A DNA stretch of 64,000 bases from Pseudogymnoascus verrucosus. Its lineage: Eukaryota. The translations under genes and the position numbers were made by a program. The notes under the pieces were generated by a model. The model had not been told where the DNA came from and ran no database searches. It saw only the letters and a program-made list of their open reading frames with translations. Within the stretch, counting starts at the first letter, position 1, and the number at the start of each line of letters is the position of its first letter. The DNA lies in NCBI GenBank assembly GCA_001662655.1, contig KV460223.1, one strand, 5' to 3'. Positions 1 to 64,000 of this stretch are shown one piece after another.

Positions 1-944
1 AAATGGCCCGTTGTTGTGCGCCAGGGCCGCGGAGCTGGGAGGAATGAAAGGTATGCTTACGTGTCGCTTTGTTTGGAGGTTTATTGAGATGCAAACAGAC
101 GCCACTGTTAGAGATGAGATGAGTCTCACGATGGGTCGGGCGTCGAGGGAAGGGACAGCCTTCCGTCCTGTCTCTCCTGGCCGTCCCTCGCCTTACAGTG
201 AAACAACACGGGGATGAAACGTTGAACCACAGATCACAGATATTCACTGTAGATGATACAGATGATAAAGATGATACAAACAGACAGATACTGTATAAAG
301 TGGACAACTGCCAGCCACTAGTAGCCTTATTGACCGACGATCGATCTGACCAAGAAGCGGGCAATAGGGCTGGTAACATCTCGGACCACCGACGGGCCAG
401 CCGCACGTCAACACACCCATCCGAATCCAAAACACTGCATATCCCGCCGCCTATCAGTATGTGTACCATACATCCGCCCCGTCACTTCTCTCTTCTCATA
501 TCACAACATACCCAGCGCCGTGGCAACACCCCACCATCATCATCCTTCTCGAATAAAGCGTTTCCTTTTTCATCTTCTTCCCGCCCTTCTCGTCGCCTGC
601 GGTCTGGCGATCTCTCGGCCAACTCGCTGAAATGGGATATGTGGTATGCATGTTGGCATATTCCACATTTGAGATCTGATCGTATGCCTAGCCGCGCGCA
701 TTAGACCCTGAGTGTGAGTTCCTCTTACTGTCTCAGTATATGGAATATATCTTACCCTCCATTTTCCCTTGTTTCGTTTCTTTCGTTTCTTTCGTTTCAT
801 TCTTTATCTTCACACATTCTCCTTAAAGTCTCATACACACATCTATCTACCTATCTATCTATCTATTGATCTGTCTGAGAAACATCCGCGTCACGGTCCC
901 GAGCCACAACATTCTCTGCCTGAGTCCTGTCCCTTCGGCCTAGA

Positions 945-1970
945 ATGACCGACATGTCCCCGTGCCGGTTGTGCGCAGCACCCTTCCCGCCCGTGATTGT
1001 TCGCATAGTCGACGCACCCGCGCTCCCAGCCCTCCCCGAGTTTGAGGATAAATGGCCCAACTTCCTCGATTCTCCACTTCCGCCAATTCCTCACCCTTCT
1101 CGCTCTGCTAAGAAACAATATTACCGCCTATTCCCACACCAGAGAGCAATGCCTCCTACGCCGCCGTCGTCGCCGCGGCACTTCAAGCTTGTGACCAGCG
1201 ATAGCACTATCCCAGCGTACGATCTGCACGCTCTGTCGCCCCTCTCGCCAATGGAGCAACTCTTCCTTGTCACCCCGTCAAGCGACACATCGAGTCTGAG
1301 CGACCCGTCAATCCACTCCCCCTCAGACGAAGACGACGACTATGACGCCTCAGGACTCCCATCCTGGCACAACTCCTACGACTTCCCCGCCACCCCCAGT
1401 GCATCGCCCACCGAGCTATCACCTCTATACAGGTGCAACTCCCCCTCCAAATTCGCATTCGACATCTCCTCCATGCCACCCCCACCAATCCCTCCACGCT
1501 CCTCATCGCGCAACTCCAACCACACCACCAAGTCCCCCCGCCAACGTCCCCAAGCTGGACCACCTCTCCACTTCGCTGCGCCGCGCCGTGCGCCGCAGCT
1601 CGTGGCACCGGCGTTTAGGCACCATGCGACGCCCCCGCTGCCGCCGCCTGGGTTTGCACCACAAGGAACTATACAGCCACTTCACCCATCTACTTATTCT
1701 ACAAATACGAGTCCTTTGAGCCCCTTGCTTCCTCCTAGCCCTCTTGCTCGTGCGGTGCCACTGCCTACGTCGCCGGTCTTGGCTGAGAGGAGCGTGTTTG
1801 ACTATGAAGAGGAGGGTGCGAGGGGGTTGAAGGGTGTTAAGGCGAGGTTTCATAAACATAGTGTCTCGTCGGGGGCGCAGGGTGGGAGGAGGAAGAGCGC
1901 GGGGGAGGTGGTGAAGGGTATATTTGGGGGTTGGTCTGAGAAGGGTGGGAGAAGTGGGAAGGGTACATGA
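945..1970 (+). CDS. Hypothetical Pro/Ser-rich, probably disordered protein (341 aa)
   Basis: Uninterrupted ATG-initiated ORF, preceded by a pyrimidine-rich leader and followed by an AT-rich 3' region. No recognisable domain. Confidence 0.6.
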   Translation: MTDMSPCRLCAAPFPPVIVRIVDAPALPALPEFEDKWPNFLDSPLPPIPHPSRSAKKQYYRLFPHQRAMPPTPPSSPRHFKLVTSDSTIPAYDLHALSPLSPMEQLFLVTPSSDTSSLSDPSIHSPSDEDDDYDASGLPSWHNSYDFPATPSASPTELSPLYRCNSPSKFAFDISSMPPPPIPPRSSSRNSNHTTKSPRQRPQAGPPLHFAAPRRAPQLVAPAFRHHATPPLPPPGFAPQGTIQPLHPSTYSTNTSPLSPLLPPSPLARAVPLPTSPVLAERSVFDYEEEGARGLKGVKARFHKHSVSSGAQGGRRKSAGEVVKGIFGGWSEKGGRSGKGT

Positions 1971-2185
1971 GATGGTGGTTAGGAGTTTTTGGACCTGGGA
2001 TTTGGATTTGGATTTATATTCGGTGTTTTTATTAGATTGGTGTTAAGTGTGCATCTTGGATATGTTTTTATGAATATAACGAAATGGTTGGGTATTATAT
2101 TTATTTAATCCTCTTGATCAATAACAAGAGTACTTCTGATTGAAGAAAGCACCCCTAGGAGCTTAACAACTTACTCATACATTGC

Positions 2186-3802
2186 TCATCTAAAAATATA
2201 CAACTTACTCAAATCCACCTTCTCCACATCCAACACATCCCTCGCCCTCTTAAACCTCATCATCACCAACCTCTCCTCCGCCTCCCACCTCCCCACCCCC
2301 TCCTCCACCACCTCCTGGCCTCGTCCAAACCACCCCTTCTTCACCACACCACCCCCCTCCTTCTTCCTCCTCTTCTCCTCCTTAGCAAGCTTCCCAACCA
2401 TCTGACTCCAATTATCCAACCCCGTCTGCAAACACTGTCTGCACACCCTATCCTCCTTAACCCCGCCTCTCAACTCCTCTTCCGCAACATCAACACTCTC
2501 CCTCGTCCACGCGAGCCCGCTCTCCTTCCCCGCTATATCAGAGGCGGAAGCATACATAATCTCCCCAATAAACGCCATCAGCGCCGCCTCCTCGCATTTC
2601 TCCTCCGATCCCCGAGTAGGGGCTAGATTTCCATCCGGTGGCGGAGGCGGGAATTCCGGCGGGATGAGCGCATACTTGACTAAATCGACAGCCTGCTTAG
2701 CTAATCCCCCTCGATCTTCCACCTGCTTTGGCGGTGCAGCCGGCAGCGCGCGCCGCGCCCGGAGAACAGATAGGAAAATTGGTAGAGCACCGGCGAGGTC
2801 TTTATTCCTAGCCTTATGCTCCGCCATTGCTGTTGTGGCGCGGAGCACATTCCGTGACGGCGCTACGGCTGTCGGTTTGATTGTGTGCGTCGCTGGATCC
2901 ACCACCGAATCAGGCTCTGCGATGCTAGACTTCGCGATATCAAGACCCCACTTGAACATCTCTCCCGCCGCCTCAGGCGTCCCCTTGTAATCCAGCCACG
3001 ATCCGTAGGCAAGCGCAGCGTAGAGGCGCTGGGTGTCTGTGAAGCCGGTTGTCGTCAAGATACGCATATAGAAAGTCTCCGGCGGTAAATACGCCGGCTC
3101 ACAATCATCTTCGTGCGGCGGTGGGGGGCATCCGGGCTGGAGGGGACGAGGGTTTGGGTTCGAGGGGCCGACGATGGCGACTTTGGGGAAGACGAGGCCG
3201 CGGGTTTTATCTTTGGCGCAGGAGTCGAGGAATTCGGCTGCGCGTGCTGCGCCCAGGAGGGCTTCGTAGTAGCCTCTACGCCAGTTCTCTGGTTTGGCGG
3301 TGATGTCGTATCCTGACCTTCCCACGCCGGGGATGAGGATCTGGCTCTCGTCCTCGCCCTGCTGTACTAGTCCCGCGCCATCGATCTCCGGGTCCTCCAG
3401 CCGCTTCAGCAGCTGCATATATCTATCCCCGCTGAACGTCCAGTTCACACCACCTGCATCGCGGAGTTTCTCCGAATCGTGGACCCGACAACCGCGGTAC
3501 AGTTTGCGCGACCAGAAGGTGTATTCGTGCGGGCTGGGGAACTCGCGTTCCATCTTCTCCTGCTCGAAGCCGTATGCGGCGATGAACAGCAGCACGCCCG
3601 AGGAGAGGGCGTAGATGCCCCAGCGCAGCTCCATCTTGAGCCATGCTTTGCGCTCCTTGGTGAGGATGCGTGCGTAGAAGGTGCGGGGACGCGGGGAGGA
3701 GTGGTGGAGGTAGGGGAGCTGGGGGCGGGATCGGGGGAGTTGCGTGAAGTAGCGGATTAGCGGCCTGCCGCCCAGCAGGATTCGGCGTGGCATCGGGTTC
3801 AT
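2186..3802 (-). CDS. Conserved fungal hypothetical protein, probably mitochondrial membrane-anchored (538 aa)
   Basis: Single 538-aa ORF. The N-terminus is Arg-rich and acid-free (presequence-like), followed by one hydrophobic segment (GIYALSSGVLLFIAAYGF) and a helical, TPR-like C-terminal region. Confidence 0.75.
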   Translation of the reverse strand: MNPMPRRILLGGRPLIRYFTQLPRSRPQLPYLHHSSPRPRTFYARILTKERKAWLKMELRWGIYALSSGVLLFIAAYGFEQEKMEREFPSPHEYTFWSRKLYRGCRVHDSEKLRDAGGVNWTFSGDRYMQLLKRLEDPEIDGAGLVQQGEDESQILIPGVGRSGYDITAKPENWRRGYYEALLGAARAAEFLDSCAKDKTRGLVFPKVAIVGPSNPNPRPLQPGCPPPPHEDDCEPAYLPPETFYMRILTTTGFTDTQRLYAALAYGSWLDYKGTPEAAGEMFKWGLDIAKSSIAEPDSVVDPATHTIKPTAVAPSRNVLRATTAMAEHKARNKDLAGALPIFLSVLRARRALPAAPPKQVEDRGGLAKQAVDLVKYALIPPEFPPPPPDGNLAPTRGSEEKCEEAALMAFIGEIMYASASDIAGKESGLAWTRESVDVAEEELRGGVKEDRVCRQCLQTGLDNWSQMVGKLAKEEKRRKKEGGGVVKKGWFGRGQEVVEEGVGRWEAEERLVMMRFKRARDVLDVEKVDLSKLYIFR

Positions 3803-4494
3803 TGTTGCTGGCCGGAGAGCCCGGTTAGGCTACATATGATGCGATTGTTGTGTCGATTGGCGTAGGGCGAGGTTGGCTGTCGTTGCGATGGATCGTGGTC
3901 TAGAGTTAGTTTACTTTGGGCCCAAAAGTTTGCGGAGGGCCCGGCCCGTCTTTGTTGCTAAGTATAGTATAGCCTTAAAGTGTTAAGCGTATTGTATGTA
4001 CCTCTTTAAACGTCTAGTGCTTGCATCTGTCTTAAGAGCTGAAGCAACAATAGATTTATTATACAATAATTTTACAATCTTCCTATATACCATACTATAT
4101 ACAATATAACCACTCTATGACTGGCTTTTGTTATACCGAGTTAAAATCGTACACCAGTTACAGCATTGGCCATCTTGCAACTGCTGACTAATCAAATCCC
4201 TTTGACAATTCGCGGCGTTGGATCGTCGACCCCAACCACCCCCCAAGACACTCCGCGCGCGCTTGTCTCACCTTCTACATCAAGACCGACGCACAGAGAG
4301 ACATACAGACAAACAAGAATACCACGGTTGAACGATAGACACGGCTTCACAATGACTTTATGAAGACGCTTTAGGAAGACCTCACTCATTTGAGAATGAT
4401 AGAATGATTCCCAGCAAGCACGCGCCGTCGTCCAAGTTATAGTACAAGCAGTCGCATACTCCTCACCAAGCCGCCACTTCCACCACATGCCACG

Positions 4495-7476
4495 ATGCCG
4501 TCGCGCGAGCGTGAGACCTCAGCTGGAGCCGCGAACGCGCTCACCCCGGGCTCGCTGAAACGACACAAGACGCTGCCCCATCCCAAGCGCGACCGATCCA
4601 CCGAGACCTACTACTCCTCTCCCCCGTCGACGGCGACCCAAACCATGTCCGTTGACTCCGACGTCTCTCCCCCATCAACATCGTCCTACGACCTCAGCCC
4701 ACGCACCCTCAAGCACGCATCAAAACGAATAGGCCTGCCAGACCTCCCGCCAACTCCTCCGGCGCATTCGCGAAATCCCTCGGACGAAACTCAGACCCCA
4801 GCCGTGCCATTCAGGGCGAATGGCACAGCGACAGATTCGTCCACCCCGAACACTCCGCCAAACGTTCACAGTCCGCCTACTCCTGACTTCACGCCCCCGC
4901 GAAATCCCAGACGCGCGTCGTTGATGCGGCCGGCCCCCAGTGAGAGGAATTCATCATCACGCGCTGAATCGTTCAGGACAGCACGAGAGAACCAGTCTTC
5001 GGAGGAGATTCGCTCTGTATTCACTCCGGGAGAGTCCACCCCCATGGATCCAGAGCCGCTGTATGTTGGGTTGGGGCTAGACTTGGATATAGATAGGCGT
5101 CGAACCCCGACGCCGGTGCTGCGTCAAAAGTTTTCCTTTGAGGACGAAGAGTTTCGCCGCTTTGACGGCGACTGGAATGTGACAGACAGAGTAGAACGCA
5201 AGGAGAGGTATCGCCGAGACGATGATCTCATGAAGAATGTGACGGTGCGGAGGCGCACGGCGCGGAAACCGTATCGTTTTGATGAGAGTCCTGTTATTCC
5301 TGTTATGCAGGAAGTGCGCGTTGATCGCCCTGTCGCGCCAACAAACGCGACGATTCATTTGCAGGAGTTTGGGCTGGGGAATGGCACGTCGGACATGGTT
5401 AAAGATGTTAGCTCGGCAGATACGCTAAGAGGGAGCGAGGTAAACCGGCAGCTGTGGCCTGAGAAGGCGAGAGCAGAGAGCTCCCCAGTACCTGATGTAC
5501 GACGGTTCTCGTCGATGTCAGGAAAGTCGAATGCTACTACTATCGGGGCTGTTGTTGTCGTTAATTCGCCTCCAACTCAGAGAAGAACGCTACGACATAC
5601 TAAGAAACAGTATGGGCTGCGGGATTTTACCCCTCCGGGTCTCCCAACTGCACCAGCAGTAACTAATGGCCAGCCCAACGGAGCAAGCGAAGTTGCAAGC
5701 CGGATCATTAACAAGAGCAACGGATCCTCGAGGCATAACCACAACAGCCTCAACTCCACCGCGACCACCACAGCAAGCACCAGGTCACGCAGGAGAATCT
5801 TATCCGAGGGCGCTATCCCTGTCGTCGTGGTCCCTGAGCGCCGATCCTCAGTGAAGCCTGCTCAGGCCCCCTCCCTCCGCTCAGCAAGCAGCCGTCACAC
5901 GAGGAAGAGCGTATCTTTGCAGTCTGCTCCCTTGTCCCAGTCAGCTGGGTCTAATATCCCCGGCACAATCGAGCAGCCCACCATCCGGCAGAGGCGGATG
6001 TCCGATTCCGCCACGTCTCGGGTCCAGTCAGAACGCAGTACCGATGGCCCGCCTGTGATCCCGCAGCGCCGTTCATCTCTCTCCGCACCGACGAGCAGGA
6101 ATACTTCCCGCTCGGGATCTCTGACCGCAGAGAGCCTGCGGGCGCATAACGCAATACAGGCGGTTGAAGCCGCCAAACTCGCTGCACTAGCTCCTCTCCC
6201 ACCGCCCGTGCCGCCTAAGGATAGTGTACCACTTAGCAACACGCTGACTGTTGATACCAATGGGGACCCGTTCTTCGGCCAACGACTTTCGGCTCAAGTT
6301 ACGCCGTTCTCGCAGTCATCACACGATACACATGGTACGGCACTCGAGATATCCGAAGCGCTGGCTATAAACCTGTACCCGCACCAGAACAGGTCCGTAC
6401 TCATGATCGAACACGGCCCTCTGCAACCTCGCTCTGCGCCCAAAGGCCGACCAATCCATCTCCGAACCTCCTCACTTCCTCTCCCAACCGATCCAGATCC
6501 TATGACACCCCCCCAACGCGGCTATCCACTCGAAATGGAAGCAGACTCCCCGCTCCGCAACCCCCGCGATCCCCCACAACCACCACTCATTAAATTCATC
6601 CCTCCCACTCCCGCTGCCGTCTCCCCTGATGACGACTCTAAACAACTCGGCCACGATTTCCTTTCCGGAGAAGCACACACCATCTCAGCTGTGCCGCCTG
6701 AACGTCGTCCGTCGCTTCTGCAACGCGCCCTCTCCGCCCACCGCCGTGAGAGCATGTCCATCTCCACCATCCTCCCACGACGTTTTTCCCTAGGCCGCCA
6801 GCCACAGAACAGCGTCGATACCGCGACTCCGCATACGTACCCCACCGTCTCTGACCAGCCCGCTGACACGTCGCGCCTGCATCCATTCTGGCGCCCTGCG
6901 CGCTTCTGGGACGATCTGGACAGCGACGATGAGTACTCTGACGACGAGTGGGACGACCGCAACTACTACCCCCCGTCAGCAAATGTGCATCCTGCACTGT
7001 CGGCGCCGAAGCGAAGTCTCTCTTCGGTGTTGAAACGCACCTTCTCCATCATGCCCGCGCGCGACCGCGAGATTGGGTTTGGTGCACCGCGCCGCACGAT
7101 CCGCCGTTCGGGGTCGGGGAACCTGCGCGTTGTGCAGAGGAACAATGGTAGCGTAGGGAGCGTCGCGTTGGGGGAGTATGTGCGCTTTGCGAGTGCGCGA
7201 CAGGGGATGCGGAATTCGAGCGCACCGATAGAAGGGATGTCGGGAAGCGATAGTCGGATGTCGAGGGAGCGGATGCGCGATGTTGGGTTTGGGAGGTGGA
7301 ATTTCAAGGTCGGGGTGAGGTGGGTGAGTGTTTCGGGGGTGGAGCGGTGGGCGGAGCGGAGGAGGGAGAGGAGGAGAGAGGGGTTGAGGAGGAGTATTAG
7401 TGGGCCGAGGGGCGTGAGGGATGGGGTGGAGGATGTGCTTCGAGGGAGGGTGGAGGGGGGCGCGAGAGCTGATTAG
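4495..7476 (+). CDS. Large Ser/Pro/Arg-rich hypothetical protein (993 aa)
   Basis: Intronless 993-aa ORF, mostly low-complexity, with conserved-looking islands (EISEALAINLYPHQNRSVLMIE; LHPFWRPARFWDD). Confidence 0.8.
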   Translation: MPSRERETSAGAANALTPGSLKRHKTLPHPKRDRSTETYYSSPPSTATQTMSVDSDVSPPSTSSYDLSPRTLKHASKRIGLPDLPPTPPAHSRNPSDETQTPAVPFRANGTATDSSTPNTPPNVHSPPTPDFTPPRNPRRASLMRPAPSERNSSSRAESFRTARENQSSEEIRSVFTPGESTPMDPEPLYVGLGLDLDIDRRRTPTPVLRQKFSFEDEEFRRFDGDWNVTDRVERKERYRRDDDLMKNVTVRRRTARKPYRFDESPVIPVMQEVRVDRPVAPTNATIHLQEFGLGNGTSDMVKDVSSADTLRGSEVNRQLWPEKARAESSPVPDVRRFSSMSGKSNATTIGAVVVVNSPPTQRRTLRHTKKQYGLRDFTPPGLPTAPAVTNGQPNGASEVASRIINKSNGSSRHNHNSLNSTATTTASTRSRRRILSEGAIPVVVVPERRSSVKPAQAPSLRSASSRHTRKSVSLQSAPLSQSAGSNIPGTIEQPTIRQRRMSDSATSRVQSERSTDGPPVIPQRRSSLSAPTSRNTSRSGSLTAESLRAHNAIQAVEAAKLAALAPLPPPVPPKDSVPLSNTLTVDTNGDPFFGQRLSAQVTPFSQSSHDTHGTALEISEALAINLYPHQNRSVLMIEHGPLQPRSAPKGRPIHLRTSSLPLPTDPDPMTPPQRGYPLEMEADSPLRNPRDPPQPPLIKFIPPTPAAVSPDDDSKQLGHDFLSGEAHTISAVPPERRPSLLQRALSAHRRESMSISTILPRRFSLGRQPQNSVDTATPHTYPTVSDQPADTSRLHPFWRPARFWDDLDSDDEYSDDEWDDRNYYPPSANVHPALSAPKRSLSSVLKRTFSIMPARDREIGFGAPRRTIRRSGSGNLRVVQRNNGSVGSVALGEYVRFASARQGMRNSSAPIEGMSGSDSRMSRERMRDVGFGRWNFKVGVRWVSVSGVERWAERRRERRREGLRRSISGPRGVRDGVEDVLRGRVEGGARAD

Positions 7477-7923
7477 ATGGGTGCGTGGGAGGAGGGGTGT
7501 ATGAACAGCGACGGGGGAAGGGAAAAGTAACCCGGTATTCACAGGACGGTCGAGATTTTGATGGGCCCAGAGAGCGTTGTCTGCTGTGCGGCACGCGGCT
7601 GGAGGTCTATATAACTCATTTTTGCTTTTTTAGGAGCGCGGTGGACACTTCATGAGGGTTATGATTTATGATCTTGATGATTATACATGGCTTGCTTTGG
7701 TTTAGGATTTTAGGGTTTTAGGGATGGGGAGTTTGGGGCTTTTTTGCGTGCTTGAAAATTAGGGAGTCATTATCATTATGCAGGATGGGAGGGGAGCGGG
7801 AGTGGGCGCAGATAGTTTTAAGAATATCTTTCATTCGCTGGATTTGTTCTATAGAGGGCTCTTAAAATAAAAGGGTTCAAATTTATGGCGCGTGTGTTGT
7901 TTCCCCTAGCGGCCCTTCATCAC

Positions 7924-8671
7924 CTATTGAAGAGCTGCCTGCCAAACCTTAAGCCTATCAGGGTTGAATCCCGTCCATCCCTTATCCGCATAGCTGCCGC
8001 CACCAGCGCCAACCTTGGCGGGGAACGATTTCCCTTCGTTGCTCAGCTTCGTCAAGACATCCTCCGCATACTCGAACCACACTTTAGCAGCATCCACATC
8101 TGCTGACGAGGCCTCGCCCGTTCCCTCAAATGCTGACCGTAACGTCCACAAGCCGAACATGGAAAAGTCAAACGTAGGTGTAGATTGAGAAAGAGAAGTT
8201 AGGCGGGCTAGGAAGGCGTTTATGTTGCGCCACTGGCTTGCAGAGAAGTCGTTGGCAGAGCCTGTGCTAGGAGCTGTGTTATGTTAGAAACCTAAGAATA
8301 TCGAGAAAGCGGCGGGTGGTTATACTTCTATTCCATGCGTCTCTTACAGAAACACCAAAGAGGGGTAGATCGCTCCACACCTTCACCTTCTCCCCCCAGA
8401 CTTCAACCTCGCTCGCACCGTCTTTCGTGAGGGTCTGCTGCTGGACGGCGCGCACGATAGACACTAAATGTTCTTGGGACTGGTGCTCGGTATCCGCCGC
8501 CACATTAATTATGCTTTCCCAGACGGGCCTAAGACTGCCTTCAATGTCCGACTCTGGAGACCCTGTTGAGAGTTTATCTTCGGCTGGCGCTGTGAGAGCA
8601 CGTGCGGCCGATGCGGGGTCGGTCTTTGACGCGATGGAGGCATTTAGGGAGTGGAGTTCCTGAGAAGACAT
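7924..8671 (-). CDS. DUF3632-like fungal protein, 2 exons
   Basis: Exon 8671-8326, GT-AG intron 8325-8274 with CTAAC branch site, exon 8273-7924. Motifs WSDLPLFG..VRDAWN, W.NINAFLARLT and FGLWTLRSAFE are typical of the family. Confidence 0.7.
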
Positions 8672-9248
8672 TTTGGATGTGATAATGCAATTTTGTATTA
8701 AATGTGAATAAGTTGAAGCTATAGGAAATTACCAGTCAAATTTATATACCTGTTTTGGCGTTTCTTATAAGCGCTGCCTGAGAGCCGTCAAGGTGTGTGG
8801 CGGGACAGCGTTGTGAGTGGTCAAAGCTTAGCTGGCGGGAGCTCCCTCACCAGTCCACTTTCATGGTACGCCAAAGCGTCGACGTCATGTCTTCCATAGA
8901 ATGTCCAATTCTCCATTAAATGTCCGAATTATAGATCCAACTACCCTAGAGCCACCTTTCCTTTGTTCAGAAAAACAGAATATGTTCTAAAATCAACTTC
9001 AATGCCGGGCCAATAATTCCGAATCAAGGCAAACGGAGCTCAAACAGCACCGTCGACCCCGCCCACACCGCAGTTGAACCGTACAGCCAACCCCTACAAC
9101 CTCCAAATTGGCATCCCGTTTCCTCCGCAGCATCGCCCGCCAAGTCCCCAACTACTTTCCCGAGTCGCTGATCGGCCCAGCCTCCGCGTGGACTGGCACC
9201 TCGAAACCCAAACCGGGGCGGCTCGACTGGCCGGAGCCAGACGCAAGC

Positions 9249-12200
9249 ATGACCCCGACCTCGTCAGCAGCGGCCCCGAAGAAGGTGGAGAAGTCGTACC
9301 TCTCGTCGGCGGTGGAGTCGATTTCGCCGTGGACGAGTTCAAGGCCGGCGACGCCGAAGCCGGCGCAGGGGAGTGGTGTGGCGGCGGAGGCGCAGGCGCA
9401 GTCGGCGCAGAGGGGTGGTGATCATAGTGTCGGGCGCTCGCATGGGATTAGTACGAGGAGGTATCCAGAGGATTGTCCCCCGCTTAAGACGAAGTGGTTT
9501 TATGCGGTTGATGTAAGGCTCCTGTGTCAGCTACTTGGGCGCTTGCTAACGTGTTGAAGGCTCCAAAGCGAAAACCTAAGTTGCTGAAGGACGTCAATAT
9601 CGAGTCGAAACCGCTGCCTGCGCCGAAGAAATACTTGACGTTCTCCCCGGGAGATTCTCAGTCTATCGAGAAGGCATATCAGAAGTTTATCGAGGATGAA
9701 GAGGATGAGGGCCAAACGGCTCAAAGTCCGATCGACTTGACACAAACGACACCAGAGTCAAAGCCTGGCAGGAAGGAGAATAGCTCTCTGGAAGGGGACG
9801 GTTCTCTGAAGCAGCGGAGGACAATCAAGGTACCTGTCAATGAGGACTATCTATTTGATGTCGACATTGAGGAGAGAGAACTCGCGCCGGTTTATTGGCT
9901 TGGACCAATATATGACGTGAGGAGGGGTACCTGGTTCTATCAGGAGGGTTCGACGCTTCGACCGTGTGATGAGAACTTGGCAACACAGCTGGAGGAGGGA
10001 TATCTGAAGGTCAAGCCATTTCGCTATCCGAAGCCTGCCGTTAAAGATACTCAGCCAAAAACTACGGAGGGGGGGAAACTGCCTACCGACATGGGTGCTT
10101 CCGAAGTCACTCCCAAAGCATCTGCTGAGAATTTGAAAGCGGCCACGGAGCAGGCTGGAAGAAAGCCTACGGATGCCGTACACCAACCTCAGACCCACCG
10201 CCTGTTTGGCTCATATATGAACTCCATTGTCACATACCAGGATGACACCGTTGCGTGGCTATCAGATGACAGCATCGTTTCCCGCATGAGTACAACCGTT
10301 TACCAACGATTCGCAGGAGGTGGCTATATGAGCGGTGTGAAGATTGTCCGAGGTTATACTAAAGGGGAGAAGACTTCAACTGATGCTAAGACTGAGGTTC
10401 CTTTGGCCCCAGAAACAGATATGGTAGATGAGTCTGATAAGGCAGGTCTTCGACTTGATGAAAGGCAACAGAGGCTTTTGAAGCGCAGATCTGCCCCAGC
10501 CGGGACGCTGAGGGCATCCGATATTCGCGACTTACATGCCGAAGCGGAGAAGCCGGCGTCAAGCGGTAGTTCGACCCCGAAAGCTGAAGAGGCAATAAGA
10601 AAACTAGACGAGAAGGAGATTCGGGATGATTATCAGGACCATCCTACCGAAGATCAATCGCGCGAGATTGAACATTTGATCCTGGTGACCCATGGCATTG
10701 GACAACGTTTAGGGATGCGGACCGAGAGCGTAAACTTCATCCACGACGTCAATGTCCTCCGTCAGACACTCAAAAGCGTGTATGGAAACTCTGCGGATCT
10801 ACAAGCTCTGAATTCAGAAATTGATAAGCTTCCAAAGAACTGCCGGATTCAGGTCCTCCCAGTGTGCTGGCGACACTTGCTAGATTTCCCTCGCCATGGC
10901 CTAAAGCAGAACCGCAAAGAGCATGATCTTGCTGATGTCTCTAGCGAAGACGAGGAGTACCCAAGCTTGGACGACATTACCGTTGAAGGTGTCCCATTCG
11001 TGAGAAGTCTCATCACTGACCTTGCGCTGGACGTCTTGCTTTATCAGAGCGCTTATAGGGAACACATCTCTAACATCGTGCTCCGCGAGTGCAACCGGGT
11101 GTATAAGCTTTTCTTAGACCGCAATCCAGATTTCAACGGAAAGGTCAGCTTGATCGGACACTCTCTCGGCTCCGCCATCTTCTTCGATATCCTCTGTCGT
11201 CAAAAGGAAGACAAGGATACGTACGGGCTACCCCAGCACCCGAAGTTTTATCACAATCGACCGGGTGTGCAACCTCAAAGCAAGAAGGATGGCAAGGATA
11301 TGAGTTTCGATTTCGAAGTCGAAGACTTTTACTGCCTCGGTAGCCCAATCGGGCTCTTCCAGATGCTCAAGGGGCGAACAATCGCCGCTAGGCATCACCC
11401 TGAAGCAATGCCAGCGCAGAGCCCCATGGATTTGGATATGCTGGATGACCCATTCCTCGCCGCAAATAGCCATCCCAACGAGACGTTTTTCCCCACAAGT
11501 GGGCTCCCCTACTCGATCTCCTCGCCGAAATGCGCACAGCTGTATAACATCTTCCATCCTTCCGACCCCATTGCGTACCGCCTAGAGCCCCTTATAGCGC
11601 CAGCCATGTCATCCCTCAAACCGCAGGCGCTTCCATACACGAAGAAGGGTCTCTTCAATACGTCTGCGGCTCAAGGCATCACAGGAATCGGAGCCAGGGT
11701 CGGCCAGAGCGTAAGCGGTCTCTGGTCGAGCTTCAGCTCCGGAATCGCCAGCAGTCTTATCAACCGAAGCCTCGGACTCACTGGTGAGGATATCGCCAAG
11801 ATGGAGCGAGCACAGGGCCAGAGCATCCGCGAGTCGCCGTTGTCTATGGGCGCCGGAACCAATATCTCTGGTGGTGGCGTCATTACCGATACTCGCACCC
11901 TGACGAGGGAAAACACCAATGAGAAGCAGAGGCAGCTAGCGGAAGATACTGCCAATGCGGACCGCGAGGGCAATGAGAATGCGCCGACGCTGATTGATGA
12001 CGATATAGAGACCCTGTATTCCGGTTTCCAGAAGCGGAGGAAGAGTCATCAAGGGAATGAGGAGAGTAATAAGGAGAGGATTGCGGCGGATGAGAGGGCC
12101 AAGAAGCTCAGGAGGGAGGAGATGAAGGTTAGGGGCTTGAATGAGAATGGACGTATTGATTTCAGTATCCAGGAGTAAGTTACTATCGTGAAGCTCTAAA

Positions 12201-12385
12201 ATGAGGAGACGCTAATTTGAAATAGGAGTGTTCTGGATTTCAACCCTTACAATACTATCGCGAGCCATCTGAGCTATTGGGGCGATGAGGATGTGTGCCA
12301 TTTCATGCAGTCTCAGTTATTATCTAGACACAGGGCGTTCAAGCGGAGGGCCAGCATGGACTTGCTGAAGAAGCCTTTGAAGTGA
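9249..12385 (+). CDS. DDHD-domain intracellular phospholipase A1 (Ddl1/YOR022C-like), 3 exons
   Basis: ATG at 9249; introns 9513-9559 and 12175-12225. Contains HLILVTHGIGQ, the lipase GHSLG motif, YNIFHPSDPIAYRLEPL and a C-terminal ASHLSYW; stop at 12383-12385. Confidence 0.9.
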
Positions 12386-12521
12386 TATTTGGATTCGGTA
12401 GGGCCTAGAAGAGTGTAGACACAATAGAATATGCAAATACAGTTCCATCCATCTTCATCTAGCGAATGGTCATTATAATTCATATCTCATACATATAATT
12501 ACAGCAAGCTCCTGTAGACGA

Positions 12522-13160
12522 CTACTCTTCTCCGTCCTCATCGCTCGTCTCATCGATATTAGCCCTCTGCTCTTTGGCACCGGCGTCGGCACCCTTTACT
12601 CTGGCCTTCCTCGGGGCCGCATCACCTGACTCGATTGTCTCGCCCATTGCCGCGAGAGCGGCATTGATATCAGGGATCGCCTGGAGCAGCGCCTTGTACT
12701 GGTCGAGCGGCAGAGAGATACCCTACAAGAAGTTAGCACTTGAGATTTATAAAGGCATGCAGCTCGGGTCTACCTTCTTGCCCGGCAGGAAATCACCCGC
12801 GGGGTTCTGATAGAACTCCCGGATATTGATTAAACGGGTGCCCTTGAATTCGCTGATGCCGACCCTCCTGCTGTTTCTTCCCTGTGATAACTGTGGTCGG
12901 AGATTTGTCAGTCAGTCACCATCCATTCATTATCATCTCTCAGACGCTATTGGCAAGCAACTAACCTCCCAAAACTTCTCTCCGCTCTCGCTTGTCTGAG
13001 GAGCCTGTGCTGGTTTTGTGGCGCTGCTAGGCTTTGTGGTCTTGGTTCTCTTGCTTTTGGGTTGGGCGTCGTCGTCAGAGGCGACGAAGCCAGTGCCGTC
13101 ATCGTAGTCATCGATATCGCTGGGCGAATCCTGGGCGCGGCCGCGCTTGGTGACTGGCAT
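12522..13160 (-). CDS. SUB1: Transcriptional coactivator Sub1/PC4, 3 exons
   Basis: Introns 12965-12891 and 12773-12723. The spliced product has the PC4 core RRVGISEFKGTRLINIREFY...LPGKKGISL..DQY. Confidence 0.9.
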
Positions 13161-13862
13161 TGTGGAAGATGCGATGGTATCTTGTCTCAAAAGTTGTTTG
13201 GGCTGATTCCATTAATTTAATTCATTATCAGAAGGGTATGGGTCTCATTACCTGAGTCGAATGTGGATGCTTGTAAGTGTGAAGTTCAGATATCCATGAA
13301 ATAGGGTTCGGAAAAGTATCTGGAAGATATCGGGACCTTACTGAGGCTGTCCAGTGATGTAGAATGAACAGCGAATATGGAATCGGAAATATCAAATATC
13401 GAGACCTCGGTGTAGACAAGAAGGTTACACATCGGGCCAAGCTTTGGACGCGGTCAATCGCACACCCCGCGCAACAACGCGTACAGTGATTGATAGTCAC
13501 GTGCCAATGATGGCAGCCCAGTTTGGCTGATCCTCACCCGGCTGGATCCCCCTCAGAACGACTGAAACAATACGGGCTCTACCCTGGGCTGAGGATAAAC
13601 AAGGAACGAAGAATCACAGATTGAGATTGTTGCTTTCAACCCACTTATATCTCGGTATATATGTCTACGGCAGCTGCTTTCTAGGACCTTTTCCTTGTAA
13701 GATGACAGGATCTCCCTTCCTTGCCAGGTCCAGAATCCCAAATACCGTATACGCGGATACTACCGTATAGCTCTCCCATTGCGACAACGACGACTCGACA
13801 ACAGTTGCGCAATAACTGATGATCGCAACAATCTGCGACAAATCGCGAATCCCCATATCCCA

Positions 13863-16814
13863 ATGGCAATAATCGAAGATAATAAAGACCATCAAGGAAA
13901 TGGCTCCTCGCCCCTAGACGATGATTCGCCCAATGGAGGAGCTGACGCAACACCCACGCGCGCACCTGCCGCAACGCCAGATGCGACGACTCGACTTCTC
14001 CAGTACCTAGCCCATGCGTCCCCCGAACAGCTGTGTGCCATAGCAGTTGGCCTGGCTGGCTGTACATATCTCATCCTGGGGAGGGTCGGCCTCGTGCTTA
14101 TAGGCGCATTTGGAGGGATAATATTGCATGCGTCCTGGGAGAGGCATAGTGCTGTCGCCGATATCCATACGACACACCCAAAGCAGAACGGCCTGCATAT
14201 CCTACAAAAAGTCTTAGATTGGAGGGAAAAGAACCCTGCGAATCCTTACGAATTTGACGATAATGACGATACGGACGAGGCGGTTGTGCCAGGGGCGGCC
14301 AACTTTGACGACTTTCGCCCTGCCACGGCGGAGGCGCTGAGAGAACTGGTGGAAGCAACAATTCGAGATTATGTGAAGTACTGGTATCTTCCAGTTCTGC
14401 CGGAAGAAAAGACATTCCCGCGAACGAGTCAGCAAACTCTGGTGTCGTTCCTTCGCTCTATAGCAAATTCCCTGTCGAAGAAGCGCCCCGCAGACGCTTT
14501 TCTGGACTTCTTTACCAATTGCTCCTCGATAGTCATCGTCTTTCTCGGTGAACTGTCAACCGCCATTCTGGCTTCGCCTGATTTCGACATTTCTCCAGAA
14601 GATGCAGTGCAGGAATACCTCACCTCGAACCCTGATTCCCATCTCGCCCATATCATGGATGAGAAGCAGCAACAGAAAAAGTTCCAACTGATTGCCAACG
14701 ATTTGTTACAGAATTTCATTGAGAAGTCTGTGTACAGTTGCAACCCTGCTAGGGTCTTCCTAGAAAGAATATTAAGTGGAGTTGTAATGGAGATGAGTTT
14801 GAGGGCCTGTTCCAAGCCAGAGTGGATAAATGGCTGGATTGTATATCTGCTAGAAGAGGGCGAACCAGATATCATTCAGGCGATTGATGCTGGTATGGGG
14901 ATACCATCTCCGAAGGGGATTCAACCTATGATGGATCAGCCCGATACCAACTCCCAAAAGCGTGTCAGCAGAGCGGACGACGCGATGAAGTCTGCCACAG
15001 AGGAAGCGGAAAGGCTAAGCCAGCTAATTGCTGAGGATGAATCAAGGCAGTCTAAAGAGACTTCGAGATCTTCCCTATCCAGGGACACCCCAGACGTTGC
15101 CAGGGTATCCTCAAGTCACTCTTCAGATGGCGTACATGTTCCTCTAGGTCCGATTGAAGAAGCGTTTGTCCCGACTTCGGTCGAAGTTGATGCAGAACCG
15201 AAACAACCGTTCACAAGCTTCGACCAGATTGCGCCCCAACGAAGTATCGACCTGGATAATGAGACGCCCAAGCCTCTGACACTTGAAGGCGCCGGTATAA
15301 CTATCATGGACGACGCTTCCCCAGGCGATAACAGTCGCTTTCGCAACAAGCCCACAGGAGATTATCTGGTCCAGATCGAGCCGAATTCCTCGCGTTACTC
15401 CGGTTGGATGATTGTTCGCAAATATGCAGATTTCGAGACACTCCACGAAGTTCTAAAGCGCATTGCTCAGGTATCTGGAGTGATAGCCTTCACGCAAACG
15501 CATTCCACACTGCCGACTTGGAAGAACCAGGGCAAGGCTGACTTGCGGACTAATTTGGAGAATTATCTGCGCGATGCATGTCGTCATGCGGCTTTGGCGG
15601 AAAGCGTGGGAATGAAGCGTTTCCTTGAAAAAGAACAAAGCCAAAGTCAGGGGCAGTCAGGAAAGGGCTTTGGGTGGCCATCTCCCGCAGCTTTTGAGAC
15701 TATGGGCAAGGGCTTGGTTGATAATCTCATGAGTGCTTCCAAGGGAGCTGCCGAAGGCGGTAAAACAGTTTTCGGTGGTATGACGGGGGTGCTTGGGAAT
15801 ATAAACCCCGGGAGAGGAAGGTCTGCCAGCAAACTGAGTCTTAGTTCTCGTCCTGGCTTTCGGTCTTCCTCATCGCTTGCACCGGAACTTGACGATAGTA
15901 CCTCCATCAACGGCACTAAGCCATCAAGCGAAGAAGCTCGTAATGGGCCGGCCGCATCTCACAGCGAGACAGCAGTCATCGCAGAAACACCCGAGCATGA
16001 GCTGTCCAGTGCAAGTACACCAGTTGAAACCCCTAGTAACGGGGTTAGCGATGCATCCATGAAGTCGTCAATGGAATCTTTAGGGACAGAACAAGAGCCT
16101 CAGAGCCCACTGCTAGATCTCGATAACATCGTTCTACCGCCGCCGCCTAGCGACATGCCCGACGACTACGGAATTATACGATCCTCATCATCGCCTGCTT
16201 TGTCGAAGAATGAAATTATGACACCAGTCACATCTACGAATGATACCTCGCCAGTCCAATCCATAAGATCCCCGTCGATATCTGAGGCCAAGGTACCTAA
16301 CAAGCGAAAAGACCCAACGCCCTTCACAGAAGAGGAGACCAGGGTAGCTCTGGAGTTAACATTCGCCATGATCAATGAACTATATACGCTATCATCTGTC
16401 TGGAATATACGCCGAACACTCCTCACGGCGGCCAAGACATTCCTCCTCCGACCTGGAAATCCTTCGCTGGCATCCATCCAGGCTCTCGTCCAAGAATCTG
16501 TCATCACTTCGAATACATCCGACGCTGGGATCGCCAGCCATCTCCGGAAGATCCGTGAGAACACGATGCCAACCGAAGAAGAGCTTAAAGCATGGCCAGA
16601 GGAACTCAGCGCCGAGGAAAAAACAAAGTTAAGGGTTCGGGCTAGGAAACTACTTATTGAGAGGGGTATCCCACCTGCATTGGCCGGCGTCATGGGCCAG
16701 GCTGCTACGGGCGAGGCTGTTGGCAGAGTATTTGACTGCTTGCAGGACGAGAAGGTTGCTAGAGGGTTGATGTTTGGGCTCCTGTTGCAAGGGGCTCGGG
16801 CGATCACACACTGA
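13863..16814 (+). CDS. PXA-PX domain sorting-nexin-like membrane protein
   Basis: Long ORF with N-terminal TM helices, a PXA signature (LVEATIRDYVKYWY), a PX signature (WMIVRKYADFETLHEVL) and a nexin-like C-terminal helical region. First ATG is at 13863. Confidence 0.85.
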   Translation: MAIIEDNKDHQGNGSSPLDDDSPNGGADATPTRAPAATPDATTRLLQYLAHASPEQLCAIAVGLAGCTYLILGRVGLVLIGAFGGIILHASWERHSAVADIHTTHPKQNGLHILQKVLDWREKNPANPYEFDDNDDTDEAVVPGAANFDDFRPATAEALRELVEATIRDYVKYWYLPVLPEEKTFPRTSQQTLVSFLRSIANSLSKKRPADAFLDFFTNCSSIVIVFLGELSTAILASPDFDISPEDAVQEYLTSNPDSHLAHIMDEKQQQKKFQLIANDLLQNFIEKSVYSCNPARVFLERILSGVVMEMSLRACSKPEWINGWIVYLLEEGEPDIIQAIDAGMGIPSPKGIQPMMDQPDTNSQKRVSRADDAMKSATEEAERLSQLIAEDESRQSKETSRSSLSRDTPDVARVSSSHSSDGVHVPLGPIEEAFVPTSVEVDAEPKQPFTSFDQIAPQRSIDLDNETPKPLTLEGAGITIMDDASPGDNSRFRNKPTGDYLVQIEPNSSRYSGWMIVRKYADFETLHEVLKRIAQVSGVIAFTQTHSTLPTWKNQGKADLRTNLENYLRDACRHAALAESVGMKRFLEKEQSQSQGQSGKGFGWPSPAAFETMGKGLVDNLMSASKGAAEGGKTVFGGMTGVLGNINPGRGRSASKLSLSSRPGFRSSSSLAPELDDSTSINGTKPSSEEARNGPAASHSETAVIAETPEHELSSASTPVETPSNGVSDASMKSSMESLGTEQEPQSPLLDLDNIVLPPPPSDMPDDYGIIRSSSSPALSKNEIMTPVTSTNDTSPVQSIRSPSISEAKVPNKRKDPTPFTEEETRVALELTFAMINELYTLSSVWNIRRTLLTAAKTFLLRPGNPSLASIQALVQESVITSNTSDAGIASHLRKIRENTMPTEEELKAWPEELSAEEKTKLRVRARKLLIERGIPPALAGVMGQAATGEAVGRVFDCLQDEKVARGLMFGLLLQGARAITH

Positions 16815-16924
16815 TATATATCACTCTTGTACGATAGAGTTTCTTGGACATGTTCCACACGACGATTGAAGTTGTACTGTGCATAGTTTAGCTTCAGACT
16901 ATATGCATTTTAAAGTAATTGATG

Positions 16925-16964
16925 TATATCTCGGAATATCTTGGTATATTTCGGTATATCTCAG
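16925..16964. repeat. Imperfect 10-bp tandem repeat x4 (TATATCTCGG-like)
   Basis: tatatctcgg aatatcttgg tatatttcgg tatatctcag. Confidence 0.7.
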
Positions 16965-17413
16965 TTATGTTGGATTATTCGAGGGTGGTTATCAAGTTAT
17001 ACGCGAGTGGACACTGTTCGCGTCGCGTGGACTATTGATTACATAATATGGGAAAGCTGTGCCTGTCGTATGTCGTACCTGGGGCTCAAACGGGGACCTA
17101 TCCGTCCCCTTATTGCCTAATTAGTCCATCCCTCTTCGGCTGACTTATCTTCTTAATCTACATATCTCCACGGCTCGACTGTGTGGCTTCACAAATCCCA
17201 ACCCACCATCCCCTCCTCCTCCCAATCGTCCTCGTGCGCCAACGTATACGAGGATATATTTTTTACATATCGCATCATCTCTTGTACAGTGCAATTGGAA
17301 GAGGATGTACTCCGCTTAAACGATGGTTGCGACTCCCACGCGCTCGCCGCCCACATACCGATCGCGACTGGAACACCCCTCAGTATAAAACTGTTCTTGT
17401 AACGCGCGCGCGC

Positions 17414-17444
17414 TGACGAGACCGTTGACGAGACCGTTGACGAG
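17414..17444. repeat. 12-bp tandem repeat x2.5 (TGACGAGACCGT) upstream of the MIT gene
   Basis: tgacgagaccgt tgacgagaccgt tgacgag. Confidence 0.8.
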
Positions 17445-17563
17445 GCGCCCATATACGCGTGCGCCTTCCCGACTTCGACATTAAAGTTGAAACAATTCAT
17501 GCGTGCGCCTTTCCGATACCATACCCCTGGTTTTAGCCTCCACTCTTGAGACTCGAAACCACA

Positions 17564-20500
17564 ATGCAGGCGGCCGCCACGGACGACCGATCCTACCGAA
17601 TCCAACGCCAGGCGAATATGCCATATTCCACAGATGCTCCTGCTCTTCAGTCAGAAGCCGTCCGCCAAGGACGATCGAATTCACGCCCACCAGTGAGCGC
17701 AAACGGGAAGAATATTGCGAACTTTTCGGAGCTAGCTCCAACATCGCCGGAAGCGCGGAGACGCCAGATAGCTACGCATAGGCGATCAGACAGTCTTGGG
17801 AGTGTCAGGGACGGAGTTGGAAACTTGAATCGCTGGTCGCAGTCTACAACATCTAGCAAAGGTTCGACAGCGCATGTGAGGTCAAACAGCTCCTCGCGCG
17901 CGCTGGGGTCGGCCTCCGGAACCAGCAAAATCGATAATTTCTCCAAAGGAAGCAGATACGGGGCGCCAAAGTCGGAAAACTCTCCGCAGCGGCTTCCGTC
18001 GCGAGGACGAGACGGCTCAAATCTATCGTCGACCCTACCTCCAATAATAACTCTCCCCACATATCGCCGCGGTAGCGACGGTCGCGATCAGTCCCCACAA
18101 ACGGGAACAACTATCTCGCCATCAACTGCAGGATTATTGTCCGCCGCGGTGCGGTCTGCGGCACCTGATTATTTTGGCGATTCGTGGGAGGATCCAAATA
18201 CCCGTGGATCAGGCAGAAACCACTCGATGAATCGGTCTCCTATAATTCCTTCGCCTTCGCTCCCACCTGGGCATACCAAATCTAGCGGGAGCCCTGTTCA
18301 AAAGCAGCGGCAGGGAAGGGACCGTAGCCGCAGTAGGGGACATTCGCGAAACCGATCGCACGCCACGAAAGGGAGCTCAGGGACCCTATCCTCGGAGAAA
18401 AACAAAGATCGCTCGTCGAGGCAGCCATCGCAAAAAGCCATGCTTTCAAAGGCGCTCCAGAAAGCCAATACGGCGGTGGTGCTTGATAATGCAATGAATT
18501 TTGAAGGTGCCATGCAGGCATATTCAGAGGCATGCGATTTACTACAGCAGGTGATGATGAGGAGCTCGGGCGATGAAGATAGGAGGAAGCTAGAGGCTAT
18601 TGTACGTTGGATTCCCGCTCGATCGAATATTACTAACCAAGTATAGCGAAATACCTACACCAGTCGGATAACAGAGCTGGTGAAGCTTGCTCCCTACAAT
18701 GACGATGACAAAGCTTTACCTGCCAGACCCGAAAGTATCGAATACACAGACGATCAATCCCCCCCTGTAGATGACGACGAAGCAACGGTAATTGGAATGG
18801 CAACTATGACGAGAATAGTTAACCAAGACACCTTTGCACTTGAGTCTTTCCCTGCTGAGCAGCAGCCCATCCAACACCCCCGACGAAGAGATTCACTTGT
18901 CCCGCAGACCTTTGATGTAAGTTTCTAAAATAAGCCTCCAGGTCAAAATACTAATCGTTACCAGAGATCTGCCCCTGTAAGGTCTCCCATCGGCCAAAAC
19001 CTCCTCGGCGCACAAACAGCTCTCGCTTCCCCGATGGAGCGCCAATCAATGATGGTCCCACCACTCTCCCCAAGACCCCCAACCTCTCCAATGGATCTGT
19101 TACCAACGGACGAAGACCACTCAAAGCCCTACCGTCCATCGTCTGAATCGAATGAAAACAGTCATACGAGAGAAATAAGCACCGATTCCATTTCCTGGCT
19201 GGATACTATTGATGAATCTGGTGGCTCCGGGGCTTCGTCCGTACATTCAAGGACGTCGTCACTGGGCATGAGAAGGAAGCATATACGAGCTGCTAGCGGA
19301 GCAACCGAGGCAGAATTCGATGCTGCCTTAGATGCTGCAGTGGAAGCAGCATATGATGACGGTTTTGAGCCTGTGGAAAACCTCCCTCCCATGAGAAGCA
19401 CTGCTGAGTATGATAATGGAGTTGCAAGTATGCGAATGAGGGTTGAGATGGCGAGAGAAAGGGTCAGGCAGACAGAAAGGGAGACTGCTGTTCACATGGC
19501 CCGAGATCGAGAGAGGGAGCGCCTGGCACGCGACCAGACCGGCCAAGAGGACTACTACGACGGCGAATCAGAGGAGGAAGAGCGTATGCTTGAGGAGATG
19601 ACCAGGGGCTACGTTATGGATGAGTTCGAGTTCGGCCTCCAGTCCAAGTCGGCATTGCCTCGAGAATCTGACTCGAGTGGGTTTTCTGGACGCACCTGGC
19701 ACAGTTCCCTAGGGTCAAATCCTACCACTGGTGGAACTACTATGTCCACCATTGCTGAGACTGCCCCTATCCCAAAATTGCCCACTTTTCAATCCAAAAC
19801 ACCACCACCAGTCTACCCTCCCCCTGGCCAGGCTCTCCCGCTCCCTCCTACCTCTAGTGCTCCGCAATTCTCACGCCCATTGCAAATGCAGGCGCCCGAA
19901 CCCACAAGTAATTCACATACTGTGAGGAGCAGACGCCTGTCGGGAACAAATCCTAAGCAGTTGAAGATTGAGACCGCCACAAGAACCACACCAAAATCAT
20001 CTTTCTCTCAGGCTCCTACCGCACCACCTCCGGAGGTCCCCTCGGAGCCAGCAGGAGGGTTTTCGCTGCCGAAAATGGAAATGCCACCACCCCCGATACC
20101 GCAATCCGCGAGCAACCCCGGATTTCGGGCCCGCCAAAACTCATCTCCCTTCCCAGCAGACGTTGCTGCTCCGCCGACACCTACGCTTACGCAAAGCTTT
20201 AATTTGGACGATAATGCCGGCTCTCTTCCTCGTTCTGGTTCTCCTGGACGAGCGCAGTCCAGATCAGGAATCCGGAAGAACTTCTCTTCGTCCAGTCTCA
20301 AGAACCTGAAGAGTCGTAATCTTTCGGTATCCCACGTCGACGATGGCCCGGAGGTGTCACCGAATACGCCAATGACGGCCCAGTTTGGTACCATTTCAGC
20401 CACAAGGGGAGATCCAAACAGACTACCGGCGATGCCAGCACTGCCAACGCCCATTGCAGTGACATTCCGAGACAAGATGAATGGTGCTCCGAATGGTGCT

Positions 20501-21501
20501 CCCACCGGCGGCTTATACCTATTCGATAGTGATATGCACTCCCCAGAAAGCCCAGGTTCGCCAAGGGATGGACACATGGGTGGGCCGATACCTTTGGAGC
20601 CATGTCCGACTGAGCATCTCCTACGGCCTTTCTGGCTAATGCGCGCTTTCTACCAAACCTTGGCTCATACTCGTGGAGGATATCTCTCTACCAAACTATT
20701 TGTCCCAAGGGATGTCTGGCGTGTCAAGGGAGTTAAAATCAAGGGGCTTGAGGAAAAGATATCGTGCTGTGATCTTTTAACAGCAGCTTTGCAGAAGCTC
20801 GCCCAGGTTGATACCTTTGATGCGGATGCGGTGCTCGATGAGATGCAAGCTTTCGAGGACGTCCTTGAGCAAGCTCGGGCCATTCTAGTACGAAAGCTTG
20901 GTAATGATGTCGGTGTACAGGGCTCGGGCATGCTATTTAAGGATGCCTCGTCGACCTCAACCGAGGCAGAGACAACCACCACCACCTCCAAAACATCGTC
21001 TGGGATTGGGAAGCAATCTTCGTTCTCGTGGCGCCGATTGCGGTCAAAGAGTTCCGGGGTGGCGCTGAATAATTACGCCGGACGAACCGTAGTCACAGAG
21101 ACTCCAAAGGAAGGACATACGATAAGCACGCTTCCCATGACGACCTCGGGCAATACCCGATTCGCGAAGAGGGATATATCCCAAGTTCAGTTTACAGGCC
21201 CGAATGCCCACTATATGAGCGCATTAGCAAAGCTATTCGATGCAGCTCAAGTCCTCGGTATGTTTTATAATCACAAAGTTATATCTCTCATGACACCTAC
21301 TAACTATATTTAGACCAAATCGCTCGTCAGGTCGAGGATCCTGGCCTTAAACATGCGGATAAAACACAAGTCGGTTTAGAACTAAGCACTCGCCACGCTG
21401 CGGAGTTCTTCGGGTTCTACATCTGCCGATTCGTCCTGACAGACATCGGCATGCTCCTGGATAAATTCCTCAAGAGAGGCAGTGAATGGGTCCTCATTTG
21501 A
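17564..21501 (+). CDS. MIT-domain-containing protein, 4 exons
   Basis: Introns 18602-18646, 18917-18964 and 21258-21313 join the ORFs in frame. MIT helices KAMLSKALQKANTAVVLDNAMNFEGAMQAYSEACDLL...RITEL; conserved C-terminus LRPFWLMR...GGYLSTKLFVPRDVW...DKFLKRGSEWV. Confidence 0.85.
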
Positions 21502-22109
21502 TCTCCACGACGGAATGAAATGACCCAAGCTCTCAGCTTGGATGGTAGATGGACGTGTTACGATATATTGGAAGCCTAGCCATGTCTCCCTCATTGACAT
21601 CGGGGCTTCCATAGCTGATTTTGCAGCATATCATGAAATATGAGCGAATGATCTTTCTTTGTATACTAGATACCTCTGGTCTGTTGACCAATGCACGTTG
21701 CGCCACTGCGCTTTCGGGGAGTTGGAAATAGGCCGCGGACGACCACAATGTTTGATTGGATTTGTGGCATTTATGGGACTGTTTTTTTTGGCTAGAATTC
21801 TCGCATATACAGCATCTTGCACCACTGCAATCGTTATAGGATTCTCAGGACCTCTCATATATACGTGTGTTGAAATTCAATTGCTACTGTTGATAATAAA
21901 ACAAGTACAACAGAACTATACGTGACAAACATAGCCAACCCCATCTCCCATATGCAGAATACACCTCCTTCTGTACCTTACTCCAGTTTGCAAAGACAAA
22001 ATACTTCAAAACACGTAAAAATCGCGAAACGTTCCATCTAACTTTCCCATTCTCAAACCAAACTGCTCGCAAAGACGTTATTTCATGTAAGCCTTGGGTA
22101 TTGACAATA

Positions 22110-24356
22110 TCAAAGAAGTTCCCCCTCACCCTCCTCCTCGCCTCCCCCCTCACTATCCCAATCAATATCCCCACCCGCCGCCTCCGCCGCCCTCTGCACC
22201 TCCGCCAACCCGCTCAACTCGGTAATGTAGTCCCGCTCCGCCAATGCCTTCTTAACAAAGTCCCACCCGTCCTTCTCATACGCGTCCACGACTTTGGCGG
22301 AGCATGCTGAGCAGCAGTCGTAGGATTGCCCGCTGATAAGCATGTTCTGCCAGCTCGCGAGGAAGCCGCGGATCTGGTGGGGTACGATGCCCAGAGGGTG
22401 TTCGGGGGGGTCGCGCTCGTATGTAACTGGGCCTGATCCGGAGGGCTGCACAGGCTTAGGGGCGGGGGCAAGGCCGCCGAGGGGATGTTGTAGGATGGAT
22501 GCTAGAAGCTCAACGAGCTGTGCTGATGCGATGGCTGCTATTCCGGGGCGTGTGACTGTGCATTGCTGGTCGAGAGTTTGGTCCTTTACTGAATCTGCTG
22601 GGGCCACGACATCATTGCAGAAATAGCAGCCAAGGGCTGCTTGGGCTCCGTCGGGAGGCGTCATCCCATGCCTCATGACGACGTATGTGTCGAAGCCAAG
22701 AGCGGCATTCATTACGATCTTTCCAGTTGCCTTGCCCATCAGAGTTGGCAGCCATCGGCTCTCGCGAGTGTCCATAAGTAAAAATATGGCATCGTGCTCG
22801 TCGATAAGTTTCTTCAAGGTCTCGAAATCGCGCTTTGCCTTGGCCTCGTCCGTAACGGGGTGTCCGAGCATGGGGACCGAGATGACATGTCCAGTGCTGT
22901 CTACTCCAGGGTATATGTCCTGCAGGGCCTTCGCGGCTAGTTCTGCCTTCTTCCCTCCTCCTCCAAGGCAGTCTTGGTAGGTGAATAGAGGTTGGCGGAC
23001 GGGATTTGAGAATGAGACGGTTCCATTGTCGACGAAGGTGATTTTACGCACACCCCAGCCCAGCAAGTTCCGTGATACGTAGCTGCCGAGTGTGCCAGCT
23101 CCAATGAGGAGACACTTCGTTTGGCTGATTTTTGTGAGGTTTAGGTTCGGCGCGATGCGCCATTTCATGAGCTTTAGGTTAAGGTCGACTGACTGATCCG
23201 CAAGCAGTCGCGGGTCCATGTACTGGGATAGGTCTGTCAGCCTGGATGATAGCTTCCCGTGGCTGTTTCGCTCCCATCCTGTTACTTTGGGCATTTTAGC
23301 TACCGCTGGCGGGGTAGTTTCGTCTTTCCCGACAGAAGATGTCGAACTGAGGTTGAGGATGATGCTTCGTGCTTCGTGCCGCTTGGATTGGACGTCCCTG
23401 AAACACATGATGCGGACGTTGTCTAGCTTGTAACGCTGCCTAACCAAGACCAAAAGGTTTCGTAACATCCACCCGGGGTTCTGTGGATATGTGGACGGAT
23501 CTGCGAACGCAATAAATTGATCTTTAGCATCCACATCCCGAAAGAATCCCGTCTCGAATGCATGGAGGGAGCCGATTTTCCAGTTATAGCCTATATCGTC
23601 ATCGATGGAGGTGCGCTCGTCCGGTTTGGTTTCCCCCTCCTCGTCTGCTTGCGGTTTATCAGAGTTGTACACCTTCTTAGCCAAAAAGAAGCCGTGCTCT
23701 CTTGGGTCAACGCTGTATCTCCATGTGCCGACCTCGTCGACAAGGGCTGTCGTCTCGCGCCCGTCAAGTCGGTCTATTGGTGCAGACTGTGTCCAGACGG
23801 GGTCTGAGTGGAGAGCTGGGAATCCTGACCAGGTCGTGAACCGGTATTTCTTTAGGTCCGCAAACGACAGTATAGTGAAGGATGAGAGTAGGGATGGGAG
23901 GGAGTAAATGGTTCCATCTTGTATCGCATCCCAGATCTAATCGTGTTAACGTCCTGCCTTGTAAGTTCAGGGGGCCGCAAAATAGTAGCATACCTGCTTT
24001 CCCGCAGTGTTGATGATCGCATTCTTGTCAGCGTTCTTGAATTCCTCAATGGTATTGACATTCCTAATGATGCCTTCGGCGCGAACCAAGCCGGCAGGAA
24101 CCCTTTGGAAAGCGGTTAATTAATGATATCGTCACAAAGTCCCGCAGTTCTTAACTTACGATGAGCTGCTCAGCGCATTTCCCAGTATCTGCATCTGGCA
24201 GTTTGTCCGAGAGGTGAGATTAATAGGTGCTCCGTACAGACCCAGAAGCTGGCGAGCCGACACATCAAGACGGTCATGGTCGATCTTGAGGTTTGCGAGA
24301 GCTGAGTAAAAGGGGAGTTCGATCTCAGACTGGAACGGGGCGTATTGAAGCGCCAT
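22110..24356 (-). CDS. ATG7: Autophagy E1-like enzyme Atg7, 3 exons
   Basis: Introns 24159-24103 and 23993-23937. Motifs [39 protein letters not shown] and the catalytic [12 protein letters not shown]. Confidence 0.97.
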
Positions 24357-24825
24357 GGTGCTGATCAGACTTGTCGCCCCAGCCTTAAAGGCTTTGATAT
24401 CTGAAAGAAGTATGAAAAAGGAGTAAAGTAGGATGGTTCTGAAAGAATATTATGAGATGTTGGAGTCGAAGACAGGCTGCAGGTAGAGCTGTCGATAAGA
24501 TATAACCGTAGTGCGGGGAGGCAGCTTATCGCCGGAGTCGTCGAGTAATCAGGCGGAGAGGCCGGAACCGTGCTTAGGAGGTACCTGCTGATCATCCAAT
24601 AGGCAGGGTACATGCACGAATGTACCCACCTCCACAGGCACAAGCACGCCAAGCCTCAGCCTTGTCTCTCGTTTACGGATATTCTTTTGTCCGACAACAA
24701 AGCTCCAAGCCTCCTGTGCGTTGAAGCAAAGGTTATAATATCAGATTACCTTAAACATTCCTTTGAAGTTCTAAGCTGTTATTCTGCCACAGTCGATTTC
24801 TTGTGTTTGTTTTCAAAGCGACGGA

Positions 24826-25876
24826 ATGTTTGTTGGTCTCTGTGGTGGCATTTGTTCGGGGAAGAGGACCGTTGCTCAATATCTGATTGAGCACCATGGA
24901 TTCACGCGTTTGCGCCTGCAACACTCAGCAAACGAGCCTTTGACGGACGACAAACACACCTTTCGTACCATCGATGATCTGGTTAACTTTGTGACTACGC
25001 AATGGCAGCGCCGTTGGGTGACAACCGACGTTTACTGCGAGGCCGTTCTTGATATTCTTGTCCGCCGACCATTTTTCATTCTCATCAGCGTTGATGCACC
25101 TGTGAATGTTCGCTGGAAGCGCTTTCAGAGGCGGTTGACCTCTCCTACTTCATCTCCTCAATTGGATGAGGATCTCTCTCTCGAAGACTTTGTTTTGAGG
25201 TCAGATGATCACCTGTTCAACCCAAATGGTGGCTTGCTGCCACTCATTTCACGGGCGACAATCCGCCTTCTTAACACATCGTCAGACCTCGCACACCTTT
25301 ATGCCACTCTAGGGAAACTAGACTTGACAAATGAAGACCGCCTGAGGCCTAGCTGGGACCAATACTTTATGCAGCTTGCATCCCTCGCGGCCCAGAGGAG
25401 TAACTGCATGAAACGCAGGGTCGGATGTGTCTTGGTGCGGGAGAAGCGCGTCATTAGCACTGGCTATAACGGCACACCTCGAGGACTCAAGAACTGTGGT
25501 GAGGGTGGATGTCCTAGGTGCAATGATGCACAGGGATCCGGTGTCGGCTTGTCGACGTGTTTGTGCATCCACGCCGAGGAGAATGCGTTGTTGGAGGCAG
25601 GGAGGGAGAGGATCCGCGAGGGCGCTATATTGTACTGTGATACATGTCCTTGCTTGACGTGCAGCATCAAAATAGCCCAGGTTGGCATTAGCGAGGTTGT
25701 CTATAGTCAGGGGTATAGCATGGATGGCGAGACAGCGGCCGTCTTCAGGGAGGCTGGAGTACAGCTACGACAGTTTTCACCCGTGAGTCACCAGTCTCCA
25801 TTTATTAACTTCAAACTAACTGAAAATTCAGCCGCCGAATGGTCTAGTCCATCTTGAGAAGCAAGCGATTGCATGA
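24826..25876 (+). CDS. DCD1: dCMP deaminase with N-terminal P-loop-like domain, 2 exons
   Basis: RPSWDQYFMQLA..RSNCMKRRVG, HAEENAL and PCLTC zinc motifs. Intron 25783-25831; stop at 25874-25876. Confidence 0.95.
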
Positions 25877-25984
25877 TGCGCGGGGCAGACAAGAACACTT
25901 AGCTAGTTTACTTTGTGCATTATGGTGAAAGTCATGGCGCAGGAGTTACAGAAATGGATAATATTGATTTTCAATTCGATACTT

Positions 25985-27674
25985 CTATATCTGGTCTTCA
26001 AATTGCCTGATCATAAATCCCTTATCAATCAACTCATCCTTGACCTGTGTCACAGTATACTCTCCCCTGTGGAAAATACCAGCTCCCAGTGCAGCATCAG
26101 TCTTTGTCTTTGAGAATACCTCCGTAAAGTGGCCTGGGTTTCCAGCGCCACTTGACGCGATAACTGGAATAGTTATGGCGCTCTTAACATGGTCAATAAG
26201 CTCAAGGTCAAACCCGCTGTTAGTGCCATCCTTGTCAATGCAGTTAAGCAGGATCTCGCCAGTACCCATGGCCTCAACCGCCTGGGTCAACTGAATAACA
26301 TCCGTGTCTCTCGTCTCCCGTCCTCCCTTGATAGTGCAAGCGTACCAACAGTATCCTTCTCCGTTGGGTCCCGGTGTCGATGTTTTGACGACCGAGTGGG
26401 TCGTCTCTTCTGGGCTGGAAACGTATATGCGCTTTGGGTCCACGCTGACAACCACAGCCTGGTTTCCGTATGCCTTGGAGATTTGCTCAATCGCTGTCTT
26501 TCCAGAAAGCTTTTTCCCTGCCGCGTAGTATTCCTCGGCTGCAGTCACAGCATCCGATCCTATAGAGACCTTGTCTGCACCACTCTTGAAGTACATGGTT
26601 GCAATTTGCAAGGCGGATACTTTGGTGCCATCGGTATCCACTGTGTCTCTGATTCCTCCTCCAATCGTCAGGGGAACGAAGACAGTTTTAGATGTCTGCC
26701 TAAGAACCTCCAGCATAGGAAGATCCGCAACTGGGCAATCCCTGAAGCTTGTGATGTTAAGGAAGGTAACCTCATCAGCACCTTGCTCGTAATATTTCTT
26801 GGCCATCTCAACAGGCTTTCCCAAGTTGCGTACATCTCCTCCACTACCCTTCTCGCGAACATCATACTGGTCACCTTTGGTGACGACCAGATCGCCGCTG
26901 TCGTTGGCCCTGACATCCAAGCAAGCAATAACTCGCTTTGTCAAACCCTCAGTCACAGGGGCGCTGGTAGAGACGCCACCAGTAGAAGAGGTTGCGTCTC
27001 CGTCCAAAAAGGCCTTGAGCACTCTCAACCCCGCCATACCACTCTTTTCTGGGTGGAATTGTGTAATGAGGGCGTTGTCTTTCATCACCGCACCCACGAA
27101 CTCCTCATCTCCATATCGAGCCGTCGCAACTGACCAGCCTTGAGCCTCCAGTTGACCTTTAACGTACGGCACCTTGTATGAGTGGACATAGTAGTATTTC
27201 GAGTCGGATCGCAGGCCGAAGAATTCCTTGTCGGACGCGGCGCTGTTCCAGCCGATGTGTGGAACTGACTTCGTGGTATCGTCAAACCTATCAAGGGTGG
27301 CTTTAATTATACCGAGTCCAGCGACTTCTGGGGCTTCCGAGGAGCCCTCGAACAGTACTTGGAGCCCAACGCATATGCCCATAAATGGCTTGCCAGCTTG
27401 GACGTGCTTCCGTATCGCGGGGAGGTATCCGGCGGAGGATAGTTGGTTTAGACAATGGCCGAAATGGCCAACACCGGGGAGGATTAGTCTCTATGATAGA
27501 TATCAATACCAGAACCATTTGAACCCCGCAAATAGCTCCAGAATGACTTACATCGGCCTTTTCAACATCTTCGGGAGACTTGACCCATTCGACTGTGTAG
27601 CCAACTTTTTCTATGGCATTGACTAAGCTGCGAATGTTACCCGCAACATAGTCTAACAAATGCACGGTAGGCAT
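25985..27674 (-). CDS. HIS7: Imidazole glycerol phosphate synthase HisHF, 2 exons
   Basis: [17 protein letters not shown] start; intron 27551-27491. Glutaminase motifs GICVGLQ and QFHPEKS; cyclase motifs RVIACLDVR and [10 protein letters not shown]. Confidence 0.97.
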
Positions 27675-27714
27675 GGTAACTTTATTGCGCGGCGGCGTTG
27701 TCAACCCAGCTGAA

Positions 27715-27782
27715 TGACTGAACAACGACCCCTCTATCCTTTATAACTTTTCAGCGATAACCCCCCGCCTGCCTCTGTGTCA
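27715..27782. promoter_or_regulatory. Two near-consensus Gcn4/CpcA sites upstream of HIS7
   Basis: TGACTGA (27715-27721) and TGTGTCA (27776-27782) each differ by one base from TGASTCA and lie within 110 nt of the HIS7 ATG. Histidine genes are typical cross-pathway-control targets. Confidence 0.3.
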
Positions 27783-28681
27783 TACGTGCACGGACCACAA
27801 ACGTTGCAGAATGCCATATGGAAAGAGTCTAACTTTACTTTCGCTAGTGTGTATTAGTAAGCAGTCTAACTCCGCCACTTGCTCGTGTTCATACTTCACC
27901 CAGTTCGTTTGCCAACCTCACTCTCCAACCTTCATCATCGAACTTCCCCATCCGAACTTTTCGACAACTGAATCATCATCTTCGACTTGAGCGATCTCTG
28001 TTTCCTGATAACTCGATCCAGCCTGTCTGTAGTCACGCGATTCACATCCAAGTACATCAGCGAATTCAACCCTCGATCCTTCCTCCAGGTGCACACTGAA
28101 CGATTAACCCACAGGCATCATCTTAGGATACTTTGTGATTGCAGAAGAGATATCATCAGGCTCGCTGTGGATACATTTGGCATCGAAGTAGACAGCCAGT
28201 CCAAGGTGACCTGTTGATACTGTGGATGTAGCTTGAGGTTGTTGGGATTAGTCGACTGCTGAGGCTGTTACGGGCGGTTACTTGTTATTCAACTCTTATT
28301 TTTGCGGCTTCATCGCTGCCATTTGTACATCTTCCGTCGTGTTTTTCTTCTCTCTTTCCAGATTTTTTGAGCTATTGAAATCAGAACTTGATTCCCCATA
28401 TCTCAGTACGAAAAAAAAGATAAAAAATAACCTTGGCTTTGTACGGTCGCATTACCTGGCTCAAGCCTGTTGCGTCTACTGAAAACTGGGTGTCGTTTGC
28501 CATCAAATCGTGCGACAGTTAGAGGGAGACCATCACATCATATATACGGAGTCGAAAACAAAGTACGACACAAAACGATACCAACAGTCCACGAAATATT
28601 TCATCCCTTATCCAGTACCTCCTGGCTGACCGCCCAAAGACTGGAGTTCACCAACATTGACGTGGTGAAAATATTGCCACA

Positions 28682-30647
28682 ATGACTTCTTCCGTTTTCT
28701 TCAAGTTCAAGTCGCAAAAGGAACCCACCCGGGTCGAATTTGACGGCACTGGAATCTCTGTGTTCGAGCTGAAACGTGATATTATTATTAAAGGTGGACT
28801 GGGAGATGGAACGGAATTTGATCTCAAAATATATAACGAAGATGGAAACGAAGGTATGTGCCTAACCGACGTAGAAGGTTTCTTTACTAACAGTACAATA
28901 GAGTATACTGATGACACCACAATAATTCCGAGGTCTACCTCGATCATCGCCCGCCGCTTACCACCCATAAAGGCTGGAGCGGGCAAGGCGGCTCGCTACA
29001 TGTCGGGGAAGATGCCAGTTAATGCAAAGAATTCATCCAGAAAAGAGATGCCTACGGCTAAATCCACCTCAAAGGCGGCCGTGAGCTCCAACTTTGCTCC
29101 CAAAATGAACGATGCAATGTCTGAGGAGGAACGTATGGCTGCTATGTTTCAAGCACAGAACGAGCAGTGGTCCGCACAACAGGATGAGATGGCGAAGTGA
29201 GTTTTTATCCCCTATCTCCAAAAACAACAGCCCAGTACTAACCTTCTGCAGCCAAACACCTATCGCACGTACTGGTGGCAACAAAAAGGGAGGACCACCC
29301 CCCAACGTCCCAGATCACGAGCCGCCTACGGGGTACGTATGCTATCGATGTGGAGAGAAGGGACACTGGATTCAAGTATGCCCAACGAATGACGATCCGA
29401 ACTTTGACAACAAACCACGAGTCAAGCGAACCACAGGAATTCCTAGGTCGATGTTAAGGACAGTCGAGAAGCCAGTTGCTCTCTCAGGCGACGGGATGGC
29501 GGATGATGCAAAGGCTCCGTCCGGTGTCATGGTTAACGCCGAAGGCGAGTTTGTTGTTGCAGAGCCGGACAAGGCTTCTTGGGAGCAGTTTCAGGCAAAG
29601 ACAAAGTCGTCTGCTGCAGCGCAACAAGCAGCTGCATCAGGTAACAAGGAGTTGCAAGACAGAGGATTAGAGTGCCCAATCGACAAACGCATGTTCATAG
29701 ACCCAATGAAGACGCCTTGTTGTGAGAAGACGTATTGCAATGATTGCATAACTAACGCACTCATTGAGAGCGATTTCAAATGCCCTGGTTGTCAAACAGA
29801 AGAGGTTCTGATTGATAACTTAAAACCTGACGAAGAGGTGTCTAAACTTATCAAGGATTATGTTGAGGAGAAGGAAAAACTAAAAGAGGCCCCAAAGAGT
29901 CCTAGCAATCCCGAATCCGCATCAGAAGAAACCCCAGCCGAGCCAACTACCAAGAAGGCCGGATCAGCGTCACCAAAGCGCGGATCTCCTGCTGTCGTTT
30001 CATCTCCAAAGCCTTCGGATTCAGAAAAGCCAGGAGATAAGCCACAGGCAGTTATCCCTACTGGACCTGACTCTAAGAAACGTCCTGCAGAGGATCTCCT
30101 TGAGAACCCCAAGATACCAAAGGGCCCCAAGGCGATGCAACAGCAAGAAGCGCAGAGACAGGCAGGAATGCAACAACAGGCCATGATGAACGGCATGAAC
30201 CCCATGCAAGGATTTCCAAACGCACCCTTCGATATGTCACAACAGTTTGGGAATCCGTACGGGATGGGTATGGGAATGGGCAACATGAATATGAATATGA
30301 TGAATGCGTACGGAATGATGAACCCGATGATGAACCCGATGATGGCCATGAACGGCTTCCCGATGAACGGCGGATTTCCCGGCATGAACATGAACATGCC
30401 TAACATGAATGGGCCGTATGGTGGTGGATATGGGGGTGGTATGGGGAATGGAGGAGGGGGTTACAATAATTCAAGGCAGAATATGCCACCAGTTCAACCA
30501 GGCGAATTCCCAAATCAACAGAAGACGGTTTTTGCAGGGAACTTGCCAAATGAGGAGGACAACGCATATTTCAGGAATCCCGTCAACCCTCACCGACACC
30601 AAGGACGACAAAAGAGAAGCCGTCCTAGTGATTTCAGGGAGCTATAG
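28682..30647 (+). CDS. MPE1: Mpe1/RBBP6 cleavage-polyadenylation factor (DWNN, zinc knuckle, RING), 3 exons
   Basis: MTSSVFFKFKSQKE DWNN domain, CYRCGEKGHWIQVCP knuckle and CPIDK..TPCCEKTYCNDCI RING. Introns 28854-28901 and 29197-29251. Confidence 0.93.
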
Positions 30648-30885
30648 TTGGGATGAATAGTTTTAGTGGGGAGGGTTTAGTTGGTTAAAGCTGCAGTATG
30701 GAGCACCAGCTGTCGATAAACTCCTATCGACTTGTGCATATGGGTCAAATGAGGCGTCTGGTCCGCCGTCTGGAGTTGGCTCCGATCATGGGAAATACGG
30801 GTGTCATTTATAGATTACTGTATAATAAAATTAAAATTAACTAAAATGCTTGTCCACGCCAAGTCCCCCATAAGAGCAAAAAAAT

Positions 30886-30976
30886 TGCCCACATACAGAG
30901 TTGAACTGCAGACCTCGGCATATGATAGATCAGTGATGATACTAGTGCCGCGCTCTACCAACTGAGCTATGGGGGC
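30886..30976 (-). tRNA. tRNA-Thr(AGT) with 18-nt intron
   Basis: Cloverleaf: acceptor GCCCCCA/TGTGGGC, D-arm GCTC/GAGC, anticodon stem CGGCA/TGCCG with CT-AGT-A, intron after position 37, T-arm TGCAG-TTCAACT-CTGTA. Followed by an oligo-T Pol III terminator. Confidence 0.92.
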
Positions 30977-31532
30977 TGAAAACTGAAATGCTTGTTCCAC
31001 TGTGATTGCCATTGATTTTGAATGTTTGTGATATAGGAGTTCCTGACAGAAGCCCGGTTAGAACGCCCATAGCCCTCAAGGTCAAGGTGACGCACTAGCG
31101 CCGACGTAATCGTTTATTTGGCATGGTGGTTGTGGCTTGGTTATGTGGCTGGGTTTCAGTGACGCCTGTAACCCCTCAGCCCCTCTCTTGTTCCCACCAG
31201 CGAGTAGTTTCCTAGGCAGCGAAGAAATCGCTAGGCAGTAATCAATTCACAAAACAATTATTTACATACGCTCCCTTAAAGCGTTAACGAGTTCGAGTGT
31301 TGTCTCTTGAAGGACGTCACGATACTCGAAGCTGAAAGGCAGCCATATATCCCGCAGAGCCCAACCAAGAGTACCCCTCCATACGCGAATCGAAGGTTCC
31401 ACGCCGCCCGGAGCACCGACGACGCTTACCACAGAGTCCAATTCGCAACTATTGGCATAACTTCCATCCCGGCGCCCGACTACTAATCTAGATCCAACGA
31501 CCGGTGCGAGAAGCATCCTCGGATTACTCGCC

Positions 31533-33688
31533 ATGAATGTCATCAAGCTCCAGCGGTATGTCCACACCGATTGCCCCGCTTTGCTGTCCTTTGTTTGCGC
31601 CTGACTGACGAAATTCATTCCAGGAAGTTTCCGGAGTTCCAGCAAGATGAGATCTTTGGGCTCCAAGATGCTTTCCGCAAGTTAGATGTGGACGACAAAG
31701 GTTACATTGACGAGGGAACGGCGATCAAAGCCACCCAACAGAGCGAGAGACAACCGTACGATGTCGTGAGGCAGGCCCTGAAGGAGGTCGAGCTTGACTC
31801 GTCGCGGAGAGTTGAGCTGGAAGATTATGTCGGCGTAAGTGTTCATACATACTATCATGGCCCATTTAGCTGCTAACCCGAGTGAAGCTGGTTTCCAAAT
31901 TGCGCGAATCGTCTCCGGCGCAAAAGCGAATGTCGACGGGACCAACGCGCCCAGCAGCGCCCACGTCGCAGAAGCCTACTATGGGACATGCTTCGAAGCC
32001 AAGCGCCAGCGGACGTATCCAGGTCCAGGGTTCGTCTGCAAACGTTACACACACCATCAATGAGGATGAGCGAACCGAGTTCACCAGGCATATCAATGCT
32101 GTCCTTGCTGGCGACCCAGACGTGGGACATCTGCTTCCCTTCCCTACGGACACTTTCGAGATGTTCGATAAATGCAAGGATGGATTGGTGCTTGCCAAGT
32201 TGATCAACGACAGCGTCCCCGATACTATCGATGAGCGGGTACTCAACAGATCAGGGAAGAAGATCAAGACACTGAATGCGTTCCACATGACGGAGAACAA
32301 CAACATTGTTATCGAGTCGGCAAAGGGCATTGGTTGTTCGGTTGTCAACATTGGTAGCGGCGATATCATTGAGGTCCGCGAGCATCTGATCCTGGGGTTG
32401 ATCTGGCAGGTTATTCGGAGAGGTCTGCTTGGCAAAATCGATATCAAGCTACACCCAGAATTGTACAGACTACTTGAGGAAGATGAGACCCTTGAACAGT
32501 TCCTGCGCCTGGCCCCCGAGCAGATTCTCTTGAGGTGGTTCAATTACCACCTGAAGGCAGCCAACTGGCCAAGAAGGTAAGCTTCCCATCTCCATACAGT
32601 TAATCAGGTCTAACGTTGATCAGGGTAACCAACTTTTCGACCGACATCAAGGATGGCGAGAACTACACTGTCCTCCTCAACCAGATCGCTCCAGAGACAT
32701 GCAGCCGCTCGCCGCTCCAAACACAGGACCTGCTGCAGCGCGCAGAAGAAGTGCTTCAAAATGCTGACAGATTGGACTGCCGCAAGTTCCTTAGCCCGAC
32801 ATCTCTTGTTGCTGGAAACCCGAAGCTCAATCTCGCGTTCGTCGCTAACCTCTTCAACACCCACCCAGCATTGGACCCCATTACCGAGGAGGAGAAGCTC
32901 CAGGTGGATGATTTCGATGCTGAGGGAGAGCGCGAGGCGAGAGTTTTCACTCTCTGGCTCAACAGTCTGGATGTCAACCCATCTGTCAACTCCCTCTTCG
33001 ATGATCTACGAGACGGCACTGTTCTCCTACAGGCGTATGACAAGGTTATCAAGGGTTCCGTGAACTGGAAGCACGTGAACAAAGCTCCAGCATCTGGGGC
33101 CGAGATCTCGCGTTTCAAGGCTGTGGAGAACACAAACTACGCAATTGAGTTGGGTAAACAGAACAGATTTTCGCTGGTCGGGATCCAGGGTGCAGATATC
33201 ACAGATGGACAAAAAACCCTTACACTCGGACTTGTCTGGCAACTGATGCGGAAGGATATTTCCGAGACTCTGTCTGACCTTGCACAGCGCATGGGCAAGC
33301 GTGAGATCACTGACGCAGAGATGGTCAAGTGGGCCAACGAAATGTCTCGCAAGGGTGGGAAAAGCTCCGCCATTCGTTCGTTCAAGGATTCTTCCATTGG
33401 TACTGGAACTTTCTTGCTTGATGTTCTGAATGGGATGAAGAGCAGCTACGTCGACTACGATTTGGTTACATCTGGCCGCACCGAGGATGAAGCGTACCTG
33501 AACGCCAAGTTGAGCATCAGTATTGCGAGAAAGCTTGGGGCTACCATCTGGTTGGTTCCCGAGGATATTTGCCAGATCCGCAGCAGATTGGTTGTTACAT
33601 TCATTGGTAGGAAAAACGCCTTCTTCTCTGTTATACAATATACTAATGTCCTCCAGGTTCCTTGATGGCAACGCACGACAAAATGTAG
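31533..33688 (+). CDS. SAC6: Fimbrin (actin-bundling protein), 5 exons
   Basis: Introns 31556-31623, 31835-31887, 32577-32623 and 33607-33656. N-terminal EF hands and four CH domains (DGLVLAKLINDSVPDTIDERV, PEQILLRWFNYHL, EGEREARVFTLWLNSL). Confidence 0.97.
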
Positions 33689-34165
33689 ATTCTTGCCAAC
33701 GAGCACATTACAGTCAAATATTTTATGCTCTCGGGCCTACTTGCAATAAACAGTTTCATTAAAAAGAATATTTTCAAATTGTGCTTGCTCCAATATTTGC
33801 TGTTTTCGAAAATAACATCGTAATAACAGTCCTAGCACTCTTTCTATCCTCTACCGTATTCATAATAAGATTCCCATAAAGTAGTTATGATCGCTTTTGT
33901 GATATCTCATTACGTTCTATGTCCTATTGGCCAATACGAGCCGTGATCACCAGCAAGGTTCATAGACACCTGGTCTTGGCAAGCAATAGTTGGGATTATT
34001 ATCATAAATTGCACTGTACTACGAATTGAGTTAAACCATATGCTATAGAACAGTTTTGGCCTTTAATAAAGCCTCCTTGGGACCATTTTGAGAAAAGCGC
34101 CACCACTGATTGAACAGAAACGTTCTCTGGCACCAAATACAGACTGTTTACAAAACCACCTGTAA

Positions 34166-35235
34166 TTACTCTGCAGTGTCCAGTTCATCGTGGACTGGGG
34201 GAGGAGACTCTGTGGCCGCTGAGAAGTTAGCCATGAGACGATGCGCTTTAATAATGGAAATTACCTTTTCTGTCGTCACCGTTAGCGCCATTCTCACGAA
34301 CGTCATCACGTTCATCCTTCATCTCTCTATCCCTAGACACGATTGTTAGTAGCTCTTATTGGCCATTAGTCACGAATACGAACCTATCATCAGGGCTGCG
34401 GGATCTATCTCCGCGTCGGTCATAATCACGCCTATCATCCTTGTGAGGAGAGTAGTCGCGGCTACGGCGAGGAGACGGGGAGCGGCGGCGAGGGGAGCGA
34501 CGTCCACCCGGAGCACGCTCACGGTCCCTGCCAGTATCAAAGCGCCAGGAAGCAGAAGGTGGAGTACGAGCCCACTAGCATGAACGTTAGTAACGAGGTC
34601 CTCCGGCTTGGGTCGGTATGCTTGCCTCAATCTTCAGTAAATCATCCCGTCCAATGCGCTTGTTGTGCAGCTCATGATAAGCGTCATCGGCATCACGGCG
34701 ACTCTCATACTCGACAAAGGCAAACCTGCTTTAGTGTCAACCATATTAGAAGTGCGTACAAAAAGAGCGACTAGAGACTCACAGGCGGCTTGCTGCAGTT
34801 CGAGGAGCTGGAATGTCACACCGGACGAGACGCCCATAGCTGTAATATGCCTTGTCAGTACTGGAATTTCGCAAGGGACAGATGTTGATGAGTCCAATAA
34901 ATGAGTAGGAGCTTGTAAAGGCCAAAGCTGTTGCGGTATGGGACGCCTTCCCGTGTGGAAGGCGAGTATGGGGACCATTCCTGTGCCGTGATGCGACTGC
35001 TCGATCGGAGGAATGGGGATATAGGGTTGAGCGGAGGCAGGACGTGAGGAAGCTGACAGCGAAGTCTCGAGGGAGGGTGTGAGGACGAGGCAGGGGATTA
35101 TCGGACTCGAGGCTGATCATCGAGTGTTCGATTTTTGTTGTAGACGTACCGTTCGAACTCGTACGCAAGGTCTCTAGCCCTGGTTCCGTGGCCGAAGCCT
35201 GTCACGTAGAGGGTTGTTCCGCCGCCACGAGACAT
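34166..35235 (-). CDS. srp1: SR-family splicing factor Srp1 (RRM + RS-like tail), 6 exons
   Basis: Spliced product [80 protein letters not shown]. Introns 35149-34840, 34782-34726, 34625-34575 (GC-AG), 34383-34333 and 34264-34219. Confidence 0.9.
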
Positions 35236-36155
35236 GTTGATGGATCTCGATGGTTGAGTGATCCGAGGTGGCCGTTGCTGGCTGAGTGAGTATCTTGTTT
35301 GGAAGGGTTAGAGCGGGCCAAAAGCCAATGCAAGCTCCCAGTGAGCACCCAAATAGAACCTTCCAATTTAAATTTTGGCACTCGAAGTTGTGTCGTTTGT
35401 TGAGGTTGGGTTGCGATATGCGCTCGTAGGAGCTTATGACGATTATGGGGAATGAAGCGCTGGAAAGAGGGATTCGGTATGTTGACGGACGATAACACGA
35501 GCCATGGATAACGAGGCGCTGCCGCCCCATGCACTATCCGTTTGCAGCTGAGATTTGTCGCCTCAGGCATCACAGCGGGATAGTTGGCAGACAGCCACGT
35601 GACTTTCCGTCGTCGGTAACAGGACGGCTCGGATGCACCTTGTTACGAAGATAATCCGGTCGGCATTGTTGACTTCTCTCAGCCTCTTCCAGCCGTGGAG
35701 AGATGGTATTACTTGTTGCGGTCCAGAGCATCTCCACTCACTCCAAATCACACCCTCTCCACTCTAAGCTTCTGCGATGCGACTGACCTCGACTATACCA
35801 TACTGTAAACCAGTCACGAAACTCGACCTAGAACATCACAGGCTCATCAGCCTTGCAAAATAACGTTTACTTCCGCCCTGCCACCCTGGATGGCCCAGCA
35901 TCTAGACCCTTCAAAAACCACCCTTCACCCCAGGATTACCGCTCATTGATCCCCCTGTGCAGCAACCACGAAATTTAATAACGCACCAACCCGTCCCATT
36001 CGCGACGCGCATCGGAGAATTCACGAGGGCCCGACGCTTTCAGATCCGCGCCGAAACCACTGGCTACCCTGCAACCTGGGATTAATGTTTTGGAAACCCA
36101 GCGGTGCTGCTCGAACTACGACCCGTGGAGTGATTGCCTAACCAATCGCCACGAG

Positions 36156-37355
36156 ATGTCAGACGTATGCTCCCTCATGCTCTCAGTCTTGCCATGGAAT
36201 GAATCCCTGCTAACGTCAACAGCAACAGCCAGCAGAGAAGGCGTTAAAGCCCAAACCGAGCGTCAGGCTCCTACAGATGCAAGATTTCTTTTCACAACCG
36301 GTGACCGCTGCGTTCTGCGCTGGAGGTGTTGCCGGCGCCGTCTCTCGAACTGTCGTCTCGCCTCTAGAGAGGCTCAAGATCTTATACCAAATCCAGGGTG
36401 CTGGTCGTCAAGAATACACTCAGTCCGTCACGAAGTCATTGGCTAGGATTTGGCGTGAGGAAGGATGGAAGGGGTTCATGAGGGGTAACGGCACAAACTG
36501 TGTCCGTATAGTACCATATTCTGCCGTGCAGTTTGGTAGCTACAACTTCTACAAGAAGGTAGGCAGCATGTTTGCTCTCTCACATGTTCACAACTAACCG
36601 TTTGTAATAGTTCTTCGAGCCAACACCTGGTGCCGACCTCTCGTCGTTCAGGCGATTAATATGCGGAGGAGCCGCTGGAATTACTTCTGTTTTCTTTACT
36701 TACCCACTTGATATTGTCCGCACCCGCCTTTCGATTCAGTCAGCCTCATTCGCCGCGCTTAGCAATCTTCACAAATCCAAGTTACCCGGGATGTGGAGCA
36801 CCATGGTCATGATGTATAAGACCGAAGGCGGCATTCTTGCTCTATACCGAGGCATCGTACCCACCGTTGCTGGTGTTGCACCCTACGTAAGTTCAAACCT
36901 TACAACTCTCAAGCCCCGTTACTAACTAGTTGCAGGTCGGCTTGAATTTTATGACTTATGAACTTGTACGGAAACACTTTACACCAGAGGGTGATAAAAA
37001 CCCCAGCGCCCTACGTAAACTTGCCGCAGGCGCAATCTCGGGAGCCGTTGCACAGACGTGCACATACCCATTGTAAGTCACGCGCCAACTCCATCTTGCG
37101 GAAATCCTAATCTTTACCAGCGATGTCCTACGGCGACGCTTCCAGATCAACACCATGTCGGGGATGGGTTATCAGTACAAGGGGGTATTCGACGCCGTGA
37201 AGGTAATTATCGCACAGGAGGGCGTCAAGGGATTATACAAGGGCATCGTCCCGAACCTGCTCAAGGTTGCGCCCAGTATGGCGAGTAGCTGGCTCAGCTT
37301 CGAGATGACAAGAGACTTCTTGGTAGGTATGAACGATGATGTTTCAAATATCTGA
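36156..37355 (+). CDS. Mitochondrial carrier family protein (YPR011C/SLC25A42-like), 5 exons
   Basis: Three PX(D/E)XX(K/R) repeats (PLERLK, PLDIVR, PFDVLR). Introns 36165-36222 (or -36228), 36559-36610, 36887-36935 and 37073-37120. The first exon is less certain. Confidence 0.88.
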
Positions 37356-37763
37356 ATGATTAGGGGTGGGGGTGGGGGTGCGTGAAACTGCTGGTGGTGG
37401 TCATTCGTCACATTAGGAAGCGGTATGCAAATAGACGACGGGATTTTATAGATCACTTGTACAAAGCCATATTTGATATATAACTATATACAGTAATAGA
37501 AAGAGATTATACGTACCGCTTTGTGTCGGGATCCAAGAATCACCAGGTGAGTAGAGGAGAGAGGCACGTGAGGTGAGTTTGACAATGCCGGCAGGGGCTA
37601 GAAGCTAGTTGACGCTAGAGCATTTTCTTTGTGTTCTTCATGCCTAAGGCACCCAAGCCTTTTCGGTTAGGTTTTCCGCGCGCACATTCTCAATTTCTCC
37701 CACCGAACTATTCGACAGCATCACCAACCCGACGACAACGACCAGTTTCGACAAACCGCAAAG

Positions 37764-38681
37764 ATGGGTATGTTACCAATCTTCGCCTTCGTATGCAAGT
37801 GGGGATCATGAAGTTGTTCAGCGAAAGCTTTCCAGTTCGCCGCAAGGTGTTAATTGGGGATGCGACGCTCGACGACCTGATCTTTGCGAAGTACTTTTCC
37901 GCAGTCGAAAGACCGGATCTTACAAAGAGCATATTGAACATAGGCTGATGGGTGGTTTTTTCTAATAGGTATCGATCTCGACGCACACCATGTCCGCAGC
38001 ACGCACCGCAAGGCGCCCAAGTCTGACAACGTCTACTTGAAGCTGCTCGTCAAGCTGTACCGCTTCTTGGCCCGTAAGTTCACCCCTCACATTCATGCGC
38101 CATCTCCCAGAAGAAAAGGGAAAAAAACAGCCAGCTAACGCCACCAACCCCCCAGGCCGCACCGAGTCCTCCTTCAACAAGGTCGTCCTCCGCCGCCTCT
38201 TCATGTCGCGCATCAACCGCCCCCCCGTCTCCCTCTCCAGGATCGTCGCCAACGTCTCCGAGAAGTCCAACAACAAGACCGTCGTCATCATCGGCACCGT
38301 CACCGACGACAACCGTCTCCTGACCGTCCCCAAGCTCAGCGTTGCGGCCCTCCGCTTCACCGCCACTGCCCGCGCCCGCATCCTGGCCGCTGGTGGTGAG
38401 ATCCTCACCCTGGATCAGCTTGCTCTCCGTGCTCCTACCGGAAGCAACACCCTCCTCCTCCGTGGACCCAAGAACGCCCGTGAGGCTGTTAAGCACTTCG
38501 GCATGGGTCCTCACAAGCACAAGGTATGTTTTTTTCTCCGTTTTCTACACCTCTATTATCAGAGGGCGGTGGAATTGAAATATTCACTAACGCACCCCCG
38601 CAGAAACCCAAGGTCGAGTCCAAGGGCCGCAAGTTCGAGAAGGCTCGTGGACGTCGTGCGTCGAGAGGTTTCAAGGTCTAA
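37764..38681 (+). CDS. RPL18: 60S ribosomal protein eL18, 4 exons
   Basis: [36 protein letters not shown]...[20 protein letters not shown]. Introns 37768-37968, 38074-38155 and 38524-38603; strong C-ending codon bias. Confidence 0.97.
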
Positions 38682-39202
38682 GCGCATCGTCTTTTCTGAT
38701 GGTGACGTTTATCTTGAGTCTGGTGGAGGTGGTGGGATTACGGGCTGGGATTGGCGTGGGGGATTGCACTCTGGCGTCAATAGTTTGTGTCCGAGGGGGG
38801 TAGGAATAACAACCCTTCTTGCTTTTTGCTTGATGGGGCGAGTAGAAATGAAAATGAAAACTACAAGCTTACCTTCATCTATTCACCTTGCAATTCTGAT
38901 TTGTGATCTGTGAGCTGCTGTATCTGTAATCTAATCGTTCAAATCCACAAAACCTTACACCGCAAAAATGGTACGTTGAAAACCTTATATATAAGGCATC
39001 CATACATATCGATACCCATCTCCATCATCCATCTACCCAAATTTATATAACCCAGCATACATACATACATACACGCGCCTCACCACCACATCTCTCCGCG
39101 CGCATAAACCCCCACGAGCACTCACGACACCCTAAACTCACGGGATCAACGAAACCTCACATTACACCTCACCACCACACCACACACACAAAAACCGCCA
39201 AA

Positions 39203-39898
39203 ATGTCTTTAACAACAAACACAACCTTTGAATCTTTACCTTGTTCGTCTTTCCCCCTCTCACCCTCCTACCACACCCCCACTCCCCCTTTCCCCCCTAA
39301 ACACCACTGTCTATAACCCAGCTAACCCCCCACAACAGATATAGACACCCCCCCCTCCCCCAGCGCCCTCACCAGCGCCCGCGAATTAATCTCCTCCTCC
39401 CTCCCGGTCCCGTTACCAGAATCCCACCCACGCCTCCCGCCCTGTCCCGCGCTCGAAGGTTTCGACCCCTCCTCCAGCGCGCCGAAGAAGATGTCCGCTA
39501 TCGATATGTCCCGGTACGAAGCTTTGGATGCGCCGGGGGCTGGGAGTTCAGTAGAGGAGATCGAGGATGCTGTTAGGAAAGCCGGTGTTACGAGTACCTA
39601 CTTGAGACTCAGAGTGAGGGGGTTGGAGAACCTGGAAAATGGAGCAAAGGGGAAGGAGGACTGGCTTGCTGGGAACGCGCAGACGGCGGAGGTGTTAGAG
39701 GGTGTGGAGAGAGAACTAGCAGAGACGAAAGAGGAGATTGAGAGGGTTGTCTCAGAGAGGAGGAATAGACAAGAAGCCGTTGGGGCGGAGATGGAAGTTC
39801 TTGAAAAGACGTGGAGGGGGGGTGTGGGGAGGGTAGTGGAGACGGGTGTTGCTGCTGAGGGGTTGAGGAGGGAACGTCTTGAGGTTCTGGGGGCGTGA
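39203..39898 (+). CDS. SPF27: Pre-mRNA splicing factor SPF27/BCAS2 (Cwf7), 2 exons
   Basis: Intron 39243-39338 yields ESLPYID; also AIDMSRYE, NLE..GKEDWL.GN and a coiled-coil C-terminus. Confidence 0.85.
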
Positions 39899-40649
39899 TC
39901 TTAGGGGGTTTGGTGAAGAAAGGTAGGGGGATGAGGGGTGTTAATTCCGATAGGGGGTTGGTTGTTGGGTGGAGTTTTGGGCGTTTTCTTGGGATGGGGG
40001 GGGGAGGGGATGCATGGGAACGGAGGGATTGGGGGTCTATATCCAAGTGAGGGTGGGAGTGGGAAGGGGACTCTGTATACTATATCAGCTATATTGATGG
40101 GCTGGAGGGGCTGTGCTAACGGAGCTAGAGCAAGAGCCAGAATGGGGAAGGGGGTCGTTGTGTATTACTCGACCAGTGTGTGTGTGTGTCGATGTAGGAA
40201 ATACGGGGTGTGCGGATACAAAAAGCACATGACATACACATGACACCCACCTCCCCCACAAACACGCTCACAAATACATGAACCGAACTACATAAATGTA
40301 ACATAATCAATTAAACTTTCTCTCGAAATCTCGCTCCTCTATGACCCCCTCTCTCCTTTCATCTTCATCTCATCTCACCCCACCTCATCCTTTGCCCCCC
40401 CCCCCGGGTTTTCTCCCGCGAGAGATGATAGCACACTCACCCATCAAGAGTAGAAGTATCCGCCTCCCATCATCCCCCGTGACACACTCTCTGCACAGCA
40501 CCGAATCTACAGCGCCGTCTTCTTCACCTCACACCCCCCTAACGCCATGTAAAGCACCCCAACACACCCCCCCCCTCACCACGTTGCCTCAACACATGAA
40601 AACAAAAAAACACAAAACAAAAACACACTACCTCACCTCACCACCCCCC

Positions 40650-41988
40650 CTACTCCCTAGTCAACGGATCCACAGACTCAACACCCACATACCGCTCCCT
40701 CCTCATAATCCCCTCCACGGGCCCCAGGAGCCGCTGAAACCCATCCTTCCCCAACGTCGCGACCTTGACATCCGTATCACACACCACACTCGCCGCTCTC
40801 GGGGCCTTATTGAGGAGTGCAAGTTCGCCAAAGTAGTCGCCCTTGCGGTAATTCTTGACTGGTTCATCCAGATCCTTCTTATACGCGCTCGCCTCTCCAT
40901 CCTCCAAAAGGTAGAACGCCTCCCCCGCATCCCCCTCTTTGATAATCGTAGACCCAGCCGCATACTTACAACTCTCCAGCGCATCCGCGATTTTAGACCT
41001 CTCATAATCATTCAAAGACGACAACAACGGCACTTCAGCGAGGAACTTCTCATACATCCTCCGTCTCGTAAACGTATAATCCATCAGAATCCTCCTGAAC
41101 GTGACCCGATCAAGCGCCCAGAGAACGCAGTCGTTAGTGGCGGAGATGACGGTCGCGTTGCGCGGGGCGCCGTACATCAAGGCCAGCTCGCCGAAGGTGC
41201 CGCCGACGGTTATGGTTGCGACTTTGGTGCCGAGGCCGGAGGGGCCGGGTTGGAGGGACCCGCTGGGGTGGATGTAGATGTCGAAGGAGCCGGATTCGAC
41301 GATGTAGAAGTAGTCGCCTTGGTCGCCTTGGGAGATTACCTGGGGGGGGGTTGTCAGTAAGAATTTTGGCAGATCGTATGGTACTAAGGGTTGCTGGGGC
41401 AAATGGGGACGGAAGGGTGAGGGGGAGGGGGGGAAGTGGGAGAAGGGGCAAAGCGGGAGAAGTGTGGACGTCTAGACTCACCTTAATATTCTTAGCTGGA
41501 ATCGGCTTCTCCACCAACGCCCCAATAATCATGCGACTCTGCTCATCATCCAACGCCCTAAACAGCGTATGCGCCCCAATCGCCGCCCTCAGCCTCGCCA
41601 GCTGCTCATCCGTCTTCTTATAAAACGGCGGCGTCCACTTATCGCTCGCCGAGTCCGTCGGGTTCATCGACTCCGCCGACACCGACGTGCGTCTCCCCAT
41701 CCCGTAGTTGGAGGGGAAGCCGTCGGATGAGGGTTTGAAGGAGGAAGGCGGGCCGCTGCTGTCGGACGTGCCATCCGTGCCGAAGGGGTCGGTGGTGGTG
41801 CCGGTCGTCTTGGTGGTGGAGGGGAAGGTGCCGGTGGTGGGGCTGGCGACGGCGTCTCCTTCTTCTTCTTCTTCGACTACTTGGTTGATGGGGCGTGTGG
41901 GGAGGGTCTCGGTGCCGCTCTGGGGGGCAGAGGGGGCGTCGCTGAAGGGGTTCGAGCCGTGGCGGCCGGGGAAGGTGTGGCCTGGCAT
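40650..41988 (-). CDS. pkaR: cAMP-dependent protein kinase regulatory subunit, 2 exons
   Basis: Inhibitor site RRTSVSAE and two cNMP phosphate-binding cassettes (FGELALMYGAPRNAT, FGELALLNKAPRAAS). Intron 41481-41340. Confidence 0.96.
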
Positions 41989-43149
41989 TTTGTCGCTAGG
42001 TCTTGGGGAGAGAGTGTGTGTGTGTGTTGTGGAGTAGTAGTGGTGGTTGTGGTGGTTAAAGAGCGAGGTGATTTCCCTTTAAATAAGGCCCGGTGGGTGG
42101 TGATTCAATGGGGCCCGGTTCGTATGAAATGTCTCGGAAAAGCACAGATCCTCAGGTGGCGCCTTGAGGATTGCTCTCTTGTTTTTTTTTGTTTTTTTTT
42201 GGAAGGGTTGATGGGGGAAGAGGGAGGTGAGGGGTGAGTGAGCTGGTTGTGCCGATCTTGCGACTTAAGCGTAATTGCGAGGTCTCAGAAGGGCGTTGTG
42301 GGTGTGTTTGTGAAGAAGTGTCACAGTGGTGGTGAGTAGAGTCGACTACTGTTTGTCGATTGGGGTTTTTGTAGTGAGAGGGTTGTTGTCTGATTCTGAA
42401 GGGGGGAGAGGGTTAGCTATGGCAAACAAATGACGTGTGGGACGGGAAGCTAGCTAAGTAGGTAGGTAACAAAGCAAGCATGAACGAACGGAACGAACGT
42501 ACATCTGTGAGAGGGTTTGTCTCGGGTGTCACAGTTCAGAGTTCGGCAATCGACAGTCGACAGGTAGGAACAAAGATTGTTGTTTTATTAGAGTTGTTGT
42601 TGTGTGTTTCGGAAGATATTTTGTTGCTTTTTGTGTGTAGAGTTTGAAGGGATGGTTGGTGGTGGGTGGGATTGTTGTGTGTGTGGTGGTGGCGTAGTAG
42701 TAGCAGTAGTTTAGTTGGTGTTTAGTTGGTTGAATGGAAGAGAGAATGATGTTCACGGGGTGGTAGTAGAGATAGTGGTATGAGGGAAGAAGAGGAGGGG
42801 AGAGGATTGTGTGTGGTTTGATTTGAGAGGAGGGGGGTTGTTGGATTGTATGGGTGAGCGGGGAGGGGGGGGTTGATTTTGGGGATTAGTGGGTTTGTGT
42901 GGGTGTGTGGTTGGGCGTTGCTTCCAGAAGCATAATGGAAACGGCCGTGTGTGGATTAGACGGGCCACAGAGACACGGGACACAGACCACTAGATGGTCT
43001 TTTGCTAGGTGGGAAGGGTGGGAAGGGCAGGCAGCGGGAATATGGTCTGTGCTGGCTGGGGGGGTTTGTGTGGGTGTGGGTGCGGGTGTCTGTGTGGGAG
43101 TTTGTGTGGGTGTTTGTGGGTGTATGTGACCTCCCATGTCTGTACGTGC

Positions 43150-43830
43150 TTCATACATACATACATACATACAGCCGAACAAGCTTGTTCACGCATATAA
43201 ACGCATATAAGTAGCTTCTATAGTATGATTGTAGTATAGCTGTGGTATAACTGTAGTATAAGTGTAGTATAACTACAGCATACAGCTTATACACAGTCAG
43301 AGCTTGGATACATTAGACACAACCTGTGTACTATTGCATACATGTCCCGCATAGATGTTCCGCAGAGATGTACCGTGCCGTGCTTGTCTGCTATGCTATG
43401 CTATGCTATGCTATGTATGCTATGCTGTCGAATATGCAGGGTGCAACAACGAGTGGGGTACAACACACAAGAGATGATACAAGAGGTGGTATCAGCGGTA
43501 CAATCGACCATACAAGGGAAGCTGACACGATACTTTCCGATCTGTGGAGCATTGCCCAGGTTAAAGCTATCGATGATGTATATACATCATATAGTAGAGT
43601 AGAGTAGAGTACTATGTGCTAACTTGCTAAGCGTAGATGAAGAGTAAGAGCAGAGTAGTAGAAGTAGAAGTAGTAGAAGTAGAGTCGTAGAGTAGAGTAA
43701 GCAGAGTAAGCAGAGTAAGCAGAGTACTCTGGAGTAAGTAGAGTAGTAGAGTAGAGTAGTAGAATGGTAGAGTGGTAGAGTGGTAGAATGGTAGAGTGGT
43801 AGAATGGTAGAGTGGTAGAGTGGTAGAGCA
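43150..43830. repeat. Compound microsatellite block: (TACA)n, (TATGC)n, (GTAGA)n, (CAGAGTAAG)3, (RTGGTAGA)n
   Basis: Directly visible tandem arrays near 43153-43172, 43391-43426 and 43592-43828. Confidence 0.9.
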
Positions 43831-44182
43831 GTAGACAACCATAGTATGGTACTTCACACCTCTATGATGTATGATGTATGATGTCTATACTACCACAATA
43901 CTCCCATCAGACTAACTCCCTTTACTAACCCTCTTTACTCAATTTGACTCCTGGTGACTTAATCCCCTCCTACCTTCACTCTGCTGTTTCCTCTGTCACT
44001 CCCGCCTCTTAAAGGGTCTACTAGGAGTCTACCAAGAGTCCATCAAGGGAGTCTCTTGTCTGAGTGGCCAACTACTGTCCTACTACTATCCTACCAATAT
44101 CACGACTATCCTCCTATCACCTCACTACCACCTCACTACTACCATTTCATACGAGAAAACCCTTGATAGTAGTTGATAGAAG

Positions 44183-44254
44183 GCCTCTAGAACAAAGGAG
44201 CCCTCTAGAACGAAAGAGGCCTATAGAACGAAAGAGCCCTCTAGAACGAAAGAG
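44183..44254. repeat. 18-bp minisatellite x4 (CCTCTAGAACGAAAGAGS)
   Basis: cctctagaacaaaggagc cctctagaacgaaagagg cctatagaacgaaagagc cctctagaacgaaagagc. Confidence 0.85.
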
Positions 44255-45363
44255 CTGCTCTCTCTACTACCACGGTACACTAAAATGACGAGCCACGGGA
44301 CAACAACGACGACACAACACGTACCTTACCCTCGTCCTGTCTGCTGAGGGGTACATCATTTATTACCCAGTAGACTGCGATTAATCTAGCTATACTAGAG
44401 TGTATGCACCACCAGCTCAGGGCGTGCGTATAGAATGTTCCATCGGCTCTCTCTAGGACCAGGACCTTCTGTTGTTCCGTACGTCAACAATCTCTGTACC
44501 CACTAACCGTGCTATCCTATCCCACACCATGCCACCTATATGGTCTATACAGTCTATATGGTCCAAACTGTCTTATAGTCCATACACTTCATACACTCCA
44601 TAAACTCATACACTCATACACTCTATACACTCCATAAGCGCTCTTTTCCTCTAAAGACATTATCAATCCCACATGCACCCTTAATCCGCGTCACTATCTC
44701 ACCCCATATCGCGGTCCACGACGCGTAGGACATCGGGTGAGACAGAAACATGGTACATGCACGATACCCCTCATCGCGCCCTCTATCGCGCCTTATCATA
44801 AGTACTGGACCGTAGACTCACCTCACCCTCCCATTTTCCCAGTCTCCCTCTAACTCCATCTCAGTCTGCCATTGCCACCTGCTGCTACAATTTATATGAA
44901 AGGGCACCATACAGTGCTGCCTATTACTCTAAAAAAAGAGAGAAAAGGAGTCCTTATCCTACTCTCCCTACTTACGACGATTAACCACCACCAACTGTCT
45001 CCGCCTCATCCATCCCAGTGCCTTGATTTCTCTCCCCATCTATTTTTTTTCACTCCCAACGCCAATCTACCCAACGCCACCCACTCTCCCACGCCTGGCC
45101 AGCCCATCAGCCACCCACCCACCTACCACCACCTACCACCACCAAACCACCACCAGCTGCCTACCCAGTACTACCAACACCAACAACACTTACCAACCTT
45201 GCAGTACTACTCTGCCACCTTCTTCCCATCATCGATTCCATCCTTCCTCTCCCATAAAGCTCCCAATCCCTCAAATTCATCCCTCCCACGCGTCCCCCAA
45301 CTACAGCGATATCCATATCGATCAAACCACACGAGCATCATCTATCCCCCCCCCGTCCTCACC

Positions 45364-48357
45364 ATGGGAACCTTCGTTTTCAAGTGGTAAGCTCGTCCCT
45401 ATCTTCCCGCTGCTCCCCCCGCCGAGGGTCGCGAACAGCTTCAGTTTTTTCGCTCCCAAATTCGCCACCCGCAGAAAGAAAGGAAATTCCGCAGTTTCCC
45501 CAGCTGCAATTAGCTCTGGAAGTCAACTTCTAACTCGATTTCTTCGCATAGGGAGCACCCGGCCTCCGAGGTTATCGTCACAGGCACATTCGACAACTGG
45601 GCGCAGACCGAGAAGCTACACAAGAAGGGCGACATCTTCGAGAAGGAGGTTACGCTGCCCAGCGCGGCAGAGAAGATATACTACAAGGTGAGAACAGCGC
45701 AATTCCAGCTCTTTGCGACACATCAGGCGCAAAAACAACAAGACAAGAGATCGCGCCTCTGCTTCAGGTAGTTTTTGAAAGCTACGGAATCGCAAAAAGC
45801 CACAGTCTACTATACTACTACGGTCCGGCCGGCAAAGCTGGCACAAGCTTACCAACCGGGAACCGCGCAAGTAACTGTACTGTACGTATGCAATTGTACA
45901 TACATACAGCCTTTCTTCGCGGAATTACGGTGGCTAAGAAGTATTTGCGCACACGCATGCCTGCCGGCCGCCTTGGTACGCTGAACAAGGGCCTTTTTGT
46001 CTCGGCGTTTTGGCGCAAAACTACATACTCTAGTGTGTATGTATGACGTATTCCGCCCCCAATGCGCGCGCATTCTGCAATGCCCAGAATTGACCCGCGA
46101 TAACAAGCCAGCGGGGTCGCGGTCCAAAGAAAAGACAGCTTCTGGGGAAATTCCGTCCTGCCAAATCCGATGATCGCGATCGCATTTGGCTACCGCCGTA
46201 CTGGTGGGGTTCCCAGTCCAGTCCATGTCCGGTCAGCTGGCTGGGTGGGCGATGCGCCGTCCCTGGTGAGGGGTGCAACCGAAGCCAACCAAGGCGTCAT
46301 GCCAATGCAGGCCTTCCTCCATGGATCGCCTAATGCTCCCTTAGCTCCCATTGACCGCCTCGACCCCTCATTCTTACTGTACCCTTATCCTCCTCGCCCC
46401 AGCCACCATTGTTTCTCACCAAAAGCACCTCATTGACTCACTCATTGCTTTGCTCGAGAATCATAAATACTGATATTTCTACCTTCTACAGTTCTTAGTC
46501 GACGGCAACTGGGTGACCGACCACACAGCGCCGCAAGAGAAAGATAACCTGGGCAACCTCAACAACTACCTCACCACCGACCGCATCAAGACACACACCC
46601 ACACTCCCGCCGCAGCCGCACTCATGTCCGGCGTCACCCCCAACTCCACCACCGCCGCCCTGGCGAAGGACGTGCCAAAAGAGAACGGCAGCTCCAGCGC
46701 CCTCCCCGGCGCTTTCCCCGAAACCCCCGCCACAGAACCAGAGAGCTTCTCCGTGAACCCCATCCCCGCCTCCGCCGGCAACGGCAACCCCATCACACTC
46801 GCGCCCGGCCAGGCTGTCCCCCACCCGAGCACCATCAACGGCAACACCATCGCCTCGGGTGTCCACGACGACGAGGAGCTCAAGGCAGCCGACCTGGCCA
46901 AGGGGCCAACTTACAGCGTGAACCCCATCCCCGCCACCGCCGGCGGCGGTAACCCCATCACCCTCGCCCCCGGCGAGCCCGTCCCCAACCCAAGCACGAT
47001 CACTGGCAACACCATCGCCTCAACCGTCAGGACAGACAAGGAGTCCTACGAGAACAGCGGCGGTCTCGGAACCGCGCCGTTCCTGCCCCCAGTCGTCACT
47101 CCCGAGGCTGAGCGCAACGCAAAGGGAACTGGTGTCCTCGACCTCCCCTCCGTATCCAAGGGCGGTCTCATCCCCGAGTCCAGCCTCGCAATGGGCGAGG
47201 GCGGCGCAGGAAATTACGACGCTAGCCCGATCATCCAATCTGTCGGCCCTGGCGCAACCACTGCTGCCTTAGCCGGCGCCGTGCCCCTCGAGAAAGACAT
47301 CAAGGGTAAAGAAGCCGCGACCATCCAATCCGTCGGCCCCGGCGCCACCACCGCCGCGCTAGCCGGCGCCGTCCCCCTCGAGAAGACAGGAAGCAGCGTC
47401 CCCGACCTCGTCAAGGAGAGCCAGGAAGCCGCACACTTCCCCCCCGAGGCTAGCGCCGTCCCCGAAGAAGTCGAGGAAAAGAAGGAGGTCGAGCGCGAAC
47501 TTCTCTCCGGCGTCCCGCTCGCCCCCGTCACCTCCGACGGCACGACCAAGGAGTCCCACGACGCCGCCAAGTTCGGCGCTGGCGCCGCGGCGGCTGTGGC
47601 TGTTGGTGGTGCTGCGTTCGCGGTGGGGGCCGCGGCGAAGGGGAAGGTCTCGGAGGCTGTGGCGAATGCGCCGAATCCGAGCGAGGTGTCGAAATCGATC
47701 CCGATCCCTGATTCGATTCGTGAGTCCATCTCGAATATCAATGAGACTGCTAAGCGTCAGTCTGTAGCTGGCATCCCGGCTGAGTCGGATGTGGTGCCGG
47801 AGACGGTGCGTCAGTCGATTAGTGCTGCCCATGAGAGCCCCGAGGCGGCGGCGTATCAGGTTCCGGTTATGGAGAAGAAGGAGGTTGAGAGCGAGTTGCT
47901 GAGGGAGGTGCCGACGGATGTTTCGAAGGGGGAGAGTGCGCCTTCGTCTGCTGCGGGCGGGGCTGTCGCTACTGCTGCGCCGGTCCTCGCGTCCCCTGCT
48001 GTGGTGGCTGCGGTGACGGAGGAGGAGGTGGGCAGGCAGGCGGAGCTACCAAAGGAGTCGGTGGTGAGCGATTTGAGTGATGTTTCGCCTGGCACGAGTG
48101 AGCCGGTTGAGAAGCAGACGAGCCCCGTTGTTACTACTGGTGTAGCGAGCGGTGTTGTGCCCGCGACGTCGGTTGGTGCTGCGGCTGTGGCGCCGCCGAC
48201 CCCGGCGAAGGATTCTACGGCTGGGGTGGCGGCGACGAAGGCGGCTGCTGCTGGGAGCTCGAGTGGGAGCCCGGCTGCGGCGCTGGCGAAGGAGCAGCAG
48301 CAGAAGAAGAGGAGGAGCTTTTTTGGGAAGTTGAAGGATAAGTTGAAGGATTTGTAG
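45364..48357 (+). CDS. CRP1/MDG1-like protein: N-terminal AMPK-beta-type carbohydrate-binding module plus low-complexity repeats, 3 exons
   Basis: Spliced N-terminus MGTFVFKWEHPASEVIVTGTFDNWAQTEKL..KIYYKFLVDGNWVTDHTAPQEKDNLGNLNNYL. Introns 45387-45551 and 45688-46491. Paired internal repeats (SVNPIPA.AG.GNPITLAPG x2; IQSVGPGATTAALAGAVPLEK x2); basic amphipathic tail KKRRSFFGKLKDKL. Confidence 0.88.
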
Positions 48358-48860
48358 ATGGGTGGTTGTGTGGTTGTGTGGGTGCATGGTGGATGGATGG
48401 TTGGGGGGGATGCATGGTGGTTGGCTAGTTGGCTAGGGTTGGGGGGAGTGGTTGTATAATAATCGGATTTCCCGGTAGGGGAAGAGAGAGGGAGAGGGTC
48501 GTTGGAATTGGAATTGGATCAGGCGGTCGTCTTTGTGTTTTTTTGTTTGTTCGTTAGGCTCTTAGGCTCGCTCATTCTTCGGGGGGTTTTATCATATCAT
48601 TTTGGTCGTTGTCCATTCCATCCGTGCTGTGCTGGTCTCCTTTTTTTTTTTTGTCGTTTGCTCGACTATGCTTGTGCTTTGTGCTTGTTTTTGATCATGG
48701 TAGCTCGGGGCGGGTGGTGTAGCTGAGTTGAGCTGAGCTGAAGTGAGGTGGATGGACGGACGGGACGTAGATGGGGGCCATTTTTGGGACATGCATCGAT
48801 CGGTGAGGAGGAGACTGGGTTAGTTAGATTATTTATACTACCACCTTTTCTCGGGTTTCT

Positions 48861-49600
48861 TTAAATCTGTGTCTCGGTCTTCTCGCGCTCGGCTTTTAAA
48901 TCCCGAACCACTTCCTCGTACTCCTGTACATTCAACCCCCCAGCCGACCAGAGGAGGAGGGCTTGGATGCTCGTGTGATGTTCCCCTTTAGTCTCTTCTC
49001 CATCACTCCCTCCCTCCTTCCCGCCCCTTCTCCGACTTCCTCTTTCTCCTCGCCCTGTAGGTGGGGCAGCAGAGGTGGGGGGAGCGGAGGGAGCGGATTG
49101 CTGCGAGGTGATGTATCCGATCACGTTCACCCATTCCCCGATCGCAGTCACGGGGGGTGGGGTGGAGGAGAGGAGGAGGGAGAGATCGATTTGTGCTGTG
49201 TGGTTGTGGGGGGTGGTGGCTGTGGAGGTGGAGGAGTGAGGGGAGGGGGAATGAGGAGGGTGCAGGGTGAGGATGGCGGTGGTGGTGTTGTAGTTTGTTA
49301 TACTGGTTGAGGGGGTTAGCTTTCTTGGAAATTTGAAGTTCGATAGTGGAAATTGAAGTGTAGAGCAAGATTATATATCTCTTTTTATCTCTTCTTTTGT
49401 GGTGTAAAGTGTGTATCATAATGAGAGGTTTGGGTTTGGAGGGTAATCGACGGAATAAATAAATATGAATTTAATTATCAAGAAAACAAGTATAAATATA
49501 AAACTCACCACCCAAGCACCCTAACCTTCTCACCCACCCCCCTCTCCCATAAATCAGAAAGCGCACATAACCGCGCCGGAGGAGGTCCCGAATTCGCCAT
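48861..49600 (-). CDS. TEN1: Telomere-capping CST subunit Ten1 (OB fold), 2 exons
   Basis: Exon 49600-49509, intron 49508-49303, exon 49302-48861. Product has GEKVRVLGCITNYNTTTAILTL..IDLSLLL..IGEWVNVIGYI..IQALLLWSAG.LNVQEYE. Confidence 0.82.
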
Positions 49601-50137
49601 CGCTGCTCTGCTATTTAATCTCCCAAACTGGAAAGAGTTAGAAAGTAAAGTTGTAAGTTGTAAGTTGTAAAAGCGGTGGCCTAGATCACATGACCCCCAC
49701 GCACCACGCGGAACCGGAGAAGTGGCGGCGCTAATCCAACCCGGTCCCTAGCGGCGCCATCGTCATCCAAGCAGCACCTCCATCTTAATATGTCAACCTA
49801 GAAACCGGGCCTTTGCTATTGCGATAACGACGACGAGAAACCTAAGAAACGCACCTACTCTTGGCAAAACTTGTTTGAGACGGCGAGAAGAGTTATTTTA
49901 TAAGGTTGTCGAACGAGGTATACTGAGAAGACGAAGGATTTTGTCAAAGAAGGGTGAGGAAGTGGTACCCCGCCATCCACCACCCGTCGTCGCCACAACG
50001 CACATCTACGAACAAGCCCTCTCTCGGCCACCACGGCCCTGACAGAAAACGCTCGCCCTCGCCTTTACACATCCTCGAAACCACGACTATCTACCTACAC
50101 ACTACGACTCAGCAGACCAGCTTGACGACCCAGCAGG

Positions 50138-51212
50138 ATGTCAGGCATGTGGGGCTGGTTCGGCGGACAGTCGGCGCAGAGCCGCAAGGACACGCCTAAG
50201 AATGCGATTCTGGGACTCAGGTCGCAGCTGGAGATGTTGCAGAAGAGGGAGAGGCATTTGCAGACGCAGATGGATGAGCAGGATGGGATTGCGAGGAGGA
50301 GTATTGCTACTAATAAGAATGGTACGTAAACGCAGCCTTCTCTTTCACACCTTCTCTTTGTGTGAGACTGTGACGCCCGCGCTGGGTTGGGGAAGGGGGG
50401 TGAGGTGGTATACTGGGTTGAGATGGGGGTGATGGTTGGGATGATGGGGAAAATGGATATATGAACGGAATGCTAATACACGCACAGCGGCACGAGCAGC
50501 GCTAAAGCGCAAGAAGCAGCATGAACACACGCTCGACCAGACCCTAGCGCAGATCTCGACGCTGGAGCAGCAGATCTACTCGATCGAGGCGGCGAATATC
50601 AATCGTGAGACGCTGGCGGCGATGGAGAAGGCTGGGCAGGCCATGAAGCAGATTCATGGGAAGTTGAATATCGATGTTGTGGATCAGACCATGTACGTTT
50701 TCACCCCCCCTTGGCTTTCCCCCCCAGCCGATTTGCTTTAGATGACTGGATGGGATGTTGGATTTGGATTTGGATACGGGGTTAGAGACTGAGTACTAAC
50801 GAACGAATAGGGAGGACCTTAGGGAACAGCACGCGCTGGGCGAGGAGATCGCGAATGCGATCACGAATACCCCGCTTGGAGAGACGATTGATGAGTCGGA
50901 GCTGGATGATGAGTTGGCGGAGATGGAGCAGGAGCAGCTGGATGATAAGATGTTGAAGACAGGGACGGTGCCGGTGTCGGATGAGATCCATAGGTTGCCC
51001 GCGGCGGTGAATGGAGAGCGTACGTACCCCCCGCATTTTCTACCCTCACTTTCTCCTGTCCCCGGGGAGTCCAGGTTGGAGGTTGGGATAGAGTTGGACT
51101 GTTGAACTATGACTAACGCACCCCCCTAGTGAAGAACAAGCAGCCCGCCCGCCAGGAGGAAGAGGACGAGGAAGAGGAGCTGAGGAAACTGCAGGCGGAG
51201 ATGGCGATGTAG
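50138..51212 (+). CDS. SNF7: ESCRT-III subunit Snf7/Vps32, 4 exons
   Basis: MSGMWGWFGG..PKNAILGLRSQLEMLQKRE..ALKRKK..IEAANINRETL..DESELDDEL..DEEEELRKLQAEMAM. Introns 50322-50487, 50693-50810 and 51020-51129. Confidence 0.95.
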
Positions 51213-53717
51213 GGAGTGGTCCTGTGCAGTTTGAGAGTTTTCTAATACAATACGAGTACTACTACACCACCACAGTCACCGTACACACCCACACACACGC
51301 ACGCGGAGGCGGAGAGATGGTAGTCTTTTTTTTGAACCCTTCTTATTTTATATTATTGATTCCGCGTACGCATTGCACTGGGAGGGGAGGGAGGCTGCCG
51401 TTTTTTTTCTTCGAGAGGGGAGTGGTTGGTTCATGGACTGGGTCCGTGATAGAGTTGGGGAAGGTTCGTTTCTTTGCGGGGAAGGGGGGGGGGGTGTTGT
51501 GCAGATGGAGTTCGTTGTTGTTGTGCTTTTTTGTGGGGGGTTTAGTTTGGCCTGGTTGGCTTATACATTTCGATATCGCGTGGCTTTTTGTTGGGAGGAG
51601 AGGAGACGGTGAGGGGGAAGGGAGGCGGTGGGGAGGGTGGCTTATGGTTAGCATGTTGGGATAGTTAAACGTTATGATCTAGCTGGATGGTGCTGTGCTG
51701 TGTGAGATGTGTGTGTGTGTGTGAATGTATCACGTGTGATGTTTGTTGTCTGTGGGGAAGTCTGTGTGGGATATCCGTGGTGATGGGTGTCTGTGGTGTG
51801 GGGGATATCGGATATCTGTGGGGGGAAGGGAGAAAGAGGGGGAGGACTCGAGCACGAAGTAAGGGGAGGCGGAAAGATACGGAGAGAAGCATGAAGGTGC
51901 AGCGTATGGTCTATGGTGGTATATCACGTGTAGTGTCCGTTGTCTGTGGGGGCGTCGTTGTAAGAGAGAAGCACGAAGTAAGGGGATGGTTGGAGCGAGG
52001 AGCGAGGAGAGAGGAGGCGTGAAGTAAGTGTGTGTTGTCAGATTTGGGTCACGAGACTATTTTTGACTTGGGACCCGACGCCCCTGCTTGCCCAGCTGGT
52101 GGTATATGCTGATCTCTCTCTCTCTGTCTACAGCTACAGTGGCTAGAGTATAACTGTACAGTACAGCACGGTACGGTATGGAAATAACTACAGTATGCAC
52201 TCGTGTGTTTGTTGGGATTTTAGTGAGTGGCTGCGGGGAGCTGTGTGTTCGCTGCCGATTCGATCCGAAGATAGAAATATCGACGTGTATACTGTGACTA
52301 CACTATGAGTGTGCTTGAGTGTGGTGCTCGTGGGGTTGAATTATACGGTTTATCATATGTCATAGTACATACAGTGAGTGAATATAGCATCATCCGTCAC
52401 TATCAGTCACCATCAGTCGCTGTTATAGGGTACATCTCTACTTGCACGGTATTTTACAGCATGCTATCCTCTTCCCCCACGCCGTCGTCGCTTCACTTTG
52501 ATCATGCTTGTGCTTGTTTATACCATCCTCGTACTGTAACCTCCTCTACATAACTGACTTTACTGACTATATGCACAGTATACATATGCAAGCACAGTAC
52601 GCCTCGTCCGTTTATGCAGCTTCTAACTCGTTTGCCGAGCGACCATCAGACCAAAGATAATTCGAGGCGAACCACGTCGACCACCCCGATTCCAACCATC
52701 TCTCCTGCACTCTAATAACCACACACGGTCCGGTCCGGTACAACCCTGCTGTCTCAATCGTCCAATCCAGGAACAAGACATGCAATGAAAATTCCTATTT
52801 TCCCCCCATCCCACTTCCTCATGTTCTTTTTCTCCAGTTCATCTATCTCTACCCAACCAACGGGCATGGAGCACAAACGCAACCATGCGCCGTGCGTGCA
52901 CGCCCCATCCCGTGGAGTTGCTGTACTGTACTGTGGCTCTTGCGATGCACTCCCAATGACCTCAACTGCAGTCAGTGCCACAGTTCGGGCTGCAGCATGC
53001 CCAAACGCTTTCCGGCTTAACGCGCATGTTGGGCACCGGCGCGAAAGGGAAAAAAGGTATGTCGCCATGACGGAGGGGGAGGGCAGTCTCAATTGTCCGT
53101 GCCAGAAGGAAATATGATGGCAGAAATGCACAAAGTCCTACCAAGCTGTCGACGTGGCCCAATGGGTCCGCTTCGTCCAATCGAAGTCAGGCACGATTAT
53201 CAACAGATTGATCTCCAGATTACCAAGGTAGGACATCGTGGGTTCGGTGCCCGTTGCTCTCTCTTTTCCGTCTCCCCATGCTCGTTTTTCCTCGCCCCCC
53301 CCATATGCCCCCCATCATGCCCCATATGCCTCGCCCCCCAATGCGCCAATCCATAAGACCTGGCTACTTGCGTCCTTTGGACCCTACAAGTCGCTCAACC
53401 TCCCCTTTCATCTCGAGCAAGCAATCACAGCGCTCTCACCTCACCTACATCACCCTACACTCCTCTCTCTTCGTTCCACGTCTCTGCTCTCTCAGTGCCA
53501 CACCCACCGCTGGCACACGCCCAATGTTACCCGACCCTTTTCATTGACTTACACAGCGTCCACGCATCCGTGTGGTGCAGCAACGGCATTCCTGAGTGGC
53601 ACACTGAGAGGCGCGCCGAGCGCATGGGAATAAAAGCATAGGCTTCTTCATACCTATTTGCTCTCGGTTACACTAGGTAACTTCAAGCACAAGTCTGAGA
53701 TTCTCTCCACTTCCAGT

Positions 53718-56700
53718 ATGGAAATTTCATTCTGTCCTTATAGGACTCAGTTCAGCCCGTCTAAAGTGCTCTACACTGCAGTAAGCCAGCCCATCACCTT
53801 CAAGGGCAACGCCGACGATCTTGAGCTATTGGAAGCTGCGAGAGTGAAGGAAGAGCTCGAGCTCGAGCAGGAAAGACGTGAGTTTGGCTATCAACCTTGG
53901 AGATATAGCACTCTCTGACACAGTATCGACTCCCCAGAAGAACAACAACAAGAAGGAGACCCTCCAGAACCACACGAGGAAGAACAACACGCTCCCCCAG
54001 AAGCAGCAGAAGAGGTAATTCTAGTCAACCCCGAAGACATCATAGAGGAAGCCCCAAGCCAACCAACCGAGGACCAACAGCCACCACCATCATCACCCGA
54101 CCCGAAACCGCCAAACTCGGCCATCTCATCACATTCCCACAAGGGAAACAGCAACTCTAAGAAGAAGAAGGAGAAGACTGTCCACTGGTTCGGCCCTCCA
54201 ATGGCGAATAAGAATAAGAAGAAGAAGGCGGCGGCGAAGAAGCAGAAGCTACTGCTAGGTGATGCTTCGGATAATGAAGGCGCGCAGGCTGCTACTTCTC
54301 CGGAGGATGGCGTCGAGGAGAGTGGTGGAGCAGCGGATGAGGCAGCTGGTGATCCTCCAGTTGAGGAGGCCCCTGCTGATGCAACTGCCCCTGTTGAGGA
54401 AGCAGCACCAGTAGAAGAAGCAGCTCCTGCTGAAGCAGCTCCCGCCGAAGAAGCACCAGCAGACGACGCGCCTCCCGCCGAAGCAGTAGCACCAGTCGAG
54501 GAAGCACCGGCAGCAGAAGAAGCAGCCCCTGCCGAAGCAGCTCCTCCCGCCGAAGAGACACCCGCCGAAGAAGCACCCGCCCCCACCGAAGAAGTCACCC
54601 CAGAACCCGCACCCGTAAGTGACGACACGACCCCCACCGAAGACGCACCGCCCGCACCCGCCGACGAGACGCCCTCGGTAGAAAATACCGACGATAACCA
54701 ACCCGCTCCCGCAGCAGCAGAAGATGAGAAGCCCGCTGAGGGACAAGAAGATGCCGCGAAGAGCGATGAGCCTGTCGCCGGCGATGAGAAGGAGGAGGGA
54801 GCTGCCGCTGATGACGAGGGCGGGGATGTTCCTGCTGAACCAGTAGCGGTTGAGGCTGAGGCTGTTGTGGAGGAGAAGGGCGAGGAGAAGCCTGCGGAGG
54901 AAGCAGCTGCTGCTGTCGATGAGCCAGCTGCTGAGGCGGATAAGCCTGATGAAGCCGCCGCTGAAGAAGCAGCTCCAGTCGAGGAAGCACCTGCCGCAGA
55001 GGCACCCGCTGAAGAGGCGGCCCCTGTCGAAGAGGCCGCCGCAGCCGAAGAAAAGCCCGCTGAGGAGGCACCAGCTGCAGAAGCTCCCGCTGAAGAAAAG
55101 CCAGCTGAAGCAGAAGCACCTGCTGCTGAAGAGGCTCCCGCTGCAGAAGCTCCCGCTGAAGAAACGCCAGCTGAAGCAGAGGCTCCCGCCGCCGAAGAAG
55201 CGCCGCCGGCCGAAGAAACACCAACTGAAGCAGAAGCCCCTGCCGCCGAGGAAACACCCGCCGAAGAAGCACCTGCCGAAGCAACACCCGCCGAAGCAAC
55301 ACCCGCCGAAGAAACACCAGCTGAAACAGCGCCTGCGGAAGCAGAAGCTCCTGTGGAAGAGGACAAGGCTGAAGAAGCTGCTCCTGCTGAAGAGTCAAAA
55401 GCTGAAGAAGCAGCGCCAGCTGCAGAGGCACCCGCCACAGAAGTAGCAGCTGAGGAAGCACCAAAGGACGACGCTCCAGCCGAAGAAGCGCCAAAGGAGG
55501 AGGCACCGGCTGAGGCAGCACCAGCCGACGAAGCTCCAGCTGAAGAAACGCCAAAGGATGAGGCGCCAGCTGAAGAGGCATCGGCCGAAGAGGCACCGGC
55601 TGAAGAGGCTGCACCAGCTGCGGAGGCTATAGTTGAAGAAGCAGCACCCACCGAGGATGCTCCTGCGGAAGAAGCACCTGCTGCAGAAGAAGCTGCACCA
55701 GCCGAAGAGGCAGTCGTTGCCGAAAAAGAAGCACCTGCTGAAGAGGCTCCTGCTGAGGATGCGACACCAGCTGCGGAAGCACCTGCAGATGCGGCACCCG
55801 CTGAAGAAGCTGCTCCAGTCGAAGAGGCTGTTCCGGCAGAGGAAGCTGCTCCGGTTGAAGAAGCTCCTGCTGCAGCAGAACCTGTCCCAGCCGAAGAAGC
55901 GCCTAAGGAAGAAGCACCGGCCGAGGAAGCTGCACCAGTTGAAGAAGCGCCTGCTGCAGATGCACCCGCTGAAGAAGCAGCTGCAGCCGAAGAAGCGCCT
56001 GCCGAAGACGCACCCGCCGCGGAAGTAGCAGCTGAGGAAGCACCAAAGGACGAAGCTACAGCCGAGGAAGCTGCACCAGTCGAAGAAGCAGCTCCGGCTG
56101 AGGAAGCCACACCGGCACCCGCTGAAGAGGCAGCACCAGTCGAAGAGGCTACCCCTGCTGAAGAGGCCGCTCCAGTCGAAGAGGCTGCTCCAGTTGAGGA
56201 AGAAGCACCGGTAGAAGAAGCCGTTCCAGCTGAAGAAGCTGCCCCCGCTGAAGAAGCCGCCCCAGTCGAGGAGGCAGCACCAGTCGAGGAAGCTGCACCA
56301 GTCGAAGAGGCGGCACTAGTTGAAAAAGAAGTTTCTGTGGAGGAGGCCGCCCCGGCTGAAGAAGCTGCACCTGTCGAAGAAGCAGCACCCGCCGAAGAGG
56401 CAGTACCAGCTGAGGAAGCCGCTTCTGCCGAGGAGGCCGCCCCGGCCGAAGAACCAGCCCCAGCTGAGGAAGCTGCTGCTGTTGAAGAGGCTGCTCCTGC
56501 TGAAGAGGCTGCTGTTGTTGAGGAGGCTGCCGTTGTCGAAGAGGTCGCTCCTGCTGAAGAGGCTGCTGCTGTTGAAGAAGCACCTGCCGCAGAGGCAGCT
56601 GAGGAAGCCGCTCCTGCTGAGGAAGCTGCCGTTGTCGAAGAGGCTGCTCCCGCCGAGGAAGCACCTCCTGCTGAAGAAGCCGCTCCTGCCGAGGAAGCCG

Positions 56701-57950
56701 CTCCTGTCGAGGAAGCCGCTGCTGTTGAAGAGGCTGCTCCCGCCGAGGAAGCACCTCCAGCCGAAGAACCAGCTCCAGCAGAAGAAGCAGCTCCCGAAGC
56801 TATAACCGACCGCGCCATCGTCGAAGAGCCAGAGTCAACCGAGCCACCCGGCGACGCCGTCCCACCCTCCTCCTCCTCCAAGCGCCGCTCCAAGCACTCC
56901 TCTTCTCACTCCTCCCGAAACCACCACTCCCGCTCCTCCCGCGACAAAGACCGGTCCCTCCCCCCTCCCTCCCCCGAAGCCGCTCCCCGCAAGCGCCGCG
57001 AGAGTGACGCGAGCATAACCCAGTTCTGGAAAGGACTCCAGCCTAAACTACCCAAACGCCATGATTCGGGTATGAGCATGGGGAATGGAGGGAAGGAGAA
57101 GGAAAGGGATCGAGAACGGGATAGAGAAGTGAGGAGGGAGCGCACGCCGGAGGAGCAGGCAGCGCATGATGCGAGGAAGGCGGAACGACGCGCCAAGCGC
57201 GCAGCTGAGCGCGAGGCTGCTGAGGCGGAAGAGAAGGCGCAGAGGGAGGCGGAGGAGGCGGCAGCGGCGGCGGCGCTGAAGGAGGCGGAGGAGGTGGCGA
57301 GGGTGGAGAAGGAGAAGAGGCGGGAGAGGCGACGGTTGAGGGAGGAGAAGCGGAGGGCGGAGGAGGAGGATAAACTGCGTGTTAGGGAGGAGAAGAGGAA
57401 GGCTGATGAGGATGCTGCGAGGGCGAGTCATAGGGAGAGGAGGAGACGCCATAGTACTACCAACCGCAGTGATGGGAAGAGTAGCCGCGCCGTCGACGCA
57501 GCCGAGAAGCCGAATCTGATTAGTCTCAAGGGTGAGAGTGAGATTGGGCGCGAACGCAAGGCGGAGAGCGAGATGGATCGCGAGATTAAGGGCGAGAGCG
57601 AGCTGGTGGGGGGGCGGAAGAAGGATGCTGCTTCTCCGGCGGATAGACCGAAGAGCTCGCATAATGGGAGTGATCGCTCGCGCAAGGTGCGAACGCCGGA
57701 GGAGCAGGAGGCGCATGATAAGCGCAAGGCGGAGAGGCGGGCGGAGCGCAGGGCGAGGGAGGAGAAGGAGGCCGGTGGTGGGGAGCCGGGGCCGGATGAT
57801 GTGGCGAGGGAGGAGGAGAGGAGGAAGAGGCATGAGAGTCATAGGGAGGAGAGGCGGAAGAGGAGGGCGTCGACGATGGATCAGGATGTTAAGGAGAAGA
57901 TGCGCCAGGGGCCGATTAAAGGTTTGTTTAGGCGCTTGATTGGAGCTTAA
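53718..57950 (+). CDS. Very large acidic Glu/Ala/Pro repeat protein with charged C-terminal region (at least 1249 aa)
   Basis: ORF 54201-57950 is open upstream to about 53925. A phase-1 intron 53878-53937 (GTGAGT...CTGAC...CAG) joins an upstream exon starting at ATG 53718. The 5' structure is inferred. Confidence 0.75.
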
Positions 57951-58765
57951 GGGCGGGGGGATATAAACAACGGTTCAGACCAACTTGGGGTTTTTATGCG
58001 ATTATTTCGATTTACGATATTGTTTATGGCTGTTTTCTTTGGTTCTCTTCTCTTTCGAAATGGAAACGCTCTTTTTTTGGTTTTATTTGATACTCGGGAC
58101 ATGGATGGCACTGGACGACACGCGAGGAGGGAAAGGCTGTAATGGGGGTGTGCATTTTGAAGTTCGTTCGCTTCTTCTGGTGTATAATCATTCGTGTATG
58201 GCATAGTGTTTTGGTCTGATACCGTGTTACGATTATACGATGTTACGATAGTTGGTCTCGTCGGGGATGGGCTCTATCCTGGGAGGATAGGGCCTGTTAT
58301 CATTTATCATTTGCAGCTTTTTTATGAAAATATGAATGGATTCTCCAATAACAAGTCGTCCTCGATGCTCAAAATGTGAAAATTTCTAGTGTTATAAATG
58401 ACGGGCAAAGTGGTGTTACCCGGGTCGATATTGGGTCATCAGCACCCAATGGATCAATACACATTTGGTGCCAACTGTCACTGCATCATCCGTCACATGT
58501 TCACAAGGTACTATTCAAACGTCGGGATGAATACCATGCTTGTTGCACTGGCGAGGCGAAGGTTGGTGGATAGGTAAGCTAGAACACTCCCATAGAGACA
58601 ATCGGCTCATGCCGACTAGATAAATGGAATGTTTCAATTGACTCCATTGGTATATATAACAATGCGCCCCCTGGATGCCCTCTTGGTCCCCCGGTATTTT
58701 AACACACCCTGTACCTCATATGGCCATATCTCATTACTCGCCAACACACTATCGTAAAAGGTCGC

Positions 58766-59600
58766 TCAAATAAGATGTTTCGACCTAGTCGCAGTTAGTA
58801 AGAAATCATACGAGGCAACAATTCCACCAAATTCAATCCTCACCTGAAGTATGCCCGTAGATAGACAATCTGCCACGCTCCCAACGCCACCAGCATGCCG
58901 ACGGTGCCAAAGCCAAACCACTTCACGCGGTTGTTTGTGCTCTCATTCGTGTCCCTCAGCTTCTGCTCGCGGGTACGGAGATACTCCATCTCGTTCACGA
59001 TCTCCTGGACCATCTCCTCGATGCGGCGCAGCTCGGTCTCGACCGGCTTGAGCTTCTCCGTGGCCTGGATGGCGGACCAGTCCTTGGCGTCCGCTCCAAT
59101 GTCAACATCGAGCTCGACCTTCCTGGTGTGTGGTTGGGGTGCAGTGTCTGGAGGGGTTCGTTAGAAATCATGGCGTCGGGATCCGGGGAGTCTGGGGCTG
59201 CACATACTAGAGTACAAGATATTCTCGAAGCAGACATCAAACGCCGAGTCCGCCAGAGACGTAAACGCCATCCTCTTCTCGCCCGCAACGTCCTTCGCAC
59301 GCGCGTACTCGTTCCCTACCGCATCCTTGATCTACATTCTGTCAGCAGCTGCCACTCTCCTATCCCCCTACCACCGGCCATACGCACATGAATGTTAACC
59401 TGCATTCCATCTCCCTTATGCCCACTAATCGTCGACGTGACCATAACCAGTGTGTCCCTTGAGACAAAGTTACGGATGCACCTCTCGCTCTTAGAATCAT
59501 GCCTCTTCACAGCCATGAGGTCGAAGTGCAGCGCCTCAGCGCAGGCGAGCAGCAGCGCAAGCCCGCACAGCACGCGCAGTATCGATTGAGGGTACGCCAT
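58766..59600 (-). CDS. ERV25: p24 family cargo receptor Erv25 (p24-delta), 4 exons
   Basis: Signal peptide, GOLD domain ([15 protein letters not shown]), coiled coil ([28 protein letters not shown]), TM segment and tail YLRAYFRSKHLI. Introns 59387-59332, 59207-59148 and 58843-58785. Confidence 0.95.
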
Positions 59601-59846
59601 GGTGAGTTGTCGTCGTTCGGGGGACTGTCGCATGGGGCTTGGGGAAAGGAGATCCGGCCAGAGCTACGTGCCAGGAACTTTAAGCGACGTGGTTGGTTCA
59701 CCCCTGTAAGGGTGTCACGTGTGCAGTTTGTTCCCCGTTCCGCGTCAAGTTCACGTTCGCTCGACGCAAGGCTAAACTCAACACCTCTTTGACCTCAGCA
59801 AAATCGAGAATTGAAGCTTCAGCAAGCTCACCACAACGCCGCAAAG

Positions 59847-60718
59847 ATGCCAAAATGTAAGTTACTCCTGCGCGATCCATGTATGGATGTTTGCTAACCC
59901 GGAATTAGTCTTCTGTAAGCTCCTACACCCACCGCGCGAAGCTTGGAATCGTTTCGCCTCCATAACCTCGTTCTAACCCTCCAGGCGACTACTGCGATGT
60001 CTACCTCACGCACGACTCCATGAGCGTGCGCAAAGCCCATAACACGGGCCGCAACCACCTGCGCAACGTCGTCGACTACTACCAACGTACGCCCTCCCCC
60101 CCCGCCCCCATTCCTCGACCCCCCCCCCCCCCAACCTCCAGAACTCCCCTGCTAACTCCCACCTCCACAGAAATCGGCCACGAAAAAGCCCAATCAGTAA
60201 TCGACTCCATCACCTCCTCCTACGCCGCCGAAGGCCAATCAGCCTCAAACCCCATGCTCGCCCACCCCCCCGGAGGCCCCTCCTTCGGTGGCGCACCTCC
60301 CCCATTCGGCCGTGGTATGCCACCTACCCTCCCGAACGGAATGCCCGTTCCCTTCCCTCCCCCAGGAGGCCTACCATTCCCACCTCCCGGCGGACCCGGC
60401 GCTCTCCCCTTCCCGCCACCAGGAGGTTTCCCAGCGGGCATGCCATTCCCCCCTCCCGGAGGACCAGGTGGACTCCCCTTCCCGCCGCCGCCTGGAGGGT
60501 TTCCAGCGGGGATGCCGCCGTTGCCGCCGAATTTCCAGTTTCCGGCTGGGGGCATACCGCCGCCGGGTGGGTTCCCAGGATTCCCACCGCCACAGCAGGG
60601 TGGGGGGTTTCCGCCGCCACAGGGGGGTGGTAGCCAGGGACCGCCGGATCATCAGAGGGGAGGGGATCAGAGGGATGCGAGGTTGCAAGGACGAGATGCG
60701 TTTAGTGATCGGAGATAG
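59847..60718 (+). CDS. YHC1: U1 snRNP protein C, 4 exons including a 6-nt microexon
   Basis: Exons 59847-59856, 59909-59914, 59985-60086 and 60171-60718 give [34 protein letters not shown] (U1-C zinc finger) plus a Pro/Gly-rich tail. Confidence 0.93.
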
Positions 60719-61592
60719 ATGGAGAGTTTTCGTGTGTGTGGCGTGGGAAATGGCGTTTTTTATGGTGCTGCTGGGATGGAGTTGGGGCGCCGGGCTGTGG
60801 TTTGTTTTTGCGAAAAGCGAAAGGTTTTTGAAGGAGGGAGGGAGGGAGAGGGCAAATGCTGTACTTGTAGGAGATACGGATATGGATGGTGTTGGGCTGA
60901 ACAGGAAAAAGAGTTGTGGTGGCCATGTACATTCACTCCGCGCCTTGTGAGATTGCGAGTGATGAATAGTAGTTTCACGACGAAGTTCATGTAGTTTGCA
61001 TGGGCGCTCCGACCGAGCTTCTGTCAGTAACTATATGAAAATTTATCCTAGGACATTCAAAATCAATGATCATCACAGTGAAACAATCTGTCAGTAACTG
61101 TACTGTACTGTACAAATATTTATTTTACAAAGATTCGAAAATCAATGTTCATCAAAGTGGAACAAGCTTTCAATTAACTTTTTTGGGATATTTTATCTAA
61201 TCATGACACTACTTCTAGTTGTAATTTGGGTTTGACTGCAAGTTTCTTGTGGTTGGTACGAGGTTATAAAACTAACGGGTGAGGCAATCTAAGGATGAAA
61301 TTAATAAAGGTAAAAGTATCCCCGTTTTGTGGTGTTGGAGCTGTTGCTTCCAAAAGCCAAAAGCCGTCGTCCTAGCTCCGAATCTATGATACTACCAACT
61401 ACCTGTCTATTTTCCGCTCTAGTGTTCTCACCCATGTCATGCGGCGTAGCAAACTAAGAGGCCTTAAATCCTTCTTGACATCGACGTAGTAATGAACCTA
61501 TACTATAACCAAATAAACACTTATAAGATCACCTTCGCTGATCCTACTACGTTTGCAGTCAACTACAGTCCAATCGCTCTACGCCTGTAAAT

Positions 61593-62542
61593 ATGTCGCG
61601 CTTTACTTTCGCGGAACTACCAGATGGATCTGATACGGACGCCTCAAATGCATTGTACCGAACCTATGACAGGCGCGAGTTTATCAGGTAGACAGTTCTA
61701 ATTCACATAATCCTATATCCAAACAGCTAACACCCTCCAGACCCTGCCGCGAATTTCTACAGCGTCTTTATCCACGCGACGCAAAATGGGGCTTTACCAT
61801 CTACCGCACAGTCTACACGCCTGAATCAGACTCCCAGTTCCTCTCTGCGCTCGAGAAAATAAAAACTTGCCTTGCGACCGCTCTACGCAACGAGCTCCGA
61901 ACTAACCGTAGGATTCGCGCCTATGAAGTCAAGCACGGCCATACTCCTCGGCCATTAATAAATGCCGGACCATGCGATCAAGTGGAGGACCAGTATGATC
62001 CCCTCGTGATTGAAGACCGCGAGGTATGGGATGGGGCCAGCATTGAAGATGTCCGCGCCCATTTTCGGGACGCGATTTTTCATGAAGCCCTGGAATTGCA
62101 ACGTATCAGCTATGATCCGGAGACGGAACACACTACTCCAATGACGCATCTTGCGCAGGATCCGAAGAGTTCCATCTGCTTAGTGATAGATGCTGAGGCG
62201 TTGAGCTGGATGACGAATAGCGAGCCTCGGGAGAGGGGGATGTATTGTTTGAGGGAGGAGGAGCTCCGGGCGATGCCGAATGATCCTATGATGCATTTGG
62301 ATTCAAGGCCTTTCAAGTGGGGGCAGCATGGCCGCGTGAAGGGTGTGGATGCTGATTGGCCGCGGCACAGTGATATTTGGGAGACTGATGAAAATGAGCC
62401 TAGTATGCTTGGTGCGAGGAATGGTGTACCCGATCCACCTCGGCGAGTGTCACAGTATCACGGATGGAGGCCCGTGGAATGTGAAGAACTGTGGGGTTTG
62501 TATAATGATGAGTTAAGAAACGGCGGAAGGCTAGGAAGATAG
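61593..62542 (+). CDS. Uncharacterised fungal protein with WGF.IYRT.Y motif, 2 exons
   Basis: ATG at 61593 and intron 61688-61740 join in frame to ORF 61982-62542. Contains KWGFTIYRTVYTPESD, WDGASIEDVRAHF and CLVIDAEAL. Confidence 0.7.
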
Positions 62543-62850
62543 AAAACAACTTGTAGATAGAATGAATCTATACTACTATCGATATCTAAATTTAACCCCA
62601 GCAGCCGTGCATGCCATGGTTCATTCAGAAGACGGATTTGCAAAGGCTCTTAATCGTCGGAGCTACCATTCGCTTTGCACACAATTAGTGGTTGGATCTA
62701 AACGTCCACTCTGCCCATAGTTGGGGGAACCGACGTGCATCATCTTAGAAAAAAAGCAGGGTACCATTACTTAGTAGATTGTGGATAGAGAACTTAGAGG
62801 TACAGTTCTAGGTTTTGAAGTCTAATGTTCTAATAATCCTTTGTAGAAAC

Positions 62851-64000
62851 TCATGGATATCCCGCGACATGAAGCCCAGTTGCCACCATTTCCACACGAT
62901 AGACATCTAAAGTTCGAACGTTCTGCAACACCAATGCCTTGTCAGGATCGTTAGCTGGCCGCGCGTTGTATACTCTTTCTAGTTCCCTGAGCCAGTCGTC
63001 CGCAAATTTATTAGCCCTCTCAACGATTTTCGGCATCTGGTAAGAAATAAATGCCTCCCATGAATCGGACAAATAGAGATCCCTATTAGGTCCGGGGGCC
63101 TGCCAAACATCTTCGATCATAACGAGCTATTCGCGGATAAGGTTGCAGAGCTGCTGCAGGCGACTCATTACAATAGGGGAGTTTAAGTAGTGTGTAACAG
63201 CAATTACCTATTGTTCGGTTAGTAACTTTTGTATGGAAGGGATCGCAAACGTACTCTTCGGATGTAGCTGAGAGCTGTACCAGGCTTATTACGCACAGCA
63301 TCATTCATTTTGTCGTCAGAAGTGGAATTGACACCTGCCCATAACTAAAATAAAATGGTTAGCGTAGGCAACGTACATAAGACTATTAGGCTTACTCGGG
63401 ATTTCGCGCCATTAATTGTGTCTCGTAATAGAACAAAGTTTCCGTGGTTCCATGTGCTACCTAGGGCCTCCATGATTCTATCACTTGGTATTTGCAAATT
63501 TGCAGTCTGACTTTGTACTGGGGTGATGAGGGGGGAGGTCGTGGGGATTATTTCCGAATTAAACCCCTGTGTAAAGAAATCGTAGGGGGTAACCGCTAAG
63601 GTGGTGCCGGGCACAATAGTTCTGTTAGAGAGATAGTGAAAAAAAGTATTCATCCCTTGAAACTCGATGATATGCTTAGCTAGGTAAGTTAGAAAATCTG
63701 TCGGTAACATTAACATTCTCACTTACTTTGGAAATAGTGAGGTTGCGGCAACATAATTGGAAGTCTAGTAGGGTCAATATGAGCAACCCTTGGATTAACA
63801 CAATCTTCCTCGTCCTCATAGTCGAAAATGCGGTCATAAATGGGATGATTTGAATCCCATTGTCCTCCGGAAGTAAATGGTTGTTCAAGGTACGAGATTG
63901 ATCCGAGTCTTCCTGCATACGGTTCTATCCTCTGTATGACGCCGCAAGGCGGAACCGTTACTGCGACAGCACCAGTACCTGGTATCAGTATTGCGCCTGG
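62851..64000 (-). pseudogene. 3' end of a gene resembling the C-terminal extension of killer-toxin-like (subgroup C GH18) chitinases; contains an in-frame stop
   Basis: Introns 63726-63680, 63395-63345 and 63254-63208 give a continuous frame (TKHIIEFQ..RIMEALGSTWN..FVLLRDTINGAKSRLW..VIAVTHYLN), interrupted by TAG at 63129-63127. The gene runs off the window edge, and the family call rests on motif recall only. Confidence 0.55.

Follow-up and report, generated by a model that had tools for sequence, protein, structure and literature searches.

The closest described system is the intron of the budding yeast RPL18 genes. In S. cerevisiae, induction of Rpl18 represses an RPL18B-intron reporter about threefold, and deleting a conserved structure in this intron abolishes the Rpl18-dependent repression (Granas 2026, PMC13232506). 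Granas et al. state that indirect mechanisms of repression remain possible, and they describe the Rnt1p structure of RPL18A as an additional element specific to that gene (PMC13232506); their main text contains neither 'mimic' nor '25S'. According to Hooks et al. (2016), the yeast RPL18 intron structure was traced only to Saccharomycetaceae and Candida (PMC4937481). The main texts of two screens for structured RNAs in fungi (PMC5640933, PMC8216456) do not mention RPL18 or L18, and among the titles and abstracts listed by our literature searches on the autoregulation or intron structure of RPL18, none described such an element in filamentous fungi. In budding yeast, RPL30, RPS14B, RPL22B and RPS9 have been reported to autoregulate their splicing (PMC4937481, PMC13232506, PMC8216456). 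In such circuits, as in the one proposed here, a ribosomal protein inhibits splicing through a structure in its own pre-mRNA, although the proteins and the RNA motifs are different ones. RPL30 uses a kink-turn that overlaps the 5' splice site, whereas the element described below lies just upstream of the branch site and is predicted to pair across it. The RNA side of eukaryotic ribosomal-protein feedback is understood for few circuits; in the case of eL18, the 2026 yeast reporter study is the sole account, and it left the recognition element undefined.

We analysed a window of 64,000 nucleotides from Pseudogymnoascus verrucosus (contig KV460223.1), which contains the RPL18 gene encoding eL18 (Table 1). 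A first-pass annotation, made from the letters, had placed an intron of 201 nt straight after an ATG-G exon. This reading is correct: the intron has GT..AG ends and the reading frame continues as MGIDL... across it. The ATGG-GT intron position is common to 46 metagenomic RPL18 loci, while three further loci (L044, L045 and L055) have no intron there, ATGGG(T/C) directly abutting the Ile codon. The branch site, which had been called weak, in fact matches CTRAY, and relatives read GGCTGAC at this place. The overall fold of intron 1 (-60.9 kcal/mol) has a modest z of -2.04, with 9 of 200 shuffles equally good.

Table 1 Features of the RPL18 gene and of the junction element in its first intron (positions in the window)
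Feature	Positions	Strand	Remarks
RPL18 (eL18) exon 1, ATGG	37764..37767	+	Read from letters; joins exon 2 as MGIDL...
Intron 1, 201 nt	37768..37968	+	5' splice site GTATGT, 3' TAG
P0 and P0.5, 5' strands	37775..37788	+	P0 37775-81; P0.5 37783-88, UCGCCU; predicted by duplexfold, partner 37942-56
P1, 5' strand GUAUGC	37791..37796	+	Partner 37929-34
Junction J12, AA	37797..37798	+	
P2 base, 5' strand GUGGGGAUCA	37799..37808	+	10-bp helix with 37878-87; in minimum-energy fold
P2 extension	37809..37877	+	Irregular hairpin, cap GCAA (37842-45); minimum-energy fold
P2 base, 3' strand UGAUCUUUGC	37878..37887	+	Partner 37799..37808
Junction J23, GAA	37888..37890	+	G conserved
P3 arm	37891..37923	+	GUA/UAC 37891-93/37921-23; UCCG/CGGA 37898-901/37914-17; bulge CA; GUC-GAAA-GAC 37904-13
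Junction J31, AAAGA	37924..37928	+	25S rRNA has AAGA at the equivalent place
P1, 3' strand GCAUAU	37929..37934	+	
P0.5 and P0, 3' strands	37942..37956	+	Cross branch motif; A37948 predicted paired with U37783
Branch motif GCTGAT	37944-49	+	A at 37948; inside RPL18 intron 1
Exon 2	37969..38073	+	Starts GT ATC GAT CTC
Intron 2	38074-38155	+	
Exon 3	38156-38523	+	Pfam Ribosomal_L18 (PF17135), E 2.4e-62
Intron 3	38524-38603	+	
Last exon	from 38604	+	

The annotation had further proposed that intron 1 folds into an rRNA-like multibranch structure with three GNRA tetraloops. The letters of its hairpins AGC-GAAA-GCT (37820-29), CCAGTT-CGCC-GCAA-GGTG-TT-AATTGG (37832-57) and GTC-GAAA-GAC (37904-13) are all as placed, as are those of its helices TGCG/CGCA (37885-88/37900-03), GATC/GATC (37879-82/37916-19), GCTC/GAGC (37867-70/37927-30) and TGTTC/GAACA (37815-19/37936-40). 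The suspicion that so many GNRA-capped stems exceed chance is borne out: the intron holds four with at least three closing pairs, a number reached by 4 of 2,000 dinucleotide shuffles (at least three occur in 24 of 2,000); across the window, such stems occur at 0.35 per 201 nt. The particular fold fares differently. Across 12 close relatives, 58.0% of the 255 cells covered by its 33 pairs are paired; with the partners slid the value is 32-43%, whereas for the comparative model described below it is 87%. The supposed closing helix TGTTC/GAACA pairs in 50%, and the closing helix that is conserved is another one, P1; AGC-GAAA-GCT and GCTC/GAGC are paired in 53% each and GATC/GATC in 32%. The AGC-GAAA-GCT hairpin is also absent from the minimum-energy fold of intron 1, and of the three GNRA hairpins two are conserved and the third is not.

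What the relatives share is a three-way layout consisting of P1 (GURUGC/GCAURY), a dinucleotide RA, P2 (GUGG…YUGC), a G, P3 (GUC-GNRA-GAC) and …GA, with outer helices that span the branch site. The dinucleotide J12 is AA in the window and its close group, whereas more distant relatives, yeast-like introns and 25S rRNA have GA. The ends of the P2 base, GUGG/YUGC, are conserved. The P2 extension, inside which the first two of the annotated GNRA motifs fall, is a hairpin in the relatives too, where its stems differ and its loops are mostly GNRA. A GNRA loop caps P2 in the window, L001, L004, L015, L011/L019, L005, the first module of L012/L013 and the second module of L029, and the cap is of another type in L002, L010, L018 and the second module of L012. 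The P3 arm is the minimum-energy fold of its sub-segment in 12 of 13 close relatives, and its tip P3b reads GUC-GNRA-GAC in 11 of 13 (GAAA or GCAA; AAGA in L009, GCAAA in L010). The distance from the end of P1 to the branch motif is held at 10-14 nt in 23 of 24 Pezizomycotina sequences, L010 having 3 nt. The P0/P0.5 layout is shared by most relatives (duplex z -1.9 in the window, mean -1.2).

The pairing of this element is supported by sequence change. P1 has standard pairs in 40 of 42 cells (24 sequences, 7 distinct variants) and is 96% paired in the close group; P2 pairs in 130 of 160 cells, versus fractions of 0.33-0.59 when slid, with compensatory changes at five of its eight positions; and P3 and P3a are each paired in all 9 cells and show compensatory replacement of C-G by U-A. 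In the 12 close relatives, the comparative model is paired in 87.0% of 230 cells, compared with 28-42.5% for slid partners, and its covariation score was reached by none of 500 shuffles. P1, P2 and P3 were recovered independently by single-sequence minimum-energy folds of divergent members, one of which (the L039 intron) folds with a z of -3.9 and was matched by none of 200 shuffles. From a raw MAFFT alignment, RNAalifold predicted another long-range pairing, a weak one (-5.8 kcal/mol), and the anchor-based pairing was preferred. We conclude that RPL18 intron 1 carries a conserved folded RNA element. Covariation, which the annotation had put forward as a check on its own multibranch fold, thus speaks for the junction element, and that fold is not kept.

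Intron 1 is complete in 46 metagenomic RPL18 loci, of which 23 have the full element, two have part of it (L003 and L005) and 21 have none; it is also present in intron 1 of L028, a locus cut at its 5' end. The carriers form one clade: 22 of the 23 positive rows and both partial ones lie within a 30-row group (SH-aLRT 92 in a quick exon-3 tree). Of the other six rows in this group, five have intron 1 off the contig and one, L006, is a true loss, in which a 64-nt intron 1 is retained, the interior is deleted and the element is gone. The element is thus lost or degenerate in L006, L003 and L005, and it is absent from other Pezizomycotina-like clades. Since the 64-nt intron of L006 and 21 of the 46 loci lack the element, a short fungal intron splices without it: the element is dispensable for splicing. 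With the window included, the natural variant family has 24 complete members and one truncated at its 5' end; it also includes tandem duplications, partial deletions and one clean loss.

These losses bear on the possibility that the element is a purely cis-acting splicing structure, whose helices join the 5' splice site to the branch site or set a basal splicing rate, with no protein feedback. The position of P0, P0.5 and P1 around the branch site and the two ends of the intron would suit such a role, and so would the yeast finding that deletion of the RPL18B structure lowers basal expression by about a third (PMC13232506). We nevertheless regard this reading as unlikely: the introns without the element argue against it, its conservation is highest at unpaired purines of the junction and in a helix of fixed sequence, and the core is specific to RPL18 introns. 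Specificity was assessed with the descriptor NN-UGC-RA-GUR…GA-GCA-N'N', which has 28 matches in the 683,862 bases scanned. RPL18 introns account for 27 of them (24 in RPL18 intron 1, one in intron 1 of L028 and two in the yeast-like RPL18 introns of L065 and L076), and one lies elsewhere. A looser junction descriptor was uninformative because it gave 168 control matches, or 0.25 per kb by chance.

Searches for other RNA classes gave no counterpart. No Rfam family matched intron 1 at E values up to 10, so the Rfam comparison suggested by the annotation yielded nothing there, and in the whole window a tRNA was the only match. A snoZ223 match at 38840-84 scored 19 bits against a cut-off of 45 and was treated as chance. 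No C/D or H/ACA boxes are conserved in the aligned relatives, as judged by eye, and an intronic snoRNA, having neither an Rfam match nor box motifs, was rejected. The stem-loop cut by Rnt1p in yeast RPL18A is likewise a structured hairpin in an RPL18 intron, and it lowers expression, but it carries an AGNN tetraloop, whereas the conserved loops here are GNRA-type (GAAA, GCAA, GGAA, GUGA) with no AGNN among them. We therefore discarded an Rnt1p substrate, and the annotation was right that the fold is unlike the yeast AGNN hairpin.

The core descriptor also matches one junction of fungal 25S rRNA, found in seven fungal-like LSU fragments and situated in the 5' part of domain II, immediately beyond the LR3 primer site on its 3' side, at about positions 675-812 of the Rfam model RF02543. 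We take this junction to be that of helices H27 and H28. At this place, RF02543 shows a 13-bp helix, GA, a hairpin GUG…CGC, G…AAGA and the return strand. The rRNA thus reads (C)UAUGC-GA-GUG…CGC-G…AAGA-GCAUA(G) where the intron reads GUAUGC-AA-GUGG…UUGC-G…AAGA-GCAUAU; in both, the first hairpin opens with G-C and U.G, and tetraloop-capped arms come next. The surroundings are unlike: five helices meet in the rRNA, closed by an uninterrupted helix of 13 bp, whereas the three arms of the intron are unrelated in sequence. Because the rRNA was already known when the strict descriptor was trimmed, the figure of about 0.02 matches per rRNA operon expected by chance is optimistic. For each of the two strands of the rRNA helix, position weight matrices trained on introns only had their best sense-strand site there in 10 of 16 LSU fragments. 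The rDNA of the source organism itself has the matched junction type; contigs from run X1 carry GGAGTCTAACATC ahead of the shared core, like L088. Runs X2 and X5, which gave no coverage, and X3, which yielded low-depth pieces only, were left out of this reading. On this rRNA type, the matrix of the 5' block scores only 6.9 bits (p 2e-4 per position). A 15/16 match of the intron segment CUUCGUAUGCAAGUG to LSU fragment L105 was set aside, this fragment not being of the source organism's own rRNA type. A matrix match at window position 45370 falls within a coding exon (MGTFVFKW) and was dismissed as noise. Scanning viral contigs for the LR3 primer yielded an unrelated contig carrying a tmRNA.

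Models of the whole rRNA subdomain did not recover the introns. The rRNA-subdomain covariance model R1, run with default filters on 341,931 bases, gave a single match up to E 10 (E 8.1), which is not an intron; with filters off on 38,640 bases, its intron matches (L025:243-294 and L032:103-229) were within noise. An nhmmer search of the LSU fragments with an intron profile, and of the introns with an rRNA profile, gave no matches. Because the covariance model, nhmmer and Rfam were negative, the likeness to rRNA is confined to about 20 core nucleotides. The comparison with 25S rRNA proposed by the annotation gave a match at the junction core and none for the subdomain as a whole. These negative profile tests, the modest fold z and the repeated loss of the element are what would be expected if the resemblance were a chance one, or if the intron held a neutral relic, such as an old insertion, conserved merely by close kinship. 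We consider this very unlikely: the core is kept in members whose very conserved protein is 79-84% identical, while their arms differ and carry compensatory changes, and all but one of the 28 descriptor matches fall in RPL18 introns.

The protein eL18 binds domain II of 25S rRNA (PMC4671574, PMC3909792, PMC12825303), within a sub-region that is also bound by uL4 and eL32 (PMC4671574). Our literature search, in the portions of the sources available, found placement at the level of domain II and no helix-level contact of eL18 with the matched junction. The core resembles a junction of the domain bound by eL18, and this junction is its candidate rRNA counterpart. The same domain-level placement, together with the sharing of the sub-region, leaves room for a site that serves another factor (uL4, eL32, an assembly factor or an RNase III such as Rnt1p, for which yeast RPL18A carries a site) or for a stable intron-derived non-coding RNA. 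This appears improbable, given that the intron has no Rfam family or snoRNA box and GNRA rather than AGNN loops, that the element is restricted to the eL18 gene among the bases scanned, and that the inducing protein in yeast is Rpl18 itself (PMC13232506).

As judged from sequence comparison, the junction element in intron 1 most likely serves as a feedback sensor of free eL18. Since the core of the conserved fold resembles a junction of the eL18-bound domain, surplus eL18 probably restrains its own splicing. In the proposed mechanism, the core …UGC-RA-GUG…YGC-G…GA-GCA… would copy the domain II junction, and surplus eL18 would bind it and stabilise the fold. The stabilised fold would then bury or sterically block the branch site about 10 nt downstream, thereby inhibiting splicing. 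The intron-retaining transcript is predicted to reach a stop after 15 codons, so that no eL18 would be made from it. The annotation had suggested an rRNA mimic responsive to eL18; the conserved covarying element, the 25S core match and the match to yeast RPL18B agree with this idea, and the particular fold it had drawn does not survive. The variants, together with the candidate rRNA counterpart, name the nucleotides to mutate, and it can now be tested directly whether eL18 recognises one and the same motif in its pre-mRNA and in rRNA.

The yeast RPL18A/B structure is also a conserved structure in an intron of the eL18 gene. The deleted RPL18B stretch starts AUUCUGC-GA-GUAC…, and the portion of it compared here ends …CU-GA-GCA (PMC13232506); within this partial yeast sequence, the core again has UGC, GA, a hairpin GU(A/G) and, later, …GA-GCA. 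The window differs in having AA where the yeast core has GA. Moreover, the yeast intron is single and follows codon 37 (…FLA(R)), which is the position of intron 2 here, and its structure is a simple hairpin-in-helix without the P3 arm or the outer helices. The yeast-like loci L065 and L076, whose intron also follows …FLA(R), carry the full motif UUCUGC-GA-GUGC…GUGC-G…GA-GCAGA(G/A). A broader reading, which we put forward tentatively and hold somewhat less probable than not, is that eL18 reads a compact code from one 25S domain II junction: a helix ending in UGC, tandem purines, a hairpin opening with G-C/U.G, and a return strand GA-GCA. Fungi would have installed this code at least twice in different eL18 introns: budding yeasts would carry it in the codon-37 intron, and one large clade of Pezizomycotina in intron 1. 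Convergent mimicry could account for this, as could very ancient descent combined with movement from one intron to another. The Pezizomycotina sensor would be wired directly to the branch site by helices that bury the branch-point A. In L065 and L076, P1 ends 10-11 nt upstream of UACUAAC.

The eL18 gene, RPL18, lies on the + strand around 37.7-38.7 kb of the window, and its third exon is matched by the Pfam family Ribosomal_L18 (PF17135; E 2.4e-62). Folded as a whole, intron 1 reaches -60.9 kcal/mol (z -2.04; 9 of 200 shuffles equally good), a stability that is only modestly unusual given its composition; the inner 136 nt have a z of -1.68. An Rfam scan of intron 1 to E 10 matched no family. 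Elsewhere in the window, a weak match to the C/D snoRNA-like snoZ223 downstream of the RPL18 stop codon (38840-38884; 19.1 bits against a cut-off of 45, E 2.4) is probably chance, and a tRNA gene on the minus strand (30886-30976; RF00005, 49.9 bits) probably contains an intron, because its 91 nt exceed the 71-position model.

Features of RPL18 and parts of the conserved intron 1 element (a cell is one base-pair position in one sequence; slid, partners shifted as a control)
Feature	Position in window	Strand	Sequence or pairing	Anchored alignment
Exon 1	37764-67	+	ATGG	
Intron 1	37768-37968	+	GTATGT…GCTGAT…TAG	
Exon 2	37969-38073	+		
Intron 2	38074-38155	+		
Exon 3	38156-38523	+		
Intron 3	end at 38603	+		
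Last exon	start at 38604	+		
P1			GURUGC paired with GCAURY	40/42 cells standard pairs; 7 distinct variants of 24 sequences; compensatory at 2/6 positions
J12			RA	
P2	37799-808 with 37878-87		opens GUGG, closes YUGC, tandem U.G/G.U	first 8 pairs: 130/160 cells standard (0.33-0.59 when slid), compensatory at 5/8 positions; positions 1-4 used to choose the anchor, 5-8 alone 52/80 paired
J23			begins with G	
P3 (close group)			G(C/U)A/U(G/A)C, then 3-4 bp helix, bulge, GUC-GNRA-GAC	9/9 cells standard; compensatory C-G to U-A
P3a				9/9 cells standard; compensatory C-G to U-A
J31			ends in GA	

Relatives were gathered by scanning metagenome contigs with the exon-3 protein, and the best 80 of 129 encoding stretches were used (loci such as L001). 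The exon-2 peptide is present in 75 of these and begins at its first residue in 65, where a complete intron of 64-435 nt occupies the ATGG|GT position in 46 loci and is missing from 3; the other 16 were unparsed, the contig being truncated or the exon structure different. Sequence blocks of the window's intron recur in many of these. Close to the 5' end stands CCUUCGURUGC-RA-GUGG, and mid-intron YUGC-G; the others are GUC-GNRA-GAC and …GA-GCAURY, with GGCUGAC about 10 nt further on. The blocks build a junction of helix P1 and arms P2 and P3, a plan recovered independently by single-sequence minimum-energy folds of divergent members (in L039, z -3.9, equalled by none of 200 shuffles). P2 of the window is a perfect 10-bp stem bearing an irregular extension capped by GCAA, and 12 of 13 close relatives have the P3 arm as the minimum-energy fold of the corresponding sub-segment. 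In close-group introns (for example L001:226-464 and L011:301-483), the hairpin GUC-GNRA-GAC is often present twice, at the tip of P2 and in the P3 arm, suggesting that it was duplicated within the element or serves as a pair of equivalent contacts.

The first-pass annotation had read intron 1 as a multibranch structure with GNRA tetraloops beyond chance expectation. Every motif that it listed is present where it was placed, and the excess holds: four GNRA loops are closed by at least three pairs, a number reached by 4 of 2000 dinucleotide shuffles (three loops by 24), and the rate across the window is 0.35 per 201 nt. Its overall fold fared worse. Across 12 close relatives it pairs in 58.0% of 255 cells, in a MAFFT alignment that undervalues its variable middle hairpin, against 87.0% of 230 cells for the element model (28-42.5% when slid). 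Its only clearly kept helix is GUC/GAC (86%); the middle hairpin exists in most relatives, with differing stems and mostly GNRA loops. For the element's own helices in the same 12 relatives, none of 500 shuffles matched the observed pairing or covariation score. We regard the element as very likely real and conserved; that it is a relic or a product of chance is very improbable.

To map its occurrence, we scanned both strands of the window and the 80 loci (683,862 bases) with a compact descriptor, NN-UGC-RA-GUR…(25-460 nt)…GA-GCA-N'N', in which NN pairs with N'N'. The 28 matches comprise the window, intron 1 of 23 loci, a 5'-truncated intron 1 (L028), the RPL18 intron of L065 and of L076, and a sole non-RPL18 site, on the minus strand of L064. 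Thus, 23 of the 46 complete introns carry the element, 2 have its 5' part only and 21 have none. In a quick exon-3 protein tree of 73 rows, built without L015, L029 and five more loci whose exon 3 is incomplete, one 30-row group (SH-aLRT 92) takes in both partial introns and 22 of the 23 positive rows; L042 sits outside it on a long branch. Five of the other six rows have no intron 1 on the contig, and the sixth, L006, is a genuine loss: an intron of 64 nt (2277-2340) keeps the flanks, with …UAUGC joined to UUGAUCAUAGGCUGA, and the interior between the P1 strands is gone. The partial introns (L003:2214-2335 and L005:363-519) keep the 5' half without the GAGCAU strand, and with L006 they form natural deletion variants among close relatives. 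Three introns (L012:2038-2335, L013:989-1286 and L029:2045-2341; 297-298 nt) carry the whole module twice in tandem; the 3' strand of P1 in copy one overlaps the 5' strand of P1 in copy two, and GUGG in copy one has decayed to AUGG or AUGA. Separately, five loci (L004, with intron 1 at 31-208, L032, L042, L028 and L033) keep intron 1 without intron 2 or 3, and are either RNA-derived contigs with selective intron 1 retention or lineages that lost the other introns. L004 has an apparent other gene downstream, and its close relative L015, on a 99.7-kb contig, has introns 2 and 3 (61 and 96 nt).

The element lies close to the branch site: in 23 of 24 sequences, 10-14 nt separate the end of P1 from the branch motif, and in L010 the gap is 3 nt. 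Sequence directly 3' of the 5' splice site is predicted to pair with both flanks of the branch motif (UCGCCU with AGGC-U-GA; CCCAUC with GAUGGG), which would place the branch-point A within a duplex. These outer helices are the structurally weakest part, because their mean z is only -1.2 (-1.9 in the window, up to -4.0 in L018). A structure acting on splicing in cis alone would draw on the same geometry; we consider it unlikely.

A comparison with rRNA was prompted by the element's 5' block, which resembled fungal LSU rRNA. LSU sequences were obtained by an LR3-primer scan of genome contigs, yielding at least 51 loci, mostly stray eukaryotic rDNA in bacterial assemblies; short contigs of this kind (L082-L132) occur in many assemblies labelled bacteria or MAGs. 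According to Rfam RF02543 aligned to L115, the junction just 3' of the LR3 site consists of a 13-bp helix (…CUAUGC / GCAUAG…), GA, a hairpin GUG…CGC, G-UA, three more hairpins, AAGA and the return strand; these helices are presumably H27 and H28-H31. In the window, the core of the intron is GUAUGC-AA-GUGG…UUGC-G…AAGA-GCAUAU, and in more distant relatives it is GUGUGC-GA-GUGG…CUGC-G…UGA-GCAUAC. Weight matrices trained solely on introns placed their best sense-strand site on the junction's 5' strand in 10 of 16 LSU fragments and on its 3' strand in 10 of 16. Scores were 6.9 bits (p 2.0e-4 per position) and 12.9 bits (p 1.7e-5) for L088, the common Pezizomycotina type, and both exceeded all ~662,000 control positions for the L105 type. 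The strict descriptor matches the junction in seven fragments (L083, L086, L088, L105, L109, L115 and L117) and an off-junction site in L114. From its background, one non-RPL18 match per 683,862 control bases where analysis predicts ~3.7e-6 per base, ~0.01-0.02 chance matches are expected per 5.5-kb rRNA operon, an optimistic figure because the descriptor was trimmed after the rRNA had been seen. A covariance model from 20 rRNA segments only, with the Rfam structure, raised no intron above noise, nhmmer found nothing with the intron profile against LSU fragments or the rRNA profile against the loci, and a looser junction descriptor was undiscriminating (0.25 matches per kb of control DNA). The likeness is therefore limited to a short core; the subdomain as a whole is not copied.

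In L105:928-1058, the outer closing helix is a variant (GUCUUCGUAUGC / GCAUACGGGGCC) far closer to the intron's GCCUUCGUAUGC than is the source organism's own rRNA. That rRNA, judged from its contigs compared against L105, is of the L088 type, so the longer match is not to the organism's own rRNA; it could be coincidence or the trace of an rRNA type in which the element arose.

According to the literature, eL18 is bound at the solvent side to domain II of 25S rRNA (nt 652-1455 in yeast), its globular domain adjoining those of uL4 and eL32 (PMC4671574, PMC3909792, PMC12825303). The junction's Rfam positions (about 675-812 of 3401, by approximate numbering conversion) fit the 5' end of domain II; the literature searched on eL18-rRNA contacts held no statement assigning eL18 to particular helices. 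For Saccharomycetaceae and Candida, conserved structures are predicted in the introns of RPL18A and RPL18B (Hooks et al. 2016, PMC4937481). According to Granas et al. 2026 (PMC13232506), induced Rpl18 represses an RPL18B-intron GFP reporter ~3-fold, deletion of the Hooks structure abolishes this repression, RPL18A responds weakly, and indirect mechanisms are not excluded. The deleted stretch starts AUUCUGC-GA-GUAC-UAAAGGAA-GUAC…, and the part visible in the supplement ends …CU-GA-GCA. One core thus occurs in three settings: the Rpl18-responsive yeast element, intron 1 of one Pezizomycotina clade and one 25S rRNA junction. None of the titles and abstracts found on RPL18 intron structure or autoregulation describes the likeness to rRNA, and the words 'mimic' and '25S' do not occur in the Granas main text.

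The best explanation, and in our view a probable one, is that the element is an eL18 feedback sensor: eL18 would bind it as an imitation of the rRNA junction that the protein would contact, and binding would alter use of the branch site. That the element serves another factor, or is a separate RNA, we think improbable. Compared with yeast, the protein and the core are the same; new are the different intron, the lineage and a richer architecture, with a three-way junction, GNRA arms and predicted pairing across the branch site.

Two loci, L065 and L076, resemble budding yeasts in having an N-terminus MGRDHT…, only one intron, a long one that follows …FLA(R), and a UACUAAC branch site. Near the intron 3' end, 10-11 nt upstream of the branch site, they carry UUCUGC-GA-GUGC…GUGC-GAUCCUU-GA-GCAGAG and UUCUGC-GA-GUGCAA…UUGUGC-GUCUUCA-GA-GCAGAA, respectively. 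Minimum-energy folding reproduces the motif pairing exactly for L065 and gives another structure for L076.
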